NCBI GenBank assembly: GCA_023393045.1
Contig: JAEWMV010000036.1
Location: 1 to 50,276 of the forward strand
Length of the DNA stretch: 50,276 bases
Source: Bacillota bacterium
Lineage (GTDB): Bacteria > Bacillota > Clostridia > Christensenellales > CAG-138
Direction of reading: 5' to 3'
Positions 1 through 50,276 of this stretch are shown piece after piece; position 1 is the first letter of the stretch; each line of letters starts with the position of its first letter. A program made the translations under genes and the position numbers. Under the pieces are notes generated by a model, which worked only from the letters and a program-made list of their open reading frames with translations, had not been told where the DNA came from and did no database searches.

Positions 1-951
1 GCCCACGAAGCAGAGCTTGGGCCTGGCGTCCGGATTCTTCCATATGACGGGATAGCCCTCCTTCACGCGCTTTAGCTCCGCGTCATCTATCACATAGACC
101 TTTGCGCCCTCACGGATGAGCGCCTCGCCCTTTTCCTTCGCCTCGGGCGTGAGCCCTGCGATGTGGTAAAGCCCCACCGCGCCGTTTGATGCGCTCGCCG
201 CGCCGAAGTCCTTGAGGTACGCCTTGGCCTCGTCGTTGAGGTCGTTTCCGAGGAACGCGTCTAGTCCTTTGACATAAGGCACGTCCTCCATGACCTTCAT
301 GCCGATGGCGGAGCCGAGTATCTGCGCCTCCGGCTTCTTTGTGGTTTTCACCTCGACCACCCATGTGGCCATGCGCCCCTCGTCCGTCAAAAAGCCAAAG
401 TAGGGCACAAAGCCCACTATGCTGCCAAAAAGCTCTATGATGCCGGAATTGCGGTTGCAGCGCGCGCCCAAAACGCTGTTGGCATAGACCACGGCGCTGC
501 TTTCCGCCCAGCTCAATACGTCCCCCTCCTTGGGGGTGTTGCCCACCTCATCCATATAGCAGGTGCAGGTGAACGCATCCTCGCCGAGGATGCCAAGCTT
601 CATGAGCTGCGCCTCGTAATCCTCCTGCTTGCCGTACATGAACTTGAAAACGAGGTCCTGCAGGAGGTTCGAGGGCACGTTTTTATCGAGCGGGCGCGGA
701 TCTGCGCTGAACTTTTGCCCGGAGAGCGCACCGCCCTCTATGAGGGTGTCCATGAGCGCGTACACGGGCTTCATCACGGAAAGGCCGAAGCTCGTCACGA
801 TGTGGCCGAATTCCCCGGTGACGGGCACCATCTTTTCGGCCCCGAAGGTTTCCCCGTAGAGGACGAGGGTCTTCATCACCTTGGCCTTCACTTCGCCCAA
901 GCTGCCGTCCAATATGGCCTGCTGCTCGGGCGTGAGAATCATATTCGCCAT
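1..951 (-). CDS. Aconitase X (AcnX / DUF521) large-subunit family protein; the C-terminus runs off the window
   Basis: Absent from the ORF track because no stop lies inside the window. Reverse translation from ATG at 951 gives MANMILTPEQQAILDGSLGEV...SWAESSAVVYANSVLGARCNRNSG...LYHIAGLTPEA, which matches the conserved AcnX/DUF521 blocks. AAGGAGG lies about 8 nt upstream and overlaps the stop of the upstream gene. Confidence 0.65.
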   Translation of the reverse strand, partial: MANMILTPEQQAILDGSLGEVKAKVMKTLVLYGETFGAEKMVPVTGEFGHIVTSFGLSVMKPVYALMDTLIEGGALSGQKFSADPRPLDKNVPSNLLQDLVFKFMYGKQEDYEAQLMKLGILGEDAFTCTCYMDEVGNTPKEGDVLSWAESSAVVYANSVLGARCNRNSGIIELFGSIVGFVPYFGFLTDEGRMATWVVEVKTTKKPEAQILGSAIGMKVMEDVPYVKGLDAFLGNDLNDEAKAYLKDFGAASASNGAVGLYHIAGLTPEAKEKGEALIREGAKVYVIDDAELKRVKEGYPVIWKNPDARPKLCFVG

Positions 952-963
952 GCTGCCGCCTCC

Positions 964-3240
964 TTATATCTTCGTCGCGAGGGCGTAGGCCGAGCGCGTG
1001 GCCTCGTGCACCTTTCCCGCGCTGAAGCTGTCCCCGATGTTATAGAGTTCCGGCGCGGCGTGCGCCTTTTGCGCCTCGAAAAAGAGTGTGTCGTCCGGCC
1101 TGCCGCCCGTGGCGAGTATCACGAGGTCGGCTTCAAGCACCTCGTCCTTCAGTTCCTCGCCAAGCTTGGGTGCGAGCGGGTTCTCGATGTTCCTAGGCAA
1201 AATGGGGCTCCATGTGTTGTAGGGGTCGGGCACGTTTTTGTGCGTGTTGCGCGCGATTTTCACCTTGCCCGCTTCCAGCCCCGTCACCTTGGCGCAGTTG
1301 ATGAGTTCCACGCCCGCCTTCTTTAAATAATAGATCAGGTGGCCGCGGTTGGCGGTGCAGGTGCCGTCCATGAAGTAGGGCAGCATCTCGACCACCTTCA
1401 CGTCCATGCCCTTTTCATATTTTAGATAATAGGCCGTCTCGCACCCCACCACGCCGCCGCCGATGACGACGGCCCTCTTCTTGCCCGCGATGCGCGGGTC
1501 GTCCATGAGCGCGTCCACGGCCTGCACCGCGCCTATTTCATTGATGCCCGGTATGGGCGGCACGGCGTTTTTCGTGCCCACGGCAAAGATCACCGCGTCG
1601 TAATGGGCGTCCTTCAATTCCTGCGCGCTCATCGCCGTGTTGAGCCGGAGGTTGATTTTGCCCTGCGCCGCGGCCTTCTCCACCTCGCGCTCAAGGTAGC
1701 GGCGGTAATTGTCCACATCGAACTTGATGCGCGGGCGGCTGCCGGGGATGATCCTGCCGCCGATGGCGGGGCCTTTCTCGATGAGGTCCACCGCATGCCC
1801 GCGCGCGGCGGCCGTGAGCGCGGCGACGACGCCCGCGGGCCCCGCGCCGACGACGGCGATCTTCTTTTTGACCTCGGCCGGGGCGGGGATAGCGGGGTAA
1901 ACGTCCTCAAAGGCGGTCCTGGGATTGACCGCGCACTGCGGATGCCCGCCGTCCACAAACTCGTTGATGCAGCCCTCCTGGCAGCCGATGCAGGGGATGA
2001 TCTCCCGCACCCGGCCCGCGTACGCCTTGTTGGGCCATTCCGGGTCGGCAAGCAGGGGCCGCCCGAGCATGATCATGTCCGCACGTCCCTCGCGCAGCGC
2101 CCTTTCCGCCATGTCCGGGTAGCCGAGCTTGCCCACGGCCACGACGGGAATTTCCGCGCCCGCGTTGGAGAGGATGCTGTTATCCTTAAAGTACCTTTTT
2201 GCGGTTTCCGCCATCTCGAGGAAGCAGCCTGCCGGCATGCTCGAGGGGGGATGGGGGAGCCACCAGTTGTCATAACAGCCCAAGTCCACGTCGAACATAT
2301 CCACGCCCGCCTCCACGAGGTGCTTCATGTAAACGAGCGTATCCTCTATGGTGCGGCCGTTCTTGAACTTGCGAAGCGAGGGCACTTTGTCCATATCCTC
2401 GCCATAGGTCTCGTTGAGCGCGAGGGAGAGGTCGATGCGATACATGATGGGGTAGCAGGGGCCCGCGCGGCGGCGTATCTCGCGGATGAGGTCGATGCCA
2501 AAACGCTCCGCGTCCGCGTACCGGCCAAGCTTCCTCCTGTTAAAGGCGGGGTTTGTGAGCTGCTCAAGCAAATACCCTTCGTGCCCGTGCAGGTATACGC
2601 CGTCGAGCCCGCAGGCCATTGCGTCCGCCGCGGCCTGTCCCGCGTTTTTGATGATCTTTCTGAGTTTGGCGTCGGACAGGCGCGCGCAGGGGATCTGCGG
2701 GATGTAAAAGTTGGGGTTGAAGGAGGCGGACACCGGGAACTTCAGCTCGTTGATGAGGCACTGCGGATTGCCCACGCGCCCGAGGCCGGGGGTGAGCTGC
2801 ACGAATATCTTCGCGCCGAAGCTGTGGCAGCCCTGCGCGAGATCGCGCCAGCCCGCAAACACCGTGCGGCTGCGGTCAATTCTCGGAAAATAGGAAAGGT
2901 GGCCGAGCTCGGTGATGGAATTGTCTATGCCGTGGCTGATGGGGATGAGCCCCGTTGTAATGAGTCCCACGCCGCCCTTGGCGCGCGCGATGAAGTATTG
3001 GATCATCTTGTCGTTGGGGCGTCCGGTTTCCTCCGCCATGTCGATGTTGCCCATGGGCGCCATCACGAGGCGGTTCTTGATGGTGGTGCGGTTCACCTTA
3101 ATGGGTGAAAACATCGCGTCGTAAGGATACAGCTCCTGCGTCATCAGGCCCGTGCCGCCCGGACAGTTGACAAGCTTTTCGTCGCCCGCCCAGCTTCCGT
3201 AGCCGTCCACGAGCCTTTGCACAGTTTTGTCCAGCTTCAT
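964..3240 (-). CDS. Old-Yellow-Enzyme-type FMN/FAD/Fe-S oxidoreductase (2-enoate reductase / 2,4-dienoyl-CoA reductase family)
   Basis: 758 aa. It has an N-terminal OYE barrel (NRLVMAPMG), a CIGCQEGC cysteine motif, and C-terminal VVGAGPAG and VIGGGVVG dinucleotide-binding motifs. A GGAGG RBS precedes the ATG. Confidence 0.85.
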   Translation of the reverse strand: MKLDKTVQRLVDGYGSWAGDEKLVNCPGGTGLMTQELYPYDAMFSPIKVNRTTIKNRLVMAPMGNIDMAEETGRPNDKMIQYFIARAKGGVGLITTGLIPISHGIDNSITELGHLSYFPRIDRSRTVFAGWRDLAQGCHSFGAKIFVQLTPGLGRVGNPQCLINELKFPVSASFNPNFYIPQIPCARLSDAKLRKIIKNAGQAAADAMACGLDGVYLHGHEGYLLEQLTNPAFNRRKLGRYADAERFGIDLIREIRRRAGPCYPIMYRIDLSLALNETYGEDMDKVPSLRKFKNGRTIEDTLVYMKHLVEAGVDMFDVDLGCYDNWWLPHPPSSMPAGCFLEMAETAKRYFKDNSILSNAGAEIPVVAVGKLGYPDMAERALREGRADMIMLGRPLLADPEWPNKAYAGRVREIIPCIGCQEGCINEFVDGGHPQCAVNPRTAFEDVYPAIPAPAEVKKKIAVVGAGPAGVVAALTAAARGHAVDLIEKGPAIGGRIIPGSRPRIKFDVDNYRRYLEREVEKAAAQGKINLRLNTAMSAQELKDAHYDAVIFAVGTKNAVPPIPGINEIGAVQAVDALMDDPRIAGKKRAVVIGGGVVGCETAYYLKYEKGMDVKVVEMLPYFMDGTCTANRGHLIYYLKKAGVELINCAKVTGLEAGKVKIARNTHKNVPDPYNTWSPILPRNIENPLAPKLGEELKDEVLEADLVILATGGRPDDTLFFEAQKAHAAPELYNIGDSFSAGKVHEATRSAYALATKI

Positions 3241-3341
3241 AGAAACCTCCTGTATGCATATTCCGCCAACGCGGTTGAACTAAGTTTGATAATTTGATAA
3301 CGATATATACAGTATAACGCCAAACGGCCGAAAATAACAGT

Positions 3342-3373
3342 AGGGGCGCGTGTTATATCCGCCCAAATTCAGG
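3342..3373 (+). repeat. Copy 1 of a short dispersed intergenic motif (GGGGC... TATATCCGCCC-AAATTCAGG)
   Basis: The tail TATATCCGCCCAAATTCAGGG matches copy 2 (TATATCCGCCCGAATTTAAGT) at 17 of 21 hand-aligned positions. A partial inverted version (GGGGCGGATATGATATCCCCGCC) lies at 3417-3440. Confidence 0.35.
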
Positions 3374-3443
3374 GAATTGCCAACGGGCGGCGGGGTATGC
3401 CGCCGCATAAATTGCAGGGGCGGATATGATATCCCCGCCGCAT

Positions 3444-4865
3444 TCAATATCCGATGATCGTTTCCAGCGCCGTATCCCTGTTGTTCAGGTAATCCTCAAA
3501 GGTTTGATAAACATATATGTCCGGCAGCAGGGCGTCCGCCTCATATTCGGGCCACATCGAACTAAACGCCTGTGAGACCCTGAAGCCGATGCCCGAATTG
3601 GGGAGGGTATAGCGCAGCGCGTAACCGAAGAAGTCCGGCGGCTGGCCGGCCGGCTCGCCCACCAGCACGGCGTTTTCCGCGTGCTTTTTGAGCAAGGTCG
3701 CCAACGTTGTCGCGGCCGATGTTGATCCCCCATCGATGAGAATGTACACCGTGCCGACAAGGTCTCGGTTATAATTGAGCGCGCGGATAAAAGTGTCATA
3801 ATATTCCGGCACATAACCGCCCGGATTCCCGCGCAAGTCGATCACGAGCTTTTCTACGCCGGGCGTTTGCTGCAAAGCTTCGATAAAGTCCATTTGAAAT
3901 TGCCTGAAGAGAAGACCCTCTTCCGTGCAATCGCTGTGCCGCAAATACATCATATCGTCCTCGGGAAGGTATTCGTACCAGCCGTATTGATCCTCGTGCG
4001 CGTACATCAGGAGTTTTTCCTTATCGACCATGCATTGCACCGTTTCCATCGCTTCATACTCATCCTGCGTGACCGCTTCAACTTTTACGCTGAAACGTTT
4101 GCCCTGCGCGTCGATAAAGGTAAATTTCGCCGCATCCTTGTTTTTGCCTATGACATCCACAAACTGCAGCGCTTCTTTTTTGTAGCACAGGCCGTCGTAG
4201 CGCACATCGACCGCGTTCAAAATCAGATATTGCTCGTTTTCATGCGGGATGAGCTTTTCAAAGCGCCTGAGGATTTCGTCTATAGCGACGCCGTTTATGG
4301 CAACCAGCTTACAGGCTAAAGTCCGCTCCAGCTCTTTGGGCGCACGCACGTTATAATAAGCAAAGCCCCCGTCGTCAAAAAACGGAATGAAGTAAAAGGG
4401 AAAAATATCGCCCGCAGGCACGCTGATATTGGAATGAACGTCCCCCAGCGACGCCACGAGTTCCGCCAGTTTGTACGGAATCTCAAAATCCTCAAGCTGC
4501 GGTATGCGCGCGATCAAATCGTTGACGCCCGTAATAAAGCAAGCCCGGAGCGCTTCGTCATAATACACCGCCCTTTTAAACGATCCGCTCCCGCCCATAT
4601 ATGTGTTTTCGGCGTAAGTATCACACTCCCTGTCAACGAGCAGCGGGTGCCCCTGCACTCCATAAAGGAACGTGTGCGCAAAAAAGACGACGTCCTTCTC
4701 CCAATCCCTGTCCCGGCCTTCTTCCAGTTGATACTCATAATCGAACACGCTGCCGGTGAAAGGCGTGAGTGCGACGGGCTGCTCAGTTTTTATGCCGCAT
4801 GATACGAGCATGAGCGTATTGCAGATCAGCAACAAAACGGCGGTCGCTCTTTTGATCGGATTCAT
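3444..4865 (-). CDS. S41-family (C-terminal processing / tail-specific) peptidase, lipoprotein
   Basis: Signal peptide with an LVSC lipobox, plus LVIDLRGNPGGY and DGGSTSAATTLA S41 motifs. I moved the start to ATG 4865 because GAGGTG sits 6 nt upstream; the track's GTG start at 4874 lies inside that SD. Confidence 0.8.
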   Translation of the reverse strand: MNPIKRATAVLLLICNTLMLVSCGIKTEQPVALTPFTGSVFDYEYQLEEGRDRDWEKDVVFFAHTFLYGVQGHPLLVDRECDTYAENTYMGGSGSFKRAVYYDEALRACFITGVNDLIARIPQLEDFEIPYKLAELVASLGDVHSNISVPAGDIFPFYFIPFFDDGGFAYYNVRAPKELERTLACKLVAINGVAIDEILRRFEKLIPHENEQYLILNAVDVRYDGLCYKKEALQFVDVIGKNKDAAKFTFIDAQGKRFSVKVEAVTQDEYEAMETVQCMVDKEKLLMYAHEDQYGWYEYLPEDDMMYLRHSDCTEEGLLFRQFQMDFIEALQQTPGVEKLVIDLRGNPGGYVPEYYDTFIRALNYNRDLVGTVYILIDGGSTSAATTLATLLKKHAENAVLVGEPAGQPPDFFGYALRYTLPNSGIGFRVSQAFSSMWPEYEADALLPDIYVYQTFEDYLNNRDTALETIIGY

Positions 4866-4944
4866 CTTCGGCACCTCAGATATGTTTTTCTTATGCTATT
4901 GTGACAGCATGTAAATTATATCAATCCATAGAATAAAATGCCAG

Positions 4945-4978
4945 CCGGGGGCGGATTATATATCCGCCCGAATTTAAG
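4945..4978 (+). repeat. Copy 2 of the dispersed intergenic motif (CCGGGGGCGGATTATATATCCGCCCGAATTTAAG)
   Basis: Near-palindrome GGGCGGAT / ATCCGCCC followed by GAATTTAAG. It has the same orientation as copy 1, and the two copies flank the S41 gene. Confidence 0.4.
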
Positions 4979-5103
4979 TTGCTGACAGTTTGGCAAACAC
5001 TCTCCGTTTTGCCCGGTTGCGGCGCAACGCGACGCGCCGCTTGTTATCCCGGCTAAAAGAGGTTATAATAACTTATCTATCATGTTAGGGGTAATCTTGA
5101 GCT

Positions 5104-6063
5104 TTGACGGATAAAAAAGGCGAATCCGGAAAATATATCGCGCTTGGTTTGTTGATTGGCGCGCTCGCGGCACTCGCGAGCGTTTATGTGCCTTACGCCT
5201 CGCTGGCGGCGCCCGCCTTCCTCGCGTTCGTATTCGCGGCATGGGGAACGGCCGGCATCGTTTCCGCACTCACGGGCGCGCTCGCCGCGACCCTGCTTAC
5301 GCTCGATGTTGCGGATGCCGCGTACACGCTCTCGCTCTACCTGCCCGCGTCGCTCATCATGGGCTGGGTCATCCGCGAAAACAAGCCGTGGCGCGCGGCC
5401 GTGTCCATCTCCGCGCTCGCGATGGGCGTGGCGCTGTATCTGAACATGAGCCTGCCCTACATGCTCGAGGGGAGCAATCCTTTCGAGGCGGTGCAAAAGG
5501 CAATCGGCGCGCTCGCCGCCCAGATGTCCGCCGAGATGCAGGCGCTCTATCCTGCCGACGCGCAGGGCCTCCAACTCATCAAGGAGACGTTCGCGAGCAT
5601 CGAGGAGATCGCGCCTCAACTGATGATGTACCTCGTGTGCGGCCTCGCGATGCTTTTTGCGCTCATGGACGTAGTGATTGCCCGCGCGCTTTTAAAGAAG
5701 ACGGAGACGACGCTTCGCCCCATGACGCACTTCGCGCTCTGGCAGTTGGGCGGCCATTACATCCATGTGACCATTGCCGCCATCGCGGGTACGGCCGCGG
5801 TGTTCATCCTCGGGCTTGACAATGCGGACGCGGTGTTCGCCGCCGCCTCGGGCATCGTGATGATGCCCCTCATGCTCATGGGCGTGTGCTATATGGAATT
5901 CACGCTCAGGATGAGCCCGAAAAAAAGCGCCGGCCGCCGCGTCGCCTTCTATATTTTCACGGCGTTTCTGCTGCCCTATTCGCTGATATTTTTAGGGCTG
6001 GCGGACAGGTTCACCAAAGTGAGGCGGCATTACACCACCAAGAAAAAGACCGACGGGGAGTAA
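5104..6063 (+). CDS. yybS: YybS-like polytopic membrane protein (DUF2232 family)
   Basis: 319 aa and strongly hydrophobic. It sits immediately upstream of gdpP-rplI-dnaB, as in Bacillus and Clostridia. The start is TTG and no upstream extension is possible because TGA lies at 5098. Confidence 0.65.
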   Translation: MTDKKGESGKYIALGLLIGALAALASVYVPYASLAAPAFLAFVFAAWGTAGIVSALTGALAATLLTLDVADAAYTLSLYLPASLIMGWVIRENKPWRAAVSISALAMGVALYLNMSLPYMLEGSNPFEAVQKAIGALAAQMSAEMQALYPADAQGLQLIKETFASIEEIAPQLMMYLVCGLAMLFALMDVVIARALLKKTETTLRPMTHFALWQLGGHYIHVTIAAIAGTAAVFILGLDNADAVFAAASGIVMMPLMLMGVCYMEFTLRMSPKKSAGRRVAFYIFTAFLLPYSLIFLGLADRFTKVRRHYTTKKKTDGE

Positions 6064-6072
6064 AACGCAAGC

Positions 6073-8028
6073 ATGAAGCTCAGACCGCAAAACGCGCTCA
6101 TACCCTTCGGCGTCGTCTCGCTCCTTCTGGGCGCGTGGCTTTTCGTGCTCACGCGCACATGGTGGCACGGGGCGCTCGCCCTCGCGCTTTGCCTGCTCTC
6201 CCTCGCAATCAGCACCATCATACTCGGCGCGTACCGAAAAAAGCTCGGGCGCGAGTTTGACGACATTTTTAAAACCAACGCCTCCGCCTCCGCGCAGATC
6301 ATGAACACGCTCACCATCCCCGCGCTCATTTTCGACGCGGACGGGCGCATCATCTGGGCCAACAAGTCCTTTCGCCAGATACACGACGGGCGCGACATAC
6401 GGCGCATCCTGCCCGGCTTCGACGCGCGCTTCCCCACGCAGGCGCTCTCCTTCGAGCATGCGGGCAGCACCTATCAGGTGATGAGCCTGCCCGTCAAACG
6501 CGAGCATCCGGGGGCGAAGAGCCTCATTTTCCAATACTGGCTCGACCGGACCGAGGCGCTCCATTACACGCGGCTCTATGAGGAGAACATGCCCACGGTG
6601 GCCCTCATCTACGTGGACAATTACGAGGAGCTCGCGGCCGACAAGCTCTTTCGCCGCAACTCCGTTTTGAGCGAGGTGGAAACCAAGGTCGGCGAGTTGG
6701 CCGCCTCCGTGCAGGGCTCTTACCGCCGCTATGAAAACGCGCGCTTCATCTTGCTCTTTGAGGCGAAATACCTGCCGGAGCTTGAGAAGCAGCGCTTCCC
6801 CCTGCTGGAGAGCGCCCATTTAATCGAAACGGGCACGGAGCAGCCCGTCACGCTCTCCATCGCCGTGGGCGCGGAGGAGCGGGTCATGCGCTCCGACGAG
6901 AGCGCGCGCGAGGCCATGGAACTGGCCCTCGGGCGCGGGGGAGATCAGGCGGTGGTCAAGCACGGCATCAACTATACCTTCTACGGCGGCAAGCGCCAGG
7001 TGAGCTCGCCCAAGCAGTCCCGCGTGAAAACGCGGCTCTTCGCCAAAGCCCTGCGGCAATTGATGGAAAATTCCGACCAAGTGCTCATCATGGGCCACAA
7101 CTATCCCGATATGGACTGCATCGGCGCGGCGCTGGGCCTCATGCGCTGCGCGGCGAGTTTGGGCAAGCGCGCCTACTATGTGCTCGATGAATCCAACAGC
7201 ACCATAGACGGCGCCATGGACGCCATGGCGGGCAGCAAGCAGTACCACGAGAGCGTCATACCCGTGGAGCAGGCGCTGCAGCTCATCCGCCCAAGCTCCG
7301 TCGTCGTCGTCGTGGATACGCAGCGCGAGAGCTCCGTGCAGTCCATCAAGCTCTATGAGAGCGCGACGAAGACCGTCGTGATCGATCATCACCGCCGCCC
7401 CGTGGACGCGCTCGCAAACCCCACCCTCAACTATCTGGAGGCCGGGGCCTCCTCCACCTGCGAGATGGTGACGGAAGTGCTCCAATACTTCGACGACGAC
7501 CTGCGGCCCACCGCCTTCGAGTGCAGCGCGCTGCTCGCGGGCATGACCATGGACACCAAGTCCTTTTCCATCAACACGGGTGCGCGCACCTTCGAGGCCG
7601 CGGGGTTTTTGCGCAAATGCGGCGCGGACACGAGCATGGTCAAGCTCATGTATCAGGATGAGATGCAAAACTTCCGCAACCGCGCGCAGGTGGTGCAAAA
7701 CGCGCTCATCATGGATCAGGGCATCGCCATTTCCACCTGCCCGCACGACATGCCGGACAACGCCCTCATCGCCGCGCAGGCGGCGGACGCGCTCCTCTCC
7801 ATCAAGGGGATACAGGCCTCCTTCGTGCTTGCGGACGCGGGCGGCTCGGTGATGGTCAGCGGCAGGAGCTTAGGCTCCGTCAACGTGCAGATCATACTCG
7901 AGCGCATCGGCGGGGGCGGCCACCTCACCGTGGCGGGCGCGCAGCTCCACGGCATGACGCTCGACGAGGCCGTGAAAACCCTCATGGACAGCATACAGAC
8001 CTATTTGAAGGAGGCAGGAAGCGAATGA
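6073..8028 (+). CDS. gdpP: Cyclic-di-AMP phosphodiesterase GdpP (DHH/DHHA1)
   Basis: 651 aa. It has two N-terminal TM helices, a PAS-like and degenerate GGDEF region, the DHH motif (VVIDHHRR) and the DHHA1 motif (GGGGH). Synteny is conserved. Confidence 0.9.
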
Positions 8029-8477
8029 AGGTCATTTTGCAAAAGGACGTAAAGAGCCAGGGCAAGGCGGGGGAAATCGTCAACGTCAGCGACGGTTACG
8101 CCCGCAACTTCCTCATCCCGCAGGGGCTCGCCCTTCCGGCGGACGCGAACAGCATCAACGCCGCCAACATCAAAAAAAGCGCGGACGCGCACAGGCTCGA
8201 CATGCAAAAGCAGCGCGCCAAGGCGCTTGCGGCAGAGATGAGCGACCTCACGGTGAAGGTGCGCGCCAAGGCGGGGGAAAACGGCAAGCTCTTTGGCTCC
8301 ATCGGCGCGGCGGAAATCGCGGCGGCTTTGAAGCAGCAGTACGGCCTCGAGGTGGACAAGAAAAAGATCAGGCTCGACGAGCCCATCAAAACGCTCGGCA
8401 CGACCAAGGTTTCCGCGCACCTCTATGAAAACGCGGACGCGAAATTTTCCGTCGAGGTTCTGCCCATAGAGGCGTAA
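8025..8477 (+). CDS. rplI: 50S ribosomal protein L9
   Basis: [36 protein letters not shown] is the canonical L9 N-terminus. There is an ATGA overlap with gdpP. Confidence 0.95.
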
Positions 8478-8494
8478 GAGGTTTGTGAGGTAAT

Positions 8495-9844
8495 ATGGAA
8501 CAGCACCCGCGCATCCCCCCGCACAGTATGGAGGCCGAGAAGAGCGTGCTTGGCAGCATGCTCATTTCGCGCGACGCGACAGAGCTTTCCTGCGAGATGC
8601 TCCGCGCGGAGGATTTTTACGCCGCCGCGCACAGGGATATTTTCGAGGCGATGTTCTCCTTAAACGCGCGCGGCGAGGCGGTGGACAGCGTCACCGTCAT
8701 CGACGCGCTCGAGCGCGCGGGCAAGCTCGCCGCCGTGGGCGGCGTGGGGTATGTGACGGAGCTTTCCCTCTTCGTGCCCAGCGCCGCGAACGTGAGCCAT
8801 TATATCCACATCGTCGAGGACAGGAGCGTGCTGCGCCAGCTCATCAAGGCGGGCGGGGAAATCACGCGGGAAGCGCAGGAAAACGCCGCCCCCATCAACG
8901 AGATACTCGACGGCGCGGAGCGGCGCATCTTCAACATATCGATGAAAAAGAGCGAGGATACCCTCGTGCACATCGAGCAGACCGCCATGGAAACGTATTT
9001 GCACATTGGCGAGTTGATGCGCACAAAAGGCTCCCTCTCCGGCGTGCCCACGGGCTTCACCGATCTCGATAAGCTCACCTCGGGCCTGCAAAAGAGCGAC
9101 CTCATCATCGTCGCCGGCCGCCCGTCCATGGGCAAAACCTCCTTCGCGATGAACATCGCCCAGTACGCGGCCACCAAGGGCCGGAAAAAGGTGTGCGTGT
9201 TTAACCTTGAGATGAGCCGCGAGCAGCTTGTCAGGAGGCTGCTGTGCGCCAACGCGGGCGTGGACATGCACCGCGTCAACACGGGCGAAACCACGGAGGA
9301 CGATTTGTTAAAGCTCTCCGAATCGCTCGAGGAGCTTTCCGCCGCCGACATCTATATCGACGACACGGGCGGCGTGAGCGTGGCGGACATAAGGAGCCGC
9401 TGCCGCCGCCAGAAGACGCGCACGGGGCTTGACATGGTGATCATCGACTACCTGCAATTGATGGAGCTGACCTCCAACTCCGGCAGCCGCGTGACGGATA
9501 TTTCCGAAGCGACGCGCTCACTCAAAATACTCGCCCGCGAGCTGGATGTGCCCATCATACTGCTCTCGCAGCTCTCGCGCGGCCCCGAAACGCGCAAGGA
9601 CGACAACCACCGCCCCGTCATGGCCGACTTGCGCGAATCCGGCGCAATCGAGCAGGACGCGGATATGATCATGCTGCTCTACCGCCCCGCGGTCTACGCC
9701 GCGAAGGACGATATAGAAGCGCTTTCCGATAACACGGCGGAAATCATCGTGGCCAAGCACCGCAACGGCCCCACCGCCGTGGTGACGCTCGCCTGGCAGA
9801 GCGCGTACACCCGCTTTACCAACCGCACCTTAAGAAATCAATAG
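8495..9844 (+). CDS. dnaB: Replicative DNA helicase DnaB
   Basis: 449 aa. The N-terminal PPHSMEAEKSVLGSML motif, Walker A (GRPSMGKTSF) and LSQLSR are present. The length is normal, so there is no intein. Confidence 0.95.
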   Translation: MEQHPRIPPHSMEAEKSVLGSMLISRDATELSCEMLRAEDFYAAAHRDIFEAMFSLNARGEAVDSVTVIDALERAGKLAAVGGVGYVTELSLFVPSAANVSHYIHIVEDRSVLRQLIKAGGEITREAQENAAPINEILDGAERRIFNISMKKSEDTLVHIEQTAMETYLHIGELMRTKGSLSGVPTGFTDLDKLTSGLQKSDLIIVAGRPSMGKTSFAMNIAQYAATKGRKKVCVFNLEMSREQLVRRLLCANAGVDMHRVNTGETTEDDLLKLSESLEELSAADIYIDDTGGVSVADIRSRCRRQKTRTGLDMVIIDYLQLMELTSNSGSRVTDISEATRSLKILARELDVPIILLSQLSRGPETRKDDNHRPVMADLRESGAIEQDADMIMLLYRPAVYAAKDDIEALSDNTAEIIVAKHRNGPTAVVTLAWQSAYTRFTNRTLRNQ

Positions 9845-9951
9845 CCGCGAACACAGGCGAAAAGGGATAACTGCCCCGGCGCGTATTCATTTATCATATA
9901 CCGCGCCGCCGGGGTTGATATAATCATAACTTTATTTATGGAGGACTTGTA

Positions 9952-11139
9952 ATGCCACTGTTCAAAAAATGCGAGGAGTACACCTATATCCGCGACCTTG
10001 TCCGGGAGGGCGTATATCCTTATTTCCATGAACTCGAAACCAAGCAGGACGTCGAGGTCGTGATGGACGGCAAGCGCCGCATCATGCTCGGCAGCAACAA
10101 TTACCTCGGCCTCACCGTCCATCCGGACGTGGTGCAGGCCGGGGTGGACGCCATGCTCAAATACGGCACGGGCTGCTCCGGCTCGCGTTTCCTCAACGGC
10201 ACGCTCGATTTGCACAACATCCTTGAGGCGGAGCTTGCGGCTTTCGTGGGCAAGGGCGCGTGCGTCACCTTCTCCACCGGCTTCCAGGCAAATCTCGGCA
10301 TCATCAGCGCGCTTTGCGGACGCAACGACCATGTGTTGAACGACCGCGAGAACCACGCCAGCATCTACGACGGCTGCAAGCTGAGCTATGCGACCGTCCA
10401 CCGCTACCGCCACAGCGACATGGAGGATTTGGAAAAGCGCCTCGCGGCGCTGCCCATCGACGCGGGCAAGCTCATCGTGACGGACGGCGTGTTCAGCATG
10501 AGCGGGGATGTCTGCCGCCTGCCCGAGATCGTGGCGCTTGCCAAGAAATACAAGGCGCGCGTCATGGTGGACGACGCCCACGGCTTCGGCGTGCTGGGCG
10601 AGGGCGGCCGCGGCACGGCGAGCTTCTTTGGCCTCACGGACGAGGTGGACGTGATCATGGGGACATTCAGCAAATCGCTTGCGAGCCTTGGCGGCTTCAT
10701 GCTCGCCAGCCCCGAGGTTGCGGAATTTGTGCGGCACAGCAGCAGGCCCTTCATCTTCAGCGCATCCATACCGCCCGCCAACTGCGCCACGGCCACCGCC
10801 GCGCTGCATGTGATTGAAAGGGAGCCGGAGCGCGTGGCGCGCCTTGGCGACCTTGCGGAATACTACCGCGCGGGGCTCCATAAGCGCGGCATCGCCACCA
10901 TGCAGGCGGAAAACGCGCGCGTGCCCATCATCCCCATCTATACGTACGACCCCATGCGCACGCTGCACATCAACAAGACCCTTTTCGACGAGGGCGTATA
11001 CGTCAACCCCGTTTTGCCCCCCGCGACCGCGCCGGGCGAATGTTTGCTGCGCACCTCCCTCATGGCCACCCATACGGAGGCGATATTGGACGAGGCCATG
11101 GACATCATCGAGAAGGTGATCAAAAATGCCGGAGAATAA
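9952..11139 (+). CDS. spt: PLP-dependent alpha-oxoamine synthase, serine-palmitoyltransferase-like
   Basis: 395 aa. Motifs are SNNYLGL, CSGSRFLNGT, DGVFSMSGD and the Lys motif GTFSKSLASLGGF. The Lys motif is the form I recall from Sphingobacterium and Bacteroides SPT, not from BioF or Kbl (GTLSKA / GTLGKA). The RBS is TATGGAGGACTT. Confidence 0.8.
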   Translation: MPLFKKCEEYTYIRDLVREGVYPYFHELETKQDVEVVMDGKRRIMLGSNNYLGLTVHPDVVQAGVDAMLKYGTGCSGSRFLNGTLDLHNILEAELAAFVGKGACVTFSTGFQANLGIISALCGRNDHVLNDRENHASIYDGCKLSYATVHRYRHSDMEDLEKRLAALPIDAGKLIVTDGVFSMSGDVCRLPEIVALAKKYKARVMVDDAHGFGVLGEGGRGTASFFGLTDEVDVIMGTFSKSLASLGGFMLASPEVAEFVRHSSRPFIFSASIPPANCATATAALHVIEREPERVARLGDLAEYYRAGLHKRGIATMQAENARVPIIPIYTYDPMRTLHINKTLFDEGVYVNPVLPPATAPGECLLRTSLMATHTEAILDEAMDIIEKVIKNAGE

Positions 11140-11935
11140 GGCGGCCAAGCGCGTCGTCGCCGTGACGGGCGGCTCGGGCGGCATCGGCCTCGCGGCGGCG
11201 AAGATGTTCGCCGATCGCAGCGATACCGTCTACTCCCTCTCGCGCGGCGCGCCCTCGGACGCGCGCATCCTCCACATCCCCACCGACGTGACGGACGAAG
11301 CCTCCGTGGAGGCCGCATTCAAAAGGATCGGCGCGGAACAGAATCGCCTCGACGTGCTCGTGAGCAACGCGGGCATGGGCGTTTCCGGCCCGGTGGAGTG
11401 CACGAGCCTTGCGGACGCCAAGCGCCAGTTCGACGTGAACGTGTTCGGCCTGCACGCCTGCGCGCGCCACGCCGTGCCCCTCATGCGGGAGAAGGGCGGC
11501 AGCATCGTGGTCACAAGCTCCGTGGCCGCCATCTTCGCGCTGCCGTATCAGGGCTTCTACTCCGCCTCAAAGTATGCGCTCAACGCGCTCGCGCTCGCGC
11601 TTCGAAACGAGCTCAAGCGCTTTGACATCCGCGTCAGCATCGTCATGCCGGGGGACGTCAAAACCGGCTTTACGGACGCGCGCGTCAAGGACCACGGCAC
11701 CGAGCTCTACGGCAAGGGCGTGGACGCTTCCCTCGCCGTGATGGAGCATGACGAGCGCAACGGCATGCCCCCCGAGGCCGTGGCGAAGGTCATCCTCCGC
11801 CTCGCCCAAAAAAAGAACCCGCGCCCCGTCACCACCGTGGGACCGCTCTATAAAATCTTCCGCTTTCTTGGCATCGTGCTGCCCGTGCGCCTTCAATATT
11901 GGCTGGTGGGCAAAATTTACATCAAACACGCGTAA
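11126..11935 (+). CDS. Short-chain dehydrogenase/reductase (candidate 3-keto-amine reductase)
   Basis: 269 aa with VTGGSGGIG and YSASK SDR motifs. It overlaps the spt stop by 14 nt, which suggests translational coupling. Confidence 0.85.
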   Translation: MPENKAAKRVVAVTGGSGGIGLAAAKMFADRSDTVYSLSRGAPSDARILHIPTDVTDEASVEAAFKRIGAEQNRLDVLVSNAGMGVSGPVECTSLADAKRQFDVNVFGLHACARHAVPLMREKGGSIVVTSSVAAIFALPYQGFYSASKYALNALALALRNELKRFDIRVSIVMPGDVKTGFTDARVKDHGTELYGKGVDASLAVMEHDERNGMPPEAVAKVILRLAQKKNPRPVTTVGPLYKIFRFLGIVLPVRLQYWLVGKIYIKHA

Positions 11936-12002
11936 TCATTTATATGGCGCAACATCCTTTATAAGCGCGCCAATTTATATCATGTATGGAGGACTTATAC
12001 CC

Positions 12003-12878
12003 ATGGAAAGACCCCCCAAACGCCGCCTTGGCGACCGCAAGGACGGCAGGCTCCTGCGCGAGCTGGACGCGATGCACTTCATCGTGCCGCTCATCTACCC
12101 GAACCGCTGTGACAACGAAGCCTATATCTCCGAGAGAATAGAGCTGACCAACCTCAACGCCTACCTTGCCAAGAAAAACGAGAACGACCCCGAATTCCCC
12201 TATTCCCTGTTCCACATGATCGTCGCCGCTACGCTCAAGACCGTGATGCTGCGGCCCAAGATGAACCGCTTCATCGCCAACAAGAACGTGTACGAGCGCA
12301 ACTACATTTCCGCCGCGTTCGTGGTGAAAAAGCAGTTCAGCGACGAGGGGGCGGAGGCGCTCGCCTTCGTCTACGCAGACAAGGCGGACACCATTGAATC
12401 CGTGCGGGAGAAGATCTACAAGCAGATCACCTCCTGCCGCAGCGACAAGCTGGACACCTCGAGCGACAGCATGGACATTTTGAACAAAATGCCGCGCTTC
12501 CTCTCCAAATTCCTCGTCTACCTCATCACCAAGCTCGACAAGCACGGTTGGTGCCCGCAGTTCCTCATCGGCTCCGACCCGTATTACTCGAGCGTGCTTT
12601 TATCTAACCTCGGCTCCATAAAGCTCAAGTGCGGCTATCACCACCTCACCAACTGGGGCACGAACTCCCTTTTCGCCGTGATCGGCGAGAAGAAGCTTTC
12701 CCCCTTCTTCGACGAAAACGGCGCCGTCACCATGCGACCCACCGTGGACGTCGGCCTCACCATAGACGAGAGGATTGCCGACGGCTATTACTATTCCAAC
12801 ACCGTCAAGCTCTTGAAGCACCTGCTGCAAAACCCGGAATTGCTCGAGGCGCCCTTTGAAACGGAGGTACAATTATGA
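12003..12878 (+). CDS. Stand-alone 2-oxoacid-dehydrogenase-E2 / CAT-fold acyltransferase-domain protein
   Basis: The C-terminal block VDVGLTIDERIADGYYYSNTVKLLKHLLQNPELL aligns with the E2 catalytic motif DHRxxDG...L.nP. I placed the start at ATG 12003 behind TATGGAGGACTT; the track ORF start at 11748 overlaps the SDR gene. Confidence 0.7.
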   Translation: MERPPKRRLGDRKDGRLLRELDAMHFIVPLIYPNRCDNEAYISERIELTNLNAYLAKKNENDPEFPYSLFHMIVAATLKTVMLRPKMNRFIANKNVYERNYISAAFVVKKQFSDEGAEALAFVYADKADTIESVREKIYKQITSCRSDKLDTSSDSMDILNKMPRFLSKFLVYLITKLDKHGWCPQFLIGSDPYYSSVLLSNLGSIKLKCGYHHLTNWGTNSLFAVIGEKKLSPFFDENGAVTMRPTVDVGLTIDERIADGYYYSNTVKLLKHLLQNPELLEAPFETEVQL

Positions 12879-14581
12879 ACGAGATCAAAACCCCCTGGCT
12901 CAAATATTACGGCGTGGTGCCGCACCACCTCAACTACCCCGAATGCACCATGACAGGGGCGGTGGAGCAGGTTGCCAAACAATATCCCGATTACATCGCC
13001 TATGATTTCATGGGCAAGAAGACCACCTATGAAAAAGCCGTGCAGGACATCCACCTGTGCGCGAAGGCGCTGCGCGCCATCGGCGTGAAGGAGAACGACC
13101 GCGTGACGGTGTGCATGCCAAACGCGCCGCAGACGGTCGCGATGTTCTATGCCATCAACCTCATCGGCGCGGTGTCCAACATGGTGCATCCGCTCTCGAG
13201 CGAGAACGAGATCGCCTTCTACCTCAACGACTCGAGCTCCGTCGCCGCGATCACGCTCGACCAGTTCTACCCCAAGTTCGCCGCCATACGGGATAAGGTC
13301 AAGCTCGAAAAGCTCATCATCACCTCCATCGCCGACGCGCTTTCCCCCGTGATGGCGCTGGGCTACAAGCTCACCGAGGGCAGGAAGATCGCCCCCGTGC
13401 CCAAGGAAGATGGCGTGGTGATGTGGAAGGATTTCCTCCGACAGGGCGCGAAATACCGCGGCGAATACAAATGCCCCCGCGACGCGCAGGAGGGCGCCGC
13501 CATCCTCTACAGCGGCGGCACCACGGGCGTGACCAAGGGGATATTGCTCTCCAACCTCAACTTCAACGCGCTCTCGCGCCAGATTGTCGCGATGAACCCC
13601 ATGTTCGCCCCGGGGGACAAGATGCTTGCCATCATGCCCATGTTCCACGGCTTCGGCCTGGGAGTGAGCATCCATTCCATGCTCGCAAGCGGCGGCCATT
13701 GCATACTCGTGCCGCGCTTCACGCCGCGCTCCTACGCGGAGCTCATTGAAAAGCGCAGACCTAACTTCATCGCGGGCGTACCCACGCTCTACGAGGCGCT
13801 GCTGCGGCTCGACGGGCTCGAAAATCTCGACCTCTCCTGCCTCAAGGGCGTATTCTCGGGCGGCGATTCGCTCACGGTGGAACTCAAGAAGCGCTTTGAC
13901 AAGTTCCTTCGCCAGCACGGCGCCATCATCGAGGTGCGCGAGGGCTACGGCACGACGGAGTGCGTCACCGCAAGCTGCCTCACCCCCTATGGCCAGAGCC
14001 GCGAGGGCAGCATCGGCATTCCCTTCCCGGACACGTATTACAAGGTCGTCAGGGTCGGCACGACGCAGGAGCTCCCCTACGGCGCGGAGGGCGAAATTTG
14101 CCTTGCGGGGCCCACGGTGATGCTCGGCTACTGCAACAACCCGGAGGAGACGGCGGACGCGCTCAAGAAGCACGCGGACGGCCTCACCTGGGTGCATACG
14201 GGCGATTTGGGCGTGATGGATGAGGACGGCTTCATCTATTTCCGCCAGCGCATCAAGCGCATGATTGTCACGAGCGGCTACAACGTGTACCCCTCGCAGA
14301 TGGAGAACATACTCGACGCGCACGAATACGTGCATATGAGCTGCGTCATCGGCGTGCCCGACCCGCTCAAGATGCAAAAGATCAAGGCTTTTGTGATGCT
14401 CAAGCCCGGCGTGATCCCTTCGGAGGAAATCAAGAGGGAGCTCATGGCCTACTGCGCCAAGCACATCGCCAAGTACGCGCTGCCCTACGACATCGAATTC
14501 CGGCAGGAGCTGCCCAAAACCCTCGTGGGCAAGGTGGCCTACCGCGTGCTGGAGGAGGAAGAGTTGAGCCGCGTGGGGTAG
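12875..14581 (+). CDS. AMP-forming acyl-CoA/acyl-ACP ligase (long-chain fatty-acid ligase family)
   Basis: 568 aa with YSGGTTGVTKG, GYGTTE and HTGDLG adenylate-forming motifs. There is an ATGA overlap with the upstream acyltransferase gene. Confidence 0.85.
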   Translation: MNEIKTPWLKYYGVVPHHLNYPECTMTGAVEQVAKQYPDYIAYDFMGKKTTYEKAVQDIHLCAKALRAIGVKENDRVTVCMPNAPQTVAMFYAINLIGAVSNMVHPLSSENEIAFYLNDSSSVAAITLDQFYPKFAAIRDKVKLEKLIITSIADALSPVMALGYKLTEGRKIAPVPKEDGVVMWKDFLRQGAKYRGEYKCPRDAQEGAAILYSGGTTGVTKGILLSNLNFNALSRQIVAMNPMFAPGDKMLAIMPMFHGFGLGVSIHSMLASGGHCILVPRFTPRSYAELIEKRRPNFIAGVPTLYEALLRLDGLENLDLSCLKGVFSGGDSLTVELKKRFDKFLRQHGAIIEVREGYGTTECVTASCLTPYGQSREGSIGIPFPDTYYKVVRVGTTQELPYGAEGEICLAGPTVMLGYCNNPEETADALKKHADGLTWVHTGDLGVMDEDGFIYFRQRIKRMIVTSGYNVYPSQMENILDAHEYVHMSCVIGVPDPLKMQKIKAFVMLKPGVIPSEEIKRELMAYCAKHIAKYALPYDIEFRQELPKTLVGKVAYRVLEEEELSRVG

Positions 14582-14584
14582 GGG

Positions 14585-14608
14585 AATTGACAATTGATAA
14601 TTGACAAT
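14585..14608 (+). repeat. Two direct copies of AATTGACAAT (14585-14594 and 14599-14608)
   Basis: Read directly from the sequence, immediately after the ligase stop codon. An inverted third copy lies at 14844-14853. Confidence 0.6.
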
Positions 14609-14637
14609 CAAATGAGATTCGAAACGGCTTCCACTTT

Positions 14638-14660
14638 AACGGCGGGGGCCGTTTTTGTTT
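14638..14660 (+). terminator. Weak rho-independent terminator after the lipid operon
   Basis: A 6-bp stem AACGGC/GCCGTT with a GGGG loop is followed by TTTGTTT. Confidence 0.45.
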
Positions 14661-14685
14661 GGGATATATCCGTCCGGTTTTAAGG
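14643..14685 (+). repeat. Copy 3 of the dispersed intergenic motif (…GGGATATATCCGTCCGGTTTTAAGG)
   Basis: The tail TATATCCGTCCGGTTTTAAGG resembles copy 2. The head overlaps the terminator hairpin. Confidence 0.3.
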
Positions 14686-14691
14686 AGCGTT

Positions 14692-14770
14692 GGGGACAGT
14701 TCTGTTTGTTCGGAATAACGTAAACGCGCTTTACAGGCGGAATACCGCCGAACAAGCAGAAACCGTCCCC
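14692..14770. other. Long imperfect hairpin (22-23 nt arms, 34 nt loop)
   Basis: GGGGACAGTTCTGTTTGTTCGG pairs with CCGAACAAGCAGAAACCGTCCCC, with 20 matches, 2 mismatches and 1 bulge by hand alignment. The loop holds the repeated motif CGGAATA(A/C)CG. Confidence 0.55.
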
Positions 14771-14843
14771 AGCTATTGCCGCCTTATCCCCGACGCATCG
14801 AAGAAATCGCCACCCCTCCCCCGCCGCGCGGGCGTTTCTCCTA

Positions 14844-14873
14844 ATTGTCAATTATTCAGGGGGATGTTATACT
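14844..14873 (+). promoter_or_regulatory. punA promoter (-35 TTGTCA, 17 nt spacer, -10 TATACT) overlapping the inverted AATTGACAAT copy
   Basis: TTGTCA is at 14845-14850 and TATACT at 14868-14873. The GGGGAGG RBS and ATG 14907 follow. Confidence 0.55.
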
Positions 14874-14906
14874 CTAACGTAAATATTCACATGGGGAGGA
14901 AACGCC

Positions 14907-15728
14907 ATGACTTATACCTATGACGATTATGTGCGCGCGGCGCAGGCGATCCGCGCGAGGATCAGGGAGCAGCCGGAATTCCTCCTGATACTCGGCTCCG
15001 GCCTCGGCTTCATCGGCAACCTGATGTGCGACTCAATCGAAATACCGTATGCCGACATACCGGGCTTCCATCCCTCGACCGCGCCCGGCCACAGGGGCAT
15101 GCTGCTCTTTGGCACGCTCTGCGGCAAAAAGGTCATGATCATGCAGGGGCGCATGCACTGCTATGAGGGGTACGAGCCCGTGCAAATCGGCTTCCCCGTG
15201 CGCGTGGCAAAGCTCTTGGGGGTATCGTCCATGGTCGTCACCAACGCGTCGGGCATACTCAACCCGGAGTTCGGCGTGGGCGAGGTGATGCTCATTACGG
15301 ATTTCCTCAACCTCTCGCAGGCAAGCCCGCTCGCTGGCCCCAACATCCCCGCTTTCGGCGTGCGTTTTCCCGACGTGGGCAACACGTTTGACCGCGAGTA
15401 CCGCGCGCTTGCAAAGAAAATCGCGCAGGAGCTGGACATCACCATGCGCGAGGGCGTATACTGCCACGCCCTAGGCCCGCAATACGAATCGCACGCGGAG
15501 ATACGCGCCTTTCGCATGCTCGGTGGGGACGCGGTGGGCATGTCCACCGTGCCCGAGTGCATCACGGCCGTGCATTGCGGCATACGCACGCTGGGGCTTT
15601 CGCTCCTTTGCAATTACGCGGCGGGCATGACGGAGGGACCCGTCACCGAGGAGGAAGTCCTCGTCGCCGCGGAATACGCCAAACCTTATCTTTCCGAGCT
15701 TGTGATGGAATTTTTAAAGCGGGTGTAA
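14907..15728 (+). CDS. punA: Purine nucleoside phosphorylase (trimeric PNP family)
   Basis: 273 aa with LILGSGLG, HPSTAPGHRG, QGRMHCYEGY and VGMSTVPE blocks typical of inosine/guanosine phosphorylase. Confidence 0.9.
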   Translation: MTYTYDDYVRAAQAIRARIREQPEFLLILGSGLGFIGNLMCDSIEIPYADIPGFHPSTAPGHRGMLLFGTLCGKKVMIMQGRMHCYEGYEPVQIGFPVRVAKLLGVSSMVVTNASGILNPEFGVGEVMLITDFLNLSQASPLAGPNIPAFGVRFPDVGNTFDREYRALAKKIAQELDITMREGVYCHALGPQYESHAEIRAFRMLGGDAVGMSTVPECITAVHCGIRTLGLSLLCNYAAGMTEGPVTEEEVLVAAEYAKPYLSELVMEFLKRV

Positions 15729-15729
15729 G

Positions 15730-16701
15730 TTATTTCAAAAACGCTTCGCCGCGCGCGAGCGGGCGGAAAACCTCCCGGCACCATCGATCTTGGGCGCCGG
15801 CGAACCAGTCCCAATTTTTTGCGGCCTGATAGCGTAGCGCGATAAAGAGCAATATGCCAAGGGCGTAGTACGGCTCGGCGAGCCAAAGCTGCGCCCTTTT
15901 TCCGTAACCGTCCTCCCAGCCCGCGCGCATTTCGCCGCGCACGCCCTCCCGCGTAAAGTTGGCGTAGAGAAATGCGAGGTCGAGGTGCGGGCTTGCGACG
16001 CCCGCGAGCGAAAAGTCGATGAGGGCGGCTTGTTTCCCGTCCCAAATGAGGTTCCCCGAGGAAATATCCGCATGGCAAACGGTAAGGCCGTCCTCCGCCT
16101 CCGCCTGTGCGATGCGCCCGTCCATCACTTCGAGCGCCGCAAGCATATCCTCAAAGCGTTCCTTTTCCAGCACACCCGCGTCGAGCGCCTCGCGGAGCCT
16201 CTGCCCCACAAGCGTCAGCGCTTCCCCGCCATAGTACGGACGGCGCGGAATAAAGCGCGGCGTCTGCGCGCGCATGAGCGCGTCGAGTTTGCCCGCGGCA
16301 AAGCCCGCCGCATAGGCGGCGTCGGACGGAATATCTCCGTCGCCCCAGAGCGCATCGTAGCTTTCGCCCGCGAGCCAGCAAAGCAGCGACGCGGCGGTTC
16401 CCTCCGGCAGAAGCTGCACCGTTTCGCCGTTTAAACCGGCAACGGGTTTTTGCACGCGCAGACCGCTTTCATGCAGGAAACAAAGCATCTCGGTCTCCGC
16501 GCGCCGCCGCTCCAAACTGCCCGCGCCGCAGAGCGCAAGCGCGCCGAACCCGGGCGCGGGCGCGTGGATGCGCAGGGCGTAGCGCGCGTCCTGCGCGCGC
16601 ACGTCGTATATCGCGTTTTCGTTGTGGCGTATGAGGGACGCCGTCGCGCCCTCGACGCCAAAGAGCTTCAGCGCGGCGGCCTGATCGCACGGCTCGTGCA
16701 T
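15730..16701 (-). CDS. Phosphotransferase of the APH / choline-kinase / CotS-like kinase family
   Basis: 323 aa with VCHADISSGNLIW (HxDxxxxN) followed by LIDFS. Confidence 0.75.
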   Translation of the reverse strand: MHEPCDQAAALKLFGVEGATASLIRHNENAIYDVRAQDARYALRIHAPAPGFGALALCGAGSLERRRAETEMLCFLHESGLRVQKPVAGLNGETVQLLPEGTAASLLCWLAGESYDALWGDGDIPSDAAYAAGFAAGKLDALMRAQTPRFIPRRPYYGGEALTLVGQRLREALDAGVLEKERFEDMLAALEVMDGRIAQAEAEDGLTVCHADISSGNLIWDGKQAALIDFSLAGVASPHLDLAFLYANFTREGVRGEMRAGWEDGYGKRAQLWLAEPYYALGILLFIALRYQAAKNWDWFAGAQDRWCREVFRPLARGEAFLK

Positions 16702-16728
16702 GCTGCCTCCCCTGCCTTTACCGGCTTA

Positions 16729-18597
16729 TCAATTTTCCTCTTGCGGCTCAATGGAATAGCGGTCTTTGCCCGCACTCTTGGCGCGGTAGAGCGCGCCGTC
16801 CGCGGCGGTATAGATCTGCTCGAAGGCGCGGTGATCCCCCCGATAGACCGCGACGCCCACGCTTGCCGTAACGGGCGGCAGCGCGTCGGGCCCGCCCACG
16901 CTCACGCGCAGCGCGGCGACGAGCTCGCCCGCTTTCCTTTGGATGAAGTCCATATCCGGCACGTCCTTCATAAGCACCATGAACTCGTCCCCGCCCACGC
17001 GGCCCACGATGTCCGACGCGCGGAAGAAAAGCCGTATCGCGCGGGCGAAGCGCTTGATGGCGGCGTCCCCCTGCTGGTGGCCGAGCCTGTCGTTGACCAG
17101 CTTGAAATCATCGATATCGATCATGAAGATCGCGTGCATGCCCGAGGCGCCCTCCATGTGAAGGAAGCGCTTGATATGCTCAAACGTCGCGTCGTGATTG
17201 AGCAGGCCCGTCATGGAATCGCGCTGGGCGGCGGCGGAAAGCTCGTCCATCATGCGGCGCTCCGCGTACTCCGCGGTGACGTCCTCGCCCATGCCCACGG
17301 CGTGATAAGGCGCGCCCTTTTCATCGAACAGGGTGGTATAGCGGATGTGCTCGTAGCGCCATGCGTCCTCGCCCGCGGGGCGTATGAGCAGCACGCCTTC
17401 CGCCGTGCGCTCGCCCGCAAGGAGCTTTTCGTGCATGGCAAGCAGCTTTTGGGCGCTCGTCTCATGCACATACCCGCTTTCTATGAGCGCTTCGGGCGCG
17501 TTTTCCATCACGGCCGAGGGCACGCCCATGAGCTTCCTCGAGCGCTCGTCAAAGGTAAGGCGGCGGTTTTTGATGTCATAATCCCATATGGCGACCAAAG
17601 TGTTCTCGATGGCCATGCGGTAGCGCGCGTCGCTCTCGTTGAGGCGCGCCTGGTCATGCAGGGTCCTTTTGGCGTTTTGCTTGATGAGCCACGCGAAAAT
17701 CAGCACAAACGCCGCGGAAATGAGCATGATGGAGGCGATGATGAGATACCCCGCCCGGACGGTTTCGCGCACTTCTTCGTTGACGCTCGTCGCGGGCGCG
17801 ACGGAGCACATCATATAGCCGTTGAGGCCCAGTGGCGTGTAGGCGATATAGGTCTCGGGGCGGCCGCCGTAGATCGCGATGCCGGATGCGCCGGACATAA
17901 AATCGTCCCGCATGGAGGCGAGCGCCGCGGTGTCCATTTCGCCCGCGAGCTCTACGAACAGGTTGCCCGCAGGCGCGCCGCCCGTTTCGTCATACCCGCC
18001 GGCGATCCTCTCCCCGTCCGCACGGCAGATCATGGAATAGCTCCCGTCAAAGCCGGTCGTTGTGACGAGCATGTCCCGAAGCGTTTGCTCGCGGCAGGCG
18101 GCGTAGAGCACATAGGCGACCGCGCCCGCACGATACACCGGCACGGAAATGATAAAGCGCGGCGCGCCGTCCACGCGGCTCACGACCGCGTCAAGCCCGC
18201 GCTTGCCCGCCATGGACTGCGCGAAATACAGCCTGTCCGCCACGCCGATGCGCCTGCCGTCGTCTGTATTGGATGTGCCGTCGGGATAGGCGATATAAAG
18301 GCTTGGGAAACCCGTGCGCACGGAAAACCTGCGCATGCGCTCAAGCGTTTCCTCCACAGGCGCATCCTCGTCGGCCGCAAGCGCCTGCGCCACGGTTTCA
18401 AGCGAGAGGTACTGCCACTCGAGCGCGGTGAGAAAGGCGTCCCTCTCCTCCGCGGCGGCGGCGCCAAGCGTGGCGTACGCCTTGTTTTTTATGCGAAGCA
18501 CAGAGGCGTGCTGATAGAGGAACATGCAAAAGAGCGTCGCCGCCACAAGAGCCGCGATCATGAGCGTGAGCATCAAATTGCCGCGCCTGTACGCCAA
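16729..18597 (-). CDS. Membrane sensor diguanylate cyclase (extracytoplasmic sensor - TM - PAS - GGDEF)
   Basis: 622 aa. An N-terminal TM helix is followed by an extracytoplasmic region of about 270 aa, a second TM helix, a PAS-like segment and RVGGDEFMVL. The start is TTG, 5 nt after GGGAGG. Confidence 0.85.
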   Translation of the reverse strand: MAYRRGNLMLTLMIAALVAATLFCMFLYQHASVLRIKNKAYATLGAAAAEERDAFLTALEWQYLSLETVAQALAADEDAPVEETLERMRRFSVRTGFPSLYIAYPDGTSNTDDGRRIGVADRLYFAQSMAGKRGLDAVVSRVDGAPRFIISVPVYRAGAVAYVLYAACREQTLRDMLVTTTGFDGSYSMICRADGERIAGGYDETGGAPAGNLFVELAGEMDTAALASMRDDFMSGASGIAIYGGRPETYIAYTPLGLNGYMMCSVAPATSVNEEVRETVRAGYLIIASIMLISAAFVLIFAWLIKQNAKRTLHDQARLNESDARYRMAIENTLVAIWDYDIKNRRLTFDERSRKLMGVPSAVMENAPEALIESGYVHETSAQKLLAMHEKLLAGERTAEGVLLIRPAGEDAWRYEHIRYTTLFDEKGAPYHAVGMGEDVTAEYAERRMMDELSAAAQRDSMTGLLNHDATFEHIKRFLHMEGASGMHAIFMIDIDDFKLVNDRLGHQQGDAAIKRFARAIRLFFRASDIVGRVGGDEFMVLMKDVPDMDFIQRKAGELVAALRVSVGGPDALPPVTASVGVAVYRGDHRAFEQIYTAADGALYRAKSAGKDRYSIEPQEEN

Positions 18598-18690
18598 ATA
18601 AGCCTCCCGTGCAAAGTATCCCGCACGCCGGAAACATGACTTCGTTCCGATTCAGCTTATCATACCACAGCCGTGGCGCGCGACGAAAGC

Positions 18691-19272
18691 TTACGCGCCC
18701 TTGTTTTTTTGACCAAAAAAGTCTTTTTTAAACAGTTTGGACACCGGCTTATAGATGAGATAGGTCACCACGGAGTTGATGCCCGCCTTCGCCGCGTTGA
18801 AGGCGACGAAGCTCCATATGATGTTCCATATAAACTCTTGCGCCTGCCCATAGGTCATCTCGGCGCTCATGATAAACAAGGGGGAGAGGTAATAGTTAAA
18901 GGGCACCATGATGAGCGTCATCACGGCGGAACCCAAGAGCAAGCCCTCTATCGCGCCGCCGAGGGTGTGCTTCCTCCTGTACATGAAGCCCGCCGCCATC
19001 ACGAACGCGCCCGTGGCAAAAAAGTGCATCACGCCGCCCACCCAGCCGCTGCCCGCGGAAACCGTGACCGCCTGCAGGAAGCTCACGATGGCGGTGAGCA
19101 GGAGCCCTGCAAAGGGGCCGTAGAGGAAGGAGCCGATCAATATGGGCACGTCCGCCATATCGTATTCGAGATAGGGGAGTATGAGCGGAAAGCGCACCAC
19201 GTACATCAGCGCGAGGGACATGGCGCAAAGGAGCGCCATTTTGACGAGCTTTTCAACCTTTGGATTTCGCAT
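18691..19272 (-). CDS. ribU: ECF-transporter S component, riboflavin type (RibU)
   Basis: 193 aa with about 5-6 TM helices. It sits directly downstream of an FMN riboswitch. Confidence 0.8.
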   Translation of the reverse strand: MRNPKVEKLVKMALLCAMSLALMYVVRFPLILPYLEYDMADVPILIGSFLYGPFAGLLLTAIVSFLQAVTVSAGSGWVGGVMHFFATGAFVMAAGFMYRRKHTLGGAIEGLLLGSAVMTLIMVPFNYYLSPLFIMSAEMTYGQAQEFIWNIIWSFVAFNAAKAGINSVVTYLIYKPVSKLFKKDFFGQKNKGA

Positions 19273-19288
19273 ATTCTCTCTCCATCAT

Positions 19289-19318
19289 AAAAAAATACCC
19301 CCGCTTTTATGCGGGGGG
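19289..19318 (-). terminator. FMN-riboswitch expression-platform terminator
   Basis: On the minus strand CCCCCGC-ATAAAA-GCGGGGG is followed by TATTTTTTT. Confidence 0.8.
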
Positions 19319-19340
19319 AAAAACGGCGTCATTCTGCCAT

Positions 19341-19480
19341 CGCTTCTCTCATCCGGACTGTACCGTCGGCCCCGGGATCTCACCGGCTCGGCCGGAGTAC
19401 TTATAAAGTACGCCGGTTCGCGGGCTCGTCGGCATTTCGCCGCATCACCGCCGGTGTGGAATCGCACCACCCCCGAAGCG
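19341..19480 (-). promoter_or_regulatory. FMN riboswitch (RFN element) aptamer
   Basis: The minus strand reads CGCTTCGGGGGTGGTGCGATTCCACACCGGCGGT...AGCCCGCGA...CCGACGGTACAGTCCGGATGAGAGAAGCG, which matches the conserved RFN core and closing P1 helix. Confidence 0.9.
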
Positions 19481-19486
19481 TTTATT

Positions 19487-19515
19487 ATTATATGCCCTCG
19501 CGGCCGCTTATGCAA
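19487..19515 (-). promoter_or_regulatory. Promoter of the riboswitch-ribU unit (-35 TTGCAT, 17 nt spacer, -10 TATAAT)
   Basis: On the minus strand TTGCAT is at 19515-19510 and TATAAT at 19492-19487. Confidence 0.7.
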
Positions 19516-19539
19516 GCCCTGTTTCGACGCGGCGCGCGT

Positions 19540-20376
19540 TTAGCTAAAAAGCTCCGCGCGCATTTCGCTGAGCCTTGCGATATAGGAAGGGTCCGTGCCG
19601 CAGCATCCGCCCACGAGGGTCGCGCCAACCCTTACGGCCTCGCGCACGCCGACAGCAAAGGCTTGCGCGTCAAACGGCGCGCTTCCGCCTTTGTCGGGGA
19701 GGCCCGCGTTTGGCTTGAAGATGAGGGGCAAACCGGTGTTTTGGGCAAACTGACGGATTACGGGCAGCGCGGCGTCCGGCCCGAGCGAGCAGTTGAGCCC
19801 CGCCGCGTACGCGCCTTCGGCCTCAAGCCGCCGCGCGATGCTTGCAACAGTATCGCCCGCCGGGGTCTTGCCGGAGCGCATAAAGTTCATCGCGCAGAGC
19901 ACCGGCGCGCCGTGCCGCTTCGCCTGAGACAAGGCGACGGAAATCATCTCCAGATCCATAAAGGTTTCAAGGAAGATGCAATCCGGCTTCTCCTTCATGC
20001 CCGCGCCGAGCTGCGCGGCAAAAATCTCCGCCGCCTCGTCGCGGGATACTCCGCCCGTTGACGCGAGCCGCGCGGCGAGCGGCCCCGCGTCAAGCGCGAC
20101 CTTCGCGCCCTTGCCAAAGGCGGCCTCTTTGGCGATGCGCACGCCCGCGCGCACGACCTCCTCCACGGCAAAGCCCGTGTTTTTGAGCATGGGCGCGTTC
20201 GCACAGAAGGTGTTTGTGAGAATGATTTCGCTGCCCGCTTCGATATACTCCGCATGCAGTTCCCGCACGATGTCCGGACGCGTGATGTTATACGCCCAGA
20301 CGGGGGACCTGTCGCCCGCTTTTTCCCAGAGCCGCGTGCCCGTTGCGCCGTCTAAGAGCGTAACTTTCCCCGCCAT
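19540..20376 (-). CDS. Homocysteine S-methyltransferase-domain protein
   Basis: LLDGATGT lies near the N-terminus and the GGCCGT zinc-ligand motif near the C-terminus. I placed the start at ATG 20376 (MAGKV) behind GGAGGTG; the track start at 20487 has no SD. Confidence 0.8.
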   Translation of the reverse strand: MAGKVTLLDGATGTRLWEKAGDRSPVWAYNITRPDIVRELHAEYIEAGSEIILTNTFCANAPMLKNTGFAVEEVVRAGVRIAKEAAFGKGAKVALDAGPLAARLASTGGVSRDEAAEIFAAQLGAGMKEKPDCIFLETFMDLEMISVALSQAKRHGAPVLCAMNFMRSGKTPAGDTVASIARRLEAEGAYAAGLNCSLGPDAALPVIRQFAQNTGLPLIFKPNAGLPDKGGSAPFDAQAFAVGVREAVRVGATLVGGCCGTDPSYIARLSEMRAELFS

Positions 20377-20516
20377 GCGCCCCACCTCCGCTTCGCTTGA
20401 AATCCATTTGATTATAACGGGGCGTTTTTTATTGCGCAAGCCGTACTGCGGTTGCATAATCCATCGCGCGGTGCTATCCTTGAGCAAAAGAGATTATGCA
20501 ATAAGGCAAACGGAGA

Positions 20517-21353
20517 ATGAAAATGAGCGAAGACTGCAAGCACGACTGTTCCTCCTGCTCTCTCAACTGCCCCTCGCGGGAGCAGGAGAGCCTCATCGAA
20601 GCGCCGCATAGAATGAGCAGCATCAAGCACGTCATAGGCGTTGTGAGCGGCAAGGGCGGCGTGGGCAAATCCATGGTGACCTCGCTTCTCGCCGTGCTGA
20701 TGAAACGCCGCGGCTTTAAGAGCGCGGTGCTCGACGCGGACATGACGGGCCCCTCGATTCCGCGGGCGTTTCACATCACAAAAAAAGCCGAGGGCGGCGA
20801 GGACGGCCTCTACCCGGTGCTTACGAAAACGGGCATCCCCGTGATGAGCATCAATTTGCTGCTTGAGGAGGATACGCAGCCCGTCGTCTGGCGCGGCCCC
20901 GTGATCGCGGGCGCGGTGAAGCAGTTTTGGACGGACGTCGTCTGGGGCGACGTGGACGTGATGTTCATCGACATGCCGCCGGGCACGGGGGACGTGCCGC
21001 TCACGGTATTTCAAAGCATCCCCATAGACGGCGTCGTGATCGTCTCCACGCCGCAGGAGCTCGTGGGCATGATCGTGGAAAAGGCGGTCAATATGGCGGG
21101 CATGATGAACATCCCCGTGCTCGCGCTCGTCGAGAACATGGGCTTTGTGCGCTGCCCGGACTGCGGCCGCGTCATCAAGCCCTTCGGAGAGAGCCGTCTG
21201 GAGGAAACCGCGAAGCGGCTTAGTATCAAACACACCGCAAGCCTGCCCATCGACCCCAAGCTCGCCGCCGCGTCGGACACGGGCATGATAGAGCTCTTCG
21301 AGGGCGACTGGCTCGACAATATCGCGGACATGATCGAGCAGAAAATAAAATAG
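20517..21353 (+). CDS. Mrp/NBP35/ApbC-family Fe-S cluster carrier ATPase
   Basis: GVVSGKGGVGKS deviant Walker A motif. The N-terminus is Cys-rich (CKHDCSSCSLNC) and a CPDC motif is present. ATG 20523 is an alternative start. Confidence 0.85.
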   Translation: MKMSEDCKHDCSSCSLNCPSREQESLIEAPHRMSSIKHVIGVVSGKGGVGKSMVTSLLAVLMKRRGFKSAVLDADMTGPSIPRAFHITKKAEGGEDGLYPVLTKTGIPVMSINLLLEEDTQPVVWRGPVIAGAVKQFWTDVVWGDVDVMFIDMPPGTGDVPLTVFQSIPIDGVVIVSTPQELVGMIVEKAVNMAGMMNIPVLALVENMGFVRCPDCGRVIKPFGESRLEETAKRLSIKHTASLPIDPKLAAASDTGMIELFEGDWLDNIADMIEQKIK

Positions 21354-21366
21354 CGCGGCATACGCA

Positions 21367-21400
21367 AACGCCCGGCAAGCGCCGGGCGTTTTTTGTTTTG
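21367..21400. terminator. Rho-independent terminator, possibly bidirectional
   Basis: A 10-bp stem AACGCCCGGC/GCCGGGCGTT with an AAGC loop is followed by TTTTGTTTTG. It lies between convergent genes. Confidence 0.8.
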
Positions 21401-21416
21401 TTTAAGCACCCTTCTT

Positions 21417-21560
21417 CTAGCGCTCCTCATCGTCATAATAATACGCGCAGCGGTCGTAGTCGTCCATGAGCAGCATGAGCGTGGTCAGGCCCGCGGCGCT
21501 TTCGTCGAAATCAAAGTCAACGTCCGCCATGCCGTCCATGGGAAATTCAAAATCCTTCAT
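21417..21560 (-). CDS. Unannotated 47-aa highly acidic small protein
   Basis: The sequence is MKDFEFPMDGMADVDFDFDESAAGLTTLMLLMDDYDRCAYYYDDEER. GGAGG lies 7 nt upstream of the ATG. The ORF is below the 60-aa cut-off of the track. Confidence 0.45.
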   Translation of the reverse strand: MKDFEFPMDGMADVDFDFDESAAGLTTLMLLMDDYDRCAYYYDDEER

Positions 21561-21632
21561 GTTTGCGCCTCCTGAAGCTTTATGCCGCTAGTATTCCATT
21601 TTCCGCGCGCGATAAAACAAAGAAAACGATTG

Positions 21633-21662
21633 CCGGGGGCGGGTTTTGCCCGAATTCCTTAA
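21633..21662 (+). repeat. Copy 4 (shortened) of the dispersed intergenic motif (CCGGGGGCGGGTTTTGCCCGAATTCCTTAA)
   Basis: It shares the CCGGGGGCGG head and the GCCCGAATT tail with copy 2. Confidence 0.3.
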
Positions 21663-21764
21663 CGGCTTCTTAACGGGCTTTGCGCGCCGGATTCATTGAC
21701 AGCGCCAAGCTCTGCAGTGATAATTATATACATACAGCACATCTGACACACGGAGGTCAAATTG

Positions 21765-23078
21765 ATGCCGATCGCAAAAAAAGGGCTTCTCGCCCTGCTG
21801 CTTTGCCTGGTGACAGCCCTGTATTGCGCAGCTGCCGCCGCGGACGCCGTGCCCGAAAAAACGCCCGCCGAGGGTCCCGAAACGATACCAGAGGAGCCCG
21901 CCGCGGACAACGTGCTGTGCGCCATACTCTATGAAGAGAGTACGGATACCTATCTGTTTGAAAAAAATCCGGATCAGACCAACGCGCCCGCGAGCATGAC
22001 CAAGGTGATGACGGCGGTGCTGGTGCTTGAAAAAGACCCCACGCTTTCCGGCGTGCTCACCGTGGCGCCCGAGGCTGTGCAGCCCGCCTACTGCAGTTGG
22101 ATGGACACGAACCACCTCTACGAGGGCGAGGTCATTTCCGTTTGGGATTGCATGAACTATTTGCTCATCCCTTCCGGGAACGAGGCCGCGACCGCCCTTG
22201 CCATCCACTTTTCCGGCTCGGTCAATGCGTTTGTGGAGGAAATGAACCAGAAGGCCGCAGAGCTTGGCATGACGAACACGCGCTATATCGATCCGCACGG
22301 CCTCATGGGCCCGCCGCAGCTCATCAGCGCGCGGGATATGCTCACGCTTTGCCGTTACGCCATGACTTTTGCAAACTTCCGCAAAATCGTCTCCACAAAG
22401 GAGGGCGTCGTGCCCGCGTCGAACATGCGAAAGGCGGGCTTTACCTATAAAACCACCAATCGCGTCATGGACCCGCGCGGGTACGAGCCTTATGACACGG
22501 GCTTCGCGCAGGACATCCTGGGCATCAAGACCGGCTCCACGCCCGCCGCGGGCTACAACCTCGCCTGCTGCATGACGGACGGCGCGCTGACCATTTATTC
22601 GGTCGTGATGCACGGGCAGGATGATCTCTACATCGGCCCCTACGCGTGCACAGGCAGCTTCCTCGACACGGCGCGGCTGATGAAATACGCGCGGCAGTTT
22701 GAAAAATACGGCTTTGCCGCGGGGGATACTGTGGAGGAGCGCTATGTGGCCGGTTTGTGGAACAAATTCGCCGTCACGGCCGGGGAGGATATCTATATCC
22801 TCAAGCGCGAGGGGTCGGCTTCGGACATGGAGATCGCGCTCGACGAGCTTTCCGGCCCCATCGCCGCGGGGGATGTTGTGGGCACGCTCACCCTCAGGGA
22901 TGAATTCGGCAACGCGCGCACGACGGCGCTGCGCGCCGCGGCGGACGCGAACATCATGCCCTGGACGGTCTACTTCGTGCCCGCGCTCGCGCTGCTGCTC
23001 GTTTTTGCCCTTGCCGCCCGGCCCGTCCTCGCGCGCGCGAAAAAGCGCAGGGCCGCCGCAGACGGCGAAAAGGCCTGA
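21765..23078 (+). CDS. D-alanyl-D-alanine carboxypeptidase (S11, PBP5-like) with a C-terminal membrane anchor
   Basis: SMTK (SxxK), SGN and KTGS motifs are present, with a hydrophobic C-terminal helix. TTG 21762 is an alternative start. Confidence 0.85.
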   Translation: MPIAKKGLLALLLCLVTALYCAAAAADAVPEKTPAEGPETIPEEPAADNVLCAILYEESTDTYLFEKNPDQTNAPASMTKVMTAVLVLEKDPTLSGVLTVAPEAVQPAYCSWMDTNHLYEGEVISVWDCMNYLLIPSGNEAATALAIHFSGSVNAFVEEMNQKAAELGMTNTRYIDPHGLMGPPQLISARDMLTLCRYAMTFANFRKIVSTKEGVVPASNMRKAGFTYKTTNRVMDPRGYEPYDTGFAQDILGIKTGSTPAAGYNLACCMTDGALTIYSVVMHGQDDLYIGPYACTGSFLDTARLMKYARQFEKYGFAAGDTVEERYVAGLWNKFAVTAGEDIYILKREGSASDMEIALDELSGPIAAGDVVGTLTLRDEFGNARTTALRAAADANIMPWTVYFVPALALLLVFALAARPVLARAKKRRAAADGEKA

Positions 23079-23108
23079 GCAGGGAACACGGGAAGCTTTC
23101 CTATAGCT

Positions 23109-24323
23109 TTACTCTGATTCGAGGAGCGCGTTTTTTCTTTCCCAGTACCGCATGAACGGGGCGCGAGGCTTGCCCTGCTCAAAATCCGCGCGGCTCCATT
23201 TTTCGTAGAAGGCGCGCTCCTCCTCGTATGCACGGAAGGACAGCGCCTGCATGGCCTGCGCATCCGCGTATTGCGAAGCCTCCAGCCAGCGCCGCTCCAG
23301 GGCGTTTCGTTCCTCATGATACGCCTCGGGCAGCCTCTTTCCGATGAGGCTCCTGTGGAAGCGCTCATGCGCGAGCCAATAGGCCTTTGCAGCCGAATCG
23401 TTTGCCGCGAAAACGGGCGGCTTTGCGGGATTGCCAAAGGCGTAGGGCTTAAAGAGCGAAATGCAGGGCGTGGAGCCGCCCGTCGCCCACACTTTGATGA
23501 TATCCCCGAACTCTATGATCATGCTCGCGGTGGTATGGTCGCCCACAGCGCCGCCCGCGTGCATGCACACGCTTCCTACACTGCCCGCGCACAATGGATT
23601 CTCTGCCCCCGGCGCGTGGATGCGCAGCGCCTGCATCAGCTCCTGCACGCCCGAAGCCTTGTCGAGCGCCGCGCAGGCGAGCGCGCTCCTTTGTTTGGAG
23701 GCGGAAAAAAACGAATACACGGGTTCCAAATGCGCCCGCTTGAAATCGCTCCCCGCGGGCGTTTGCGTGTCGCGCAGAGCGTGCTCCGCGCCGATGGAGA
23801 GGCGGTTTGATATGGCCGCGCGCGAAGAACGTTTGGCGGCCCAGCGCCTGCCCGCCGTCTCCAGCACGAAAACGTCCTTTCTGTCCATGATGAGGAAGGA
23901 GTTGTCGTAATAGAACGCATGGTCAAAGCCGCAGTTGCCGCCCTGCCCGTAGCGCTCGAGCAGCGCGGTGATGACGTTGAGCGCGCCCCTCGCGTCCTCC
24001 CCGCGCTCGAGGCCGAGGCGGACGAGGTCCATGCCCGTGAGCCCTTCCTTTCCGTAAGCGCCCCGGGTGAACACCGCCTCGTTGCCGATTGCGACCCCCC
24101 GTTCGCTTACGCCCATCTCCGCACCCCAGAGCCATGCGGGGCGCGAGAGCAGCACCGCGCACGCGCCCGTATCGTCCTCAATCTCCGCGTAGTTGAGCTT
24201 CAGCTTCCCGCGCGGCCCGCACGCGGGATGAAATTCCAAAACCTGCGGTTCGTTCGGGCTGCGGTCGCTGTTCTTTGCGAAATACGCCCCGTTTTGGCCG
24301 ATAAAACCCAATGTGTCGCACAT
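23109..24323 (-). CDS. C69-family (secernin-like) Ntn-hydrolase peptidase
   Basis: 404 aa. It begins MCDT, the N-terminal nucleophile Cys exposed after Met removal, followed by FAKNSDR. Confidence 0.65.
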   Translation of the reverse strand: MCDTLGFIGQNGAYFAKNSDRSPNEPQVLEFHPACGPRGKLKLNYAEIEDDTGACAVLLSRPAWLWGAEMGVSERGVAIGNEAVFTRGAYGKEGLTGMDLVRLGLERGEDARGALNVITALLERYGQGGNCGFDHAFYYDNSFLIMDRKDVFVLETAGRRWAAKRSSRAAISNRLSIGAEHALRDTQTPAGSDFKRAHLEPVYSFFSASKQRSALACAALDKASGVQELMQALRIHAPGAENPLCAGSVGSVCMHAGGAVGDHTTASMIIEFGDIIKVWATGGSTPCISLFKPYAFGNPAKPPVFAANDSAAKAYWLAHERFHRSLIGKRLPEAYHEERNALERRWLEASQYADAQAMQALSFRAYEEERAFYEKWSRADFEQGKPRAPFMRYWERKNALLESE

Positions 24324-24362
24324 GCGCGTTTTCCCCCTCCGCTTTTGAGACTATTATACAAC

Positions 24363-24388
24363 AAAAAAGGCCGTGCGCTCATGCGGCC
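24363..24388 (-). terminator. Terminator-like hairpin
   Basis: On the minus strand GGCCG...CGGCC is followed by TTTTTT. Confidence 0.45.
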
Positions 24389-24398
24389 TCAATATATC

Positions 24399-24423
24399 AA
24401 AAAAGTGGCTGAGCCACTTTTTT
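24399..24423. terminator. Bidirectional terminator after the WYL gene
   Basis: AAAAAAGTGGC-TGA-GCCACTTTTTT is a perfect palindrome with an A-run and a T-run. Confidence 0.7.
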
Positions 24424-24474
24424 GATATTTACGGTTTTTGCTTTTGTCCGCGGCGCTGCCGGAGCCATGCTTTT

Positions 24475-25458
24475 TTAGTATAGCCCCGCCACGCAGGCCA
24501 GCTGGCTCTTCATGCCCGCGGCCACGCAGTCCGGCTCGACGATGCGCGCCTGCGCGCCCAGCGCGAACATCCATGCGTAGAACTGCGGGCTCACCGTCAC
24601 GTCCGTATGCACCATGAAATAGCCCTCGCGCGTCCTTACAAAGGGCACGTCCCGGCCGAAGCGGTCTATCACCACGCCCGAGAGCTGATCCGCGAACTCC
24701 AGCGTGACGCGCTGCTTCTCGCCGCCGAACATGCCGAAGGTGTGCCGGGTGAACGAGGCGATGTCCATTGCGCCCAGCGCCTCCTTGCCCTCGCGCGGGG
24801 CGCAGGTGAGCTGGATGGAATCCATCCTGTCCACGCGGAAGTGGCGCACCGCCCGGGCCTCAGAATCAAACGCCACGAGATAATAGTTCTCCGTGCAAAG
24901 CGTCAGATAGAAAGGGCTCACGCGGTACCGCTCCCCGTTGCGGCGATACTGCTTTTGCTTTTCCGCGTTGATTTCAAAATAGCGGAAGGTGATTTGTTTG
25001 TCGTGCGCAATGCCGTTGTGTATGCCGTCCACATTATAAAAGATGCTTTCGTTCATGGTCTCGACGCGGTTTTCAACATACACCTGTCTCTGCAGCAGTT
25101 GCGCTTCATGGGCGCTGCAGAGCCTCTCGAGCTTTTTGATCAGTTCCGTGGTCTTCTTTTTCGTCAAAAACTGGCTGGATTGCACGCTGTCCACAAGCAG
25201 CTTCAGTTCGGGCAGCTCAAAGTCGCGCACGGCGACAAAATAGCGCGCCCTTGGATCGCGTACCATCTGCACGTCGATGCCGAACGTGCGCAGCGCCTCC
25301 ATGTCGTCATAGAGGCTTTTGCGCTCTGCCTCGACTCCCTGGTTTGCGAGTTCCTGCTTGATTTGTTCCAGCGACATCGGGTGGTTCTCGTCCGTTTGGA
25401 AAAGAAGTATCTTTGCCATGTACAAAAGCTTTAGCTTTTGATTCGCTGATTTAGGCAT
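24475..25458 (-). CDS. HTH + WYL-domain transcriptional regulator
   Basis: The N-terminal wHTH region is KLKLLYMAKILLFQTDENHPMSLEQI. The central WYL-type block is RYRVSPFYLTLCTENYYLVAFDSEARAVRHFRVDRM. I placed the start at ATG 25458 (MPKSANQ); the track start at 25740 runs through the divergent promoter. Confidence 0.75.
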   Translation of the reverse strand: MPKSANQKLKLLYMAKILLFQTDENHPMSLEQIKQELANQGVEAERKSLYDDMEALRTFGIDVQMVRDPRARYFVAVRDFELPELKLLVDSVQSSQFLTKKKTTELIKKLERLCSAHEAQLLQRQVYVENRVETMNESIFYNVDGIHNGIAHDKQITFRYFEINAEKQKQYRRNGERYRVSPFYLTLCTENYYLVAFDSEARAVRHFRVDRMDSIQLTCAPREGKEALGAMDIASFTRHTFGMFGGEKQRVTLEFADQLSGVVIDRFGRDVPFVRTREGYFMVHTDVTVSPQFYAWMFALGAQARIVEPDCVAAGMKSQLACVAGLY

Positions 25459-25672
25459 TTCGTACCCCCGTCGTTGATTCGTGTGTTTGAAGTTGGCGTG
25501 TTGTTGCTTCATCATAGCACAACTGTCGATTATTGGTAAATATTGAACGTGAATTATTTCATGGTTACAGTATTTTGCTTGTGCGCGCGCTTTCGCGTAA
25601 ACTTTCTTCCCGCGGGAAAAATCACACATGCGGCGACTCATACAAAAAACCTGTACGATACGCGGCGCTCCC

Positions 25673-25692
25673 GCGCGTGCTATAATACGCGC
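25673..25692 (+). promoter_or_regulatory. Extended -10 (TGCTATAAT) embedded in the inverted repeat GCGCGT...ACGCGC
   Basis: TATAAT at 25681-25686 is flanked by GCGCGT (25673-78) and ACGCGC (25687-92), upstream of the 25721 gene. Confidence 0.45.
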
Positions 25693-25720
25693 AGAGTATG
25701 CGTGACGGGGAGGTATCGCT

Positions 25721-26056
25721 ATGCCGTTTTCCGAGGTCAAGCTTTTTCAGGTCAAGCCCGATTGCTGCGAGGCGTTCGAGAGCCTCGCGCGCGAAATGGC
25801 GGCGGCGCAGAGGCTGCGTCCCGGCTGTGTCGAGGCGCGCTACATGAAGCGCTTCTATGTGTTCGACAAAATAGGCGAAGCGCCGCGTCCGCTCACAAAA
25901 ATCGTAAAATGCGTGAAGTATTTTTCGTACTGGCAATTCGACGCCATCGCGCCCTACGCCGAGGCGACCGCGTGGTTTTTTGCCGAATACGAAAAGCGGC
26001 TTGCAAAGCTTTTGATCATGCCCTTCGACATCAACTGCGGAGAAACGCTCGAATAG
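25721..26056 (+). CDS. Hypothetical 111-aa protein (possibly ABM / dimeric alpha-beta-barrel-like)
   Basis: A GGGGAGG RBS precedes it and it is divergent from the WYL regulator. The fold guess rests only on size and the N-terminal strand pattern. Confidence 0.6.
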   Translation: MPFSEVKLFQVKPDCCEAFESLAREMAAAQRLRPGCVEARYMKRFYVFDKIGEAPRPLTKIVKCVKYFSYWQFDAIAPYAEATAWFFAEYEKRLAKLLIMPFDINCGETLE

Positions 26057-26185
26057 GGCGCAAAAAAAGGGCGCGCCGTTCTTTCAATAAAATTACCAGA
26101 TAATACAAGCGCTCCCGGTCGGCTTCGTGCACAGTTTTGCGCGGATACCGGCCGTTTTTATGCGGATACTAAGCGCGAGGAGGTG

Positions 26186-26326
26186 ATGCGCTTGCCAAAG
26201 GACAGCCAGGTGGACAGCAAAGAAAAAAGCAGACAGAAAAGCAGAGGGCAGACGCCCATAGGCCGCGAGAATCAGAACCAGAACAGGAACGCCAAGAAAC
26301 ATTCCATCAAGAACAACGACGTATAA
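26186..26326 (+). CDS. Unannotated 46-aa basic hydrophilic small protein
   Basis: The sequence is MRLPKDSQVDSKEKSRQKSRGQTPIGRENQNQNRNAKKHSIKNNDV. GAGGAGGTG lies directly upstream of the ATG. Confidence 0.5.
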   Translation: MRLPKDSQVDSKEKSRQKSRGQTPIGRENQNQNRNAKKHSIKNNDV

Positions 26327-26336
26327 GGAGGAGCAT

Positions 26337-26495
26337 ATGCCAAAGCAGGGTATGAGGCGACCCGATCCCAAGGAGCAGCGCAACGGGCAGAACGCACGCA
26401 AGCGGCCGCAGACGGGCAGCTTCGACGAGCCTGTGCCCGAAATACAGGGCAAGGCCAAGTCGGGCGACACGAAGGCCGAGCACGAGAAATGGTAA
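26337..26495 (+). CDS. Unannotated 52-aa hydrophilic small protein
   Basis: The sequence is MPKQGMRRPDPKEQRNGQNARKRPQTGSFDEPVPEIQGKAKSGDTKAEHEKW. AAGGAGG lies 6 nt upstream and the start is 10 nt after the previous stop. Confidence 0.5.
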   Translation: MPKQGMRRPDPKEQRNGQNARKRPQTGSFDEPVPEIQGKAKSGDTKAEHEKW

Positions 26496-26560
26496 AGAGA
26501 TAGGGCGGACACCGTCCCTCCCATCCAACGAAAATTGAAGAGTGAAGGATACCGAATTTG

Positions 26561-26588
26561 AAAAACGCCCGCCTGCACGGACGTTTTT
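26561..26588. terminator. Terminator-like hairpin between convergent units
   Basis: AAAAACGCC...GGACGTTTTT. Confidence 0.4.
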
Positions 26589-26610
26589 CATTGAGTGAAT
26601 GGTCGGTTGC

Positions 26611-27291
26611 CTAAAACCCCTGATACATGCTTTCCCGCTCTATGCAGCAGGCGATGTGCCGATGCACCGCGTCATAGGCAAGCTGGGGCGCGCGGCTCTC
26701 TATGGCGTCGAGTATGGCGATGTGCTCGTGCGTGGAGGCAAGGCGCACCTCGCGCCGCTTTTCCGGCGCTTCCTCGAGCGCGCGCTCTATGGCGTAGCGC
26801 ACGCGCAGCGTGGAGGTTTTCACCATCCCCAATATCTCCGAAATGAGCTCGGAATCCGCGTATTCATAGAGCAGCCTGTGCAGCGCCATGTCGGAATCGA
26901 CATAGGCCGCCATATCGTCCGGATCGTCGAGCACGCGCATCTGCTTGGCGCGCACCTCGTCGATATCCTCCTGCGGCACCTTTTCGGCGCTAAGCCGCGC
27001 CACATAGGGTTCGAGCAGCTGCCTGATCTCCATGCTCACCGCCCAGTCGTCCACATTGGGCTCGGTCACGAAGGGCTTTTTGTGGGGCGGCAGGCTCACG
27101 AGGCCATCCTTGCTGAGCATGCTCAGCGCCTCGCGCACGGGCGCGCAGCTGATGTTCATGCGGCCTGCGATGTCCACGATGTTGAGCTTGTCCCCCGGCT
27201 TGTACTTGCCCAGTATGATCTGGGTCTTGATGGTGTTGTACACCCTGTCCTTCAAAAGAAGTATATCGCCTATATCAAGCTGCGTCGTCAT
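26611..27291 (-). CDS. GntR-family transcriptional regulator (FadR/FCD subfamily)
   Basis: The N-terminal wHTH region is GDKLNIVDIAGRMNISCAPVREALSMLSKDGLV, followed by a helical C-terminal domain. I placed the start at ATG 27291 behind AGGAAG. Confidence 0.85.
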   Translation of the reverse strand: MTTQLDIGDILLLKDRVYNTIKTQIILGKYKPGDKLNIVDIAGRMNISCAPVREALSMLSKDGLVSLPPHKKPFVTEPNVDDWAVSMEIRQLLEPYVARLSAEKVPQEDIDEVRAKQMRVLDDPDDMAAYVDSDMALHRLLYEYADSELISEILGMVKTSTLRVRYAIERALEEAPEKRREVRLASTHEHIAILDAIESRAPQLAYDAVHRHIACCIERESMYQGF

Positions 27292-27338
27292 CTTCGCTTC
27301 CTTCTTTCGTCTCAAACAAATCGATACTTTTTAAAATC

Positions 27339-27367
27339 AATATACCACAGGGCGGGCTGGCTGTAAA
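27339..27367 (-). promoter_or_regulatory. GntR gene promoter (-35 TTTACA, 17 nt spacer, extended -10 TGGTATATT)
   Basis: Read on the minus strand, TTTACA is at 27367-27362 and TATATT at 27344-27339. Confidence 0.55.
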
Positions 27368-27530
27368 CATCGCGGCCCGGCGCGCGCCGCCGCGCATCAA
27401 CCCGGCCTCGTTTCCGCCGCAAGTCGAATCGGCATTCCGAAATAAATCCGGCGAAAAGCCGCGCAAATTCCGCAAACCAGTGGCATATGCGAGGGATATA
27501 ATCATATATTATATACATCAAAATGAAAAA

Positions 27531-27573
27531 TGCAATTTTTACTATTGCAAAATTCATTTTAGCATGCTAAGAT
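27531..27573 (+). promoter_or_regulatory. Promoter (-35 TTGCAA, 17 nt spacer, extended -10 TGCTAAGAT) with an overlapping TGCAAT-N7-ATTGCA inverted repeat
   Basis: TTGCAA is at 27545-50 and TAAGAT at 27568-73. The inverted repeat is at 27531-36 and 27544-49, a possible operator for the divergent GntR regulator. Confidence 0.5.
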
Positions 27574-27579
27574 AGGCTA

Positions 27580-27722
27580 TCCCATAAGAAAAGGCGTTCT
27601 TCACGGCAATCCCGCCACAGGAAGATGCTAAGGGAACGGATTTAATCGCCAGAACCGCACGACAAACCTTTTGTTATCGTGGAAGAACGCCGGTTTTCCG
27701 GCCGCCTTCTTCTTATAAAATT
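27580..27722 (+). promoter_or_regulatory. Structured 5' leader with mutually exclusive helices (riboswitch/attenuator candidate of unknown class)
   Basis: GGCGTTCTTCACG (27593-27605) pairs with CGTGGAAGAACGCC (27678-27691), enclosing 72 nt. The 3' arm overlaps the hairpin GAAGAA.GCCGG-TTTT-CCGGC...TTCTTC, which is followed by TTATAAAATT. Confidence 0.4.
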
Positions 27723-27768
27723 AAAGTTTTATCAGCCGCATCGGATTCGATGCAGAAAGGGGAAAACC

Positions 27769-28008
27769 ATGAAACACTATTACATTAACGCCGGCGCTTC
27801 CAAGAATGTCGAGAGCCTGCCTTATGTGCATGCTTCCTGGTGCCCGCATATGAAAAACGCCACGGAACGCGCGTACGTCGGCCTGTTTGCCGACGCAAGG
27901 AAAGCCGTTTCCGTCGCGCAGGAGCAGGGTTTTGCCCACGCCTCCGGTTGCCAGCTCTGCTGCCCCGAGACGCGCCGCTCCTATGCGTACCGGGCCGCGG
28001 GCAAATAA
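27769..28008 (+). CDS. Small (79 aa) Cys/His-rich protein, putative metal-binding
   Basis: MKHYYINAG...VHASWCPHM...GCQLCCPE. RBS GAAAGGGG. The track ORF start at 27679 lies inside the leader structure. Confidence 0.6.
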   Translation: MKHYYINAGASKNVESLPYVHASWCPHMKNATERAYVGLFADARKAVSVAQEQGFAHASGCQLCCPETRRSYAYRAAGK

Positions 28009-28087
28009 GAAAGACGGACGAAATGCAACGGGAACCGTCAAAATGCAGGAAACGAATTATGGAGATTGCAATTTCCGCTTCATAAAA

Positions 28088-28117
28088 CCCGCGCCGGATG
28101 TGCCGCGGGTTTTTTTG
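28088..28117 (+). terminator. Rho-independent terminator between the small protein gene and the MFS gene
   Basis: The CCCGCG/CGCGGG stem is followed by TTTTTTTG. Confidence 0.6.
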
Positions 28118-28164
28118 TTGCCCCGATATGCGCCGACGCGCGCACATGATATAATGCATAGCGT

Positions 28165-29427
28165 ATGATGAAAGCGAGGCCTTCTTTGTTTCAAACGGCG
28201 CGCTCGCTTACGGGCAACCAGCGCGCAATCGTCATGGTGGAGCCGTTATGGTCGCTGCCCTACAACCTTTTTCTTCCCTTCGCTTCGGTTTATATGGCGG
28301 CGCTCGGCCTCACGGACGCGCAGATCGGCACGGTGGCGAGCGCGGGGCTCGTCACGCAGTTCTTCTGGACGATTTTTTCCGGCGCGATCATCGATAAATT
28401 CGGCAGGCGGCCCATCATGCTGCTTTTCGATATTCTCTCCTGGGCGATCCCCTGTGTATTGTGGGCCGTCGCGCAGAACTACTGGTATTTCTTCCTCGCG
28501 GCGCTCTTCAACGGCATGTGGCGCGTGTCGGGCAACTGCTACGGCTGCATCGCCCTTGAGGACGGCGACCCCGATAAGCTTGTGGGCGTGTACGCCATAC
28601 TTTATATTTTCGGCACGGCGTCGGGCTTCCTCGCACCGCTTGCAGGCCTTTTTTTCGAGCGCTTTACGCTCGCGCCCACCATGCGCGCCATCTATGCCGC
28701 GGCCGTGTTCCTCCTGAGCGCGAAGTTTGTCCTCCAATACCGCCTCACGACGGACAGCCGCATGAGCCTTCGCCGTATGGAGGAGTGCAGGGGGCAAAGC
28801 CTCCTCTCCCTGACCTTCGGCGGGTACGGCGCGTTCGCCGCCGCCATCAAACAGCCCAAGCTGTATCTTCTGCTGGCGCTCATCGCGCTCAACACCTGCT
28901 TCAACACCGTGCAGACCACCTTCTGGCCGCTGTTCGTCACGGGCGAATACGGGGTGAGCGATTCCACGTTCACGCTGCTCCCGCTCGTGAAGGCGGCAAC
29001 CGCGCTCGTCGTTTATCTGTTTGTGACGGCGCGCATCAGCCTGCGCGCGGTGCGCCGGCCACTGCTTGTGGGCTTCGTCGCGCAGGCGCTTGGCCTCGCG
29101 TTCCTGCTTTCATTCTTGCCGCTCGGCCATTCCGCCCTGTTTGCGGTGTTCATAAGCGCCATGTGCGACGCGGTCGCGCTTGCGATTTTAAGCCCCATAT
29201 TCGAATCGCTCATTGGCGTGACGCTGCCTCCCGCGGAGCGCGCGCGCGTGTACAGTATGATGATCGCACTCCTTCTGATCGTAAGCGCCCCCATCGGCTG
29301 GATCGCGGGGCAGCTTTCCCAAATGCACCGCGCGCTCCCCTTCGTGCTCAACCTCGTCCTTCTCGCGGCGGAAATCTTCGTGGCCGTGAAGGTGGCGGGG
29401 ATGGCGGGGGAGGGGGAGAAGAAGTAA
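28165..29427 (+). CDS. MFS transporter
   Basis: 420 aa with about 12 hydrophobic segments and a DKFGRRP loop motif between TM2 and TM3. Confidence 0.85.
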   Translation: MMKARPSLFQTARSLTGNQRAIVMVEPLWSLPYNLFLPFASVYMAALGLTDAQIGTVASAGLVTQFFWTIFSGAIIDKFGRRPIMLLFDILSWAIPCVLWAVAQNYWYFFLAALFNGMWRVSGNCYGCIALEDGDPDKLVGVYAILYIFGTASGFLAPLAGLFFERFTLAPTMRAIYAAAVFLLSAKFVLQYRLTTDSRMSLRRMEECRGQSLLSLTFGGYGAFAAAIKQPKLYLLLALIALNTCFNTVQTTFWPLFVTGEYGVSDSTFTLLPLVKAATALVVYLFVTARISLRAVRRPLLVGFVAQALGLAFLLSFLPLGHSALFAVFISAMCDAVALAILSPIFESLIGVTLPPAERARVYSMMIALLLIVSAPIGWIAGQLSQMHRALPFVLNLVLLAAEIFVAVKVAGMAGEGEKK

Positions 29428-29457
29428 AGAATACTCAAACACACCTATTAGCGAATA

Positions 29458-29488
29458 TTGACAAATTAAGTCAAGATAATGCTATAAT
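29458..29488 (+). promoter_or_regulatory. Sigma-70-like promoter at the island edge (TTGACA, 19 nt spacer, TGCTATAAT)
   Basis: TTGACA is at 29458-63 and TATAAT, with a TGn extension, at 29483-88. The 19-nt spacer is long. Confidence 0.45.
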
Positions 29489-29518
29489 ACTCGTAAATCT
29501 CTCTTAGGGGAGGTCCTC

Positions 29519-29839
29519 TTGAATAAGCTCGAACTTCCCGAAATAAATCGACTATTTAACTTTAGGAAATTACTTTTATTTCCTTGGGGTTTAGTCCCTT
29601 TTGCTATAGGGTGGTACTCTATTCTTCTCGCAGCTTATATCCAGTTAACAGATAACGATCCCTTGACATGGTGGGGCAAGTTGCTTATCTATGGCGGTGG
29701 ATTAGCCATTTATACAGTGTTTTTATTATTCTATAACTATATATTTATACCACACAACAAAACAAGAATACAAAAATTTATATTTTTATATCGCCCAAAG
29801 ACTGGAGGCTCGATAAATATATTACTGACGATCTGGTAG
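29519..29839 (+). CDS. Island ORF 1: 106-aa two-TM protein (probably the N-terminal part of a disrupted longer gene)
   Basis: GGGGAGG lies 6 nt before the TTG start. The two hydrophobic helices are LLLFPWGLVPFAIGWYSILLAAYI and LLIYGGGLAIYTVFLLFYNYIFI. The region is AT-rich. Confidence 0.55.
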   Translation: MNKLELPEINRLFNFRKLLLFPWGLVPFAIGWYSILLAAYIQLTDNDPLTWWGKLLIYGGGLAIYTVFLLFYNYIFIPHNKTRIQKFIFLYRPKTGGSINILLTIW

Positions 29840-29844
29840 ATGAC

Positions 29845-30000
29845 ATGAGAAAGTCTATGCGTAGAGATTTAGAAGGTTGGGAAATAGTCGTTCCTAATAT
29901 ATATAAACGATTTAATGTAATGTATAAAATCAAACAGTATGATAAAAGAGGAAGGTTTTTTTTAACTCGCCAGCATGGAAGGCGCTCCACAAAACGCTAA
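29845..30000 (+). CDS. Island ORF 2: 51-aa fragment in a second frame
   Basis: MRKSMRRDLEGWEIVVPNIYKRFNVMYKIKQYDKRGRFFLTRQHGRRSTKR. This frame is already open from 29737 and so overlaps the end of ORF 1. Confidence 0.35.
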   Translation: MRKSMRRDLEGWEIVVPNIYKRFNVMYKIKQYDKRGRFFLTRQHGRRSTKR

Positions 30001-30032
30001 AAGCAAATTTCTTTTTATTTGGCGAATTAAGA

Positions 30033-30929
30033 GTGTGCAATTCGCGCGGTAGCGAACATTTAGAGTTCTGCGACTTGAACATGCTAGTTGCACATAGGGG
30101 CGATATTAGTAGCGATTTGAAAGACGAATTAAATCTGAACATATCAAAACATTTCCCCGGAGGGGTATTAATCGATAAAAGCTATGAGTATGAGCAGATG
30201 AAGTTGTTATCTAGCACATACGTAAATGTTATCGAGTTTATTATGGGACTTGTTTGCCTAATCAGTGGACGACCTGACTATGCGTACAAGCTTCACCTGA
30301 AAATCTACGAAAACAGAAAGTACGGTTTTAGAAACGAACAGCTGTTCCAAGATGCGCGGCGTTATTTAGATACTGAGTTTTCAGTGATGGCGTTACCCTA
30401 CATAAAAGAACACCATTACGGTCCAGTACATGAACTAATAAAAGAGCATGAAAGAAATGTGCCCGATGGATGTTCTGCTAAGATTGTACAAGCACAATTA
30501 TTTATTCGTGAAAGCTACACGGAATCAGAATATAGAGCAGCCTCGAAAAGAGGGCTGGATATTCTTAATACCCTTCAAGTTGATACCGCGATTAATAGAG
30601 CGACATTACTTGTAAACAGAGGGTATTTATATTTGCTCCAAAAAGATTATAAAGCTGCTGAAAAAGCATATAGGGCTGCCGACAAGTACATTTCAACTGC
30701 TGTTATAGAGAGCGCCATAGATTACTGTGACGATATTATTGCTATGCCAGAAAAAATAATTGAACATCCTACAGCGTATTATGTGCGCGCCCTCATGATG
30801 ATTAAAGGTAATTATAGTGATCCCGAAATTATGGATGCTTTAAAACTGGCCGCTGAGAATAGCGGCATTGAAGAAGAATATGCTATACCCGTCAAAAACT
30901 TATCCGACAAGTTTAGAAAAGTGTCTTGA
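30033..30929 (+). CDS. Island ORF 3: 298-aa helical protein with at least one TPR-like repeat (third frame)
   Basis: NRATLLVNRGYLYLLQKDYKAAEKAYRAADKY is TPR-like. The frame is open from 29946. There is no convincing SD before GTG 30033 or ATG 30081. Confidence 0.55.
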   Translation: MCNSRGSEHLEFCDLNMLVAHRGDISSDLKDELNLNISKHFPGGVLIDKSYEYEQMKLLSSTYVNVIEFIMGLVCLISGRPDYAYKLHLKIYENRKYGFRNEQLFQDARRYLDTEFSVMALPYIKEHHYGPVHELIKEHERNVPDGCSAKIVQAQLFIRESYTESEYRAASKRGLDILNTLQVDTAINRATLLVNRGYLYLLQKDYKAAEKAYRAADKYISTAVIESAIDYCDDIIAMPEKIIEHPTAYYVRALMMIKGNYSDPEIMDALKLAAENSGIEEEYAIPVKNLSDKFRKVS

Positions 30930-30993
30930 CCGAATGATATGCCTCTAGCCTGAACAACGCCTAGCAGCACATTCTTCTCATGCCTTCTTTGCT

Positions 30994-31022
30994 TTTGTAT
31001 TTCTCCTTTCCTATGTTATAAT
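30994..31022 (+). promoter_or_regulatory. Promoter-like element upstream of the NYN gene (TTTGTA, 17 nt spacer, TGTTATAAT)
   Basis: The extended -10 is at 31014-31022. The hairpin GCCGCG-CA-CGCGGC follows at about 31051-31064. Confidence 0.4.
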
Positions 31023-31093
31023 ACACACATAAATAGGCAATGCTCATAGTGCCGCGCACGCGGCGTGAACGAATAAAGCAATGGGAGATGCGC

Positions 31094-31939
31094 ATGGAAA
31101 AGGAAATGAAGCTCGCGGTTTTGATTGACGCGGAAAACATAGCGGGCAAATACATAGGCGTGATATTGAGCGAAGCCAACGCGCTTGGCAACGTGGTATA
31201 CAAGCGCATTTACGGCAACTGGACAAGCACGCAGATGGGCGCGTGGCGCGACATCGTGCTGGATAATTCCATACAGCCTATCCAGCAGTACAACAACGCC
31301 AACGGCAAAAATTCCTCGGATTCTTCATTGATCATAGACGCCATGGACCTGCTCTACACGGGCAGGCTCAACGGCTTTTGCATCGTATCCTCGGACAGCG
31401 ACTTCACGCGCCTCGCCTCGCGCCTGCGTGAGAGCGAGATGTACGTGCTGGGCATGGGGGAGCAGAAAACCCCGCGCTCCTTCATATCCGCCTGCCATAA
31501 GTTCGCCTACCTCGACCTGCTCTATAAGAACAGCAAGTCCACAACCGCGGCCAAGCACCAGCAGGCGGACGCGGCGAAGAGGGCAAACGGTGCGGAGGAA
31601 AGGGCCGCGGCTCCCGGCAGGACCGCCGCGAAAACGGCGCAAAGGGCGGAGGAGCTCAGCGCGCCCGCCCCGAAGGAGGAGGCCGGCGCCCCCGTCTCGA
31701 AGGAAGAGATCATCGCCTCCCTCTCGCAGTACGCGGAGGAAATGTCCGACGACGACGGCTGGATCCACGCCGCGAAGATGGCCGACCAGCTCGGCAAAAA
31801 GTTCCCCGATTTCGACGCGCGCAACTACGGGCAGCGCACATTTGTGCCCTTTGTCAAATCCCTTGGCCTGTTTGAAATGAAGCGCGATAAAACCAATTCC
31901 ACGGTCGTTTACTTCAAATTGAAACAAAGCGGCGCGTAA
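31094..31939 (+). CDS. NYN-domain (LabA/DUF88) predicted RNase with a C-terminal OST-HTH/LOTUS domain
   Basis: The NYN core is KLAVLIDAENI...SSDSSLIIDAMDL...FCIVSSDSDFTRLASRLRE. An Ala/Glu/Lys-rich linker follows, then the OST-HTH-like segment WIHAAKMADQLGKKFPDFDARNYGQRTFVPFVKSL. The start at ATG 31094, behind GGGAG, is uncertain. Confidence 0.75.
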   Translation: MEKEMKLAVLIDAENIAGKYIGVILSEANALGNVVYKRIYGNWTSTQMGAWRDIVLDNSIQPIQQYNNANGKNSSDSSLIIDAMDLLYTGRLNGFCIVSSDSDFTRLASRLRESEMYVLGMGEQKTPRSFISACHKFAYLDLLYKNSKSTTAAKHQQADAAKRANGAEERAAAPGRTAAKTAQRAEELSAPAPKEEAGAPVSKEEIIASLSQYAEEMSDDDGWIHAAKMADQLGKKFPDFDARNYGQRTFVPFVKSLGLFEMKRDKTNSTVVYFKLKQSGA

Positions 31940-32009
31940 GCGTCCCGCTTCGCGCTGATGCAGGCGATCCGGCTTTTGCATAGCCGCCGCCCGGAAAGGG
32001 TTCCCTTTG

Positions 32010-33398
32010 ATGCAAACGTTTACGGACGGGGATTTTCTGTTGAATACGTCCACAGCACGCGCCCTCTACCACGAGCACGCGCGGCTTATGCCCGTCGCGG
32101 ACTATCACTGCCACATCAGCCCCAAGGATATCTATGAGGACAGGCGCTACGATAATCTCGCCGAAATCTGGCTCGCCGAGGACCGCTACAAGTGGCGCGC
32201 CCTGCGCGCCTGCGGCGTGGAGGAGCGCCTCGTCACAGGGGACGCCCCCGCGTACGAAAAGTTCCGGGCGTGGGCGGAGGTTGTGCCCAAACTCGTCGGC
32301 AGCCCGCTCTATCACTGGACGCACCTGGAACTTGCCCGCTATTTCGGCATCAGCGAAACGCTATCGCCCAAGACCTGCGGCGCGATATGGGAGCAAGCTA
32401 ACGAAAAGCTCAAATCACTCAGCGTAAAGAGCATCCTGCAAACCTCCGGCGTAAAGGCGCTTTGCACCACGGACGACCCGGCGGACGATCTCCATTGGCA
32501 TAAGCTTCTGCGCGGGGACGCAGGCTTTGCCATTCAGGTTTTGCCCACTTTCCGTCCGGACGGGGCCATGCATCTGAACCGCCCCGGCTTTGCGCAATAC
32601 GCCGCGCGCCTTGGCGAAGCATCGGGCATGCGCATAGAAAACCTTGCGGATATGAAGGAGGCGCTTCTTCGCCGCATGAAGTATTTTTCCCAAATGGGCT
32701 GCCTCACGGCCGACCACGACCTCGATGAAATCCCCTTTGGGCGGGACGAGGCGCTATCCGAAACTGCGCTTCGCGCCGCGCTTTCGGGCAAGATTGCCGA
32801 CGCGCGGGGCGCGACCGCATATAAAACGGAGCTTTTGTTTTTCCTCGCGCAACTGTATCGGGAACATGGTTTGGTGATGCAGCTTCGCGTGGGCGCGGCG
32901 CGCGACGTGAACCCTGTGATGCATCAGAAGCTCGGCCCCGACGCGGGGTTTGACGCCGTGGGCGGCGCGCCGTTTACGGGAGAAAAACTGGGGCGTTTGC
33001 TCGGCGCGCTCGCGGATGAAAACGCGCTGCCAAAGACCGTGCTCTACTCGCTCAATCCCGCGGACAACGTGCAGATCGCCCCGCTTGCCGCCTGTTTTCC
33101 CGGCAAGGTGCAGCAGGGGAGCGCATGGTGGTATAACGACACGCGGCGCGGCATTGAGGCGCAGTTGGCGACCCTTGCGGAATGCGCCGCACTGCCGAAC
33201 TCCATCGGCATGACGACGGACGCGCGAAGCCCGCTCTCCTATGCGCGGCACGAGTATTTCCGCCGTGTGCTGTGTGCGCTGCTCGGCCGCTTCGTGGAGG
33301 AGGGCGAATACCCGCCCGACATGGAGGCGCTCGGCGCGATGGCGCGCGACATTTCCTATCACAACGCCGTACGTTATTTCGGCTTCCATCTCGATTGA
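32010..33398 (+). CDS. uxaC: Glucuronate isomerase
   Basis: MQTFTDGDFLLNTSTARALYHEHARLMPVADYHCHISPKDI is the canonical UxaC N-terminus, and the length of about 463 aa fits. Confidence 0.9.
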   Translation: MQTFTDGDFLLNTSTARALYHEHARLMPVADYHCHISPKDIYEDRRYDNLAEIWLAEDRYKWRALRACGVEERLVTGDAPAYEKFRAWAEVVPKLVGSPLYHWTHLELARYFGISETLSPKTCGAIWEQANEKLKSLSVKSILQTSGVKALCTTDDPADDLHWHKLLRGDAGFAIQVLPTFRPDGAMHLNRPGFAQYAARLGEASGMRIENLADMKEALLRRMKYFSQMGCLTADHDLDEIPFGRDEALSETALRAALSGKIADARGATAYKTELLFFLAQLYREHGLVMQLRVGAARDVNPVMHQKLGPDAGFDAVGGAPFTGEKLGRLLGALADENALPKTVLYSLNPADNVQIAPLAACFPGKVQQGSAWWYNDTRRGIEAQLATLAECAALPNSIGMTTDARSPLSYARHEYFRRVLCALLGRFVEEGEYPPDMEALGAMARDISYHNAVRYFGFHLD

Positions 33399-33437
33399 AC
33401 CGACTTTGTCCATACAATTTGGAAAGGAGCTTGCCCG

Positions 33438-34898
33438 ATGACCCGCTCGTACGAAACGCTCAGGGAGATGGCCGCAGCGCTCGGCGCGAGGCTGTATGAA
33501 AAATCCTTCGTTCCCGTGGAAGACGGTTTTGTCCTCATGGCCGACTTTGGCGCGGCTGACGCGCTGATCGTCAACCTTCCCGGCGCGCCTTTTTGCGGTG
33601 AGGAAAAAACGTTTGGCAACATAGAACTTACCGTCGCGCCGCTCAACCACGAAAACGCCGCCGCGCTGCGAAGGCTTTTTCCTTATACCGCACCCTCCCC
33701 GGTGCTGACCCGTCCGCGCACGCTGGGCGTGGGGGACCGCCTTGGCATCGCCGGGCCGGGGCACATCCGCACATTTGAAAAGTACGACGCCGCGCCCATA
33801 CTCGCCCAGCAGTCCATACGCGAGCTGACGCTCACGGGCCGCACCTTCGAGCAGGTGCTCGACTGCGCCACGTTCTCGGTGTTTCGCGAGGGCTTCCGCC
33901 GCGGCTTCGGCGCGGACGGGGATCATCTCAAAAAGGCCGAGGAGGTGGAGTACGCGCTTGGCTGCGGGTACACGATGATCACCCTTGATTGCAGCGAGCA
34001 TATCCGAAACGACGTCGCTACGATGTCGGACGACGAGGTGAAGGCCCTGCCCGACGATTACGCCCCGCTCATCGCCAAATACCAGGGCCTCGAGGTTGAC
34101 GTAGAGGGGCTGCGGCTGCGCTTTGGCGGCATGGAACTGCTGCGCACGGTGCACATCTACGGCGCGGCCATCGCCTTTGCTGCCGGCATATACGAGCGTT
34201 TTATCAAGAACGCCGCCGTCGATTTTGAAATTTCCATAGACGAAACAGAGACCCCCACGACCCCTCTGCAGCACTATTTCGTCGCCAACGAGCTCACCGC
34301 GCGCGGCGTGCGCATGGCAAGCGTGGCTCCCCGCTTCTGCGGCGAGTTCCAGAAGGGCATCGACTACATCGGCGACCTCGATCAATTCCGCGCGGAATTT
34401 GCCGTGCACGCGGCCATCGCGCGCAATTTCGGCTACAAAATCAGCGTCCATTCCGGTTCGGATAAGTTTTCCGTATTCCCAACGGTGGGCGAGGAAACGC
34501 GTGGCCGCTTCCACGTGAAAACGGCGGGCACCAACTGGCTTGAGGCGATGCGCCTCGCGGCCTCGGCTTCCCCCGCGCTGTACCGCGAAATACATGCTTT
34601 CGCGCTCGAGCATTTCAATGAGGCGAAGAAATACTACCACGTCACCACCGACCTGACCAAAATTCCACCGCTCGCGTCCCTTTCGGACGCACTACTCCCC
34701 GCGCTTTTCGACCTTAACGAAGCGCGCCAGCTCATCCACATCACCTATGGGCTCATCCTCGCCGCCAAGAACGAAAGCGCCGACCTCTTCAAGACCCGCC
34801 TCTATTCCCTGTGGCGCACACACGCGGCCGAATACGCGCTGCTGCTTGAGAAGCACATCGGAAGGCACCTGGAGTTGTTGGGGGTAGGGAAGGTATAA
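33438..34898 (+). CDS. uxaE: Tagaturonate/fructuronate epimerase (UxaE family)
   Basis: 486 aa, immediately downstream of uxaC. It contains GVGDRLG and FGADGDHLK blocks that I associate with UxaE. Confidence 0.6.
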   Translation: MTRSYETLREMAAALGARLYEKSFVPVEDGFVLMADFGAADALIVNLPGAPFCGEEKTFGNIELTVAPLNHENAAALRRLFPYTAPSPVLTRPRTLGVGDRLGIAGPGHIRTFEKYDAAPILAQQSIRELTLTGRTFEQVLDCATFSVFREGFRRGFGADGDHLKKAEEVEYALGCGYTMITLDCSEHIRNDVATMSDDEVKALPDDYAPLIAKYQGLEVDVEGLRLRFGGMELLRTVHIYGAAIAFAAGIYERFIKNAAVDFEISIDETETPTTPLQHYFVANELTARGVRMASVAPRFCGEFQKGIDYIGDLDQFRAEFAVHAAIARNFGYKISVHSGSDKFSVFPTVGEETRGRFHVKTAGTNWLEAMRLAASASPALYREIHAFALEHFNEAKKYYHVTTDLTKIPPLASLSDALLPALFDLNEARQLIHITYGLILAAKNESADLFKTRLYSLWRTHAAEYALLLEKHIGRHLELLGVGKV

Positions 34899-34936
34899 TG
34901 TCTTTTAGAGAGAAACTAATACGGGGGGACAAAACC

Positions 34937-35389
34937 ATGACCGTGAGCGAATACTGGGCGAAATTCCTGCGGGAAACCAGGCGGGACGCCGCGACGGAAT
35001 ATTTTGAATGCTTTCATTTTGAAATGAGCGAAAAATGGGCGAGCGAATTGCTCCGCCTCGTTTTGATTGGGCAGAAGCGCGCCACGGCGAGCAGTCTGCA
35101 CGCGTTTAAGGCGGAGGGGCAGCGGCCGCCGCAGGCGGGGGATTTGAGCATCGTCACCGACTGGGAGGGCAATCCCCGCTGTGTGATTGAGACCAAGGCC
35201 ATCACCATACTGCCGTTTCGGGAGGTGACCTTCGACATCTGCGGCCGCGAGGGGGAGGACGACTCCCTCGAATCCTGGCGCGAGGCGCACACGCGCTTTT
35301 TCACCGCGGAGGGGAAAGAGCTTGGCTATGAATTTTCCGAGGATATGCCGGTGGTGTTTGAGGATTTCGAGGTCGTGTACACGGACTAA
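34937..35389 (+). CDS. ASCH-domain protein
   Basis: MTVSEYWAKFL...LIGQKRATASS...REGEDDSLESWREAHTRFF is the typical ASCH pattern. An alternative start is ATG 34898, which overlaps the uxaE stop. Confidence 0.75.
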   Translation: MTVSEYWAKFLRETRRDAATEYFECFHFEMSEKWASELLRLVLIGQKRATASSLHAFKAEGQRPPQAGDLSIVTDWEGNPRCVIETKAITILPFREVTFDICGREGEDDSLESWREAHTRFFTAEGKELGYEFSEDMPVVFEDFEVVYTD

Positions 35390-35407
35390 ATCAATCGGGC
35401 AATGATA

Positions 35408-35430
35408 AAAGCGGCCGCAATGGCCGCTTT
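35408..35430. terminator. Bidirectional terminator
   Basis: AAAGCGGCC-GCAAT-GGCCGCTTT lies between convergent genes. Confidence 0.7.
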
Positions 35431-35451
35431 CGTTATGCACCAGTTCTCTAC

Positions 35452-36132
35452 CTAATCGGCTATATGCTTTTGCAGCAGTTCCTGTCCGGGCGCGTAGGAC
35501 GCGCGTACCTCGCGCAGCATGCTCTGATAAAACGCCTGCGCGGACGCCTGGCGCTCCCTGGCAATTTGCGCACCCCGCCTCGTATAGAAGCGGGCATAAA
35601 GCCCTTCCAGCTTATATTTGTATTCCTGAAAAAGGGATGGGACGGTATCCCCCGCGCCGTCGGACACCTCTCCGTCCGGCGTGAGAGAGTAGAGCGGCTG
35701 CGACGTCTGCCCTTTATAAAAGAGGGTGCGCGCAATGCCAAGCGTGCCCGTGGCGTCTATCTTATCCGCGTCAAACAATATCTTCGCCTCAATACTTTGC
35801 GGCGGCATATCGGTGGGGAAGCGGTGCGTCATCACGCATTCCTTCACGCGGTGCGCGTATTCTTTTGAAAAGCCGTGCGCGGTCAAAAACGCGTACGCTT
35901 TCTCGCCGCCGACGACGGCGTGGCATACCCGGGGATCCTCAAACTGCTCGCGGCGGCCAATGTCATGGAGCAGGCACGCGCAGATGAGCACGTCGTAATC
36001 CACGTCCTCCTCAAAGCCCGCGATATCCAGCGCAACATAGAGCACCCGGTAGATATGGTCCTTGTCGTGCGCGCTGTCGTCCATGCAGGAAAGCATGTGC
36101 GCCTCGAGCATCCTATAAGTCCGTGAATCCAA
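35452..36132 (-). CDS. HD-domain metal-dependent phosphohydrolase
   Basis: The HDKDH and LLHDIGR motifs are present. Confidence 0.8.
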   Translation of the reverse strand: MDSRTYRMLEAHMLSCMDDSAHDKDHIYRVLYVALDIAGFEEDVDYDVLICACLLHDIGRREQFEDPRVCHAVVGGEKAYAFLTAHGFSKEYAHRVKECVMTHRFPTDMPPQSIEAKILFDADKIDATGTLGIARTLFYKGQTSQPLYSLTPDGEVSDGAGDTVPSLFQEYKYKLEGLYARFYTRRGAQIARERQASAQAFYQSMLREVRASYAPGQELLQKHIAD

Positions 36133-36195
36133 CGTTGTTCTCCTCCATGCGTTCTTCGTTCGATGTTTGCGGCGCTCCCGCCCGATGTACGCCTT

Positions 36196-36723
36196 TTAGA
36201 GCGCGATCCAGTAACGTTCCAGATAAACGTTGTCCCGCTCGCAGTATACCGTGCTTTCGTACGCGCCGCCGTTTGCGCGTATGGTGCGGCGGCTGCCCTC
36301 ATTACCCTCAATGCAGGTGACAAGCACGCGCAAAAGGCCGTGCGCGCGGCAAACCTTGAGGCATTCGGCAAGCATGCGCTTGGCGTAGCCCTTCCTGCGC
36401 TCGTCCGGCCGGACGCAATAGCCGATATGGCCGCCATACTTTTCAAGGAATTCGTTGAAGCGATGGCGGAACTGGATCATGCCCACGATTTTTCCGTCCG
36501 CCTCGCGCATGAAAACGAACTGCTCCGAAGGCACCCAGTTTGGGGGAATCGTCTCCTCGCTCTCCCACAGCCGGTTGCTTTCCAGCCATTGGGCAACGCT
36601 TTCCATGCGCCGCAGCGGCCCGGTGCCGTCCATGGAGCTGCCGGCCTCCAGCATCGCATTGCGAAACAAACGGATTTCTTCTTCCATCGAGCTATCGGGT
36701 TTGATGAGCGTGCACGCGTCCAT
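36196..36723 (-). CDS. GNAT-family N-acetyltransferase
   Basis: 175 aa with the acetyl-CoA loop RRKGYAKRML. Confidence 0.8.
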   Translation of the reverse strand: MDACTLIKPDSSMEEEIRLFRNAMLEAGSSMDGTGPLRRMESVAQWLESNRLWESEETIPPNWVPSEQFVFMREADGKIVGMIQFRHRFNEFLEKYGGHIGYCVRPDERRKGYAKRMLAECLKVCRAHGLLRVLVTCIEGNEGSRRTIRANGGAYESTVYCERDNVYLERYWIAL

Positions 36724-36749
36724 GTTTCCTCCCGCCGCCTCTGCGCGGC

Positions 36750-37238
36750 TTAAATATGCTTCTCGTAAAATACGATGGTCATGCCGGGCTGTATGTCCTT
36801 TTCCTCGCCGGTGGCGACATAGTCCATCTTCTCATAGAGATGGCAAAGCTTCGCCTCCTGCTTGATGGTATCCAGTTCCCATAAGCGGGCGTCCGGGTAG
36901 AGGGCCTCCGCCGCGCGTATCGCCCGCTGGGCATACCCCTTGCCCTGGAATTGCGGCAGGATGAACATGGGGGATATCCTGCACGCGCCGTTTTGCAGCC
37001 GCACGACGCGCATCGCGCCGATGCTTCCGCCGTTTTCATCGCCCGGCCGTATCAGGTAATAGTCCGTGAAAGGCTGCGCCATCCTCTGCTCGATGCGCTC
37101 CAGCCCCTCCGCGCCCGGATTGGTGGCAAAGTCCCGGTATTTTTCAAGCAGAGACGCAAACGCCCTCACCTGCATTTCGTGTATCGCGCGGCAATCGGCG
37201 GCCGCCGCCTTTTTCAACCGGATACGCATCATGGGCAC
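36750..37238 (-). CDS. GNAT-family N-acetyltransferase
   Basis: 162 aa with the QGKGYAQRAI motif. Confidence 0.8.
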   Translation of the reverse strand: MPMMRIRLKKAAAADCRAIHEMQVRAFASLLEKYRDFATNPGAEGLERIEQRMAQPFTDYYLIRPGDENGGSIGAMRVVRLQNGACRISPMFILPQFQGKGYAQRAIRAAEALYPDARLWELDTIKQEAKLCHLYEKMDYVATGEEKDIQPGMTIVFYEKHI

Positions 37239-37265
37239 CTCCGCAAGCGTCGCTTTTATTATGGG

Positions 37266-37463
37266 CTATGCCTCCGCGCCGTCGAGGCGCAGGCCCATTT
37301 CTTTGAACTTTTCGCGTCCCTTTTGTGTGATCACATAGACGGTGGACTTGCCCTCGTCGAGCTCTATCCAGCCCTGCTCCACAAAAAACGCGAGCAGCTC
37401 AGAGCCCAGCTTGCCGCCCAGATGGTCGTAGCACTTTCTTCCGGTCGTCTCCCTGCGCTTCAT
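37266..37463 (-). CDS. 65-aa protein resembling the C-terminal CYDHLGG-type domain of some ArsR-family regulators
   Basis: The sequence begins RKCYDHLGGKLGSELLAFFVEQGWIEL. No N-terminal HTH is present. RBS AGAAGGG. Confidence 0.5.
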   Translation of the reverse strand: MKRRETTGRKCYDHLGGKLGSELLAFFVEQGWIELDEGKSTVYVITQKGREKFKEMGLRLDGAEA

Positions 37464-37517
37464 AGGCCCTTCTCACTTTCCGAAGGTTTAATTTATTTAA
37501 GATGCGGAGTATCCTGC

Positions 37518-38546
37518 CTATTTGCCCGCCATGCATGTCCGGATGCTTCTGTGGAGCGCCCAAACATCATCCCCGTAATTGCTCACCAGCGTAATCACTG
37601 CATTTTGGCTTGGCTCATAGGAGGAAATAAAGCTTACGCCGGGGTCGCAGCCCTGAAAATATGGATTGAAGTCGTCGTTTCCGTTCGGTTCCAGCCAGAT
37701 TCCATACCCATAATATCCCGATTCTTCATCGCCGCTGTGGCGGCGCAACATCCCGGCGGTCGTTTCGCCTGTGAGCAAGTTGTGTGACAACAGCGCGTCC
37801 CAGAATTTTGCGATGTCGCCCACCGTCGTAAACGCGCCGCCCGCGCCGGTGCCTTTCGCGTCCACGCTGTATATATTCGTGCGAAACCCGTTCCCATCTT
37901 CATCGAAAATATAGTTGCAGGCGCACTTCGCAGGGAGACGGTCCAGCTCGTAGTACCCCGTCGAATCCATGCCGCAGGGGTCAAAAATATTGCGCTGAAG
38001 GTAAGCGTCAAACGGCTGATCGGTTAAAGCTTCGATCATCATCGCCAGCACGACAAAGCCTGTATTGTTGTATTGAAACCTTGCGCCGCGCGGGTACATC
38101 ATGGGCTTGTGGAGGAACAGCGGCAGCAGATCCGCGTTTGTCCGTATCCTGTAATTGGGAAAATCCTTCCACAAATCCTCGTACTCGCTCATGACGCTTT
38201 CGTCAAAATAATCCGGAATGCCGGAGGTGTGCGTGAGCAATTGCTCCACGGTGATATCCGTATCAATCCCCTGCCAATCGCGGGGAAGAATATCGCCCAG
38301 CGTATCCCGAAGGCGCAGTTCGCCGCTTTCAATCAGCTGGAGTATCGCCACGGCCACAAAAACCTTGCCCGCGGAAGCGGTCGCAAATTTCGTTTCGGGC
38401 GTGTTGGGGATTTGGTTGGGAAAATCCGAGTAGCCGTATGCCTTTATAAACACAGGCCGGCTATCCCTTGAAATTTGCGCGCAGCCCCGGAAGCCCTCGT
38501 CGGACAGAATGCGCGCGATGCTCTTCTCTATCGTATCCGTATCCAT
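37518..38546 (-). CDS. Serine hydrolase, beta-lactamase / class-C PBP-like family
   Basis: 342 aa with the SxxK motif (TASAGKVF) and a YxN-type motif (YNNTG). Confidence 0.8.
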   Translation of the reverse strand: MDTDTIEKSIARILSDEGFRGCAQISRDSRPVFIKAYGYSDFPNQIPNTPETKFATASAGKVFVAVAILQLIESGELRLRDTLGDILPRDWQGIDTDITVEQLLTHTSGIPDYFDESVMSEYEDLWKDFPNYRIRTNADLLPLFLHKPMMYPRGARFQYNNTGFVVLAMMIEALTDQPFDAYLQRNIFDPCGMDSTGYYELDRLPAKCACNYIFDEDGNGFRTNIYSVDAKGTGAGGAFTTVGDIAKFWDALLSHNLLTGETTAGMLRRHSGDEESGYYGYGIWLEPNGNDDFNPYFQGCDPGVSFISSYEPSQNAVITLVSNYGDDVWALHRSIRTCMAGK

Positions 38547-38561
38547 TGTAATTGCCCGGCT

Positions 38562-39125
38562 CTATCTCACGAATATGATCTTGTCGCGGTCCGGCACATG
38601 GGGCGCCCTCGTGGTGTTGGCGTACCCCAGCAGCACCGAGCAGCCGAACGCATACCCCTCGGGGAAACCCAGCCGTCTGCTGAACTCCTCCGCGCGAAGG
38701 CCGCTTGCAAACGCCATGCCCGCAAACCCGCACATGAGGTTGGCTAACCCAAGCGACGTTGCGGCGAGCGCGATATTCTCGCAGAGTATGCCGCAGTCGA
38801 CGAGCGCGGGCCCGTACTGCGCCGGATCGATGGGCACGACGATCATGCACGGCGCGCCGTAGAACAGCCTTCCGCCGCGCTCCATAATCCTGTTGTAGCC
38901 GGATTTATCCTCCATGCCTGCAAGGTAGGACATGCCCTCGGCCTCCATGTCCGCTATCAGTTGCCTGTTTGTGACGACAATCACCCGCCACGCCTGACGG
39001 TTCATGCCGCTTGGCGCCTGTATCGCGGCGTCGGCAATCGCCCGCAGCGTTTCCTCCGGCGGCATTTCATCCTTAAAATCGCGGCAGGAGTAGCGCTCCG
39101 CGATTACTTTCAGCGTTTCGTTCAT
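38562..39125 (-). CDS. Nitroreductase-family protein
   Basis: 187 aa. RYSCRDF lies near the N-terminus and the PSGMNRQAW block is present. Confidence 0.85.
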   Translation of the reverse strand: MNETLKVIAERYSCRDFKDEMPPEETLRAIADAAIQAPSGMNRQAWRVIVVTNRQLIADMEAEGMSYLAGMEDKSGYNRIMERGGRLFYGAPCMIVVPIDPAQYGPALVDCGILCENIALAATSLGLANLMCGFAGMAFASGLRAEEFSRRLGFPEGYAFGCSVLLGYANTTRAPHVPDRDKIIFVR

Positions 39126-39222
39126 TCTTAATACGCTCCTTTGTTTATCTCATTTTGCCCTGCCCAGAACAACACTTCCCGTTTGCCCGCAAGAAGCTTC
39201 GGGTCTTACATATATCATACCA

Positions 39223-39933
39223 CTACTTCCCGAAGCAAAAAACATCGGGAATGTGTTCTTCCCCAAACGTTTTGCAGCCCATCCGGTAGAGCGCCTTGGC
39301 GTGAATCCTGTCGTGCCAGACAAACCTGCGCAAGACTTTTCGAAGCGTCCACTGCTCCCCATAGCTGCCGTCGAATACCCGGTTGTCAAGGAAATCGTGC
39401 GTACGCTCAAGCGAGGCGAAGCCGCGTGCCCTGCACGCGTCGATGGCGCCTTCGCAGTCAGCGTCGACGCCGATTTCACCAAAGTAATAGGCGTTTACGC
39501 CCCTGGTATGCGCGTACATCTGCCGCGCGTTCGTCGGGACCTCGCCGTAGAAGGTTTTGCGCGGAAGCAACGCGCTTTCTTCCTTGCTCGGGAACGCCTG
39601 ATACAGCCGCTCGAAATCACTTGCCGATCTGAGCGCGAGCGCTTTTAATTCCCCGTATTCCTCCACGCTCAGCGGGAGTTTTTCGCTCTCGAAGAGAACG
39701 TCGCTGTCGGCGTCGGCAATCTGCAGGTTCGACGCCCTCTCCTGAACGATCTGCGTTTCTATCGGAACGCGGATATCCTCCCCGGTTTTCCACGCGAGAT
39801 AGGCGGGAGTTTCCTTTTGGAATTTGGCAAGAGCCTCTTCCTTGCGCGCGCCGCGGGTAAAGGCGCCCACAAAATTGTCCGCGTAAATCAGCGAATCGTT
39901 TCCGTTGTGCTCCCACACGCATTTAATCAGCAT
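39223..39933 (-). CDS. Hypothetical protein with a HicB/UPF0150-like N-terminus and a DinB-like helical C-terminus
   Basis: The N-terminus LIKCVWEHNGNDSLIYADNFVGAFTRGARKEEALAKFQKE fits the HicB-fold pattern. The C-terminus RRFVWHDRIHAKAL resembles DinB-type His motifs. RBS GAGGGAG. Confidence 0.5.
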   Translation of the reverse strand: MLIKCVWEHNGNDSLIYADNFVGAFTRGARKEEALAKFQKETPAYLAWKTGEDIRVPIETQIVQERASNLQIADADSDVLFESEKLPLSVEEYGELKALALRSASDFERLYQAFPSKEESALLPRKTFYGEVPTNARQMYAHTRGVNAYYFGEIGVDADCEGAIDACRARGFASLERTHDFLDNRVFDGSYGEQWTLRKVLRRFVWHDRIHAKALYRMGCKTFGEEHIPDVFCFGK

Positions 39934-40115
39934 TAATACTCCCTCGCAGAAAGCTTATTTAGCCTCAGTTTAGCACGGCGCTCCCCTTCCTTCAAGCGCG
40001 GCGGGGGAAGGGGAAACGCCTTATATATCAACAATTCCCCTCGATTTAACATGACGCGATCCTTCGCGGCCTGCTATAATAACAGTGTCAATATGCGATT
40101 GGGAGGTGCATGCCG

Positions 40116-41108
40116 ATGGAACCAAAAGCGCTTGAAAGGTTGGAGTTGTTTGCAGAAAACGCGCTGGCGGTGAAACAGGAATTCAAATGGCAGGACGCAA
40201 TGCTCAAACGCCTGGCCGCGCTGCTTTACGCCGCCGAGGACAGGACGGCGAACCTTGCCGCCATGCGGGGGTGCCACGAGCTCGTCAAAAGGAGCGCGGG
40301 CTGGTTTTCATCCTTCCGGGGCCATTCTTCCATGACCGTCGCCGCCATGCTTTCATTGAGCGAAGATCCGGCGGCGTTGTTAAAGAGCGCGCTCATGGTC
40401 TACGACATGCTCAAGCAGGCGCATTTTCACGCCTCGGACTATCTCGTCATCGCCGCCGTTGAAATCGCGGCCAGCGCCGGGGAAGACCGGCATGCCGAAG
40501 CGGTAGAGCGGGCGAGGGCGTTCTACGACGGCATGCGGGGCGACCACTGGTTTTTGACCGGGCAGGACGACTATATCTTTTCGGCCATGCTGGGACTTTC
40601 CGATATCGAGGTGGCCTCCGGCGCGGAGAGGATGGAGAGGCTGTTTCAGGCGCTGCGGCCGGAGTTCCATACAGGCATCGGCGTGCAGTCGCTCGCGCAG
40701 GTGTTGGTGCTCGGCGAGGGCGGCGCGGATGTTCACACGCGCGTACTCGCGCTGCGCGACGCCCTGCACCGCCGCAAAATGAAGCCGCTCTGCCAGGCGT
40801 ACACGCTTTCCTCCCTCGGCGTGCTGGCGCTGCTTCCGCAAAACACCGACGAAATCGTCGATCAACTCGAGGAAACCGCCGTGCTGCTGCGTACAAAAAA
40901 AGGCTTCGGCCCATTTTCCGTCGCAAGGCAGGAACTGCTGCTCCTATCCGCCGCGCTCGTCTCCCTCAATTCGGTAGATGAAATCAAGCGGGGCGCGCTC
41001 AACACTTCGCTTTCCACCAGCATCACCAACATCATCATCGCGCAGCAAGCGGCCCTTGCCGCCGCGGCAGCGGCTTCCGCTGCCGCCGCTTCGTCCGCCT
41101 CGTCCTGA
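40116..41108 (+). CDS. Hypothetical protein (DUF4003-like by recollection) with an Ala/Ser-rich C-terminal tail
   Basis: 330 aa. The start at ATG 40116 lies 9 nt after GGAGG. The tail is QQAALAAAAAASAAAASSASS. Confidence 0.55.
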   Translation: MEPKALERLELFAENALAVKQEFKWQDAMLKRLAALLYAAEDRTANLAAMRGCHELVKRSAGWFSSFRGHSSMTVAAMLSLSEDPAALLKSALMVYDMLKQAHFHASDYLVIAAVEIAASAGEDRHAEAVERARAFYDGMRGDHWFLTGQDDYIFSAMLGLSDIEVASGAERMERLFQALRPEFHTGIGVQSLAQVLVLGEGGADVHTRVLALRDALHRRKMKPLCQAYTLSSLGVLALLPQNTDEIVDQLEETAVLLRTKKGFGPFSVARQELLLLSAALVSLNSVDEIKRGALNTSLSTSITNIIIAQQAALAAAAAASAAAASSASS

Positions 41109-41113
41109 TCGGG
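41085..41113 (+). repeat. Direct repeat R1 (GCCGCTTCGTCCGCCTCGTCCTGATCGGG)
   Basis: 27 of 29 positions are identical to R2 at 42906-42934. R1 contains the stop codon of the upstream gene. Confidence 0.85.
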
Positions 41114-41172
41114 TGATGCGGCATAGCGCCGCCACCGGCGCAGGGCCGCGCGGGAGAAAAATCATCGAATAT

Positions 41173-41200
41173 AAGCAAGCACCCTTAAGGGTGCTTGCTT
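41173..41200 (+). terminator. Perfect 28-bp palindrome / hairpin
   Basis: AAGCAAGCACCC-TTAA-GGGTGCTTGCTT is followed by ATTGTC, so the U-tract is poor. Confidence 0.5.
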
Positions 41201-41380
41201 ATTGTCATGCCGCCCTCTTTTCCGGATTCATCGGATGCTTGTACAATCGGTGTAAAATGTAATTGCTCTGCTCAAAACGCTCATCTTATGCGCGATTTCA
41301 CACGATTTAAATCAAAGAAAACAGTTGCGCGCCGACATGGCTCGGTCAGGATAAAGCAATGGAGGACGAAGGAGGGTTCC

Positions 41381-42868
41381 GTGCCACAAAATTCAACGGT
41401 AAGTTACGATATCCAAAGGGTGAACAGGTTTTGTTGCACATTGATGCTGATCATGTCGGCCGTCTCGACGGCGCAGGGGTTTTTCATGAAAGGCGTCTCC
41501 TATGGCCTGATTACGATGGCCTTTACCGGCATCGCCACAGCGATATCATGGATTGTGTTTTTTGCGCATAAGCATTCCAAGCTGCCCACAACGATTGCCG
41601 CCGTCATCATATCCTTTGCGCCCGCGGCCATGGCGCTCATACTTTCGGCGCAGGAGCAGGGCGCGATTTCCGCAAAAATATATATGATCCTCCTGTACTC
41701 CGTGTGCGCGTCGGGCCTGTATTTCAGCAAGCAAATTGTCATTTACAACGCGGCGCTCATCAATATTGCCCTCGTCGCCATCCTCCTCATCAACCCTTCT
41801 ATGCTCTTTGGCGCGGAGTACAGTTTCAGAGAAGCCGCCACCAGGACGGTTTATATGAACTGCGTCGTCATCGTCATATTCTTTTTGACCAAATGGGGTT
41901 CGGAATATCTCGGCGCGTCGGTGAATAGCCTGCAAAGGCTCAGTGTCGCCATGGAAAAGATCGGGGAGACGGTGAAGGTGCTCGACACCGGGCTGACCAG
42001 GTCGGACACCGAGCTTAGCAGCATCGCCTCAAGCAGCGAATACATCACCGGCGCGATCAATGAAATTTCAACCGGCATCCAGGAGGAGGTCGGCAGCATT
42101 TACAAGATCGCCGGCCACGTCAGCGCGGCAAACGACGCGACAAGGGATCTGCACGCGTTATCGCAGAGCATCAAGCAGACCTCGGACGGCATTACCGGCA
42201 TTGCGCGCAAAAACGCGGACAATATGGATGTGCTCAGCACGCAGATCTTTACCATTAAGCAGGCGGTCGACGAAGCGCTCGCCATGGTCAACGAGCTGGA
42301 CCGGGCCATGGATAACATCAGGAGCACGGTCGACTCGATCACCGAAATCGCCAATCAGACCAATCTGCTCGCGCTCAACGCAGCCATAGAGGCCGCCAGG
42401 GCGGGAGGGGCGGGCAAGGGTTTTGCCATCGTGGCCGGGGAAGTCAAGCGGCTTGCCGAGCAAAGCGGAAATATGGCAAAGGAAATCGGCGATACGATTT
42501 CACTTGCCAGGCAGAAAAGCAAGGCCGCCCTGCTCAAAGTGCAGGAGGGAAGCGCCGCCGTCGAGTCGGGCAACCGCCTTGTGGAGGGGGTGCACGCCGA
42601 CTATCAACGCATCAACGACGCGTTTGGCGCGATAGACGAGGACATCACCCGTGAAAACAACATGATCCGGAAAATTACCGGGCTCTATGAGGACATCCGG
42701 AAAAACACCGACAATGCGGCCGCCATCGTCAAGCAGCACGCCGCTACGGCCGAGGAGATTGCCTCCACCACCGAAACGCAAAACGGCAACATCATCGAAA
42801 TATCCAAAATCGCCAAAGACATCGGCTTGACGGGCAAAGAGCTTTCCGCCGTATTCAATCTGGACTGA
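41381..42868 (+). CDS. Methyl-accepting chemotaxis protein with a polytopic membrane N-terminus
   Basis: The signalling hairpin is [38 protein letters not shown]. The N-terminal region has several TM helices. The start at GTG 41381 lies 5 nt after AGGAGGG; the track start at 41195 is unlikely. Confidence 0.85.
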
Positions 42869-42905
42869 GCGCTTCGGGCGCGTTACCGCGCTTTTCGATG
42901 CGCAC

Positions 42906-42934
42906 GCCGCTTCGTCCTCCTCGTCCCGATCGGG
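42906..42934 (+). repeat. Direct repeat R2 (GCCGCTTCGTCCTCCTCGTCCCGATCGGG)
   Basis: See R1. It lies 38 nt after the MCP stop. Confidence 0.85.
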
Positions 42935-42982
42935 CTATATGGAACCATCAAGGGCAATGTGTCAATCGCATTGTACGCAGTC

Positions 42983-43357
42983 TCATTTTTTACACAGGCA
43001 GAAGGGGTGCCCCTCGGTGTCGAGCATCGTCACAAAATGGCCACCGCCAAACTGTGCGGCGGCTTTGGTCGCACCGAGGCGGATTGCCTCCTCCACGGCC
43101 GCGAATAAATCGTCCACCTGAAAGTCGAAATGCATTTGCTTCTGCTGCCTGCCGTACTCTTCCGGCCAAACGGGCGGATGATACGGGATATCATCCGGTT
43201 CTTCAAACAAGAGTATCATGCCGTTATAAGCCCGAAGCGCCAGGCAGTCATAGGCGATGATCCTTTCCCATCCGGTGAGCGCGGCGTAAAACTCGCGGGC
43301 GCGCTGAGTGTCCGCGCAGTCGATGGCCAGATTACCGATGATGATATTTTGAATCAT
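42983..43357 (-). CDS. VOC / glyoxalase-bleomycin-resistance family protein
   Basis: 124 aa. The N-terminal strand-helix is IIIGNLAIDCADTQRAREFY and the C-terminus is HFVTMLDTEGHPFCL. Confidence 0.75.
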   Translation of the reverse strand: MIQNIIIGNLAIDCADTQRAREFYAALTGWERIIAYDCLALRAYNGMILLFEEPDDIPYHPPVWPEEYGRQQKQMHFDFQVDDLFAAVEEAIRLGATKAAAQFGGGHFVTMLDTEGHPFCLCKK

Positions 43358-43410
43358 ACCGAATCCCCCATTCCCTTAATTTAAATCGCGTGGGCTGTAA
43401 GTTAAGTTTT

Positions 43411-43962
43411 TCAGTTTGCGTTCTTCCTTTCGGGAACATATTCGCTTTTAAGAATTCTCATCATAACAAAATCACTGAACTCATTGTTATGGAAATATCC
43501 CTGTTCCTGAATACCTTCCCGTTTGAAGCCTGCTTTCTCATAAAAATTGAGCGCGTTCGTGTTGAATCCGACCACTCCAATAGAAATTCGGTTGAAGTTC
43601 AATTGATTAAAAGCGAGGTCAAACATCAGTTTGATTGCTTCCGTCCCATACCCTCTTCCTTGATCTTCCGGGTTGGGAATGATGATAGTAAGGTCGGTGC
43701 AGCGCCATTCCGGAAACATACGGAGCAACCCGGTTTCCCCAATAACCCTTTTGGTTTTATCCGTAATTGTATACCAATCCCTATCTTTGCTCTCATTGCA
43801 TCTGCGAATGGCGGCAAGTTCTTTCTCCAATGTGGTATTTTCAGTAAAACCGCATTTGGCCATGACATCCGGTTCATTAAACCAACGCGCAAAGAATGCC
43901 GCATCGCTATCAGCAGGTCTTCGTAAAATAACTTTTTCTCCGATAATCTGTTTTTCCATCAA
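43411..43962 (-). CDS. GNAT-family N-acetyltransferase (RimJ/RimL-like), low-GC
   Basis: 183 aa with the QGRGYGTEAIKL motif. It is visibly AT-richer than its neighbours; the line at 43501 has 27 of 60 G+C. Confidence 0.8.
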   Translation of the reverse strand: MMEKQIIGEKVILRRPADSDAAFFARWFNEPDVMAKCGFTENTTLEKELAAIRRCNESKDRDWYTITDKTKRVIGETGLLRMFPEWRCTDLTIIIPNPEDQGRGYGTEAIKLMFDLAFNQLNFNRISIGVVGFNTNALNFYEKAGFKREGIQEQGYFHNNEFSDFVMMRILKSEYVPERKNAN

Positions 43963-44059
43963 TTTCTCCCTGGCGAATTCTTGTTTGCCCTCTAATGCAA
44001 CAGCACCGAATCAATCATACCATGCTTTTGTGCATAGAAAAAGACATGTGCGGCCGGCG

Positions 44060-44617
44060 TCACTTGCCAAAGGAGAATATCGCCGACGAAAACGCCGCCA
44101 GCAGCGCCACGACCCCCACCCCCGCCAGCACCGGCAGGGCAAAGGGCGCATCGCCGGAAAGACCGGCCAGCAGCAATCCCTGCGGCGTAAAGAGCGCAAG
44201 CCGCGCGAGCTGCGGGGAAACGGAGGCCAGATCCATGAAGCACCCGCCGACCAAGCCACTCAGCAGCGCCGCGAAGGGGGAAAGCACATCCGCCCGGCCC
44301 GCCGCGCGCCCGTGGCGCCCGACGAGCATGCACAGCCCCGTCAAATTGAACACATAGGCGGTGAAGAGCGCAATCTCTTCGGCCCTCGCGCCGCCCCGGG
44401 GCGCGAGCACCGCCAGCGCCATCATACACCCCGCAAAAAACAGGCCCGCCACATCGCTCAGGGCGCTTTTGAAACTCCCTGCGGGCAGCGTGCGCATCCG
44501 CATTGCCGTAAGGCGCGCCTCCCGCTTGCCGTAAAAGGAGGAAAGGGTGAGCATGCACAGCATGATGCAAAGCGCGCCGAAGCCCTGATAGCGGACGGTG
44601 AACGCGCCGTAAACCAT
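44060..44617 (-). CDS. Polytopic membrane protein (ABC-2-permease-like?), lacking any upstream promoter or SD space
   Basis: 185 aa with 5-6 hydrophobic helices. Its ATG shares the tetranucleotide CATG with the ATG of the opposing ORF at 44616. Confidence 0.45.
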   Translation of the reverse strand: MVYGAFTVRYQGFGALCIMLCMLTLSSFYGKREARLTAMRMRTLPAGSFKSALSDVAGLFFAGCMMALAVLAPRGGARAEEIALFTAYVFNLTGLCMLVGRHGRAAGRADVLSPFAALLSGLVGGCFMDLASVSPQLARLALFTPQGLLLAGLSGDAPFALPVLAGVGVVALLAAFSSAIFSFGK

Positions 44618-45491
44618 GCCTCAGCTCAGCGGTCATACGCTCAAGGGTACACAGATCAGCGGCGGCCATATCAGCACAACCACGACCGGCGCTGATGGAA
44701 AAACGAGCGGCGTGGAGATGTTCAACGCCGCCCAGTTTGAAAAACCCTCCGCACCGCACTCCGTTGTTACCGCATCGGACGGCAGCTCCTGGTATCAGAT
44801 GGCCAGTGGCGAAGGGCGCGGCTCCTTCTATGACGCGCCGGCCTTCACAGGCAGTGCTGCGGAGGCGTCTCAGGTTGCCGCCGCATTCCCCGGCGCTGAG
44901 GAAGGAACAACGCTTCGCAGCGTAGGAGACGGTGTTATGGAGGCAAGCAGCGATTCTGGTAACACGCTTTGGTATAACAGCGCCTATTACAATGAGCCGG
45001 ATGCGCCGCACAGTATCATACAATCCGCAAACGGCGTGGACTGGTACGCTATGCAGCAGCAGGCGGAAGCGCCCGACTTTGAGGGTGGTGAAGCGGCAGC
45101 GGCATACAACCGCGCAGCTTTCCGGGATTTCATGCCGGGCTATGAACAGCAGATCTTGCAGGTCGACAGCTCGCATCGCGAGGACGGCCACTTCGAGGTC
45201 AGGCACACAGATGGATCCGGCACGGCATTTTACGATACCGCACGTTTTGCCGCTCCCCGCGGCGATTATCAGGTATACGAGGATGTCCGCGGTCAGCAGT
45301 GGATCGCCGTCCATGGCGACCCGGCGGTCGAACACAAGCCGGTTTATGAGGACGGGAAACCCGTGTACGACGGTGAAAACGTCCGCACGGTATCGGTGGA
45401 AACCGTTCGGTACAAGAGCACGCCCAGCCGCTTTGGCGAGCCTGAGCAGCGCCGGGATATTGAGATAAAACCACCGAAACGCAAGAACTAA
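44616..45491 (+). CDS. Hypothetical protein resembling the soluble C-terminal tail of Firmicute ICE membrane (TrbL/VirB6-like) proteins; probably a 5'-truncated gene
   Basis: It has repeated D-x-x-W-Y-x-M/V units (SSWYQM, VDWYAM, QQWIAV) and ends ...KPPKRKN. An in-frame TAA lies 2 codons upstream and there is no SD. The family assignment is from memory only. Confidence 0.4.
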   Translation: MPQLSGHTLKGTQISGGHISTTTTGADGKTSGVEMFNAAQFEKPSAPHSVVTASDGSSWYQMASGEGRGSFYDAPAFTGSAAEASQVAAAFPGAEEGTTLRSVGDGVMEASSDSGNTLWYNSAYYNEPDAPHSIIQSANGVDWYAMQQQAEAPDFEGGEAAAAYNRAAFRDFMPGYEQQILQVDSSHREDGHFEVRHTDGSGTAFYDTARFAAPRGDYQVYEDVRGQQWIAVHGDPAVEHKPVYEDGKPVYDGENVRTVSVETVRYKSTPSRFGEPEQRRDIEIKPPKRKN

Positions 45492-45503
45492 ACAGTGCAG
45501 ACA

Positions 45504-45540
45504 AAAGCCGGAGGGAGCGATCCTTCCGGCTTTTCTGTTT
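45504..45540 (+). terminator. Rho-independent terminator
   Basis: AAAGCCGGAGG...CCTTCCGGCTTT is followed by TCTGTTT. Confidence 0.7.
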
Positions 45541-45605
45541 GCCAAGCATTCCGAAAACCAGCCGCTATAACGCGGCTTTATAAACCGATTTGAGGAGGTG
45601 ATGAA

Positions 45606-46715
45606 ATGGCAGAGCCAGACAAGCAGCAATTTGGAGACGGCAGCGATAATTACGGTCAGGCGGCCAGCCAGATGGCCAAAGCAGCAAAACAGGCCGGTCA
45701 GGAAGCCGCAAAGCAAGCAGCCACCAAGGGGGTTGAAGCCGGCGCCAACGCCGCAGCCGCCACAGTGCAAGCAGGCGTTGAAGGCGGCAAGGCGGTTGCT
45801 GAGGTCGCCGCGGGTACTGCTGCAGGCGGGCCCTGGGGCGCGATCCTGTCGGCTGCCTGGGCGCTCCGGCACACGCTGTTCAAAATCCTCATTTGTATCT
45901 GCCTTTTCCTTTTGATCATCATTATGCTTATCGTGTCCCTGCCGACCATTGTCACCAACAGTGTATTCGGTCTGGATGGCACGGTGATTGACATGGAAAA
46001 CCCTACGTCATTGCTCGATTCCTATAACGACCTCGCGGCGGAGCTCGCCGTGGTCGTGGATGAAGGTTATGACGCTGCCCTTGCGAAAGTCGAACAGATC
46101 ATCGAGGACGGCGGATACGATTACGATTTGTCCATGGACGCGCTCGTCAATTACGCGCACAGCTCTGCCGGATATGACGTCAGCTACATCCTCGCCGCAT
46201 ACTCCGCTTCCCTTCAGCAGCGAAATACCAGTAAGGCGGATATGCTCGCAAAACTCAGTAATGTGGCTGGAAGAATGTTTCCCGTCACATATGAGGAAAA
46301 AGAAACGGAGCGCATCGGCTGTATCGGACTGTGTAAGGCGGCGTATACCGACAAGGGCGGCTGCTTTTCCACCTATGCTTACCGTCTTATCTGGAACGAG
46401 ATCTGCACAGCACTGCTCTACGCCTCCAGGCGGTCGAGGACTGAGTACGCAACCGATCCGGAGCTTCTGATAGCTTCCAGTCTGGAAGACAACTTCACGG
46501 ATGAGTATGGGGACATCGAGACGATCCTGGACAGAGCTTTGGCAGAAGCCTCTGGCGTTACGGCCAAGGGTATTCAAGCCATCAAGCTCACCGCACAGGG
46601 GTACACCAGCCGGGAGATCGGCGCTATGATGAGCGCAAGCCCAAACAATGTGACCGCTTGGATTTCAAAAGCAAGAAAGTATCTCAGGACCCGGCCGGAG
46701 TTTGCGGCCTTATAG
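45606..46715 (+). pseudogene. Chimeric ORF: the N-terminus of an ICE membrane-anchored (CD1108 / Tn916-orf14-like) protein fused to the C-terminal two-thirds of a sigma-70-family factor
   Basis: The N-terminal part has an Ala-rich segment, the TM helix LFKILICICLFLLIIIMLIVSLP and YDVSYILAAYSASL. From about nt 46310-46325 it reads IGLCKAAYTDKGGCFSTYAYRLIWNEICTALLYASRR (sigma region 2.3/2.4-like) ... LTAQGYTSREIGAMMSASPNNVTAWISKARKYLR (region 4 HTH). GAGGAGG lies 8 nt before the ATG. Confidence 0.5.
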
Positions 46716-46725
46716 GAAAGCAATT

Positions 46726-46768
46726 GCCCTCCACTGTATGACAAAGCAGCGGAGGGCTCTTTTTTGTT
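46726..46768 (+). terminator. Terminator-like hairpin
   Basis: GCCCTCC...GGAGGGC with an 18-nt loop is followed by TCTTTTTTGTTT. Confidence 0.5.
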
Positions 46769-46784
46769 TACAGGGAGGATTACT

Positions 46785-47231
46785 ATGAGAATGTTGAAAA
46801 GAATGCGCTGGATGATAGCGCCGGTTTTGATCTGCGTCGCCATAATCCTGCTGATGAAGACGGTACTACTTTTGGGATACGTGCCGTCCGCGTCAATGGA
46901 GCCAACAATACCGGCGGAGAGCTGGATACTCGGACTACGACTGCGTGGGGAGCTGGAGACCGGAGACGCGGTGATTTTCAATCGTAACGGAAAACTTCTC
47001 GTAAAGCGTATCGCTGCGGTAAGCGGAGACACCGTCTATATTGATGATAACACTCACGAGGTCGCCGTCAACAGTGAACCGGACAAATACACTCGTGCGC
47101 TGGCCGTGCCGGTCGGCTGCTATCTTCTGCTGGGGGATAATGCCGATGAATCTATTGACGCGAGATACTGGGCCGAGCCGTTTGTTCGGGAGAAAGATAT
47201 CATGGCGGCTCTGCTATGGCCAGAAGGGTGA
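46785..47231 (+). CDS. lepB: Signal peptidase I (S26, P-type)
   Basis: The catalytic Ser block is SMEPT, the Lys block is LVKRIAAVSGD, and GDNADESIDARYW is present. The start at ATG 46785 lies behind AGGGAGG. Confidence 0.85.
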   Translation: MRMLKRMRWMIAPVLICVAIILLMKTVLLLGYVPSASMEPTIPAESWILGLRLRGELETGDAVIFNRNGKLLVKRIAAVSGDTVYIDDNTHEVAVNSEPDKYTRALAVPVGCYLLLGDNADESIDARYWAEPFVREKDIMAALLWPEG

Positions 47232-47536
47232 AGAATCTTTATAGTGTATGGAGATGGCGTGCAAGTTGAGCTATCATTTTTACTCTTGATGGCATCTTTC
47301 CCGCAAGCCGCTGGGGGTATTCCCAAAACACCGCCGTCATGCTCTGCTCCGAGACTGAGTATTGCAACACCTATACCAAACCTATACCCGTATTTTCCTG
47401 CACCTATGCTCTTTCCGGCCTGCAAATGTGAGCGTTTCTTCGGTATGCTGTACTCGTAGCATTATCTTAACACGCTGCCGAAGGAGCAAACCAAATGCGC
47501 GTCGGCGTTGCGGGAACTTGATAGGGGGTAAATATC

Positions 47537-49417
47537 ATGAGAAAACATAAGGCAGCAGCGCTGTTGCTTATCGCCGTTTTGCTCTTGACGCTGTTCCTTA
47601 CCGGCTGTAACGCCGGAAAACCGTTGTTTGGGTATTATGGGGATATCGTAAAGGCATGGGAAAAGAACTATGACAAGGCCGCCCCGGATGCGCTGACTGT
47701 GAATGTCGAGTATGACGGCGTTGCAGGGACGCTGCAGGAGATAACCGATGCCGCAACCATAAACGAAGCGTTCGATGCGCTCTCGTCCTTGCGCGTAACG
47801 GGCGAATACATCTCACAGGGCGCGGGTGCAAACGCGCCGCAGCAGACCGTGACCTATCGCTTTCGCTCCGACAGCGGAGGTTCGGCGGAGTTCACGTTCA
47901 AGGACGGATATGCCGCCATTGGCGATAAGCTCTATATATGCTCCGGTATAGAAAAGCTGTTTGGTATCGATGGGATAGACCTCTCCCAGAAAGACGTCGT
48001 CGTTGCACCCAACAACAGTACGCCGCCAGCGCAGCAGGGCGAGTACGCCGTATTCTCGGGCGCGGCGCAGGATTTTTCCTTCCTCTACAACAGCGCCTAC
48101 TCTGCCGAATGGAGCGACGAGAACGGCGCGACTATATACACCGAAACGAGGGGTTCCATTCCGTATCTGCTTGTGTACCGCAATATCGGTGACGGCGAAT
48201 TCGACGCAAGGGCGCACTTTGATGCCATGACCGAGCGAATGCGCACGCAATACGGTACCAGGCTGGTCAGCATAGGTGAATTTCAAACGTACACAGTATC
48301 GGGCAAAGAAATCCCCGGCGTCATGTATGCCTACACGGTCGACTCGTATACGGTGGAAATGCTGGCCTTGACGGAGTATACCGGTGATTCGGTTATCCAG
48401 TATACCTGTAAGTATCTGCAGGGCATGGGTGACGCGACACTGGGCGCGCTTGCGGAGGCAGCCGCCTCCTATCAGCCGAAGGCAAACTACTATGACGCCG
48501 GCGGTCAAGGTACGGGCGGCGGTCAAGGCGAGCCAAACGATCAACCGCAGCCACAGGAGCCACAGCAACCCGCGACAAACATCAAACTTGCCCAGTATGA
48601 CGGCGGATACTTTACTCTCATGCTGCCGGAGGGATGGCAGATACAGACCATGGGCCAGTATACCACCTTCGGTTTCCGTGCGTGGAATCCGCAAAACCCC
48701 GACTATGAGATATTCTATTATGGCAACTTAGGTCCACTCAACAAGAGCTACGACGCCAAGAACGGCTGGGCGGGCTATATCGGCAATATGGGATACCCAA
48801 ACGCCGAACTGAACTATGATGCTCCTGTTGTGACGATGGAAAGCGGGAGCAGCGTATTCTATGTGTTCGATGAGCTTCAGGCAGTATCGGACAAATATGG
48901 CTTCGGTTTCAGCCTACCCGCGCTTGGCGGCCTCATGCCCCAAACGAGCATTCCAATCGAAACAGCCTACGCTGCGGCTTCCACAGGCGAGACGATGATA
49001 TTCGCCGGGGTACGCGGTTCGAACGGCGGCGCATGCGGCGGAATGTTCATGGCGTCGTTGTGGAACACCGATCCGTTCTACGTGGGCGGCGTAGATATGA
49101 CTCCCACCTCTGCGATGAATGTTGCGGGCATTATCGCTCCCACGGAGGATTTTCTGAACGTGGAGGCAGTACTGACACAGGCGGTGTTCAGCCTGCGATT
49201 CACCGAGAAATACATTCAGGATGGCATCGCCTACAGCAGAGCCGTCGGAGAGGCGGCGATGGCTGATAATGCGGCGCGTCAGGCAGTGTTCGACAGAGCA
49301 AACAAGGCATGGAGCGAATACTTCCGCGGAGGCGCCGTCGCAGGCGGAGATGATTTCAACCGCAGGATAGGCGAAATCAACGATATGCTGGACAACATTA
49401 GATTTGCGTTGGATTAA
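47537..49417 (+). CDS. Large lipoprotein of unknown function
   Basis: Signal peptide with an LTGC lipobox. There is a Gly/Gln/Pro-rich linker (GGQGTGGGQGEPNDQPQPQEPQQP). I recognise no domain. Confidence 0.7.
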   Translation: MRKHKAAALLLIAVLLLTLFLTGCNAGKPLFGYYGDIVKAWEKNYDKAAPDALTVNVEYDGVAGTLQEITDAATINEAFDALSSLRVTGEYISQGAGANAPQQTVTYRFRSDSGGSAEFTFKDGYAAIGDKLYICSGIEKLFGIDGIDLSQKDVVVAPNNSTPPAQQGEYAVFSGAAQDFSFLYNSAYSAEWSDENGATIYTETRGSIPYLLVYRNIGDGEFDARAHFDAMTERMRTQYGTRLVSIGEFQTYTVSGKEIPGVMYAYTVDSYTVEMLALTEYTGDSVIQYTCKYLQGMGDATLGALAEAAASYQPKANYYDAGGQGTGGGQGEPNDQPQPQEPQQPATNIKLAQYDGGYFTLMLPEGWQIQTMGQYTTFGFRAWNPQNPDYEIFYYGNLGPLNKSYDAKNGWAGYIGNMGYPNAELNYDAPVVTMESGSSVFYVFDELQAVSDKYGFGFSLPALGGLMPQTSIPIETAYAAASTGETMIFAGVRGSNGGACGGMFMASLWNTDPFYVGGVDMTPTSAMNVAGIIAPTEDFLNVEAVLTQAVFSLRFTEKYIQDGIAYSRAVGEAAMADNAARQAVFDRANKAWSEYFRGGAVAGGDDFNRRIGEINDMLDNIRFALD

Positions 49418-49454
49418 GGGATAGAAACGCTCTCGATTGGAAAGGAGCCGCTTT

Positions 49455-50276
49455 ATGAAGAAGTGTATACATGTAAAACGAGCACTTGCCGTCGTATGTG
49501 CGCTACTGTTTATATTTCTTGCCGGCTGTACAGGCGCAACACCACAGGAGGGCTCAAGTTTTCCGCTGTCTGACATAAGTGAATCACCGGCCATGTCGAA
49601 CACTCCTGCGCGTTACGATCTTCGGGATGACGCTCTTACTGCTGCTCCCGTGGAATACCCCAAACCCTTTGAGCCGGGTTACTTTACTGCGCTGGGCGCC
49701 CCTATCATCGTCGCCGAGAGCATGGGCGTTACATTTTCCGCCGATGAATCTGCTGAATTCACTACTCCCTACGACTGCAACATTGACCGCAGCATTTTAG
49801 CGGAGAACAAAGGCGAGCTTTCCGTGCTAATTATCTGGAAGGTATCAAGCCAAGCGCAGGGCCTTTCACCGGAGGATATCATGACGCACCCGCAGCCGCA
49901 AATGCTGGTTCTGGAACCTGGCAAAAGCACGGTCATACGTCCGTGCTGGCAGTATTCGCCGGTGGATATCGCATTAAGTGACGCAACCTTCAACGTCGAG
50001 ATTGATGTCATAGAGCGGAATACCATGCAACGGGAAACCGTTCGGTTTGATCTGCGAAATAATGTGACGGTGACGCATCACGCCAATCCGCTGCCCGGCA
50101 ATGCGACGATATCTGGCAAAATTATTAGTGCTGACACAGGCGAGCCTTTAAGAAATATGTCAATAGAGATTTCTGACGCCAATTTCAGACACATTCTCAG
50201 CACGGACAATAACGGCGAATACAAGGCTTCGGTTTACGCTTATAAAAACGCGCGGGGGTACTATTTGGAATATGCC
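49455..50276 (+). CDS. Lipoprotein with a carboxypeptidase-regulatory-like (CarboxypepD_reg) beta-sandwich segment; the 3' end runs off the window
   Basis: Absent from the track because no stop lies in the window. It begins MKKCIHVKRALAVVCALLFIFLAGC (lipobox). ATISGKIISADTGEPLRNMSIEI is CarboxypepD_reg-like. AAAGGAG lies 7 nt upstream. Confidence 0.65.
   Translation, partial: MKKCIHVKRALAVVCALLFIFLAGCTGATPQEGSSFPLSDISESPAMSNTPARYDLRDDALTAAPVEYPKPFEPGYFTALGAPIIVAESMGVTFSADESAEFTTPYDCNIDRSILAENKGELSVLIIWKVSSQAQGLSPEDIMTHPQPQMLVLEPGKSTVIRPCWQYSPVDIALSDATFNVEIDVIERNTMQRETVRFDLRNNVTVTHHANPLPGNATISGKIISADTGEPLRNMSIEISDANFRHILSTDNNGEYKASVYAYKNARGYYLEYA

Follow-up and report, generated by a model that had tools for sequence, protein, structure and literature searches.

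Four co-directional genes in the window (the whole stretch of 50,276 nt of DNA analyzed here, from an uncultured Gram-positive Clostridia bacterium) encode an alpha-oxoamine synthase (AOS), an SDR, an acyltransferase and an AMP-forming ligase (Table 1). We propose, with a probability of about 0.5, that they form one operon uniting two older two-gene modules and leading to a dihydroceramide-like product. The AOS and SDR would constitute a sphingoid-base module, in which the PLP-dependent AOS joins L-serine and a long-chain acyl-CoA to give 3-ketodihydrosphingosine and the coupled SDR reduces this compound to dihydrosphingosine. The acyltransferase and ligase would serve acyl activation and transfer, the ligase converting free long-chain fatty acids to acyl-CoA and the acyltransferase using acyl-CoA as donor to acylate a membrane-lipid acceptor. 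Within the operon the ligase may supply both the AOS and the acyltransferase, and the likeliest acceptor would be the amino group of the new long-chain base, so that this Gram-positive (monoderm) cell would carry a dihydroceramide-like lipid in its cytoplasmic membrane. Formation of a long-chain amino alcohol by serine palmitoyltransferase (SPT)-type condensation and reduction is quite probable and provision of the acyl-CoA by the ligase somewhat probable, while assignment of the acyltransferase as the ceramide synthase is plausible but unproven, and tentative. Fatty acyl chains in Clostridia are otherwise carried as acyl-ACP or acyl-phosphate. The first two enzymes resemble those that open sphingolipid synthesis, and relatives of the genes are common in Clostridia of the gut, which are not known to produce such lipids; a search of a paper library found no papers on SPT or sphingolipids in Clostridia.

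The gene layout agrees in all details with the original description of two overlapping pairs: the AOS stop and SDR start overlap by 14 nt (11126-11139), and the acyltransferase and ligase share an ATGA (12875-12878). The true acyltransferase start is the ATG at 12003; an in-frame upstream start at 11748 was rejected. The cluster contains no ACP gene, as had been noted before, and its sole spacer, between the SDR and acyltransferase genes, is 67 nt. Pfam domains are Aminotran_1_2 in the AOS, adh_short in the SDR and AMP-binding plus AMP-binding_C in the ligase; none of the four proteins reaches an NCBIfam equivalog cut-off. The flanks are also as previously described, with DUF2232/yybS, gdpP, rplI and dnaB upstream of the cluster, and an FMN riboswitch.

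Table 1. Positions of genes and putative expression signals in the window.
Feature	Position	Strand	Length	Basis or remark
AOS, SPT-like	9952-11139	+	395 aa	ORF call
SDR (classical), candidate 3-ketodihydrosphingosine reductase	11126-11935	+	269 aa	coupled translationally to AOS
Acyltransferase, standalone, E2 catalytic-core fold, non-canonical active site	12003-12878	+	291 aa	
AMP-forming ligase, FadD-like long-chain acyl-CoA type	12875-14581	+	568 aa	ATGA-coupled to acyltransferase
TATGGAGGACTT, ribosome-binding context before AOS	9937-9948	+		sequence read, mismatch scan, relatives
TATGGAGGACTT, second copy, before acyltransferase	11985-11996	+		sequence read, mismatch scan, relatives
TGATATAAT, extended -10-like box, candidate promoter	9916-9924	+		read from sequence
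GC-stem hairpin (UGGCGC ... GCGCCA) in SDR-acyltransferase spacer	11945-11972	+		
Terminator-like hairpin and T-run behind ligase	14638-14663	+		consensus match only
FMN riboswitch	19337-19484	minus		

Several lines of evidence support the view that the AOS is SPT-like and not a BioF or Kbl enzyme, as its motifs had earlier suggested. One motif, GTFSKSLASLGGF, is identical in the SPT of Sphingobacterium multivorum, and another, CSGSRFLNGT, is one residue apart from the CAGSRFLNGT of that enzyme. The best NCBIfam match is the SPT model of the CFB (Cytophaga-Flavobacterium-Bacteroides) type, at 526.9 bits (cut-off 640), with the next model ~130 bits lower and bioF (374.6 bits) and Kbl (363 bits) ~150 bits lower. 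Among PDB entries, S. multivorum SPT (50% identity) scores highest (424 bits vs. ≤275 for BioF/Kbl and 130 for CqsA). All Clostridial homologues of the AOS group together in a neighbor-joining tree, sister to Bacteroidota SPT and outside E. coli Kbl and BioF. Of 18 residues checked from the PLP-binding site, serine-binding site and adjacent hydrophobic core of S. multivorum SPT, as named in PMC10196870, 17 are identical in the AOS (Asn52, Gly80-Asn85, Phe114, His138, Ser185, Asp210, Ala212, His213, Thr241, Ser243, Lys244, Phe272 and Ala274 in S. multivorum numbering); the single exception is Met271, which touches the substrate via its main chain and is Ile in the AOS.

The SDR is a candidate 3-ketodihydrosphingosine reductase, closest among 223 NCBIfam SDR models to the Bacteroides-type KdsR model (NF049977; 207.8 bits, cut-off 400; runner-up, 175.5 bits), which is also the top match for homologous SDRs of the CAG:226-type and Oscillospiraceae-type loci described below. 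KdsR is BT_0972, the 3-ketosphinganine reductase of Bacteroides (PMC9278070). For the ligase, the top NCBIfam matches are all long-chain-fatty-acid-CoA ligases, each under its cut-off, and the best PDB match is FadD-1 (3g7s), which supports its reading as a FadD-like long-chain acyl-CoA ligase.

A lack of co-conservation of the four genes elsewhere had been named beforehand as evidence against the first interpretation. Our neighborhood survey showed that the four are not broadly conserved together: AOS and SDR adjoin the acyltransferase in 1 of 80 species-level acyltransferase loci, and the full four-gene unit is confined to close relatives with an AOS at least 85% identical. In 61 of 80 related loci (AOS identity 64-90%) the AOS is followed directly by the SDR. 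For the acyltransferase, 53 of 80 species have the ligase immediately downstream and lack an AOS within 10 kb. Loci of the CAG:226 type combine AOS, SDR and ligase, without an acyltransferase in the surrounding 8 kb, and Oscillospiraceae-type loci have AOS-SDR alone. The same ligase orthologue (60-82% identity) is found after the acyltransferase, after AOS-SDR, or after both (the window and loci L003-5, L011, L091-92, L094 and L174-176). Conservation extends to AOS-SDR, to acyltransferase-ligase and, in a single lineage, to AOS-SDR-ligase, so the window brings together two conserved modules that have one ligase in common. Because the four genes are not broadly co-conserved, an N-acyltransferase role rests on indirect association.

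The two modules could instead be independent and juxtaposed because both use the ligase, with the fate of the long-chain base decided elsewhere, an explanation we regard as rather unlikely. The acyltransferase and ligase would then be a general route by which exogenous fatty acids are attached to an acceptor that is not a sphingoid, for example a glycolipid or lysolipid, some other amine or hydroxyl of the membrane or even, by E2-like thioester exchange, ACP. Such independence is favored by the conserved acyltransferase-ligase pairs with no AOS in the 10-kb surroundings and by the CAG:226-type loci, as well as by acyltransferase relatives (58-78% identical) that occur with the ligase only or wholly alone (between recF and DUF6198, between Tex and spoVA, or between SLH-protein genes). 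At one locus (L177), with no AOS within 10 kb, an acyltransferase-ligase pair resides in a membrane-lipid cluster with a UgtP-like (diglucosyl-DAG-synthase-like) glycosyltransferase, a CrtO-like acyltransferase and a PAP2 phosphatase, a context that points to glycerolipid or glycolipid acylation, although a membrane-lipid setting as such also agrees with the proposed role of the acyltransferase. The G+C content of the acyltransferase gene (0.56-0.58) is also somewhat below that of the AOS and SDR genes (0.64-0.66). However, free long-chain bases are no usual end product, and known sphingolipid producers N-acylate them; the acyltransferase is the only one in the operon, and none of the ~170 loci examined has AOS-SDR linked to a different acyltransferase. 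The partners of the ligase are limited to the acyltransferase and AOS-SDR, and no other neighbor is conserved. The two modules also overlap in lineage, at genus level, and in composition. Both are found in MAGs named Oscillospiraceae, Christensenellaceae or Clostridia, and in two loci that share a flank (PsuG 97% identical) the same psuG-psuK genes stand beside asnS-acyltransferase-ligase in the first and beside AOS-SDR in the second. With the four genes masked, tetranucleotide signatures of acyltransferase loci match those of AOS loci in 14 cases (r = 0.94-0.98); two acyltransferase-alone loci (L012, L014) match CAG:226-type AOS-SDR-ligase loci at 0.91-0.95 without masking and at 0.91-0.94 with it.

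It is improbable that a different amino acid, such as glycine, alanine or cysteate, takes the place of serine in the AOS reaction; the cluster would then yield a non-canonical amino lipid, be it deoxy-sphingoid, sulfonolipid-like or of another kind, and not a true sphingolipid. The SPT of S. multivorum also takes Ala and Gly, though poorly (PMC10196870); the AOS scores under the SPT equivalog cut-off, and Bacteroidota cysteate acyltransferases are homologous to it. Nevertheless, the AOS residues that contact the serine carboxylate or hydroxyl, directly or via water, are all as in S. multivorum SPT. The sulfonolipid/capnine pathway, with its cysteate fatty acyltransferase and 3-ketocapnine reductase (PMC11211663, PMC9304779), resembles the proposed one in pairing an AOS with an SDR to form a long-chain amino alcohol for subsequent N-acylation, but the solved cysteate-C-fatty acyltransferase matches the AOS at 212 bits, half the score of SPT, and no cysteate synthase was present among the ~14 of 36 window ORFs scanned against Pfam.

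The acyltransferase is supported as a standalone protein with the fold of the CoA-dependent acyltransferases (E2 catalytic core), unrelated to known ceramide synthases, as had been proposed. Pfam detects 2-oxoacid_dh (PF00198) in its C-terminal part only (35.6 bits). With its AlphaFold model (pLDDT 77, pTM 0.79), Foldseek listed 50 matches, every one an E2 catalytic core or a model that includes one (among these, best E 5e-14, identity 11-16%, probability 1.0, and target-normalized TM 0.59-0.79 for isolated cores). In common with E2 cores (chloramphenicol-acetyltransferase-like superfamily) it has the SNLGS and Dx(R)xxDG motifs and, presumably, acyl transfer from CoA thioesters. In contrast to E2 complexes, it has no lipoyl or subunit-binding domains and the cluster no E1/E3 genes; it is ~60 residues longer than E2 cores and is partnered with a long-chain fatty-acid ligase. 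The secondary structure of the model suggests a helical, partly hydrophobic insertion at about residues 131-189, and some family members have N-terminal multi-pass membrane extensions. Its active-site motif is DERIADG in place of DHRxxDG, so that the canonical catalytic His is Glu (Glu, Asp or Asn family-wide), with another, invariant His 43 residues upstream. This substitution would suit an E2-like protein that is catalytically inactive and serves in structure or regulation, much as the E3-binding protein does in eukaryotic pyruvate dehydrogenase, a reading we consider very improbable: His213, Gly219, Asp255 and Gly261 are invariant in 43 diverse members, SNLGS and DERxADG are conserved, the family numbers 361 representative clusters (E ≤ 1e-30), and the tight translational coupling to an acyl-activating enzyme speaks for an active protein whose catalytic base has moved. 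Because the catalytic His is Glu and the loop bearing the invariant His has pLDDT < 50, we infer catalytic competence with caution. Of the ceramide-like chemistry first predicted, the SPT-like, KdsR-like and FadD-like assignments are supported, but the ceramide-synthase role is weakened by the 1 in 80 linkage and the lack of the canonical His.

A housekeeping role for AOS-SDR, as Kbl with threonine dehydrogenase or as BioF in biotin synthesis, is effectively refuted, even though some homologues are publicly annotated as ‘8-amino-7-oxononanoate synthase’, by the profile scores and tree above, by low identity to E. coli Kbl (35.6%) and BioF (31.2%), by the GSRFLNGT substrate loop, which is SPT-like and unlike either, by the KdsR-like SDR, and by the absence of bio/tdh genes among neighbors recovered in more than one locus (38 AOS loci lacked gene calls).

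The proposed pathway has much in common with that of the Bacteroidota: a soluble homodimer-type SPT with the same active-site residues, a classical SDR, an implied order of condensation, reduction and acylation, and no dedicated ACP, which implies an acyl-CoA substrate. It differs in that the host has no outer membrane, the SPT and reductase are translationally coupled (in B. thetaiotaomicron the locus numbers of the SPT, BT_0870, and the reductase, BT_0972, are ~100 apart), a FadD-like ligase is included, and the only linked acyltransferase is E2-fold rather than a known bacterial ceramide synthase. Caulobacter-type Spt, bCerS and CerR, together with an adjacent ACP and acyl-ACP synthetase, are reportedly the subject of Stankeviciute et al. 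2022 and Olea-Ozuna et al. 2021. The shared logic is an acyl-activating enzyme clustered with Spt, followed by a second acylation and keto reduction. However, the cluster has no ACP, its reductase is an SPT-coupled classical SDR rather than an epimerase-family CerR acting after acylation, and its candidate N-acyltransferase does not have the bCerS fold, which is GNAT-like. The Caulobacter-type enzymes Spt, bCerS and CerR are summarized in 10.1101/2023.11.08.566215.

The previously reported recurrence of one 12-nt initiation region before both gene pairs was confirmed: TATGGAGGACTT occurs exactly twice in 50 kb with ≤1 mismatch allowed (0.08 expected), and its core GGAGGACTYRTA has 2 matches in the window (0 expected) and is kept, co-varying, at both sites in relatives. 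This shared ribosome-binding context is restricted to the starts of the two pairs. The spacer hairpin is predicted in both MFE and centroid folds, and five relatives have it with other stem sequences; in folding energy it does no better than shuffled sequences (z = -0.2). Upstream of the operon, TGATATAAT is a candidate promoter, missed by a consensus scan because it has no -35, and relatives carry a related ATATAAT / ATAGACT box at the same place.

The window holds two translationally coupled gene pairs in one operon: an alpha-oxoamine synthase (AOS) with a candidate 3-ketodihydrosphingosine reductase (SDR), and a standalone protein of E2 fold (the acyltransferase) with a FadD-like AMP-ligase. 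In the proposed pathway, the ligase would activate free long-chain fatty acids with CoA. The AOS, which resembles serine palmitoyltransferase (SPT), would join the resulting acyl-CoA to L-serine, and the SDR would then reduce the 3-keto group. The E2-fold enzyme would pass an acyl group from acyl-CoA to a membrane-lipid acceptor; the most plausible one is the long-chain base, which on acylation of its amine would become a dihydroceramide-like lipid. Condensation and reduction by these two enzymes, as predicted from their sequences, appear highly probable, and the ligase is probably the supplier of acyl-CoA. N-acylation by the E2-fold enzyme, argued from operon membership and from the ligase as common partner, is a tentative assignment at slightly under even odds. 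The broader reading, to which we give a probability of roughly 0.35, is that abundant gut and digester Clostridia (CAG:226-type, Oscillospiraceae-type and relatives), whose cells have a single membrane, carry out de novo sphingolipid synthesis. Their route would combine a Bacteroidota-like pair of SPT and KdsR (the Bacteroides-type 3-ketodihydrosphingosine reductase) with a fatty-acid ligase and with an E2-fold enzyme in which the catalytic histidine has moved; beside Lag1/TLC and bCerS, this enzyme would be a ceramide synthase of a third type that evolved independently. Family placement and gene linkage are shown; all else we infer.

ORF reading of the window bore out the gene layout of the original prediction: four co-directional genes, a 14-nt overlap of the SDR start with the AOS stop, an ATGA overlap common to the acyltransferase end and the ligase start, and a repeated 12-nt initiation region that occurs exactly twice in 50 kb (0.08 expected). 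Comparison of homologue starts places the acyltransferase start at the ATG at 12003 (MEKPKRR...) and not at the in-frame upstream position 11748. The 12-nt core of the initiation context has two matches in the 50-kb window (0 expected), and it lies ahead of both pairs, at the same positions, in five related contigs (L003, L091, L094, L174 and L011). Its two copies vary in parallel, reading GGAGGACTCATA at both sites in L094 and L174; the context variants are CTTGTA/CTTATA in the window and CTCATA/CTCATA in those two contigs. A translational regulator common to both pairs could explain this paired change, as could gene conversion or selection for equal initiation rates.

Features of the operon and of other parts of the window
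Feature	Position	Strand	Length	Remark
AOS	9952-11139	+	395 aa	
SDR	11126-11935	+	269 aa	
Acyltransferase	12003-12878	+	291 aa	
AMP-ligase	12875-14581	+	568 aa	
Initiation region TATGGAGGACTT	9937-9948; 11985-11996		12 nt	
Core GGAGGACTYRTA	9940-9951; 11988-11999			
TGATATAAT box	28 nt upstream of AOS start			read by eye; unreported by scan
GC-stem hairpin	11945-11972			16-nt loop, then A/U-rich tract; in 67-nt SDR-acyltransferase spacer
Terminator-like hairpin	14638-14653			after ligase
Flavin oxidoreductase fusion	964-3240	-	758 aa	
APH-family phosphotransferase	15730-16701	-		
Membrane protein, candidate RibU-type transporter	18691-19272	-	193 aa	
FMN riboswitch	19337-19484	-		95.6 bits

The hairpin in the spacer keeps its position in five relatives with differing stems (GGCGC/GCGCC, GCGCG/CGCGC, GGGCGC/GCGCCC), and, lying between the two modules, may terminate transcription in part or mark a site of processing. 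As a structured RNA it was rejected, its folding energy being no better than that of shuffles (z = -0.2), and an Rfam search gave no match within or adjoining the cluster. The G+C content of the acyltransferase gene (0.56-0.58; 11700-12900) is lower than that of AOS and SDR (0.64-0.66) and of the ligase (about 0.62), a mild compositional seam where the two modules meet.

The four genes had been expected to form a broadly co-conserved unit, and this expectation failed, with all four together at 1 of 80 acyltransferase loci and 1 of 80 AOS loci. The acyltransferase loci are the best 80 of at least 580 relatives found with a 13-sequence alignment in one genome per GTDB species; they are 58-85% identical, come mostly from Oscillospiraceae or Clostridia MAGs, and had their neighbours identified by tblastn. 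AOS and SDR adjoin the acyltransferase only in L011, the closest relative; a ligase (52-71% identical) lies directly downstream, without an AOS, at 53 loci, and 26 have no ligase match, several of them on truncated contigs. Neighbour clustering, which left out 8/80 high-G+C acyltransferase and 38/69 AOS loci (partly regained with a GC3 filter), found no other conserved neighbour family at the acyltransferase loci. Among the 80 loci from a metagenome scan with an AOS alignment, the one four-gene cluster has an AOS 88% identical to that of the window, about 11 have AOS-SDR-ligase without the acyltransferase (AOS about 78% identical in nearly all), 49 have AOS-SDR only (64-71%) and 19 have an AOS without an SDR match (at least 6 truncated).

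The AOS-SDR-ligase arrangement is that of the very abundant Clostridium sp. CAG:226/Christensenellaceae type, and exact-sequence look-ups place the AOS-SDR-only group in Oscillospiraceae, Clostridiales or Eubacteriales MAGs. The SPT-KdsR pair is not rare: a single CAG:226-type AOS sequence recurs in 3,710 indexed blocks of the assembly collection, and Oscillospiraceae-type AOS clusters hold 730-1,786 member sequences. In look-ups of closer homologues (AOS ≥85% identical), the four-gene cluster followed dnaB directly every time. Since AOS-SDR and acyltransferase-ligase are found apart, the window joins two older modules, which matches its anatomy of coupled pairs, intervening spacer and the same ribosome-binding context ahead of each.

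The modules have a common partner, in that one ligase orthogroup lies beside AOS-SDR in one lineage, beside the acyltransferase in another and beside both in the window, with ligase DNA 73-77% identical between AOS-SDR-linked and acyltransferase-linked copies. Protein identity levels drop in step across lineages: four-gene relatives have AOS at 85-90%, acyltransferase at 82-85% and ligase at 78-82%; the CAG:226 type has 78%, 74-78% (in compositionally matching acyltransferase-alone loci) and 76%; and the Oscillospiraceae type has about 67%, 64% and 64%, respectively. Tetranucleotide correlation is 0.91-0.95 between the acyltransferase-alone loci L012 and L014 and CAG:226-type AOS-SDR-ligase loci, and 0.98 between L068 (acyltransferase-ligase) and the AOS-SDR loci L150 and L140. 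When the four genes are masked, an AOS locus matches at r ≥0.94 for 14 of 65 acyltransferase loci. This overlap, like the other links between the modules, is at the level of lineages, not genomes; a comparison of NCBI accession numbers found no MAG common to AOS and acyltransferase. L068 and L150 have a common flank (PsuG 97%, PsuK 89% identical), downstream of which lies asnS-acyltransferase-ligase in L068 and AOS-SDR in L150. More broadly, L068, L088 and L052 have flanks near-alike to those of L148, L150 and L165, with different modules by the same anchors (psuG-psuK, rplL, a Spo0A-like regulator); the pattern suggests recurrent rearrangement whose breakpoints lie at the two modules.

The common orthogroup, the tetranucleotide match, the in-step identities and the common flank speak for a single pathway. 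The main rival holds that the acyltransferase-ligase pair acylates another acceptor and adjoins AOS-SDR only through the shared ligase. We consider it the less likely reading; one locus that favours it is L177, of a Clostridia MAG, where the pair heads a co-directional lipid cluster (10001-15860 of that locus) with no AOS within 10 kb. There the pair is followed by a CrtO-like acyltransferase (PF18927), a diglucosyl-diacylglycerol-synthase-like glycosyltransferase, a PAP2 phosphatase and an alpha/beta hydrolase, and preceded by a TetR-family regulator and a DUF308 protein, a context that fits membrane-lipid acylation and not specifically sphingolipids. An aminotransferase upstream of this pair was rejected as an AOS, being an ordinary PRK06836 aminotransferase. 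The L177 acyltransferase is also present on a 2.1-Mb contig.

The window's acyltransferase has a Pfam match to PF00198 only, over its C-terminal part, and a sequence search against solved sequences gave a best E of about 0.02. An AlphaFold model based on a 47-sequence alignment (pLDDT 77, pTM 0.79) was compared by Foldseek, and all 50 matches listed are E2 catalytic cores or models containing them; among these, the best E-value is 4.7e-14 (probability 1.0), identity is 11-16%, and target-normalised TM scores against isolated E2 cores are 0.59-0.79. The E2 catalytic motif DHRxxDG has become DERIADG, and across 43 family members (down to 29% identity) the position of the E2/CAT catalytic histidine holds Glu, Asp or Asn. 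Besides the start Met, His213, Gly219, Asp255 and Gly261 are invariant in these members, and an N-terminal GDRxDG motif is almost so. The invariant histidine lies in a YHHLxxWG loop, modelled at pLDDT <50, 43 residues upstream of the altered motif. With the canonical histidine replaced and another one invariant, an inactive E2-like protein is a minor alternative to an enzyme with a relocated catalytic histidine.

Pfam detected no lipoyl or peripheral-subunit-binding domain in the acyltransferase, and no E1 or E3 gene was found among the window ORFs scanned against Pfam (about 14 of 36), the neighbours being the SDR and the AMP-ligase. Because it has no lipoyl domain, E1/E3 partner or catalytic histidine, the protein is not functionally a member of the E2 family; the model points to a standalone enzyme of E2 fold. 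The ceramide synthase bCerS is GNAT-like, and no likeness of the acyltransferase to bCerS (set apart by description) or to TLC-domain proteins was seen, the sole Pfam match and the fold both being of E2 type. We regard it as a candidate ceramide synthase of unprecedented fold. Its family comprises at least 361 representative clusters (50% identity) at E ≤1e-30, with named members annotated only as ‘E2 subunit’ or hypothetical. Three long, distant members (P0244, P0366 and P0390; 472-500 aa) have N-terminal multi-pass membrane extensions of about 200 residues, one with a weak GtrA/DPMS transmembrane-domain match, which suggests that the family acts at the membrane. Fusion clues from two other long members (a weak TPR match; a carbamoyltransferase N-domain) were rejected as likely chimeric gene calls.

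The ligase matches Pfam AMP-binding at 254.9 bits and the C-terminal domain at 68.1 bits, and its conserved C-terminal lysine motif (PKTxxGK) reads LPKTLVGKV. Its top NCBIfam matches are all long-chain-fatty-acid-CoA ligases, at no more than 375 bits against cut-offs of 476-1116. It is an ordinary ANL-family enzyme, for which acyl-AMP, acyl-CoA and acyl-ACP are alike candidate products.

Of the NCBIfam models, the AOS scores highest on SPT of the Cytophaga-Flavobacterium-Bacteroides type (526.9 bits), followed by beta-proteobacterial SPT (398.4), bioF (374.6), Kbl (363), ALAS (237.8) and CqsA (210.7). The score is short of the curated equivalog cut-off (640 bits, NF047600), other Clostridial homologues score 495-572 bits on the SPT model, and because scores stay under the cut-off, we take the group to be a distinct, uncurated clade. 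The SPT model is also best for the AOS from one CAG:226-type and one Oscillospiraceae-type locus and for L158, a divergent Clostridial AOS. Among solved structures (PDB), S. multivorum SPT comes first (424 bits, 50% identity), then S. paucimobilis SPT (305), a BioF/Kbl enzyme (275), cysteate-C-fatty acyltransferase (212) and CqsA (130). In a neighbour-joining tree with only four reference sequences, which agrees with the profile scores, the window AOS and 13 Clostridial homologues form one clade, sister to S. multivorum SPT and then S. paucimobilis SPT, with E. coli Kbl (35.6% identity to the AOS) and BioF (31.2%) outside. Scores, PDB order and tree thus concur with the predicted placement of the AOS closer to SPT than to BioF or Kbl.

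PMC10196870 names the residues of S. multivorum SPT that contact PLP and the carboxylate and hydroxyl of serine, together with those of the neighbouring hydrophobic core. By alignment, those of the AOS (N49, G77, S78, F80, L81, N82, F111, H135, S182, D207, A209, H210, T238, S240, K241, F269 and A271) are all identical, and the sole change is Met271 to Ile268, where contact is made via the main chain. Lys241, His135, Asp207 and His210 of the AOS equal Lys244, His138, Asp210 and His213 of S. multivorum SPT, in which the lysine (in T-F-S-K-S) binds PLP, the first histidine is stacked against the cofactor and fixes the carboxylate of the substrate, and the Asp/His pair binds N1 and O3' of PLP (PMC10196870). 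The substrate loop G77-S78-R79-F80-L81-N82 and N49 are identical to Gly80-Ser81-Arg-Phe83-Leu84-Asn85 and Asn52, which orient serine and line the acyl pocket (PMC10196870); the same loop position reads ASVRFICGT in E. coli Kbl and GGSGHVSGY in BioF. With a score under the equivalog cut-off and the serine-positioning residues identical, use of a different amino-acid substrate is a minor alternative. Kbl/BioF housekeeping by AOS-SDR is likewise minor, a Kbl/Tdh or BioF reading of the AOS being ruled out by profile scores, identity, substrate loop and tree, and CqsA-like, ALAS or cysteate acyltransferase readings by much lower scores.

The translated SDR has a glycine-rich NAD(P)H motif (TGGSGGIG, residues 14-21) and a catalytic S...YSASK, and scores 140 bits against Pfam adh_short. 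Among 223 SDR models, KdsR scores highest with 207.8 bits (cut-off 400; the next, a generic SDR model, 175.5), and the SDRs of one CAG:226-type and one Oscillospiraceae-type locus show the same pattern. The Bacteroides enzyme BT_0972 has 3-ketodihydrosphingosine reductase activity shown by experiment (PMC9278070). Genetic coupling to the SPT-like gene, at 61 of 80 loci, makes the SDR a candidate for the reduction of 3-ketosphinganine to sphinganine.

The closest known system is the SPT-KdsR route of Bacteroidota. The Caulobacter route resembles the window in that an acyl-activating enzyme is clustered with Spt, but uses an ACP, a different reductase and bCerS as ceramide synthase. Three enzymes of that route are summarised in 10.1101/2023.11.08.566215. 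Known producers of sphingolipids as of 2025 are Bacteroidetes, Chlorobi and some Alpha- and Deltaproteobacteria, with some Actinobacteria only predicted, and Bacillota are absent from this list (PMC12134224); reductase homologues were noted at low prevalence in Firmicutes, without further analysis there (PMC11211663). A literature search on SPT or sphingolipids in Clostridia, Firmicutes or Gram-positive bacteria (including Christensenellaceae and Oscillospiraceae) found nothing relevant. Since known producers are placed outside Bacillota, the window would add a phylum and a cell architecture to those with a sphingoid-base module. Bacteroidota are at present credited with the gut sphingolipids that influence host immunity and ceramide pools; if the genes are active, the gut lipid pool also receives ceramides or long-chain bases from a second large bacterial group, monoderm membranes contain sphingolipids, and the uncharacterised E2-fold family gains a testable function.

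Elsewhere in the window, the 758-aa fusion joins an Old-Yellow-Enzyme-type flavin oxidoreductase to a pyridine-nucleotide-disulphide oxidoreductase domain, the arrangement seen in 2-enoate or 2,4-dienoyl-CoA reductases, and showed no linkage to lipid genes in the relatives examined. The APH-family gene product weakly matches choline/ethanolamine kinases and ecdysteroid-kinase-like proteins. The gene is encoded on the opposite strand some 1.1 kb downstream of the operon, past a purine nucleoside phosphorylase gene; it is probably unrelated to the operon, because the relatives examined carry other genes downstream. The flanks were as first described, with DUF2232, gdpP, rplI and dnaB upstream and an FMN riboswitch, downstream of which the small membrane protein fits the proposed RibU-type riboflavin transporter.
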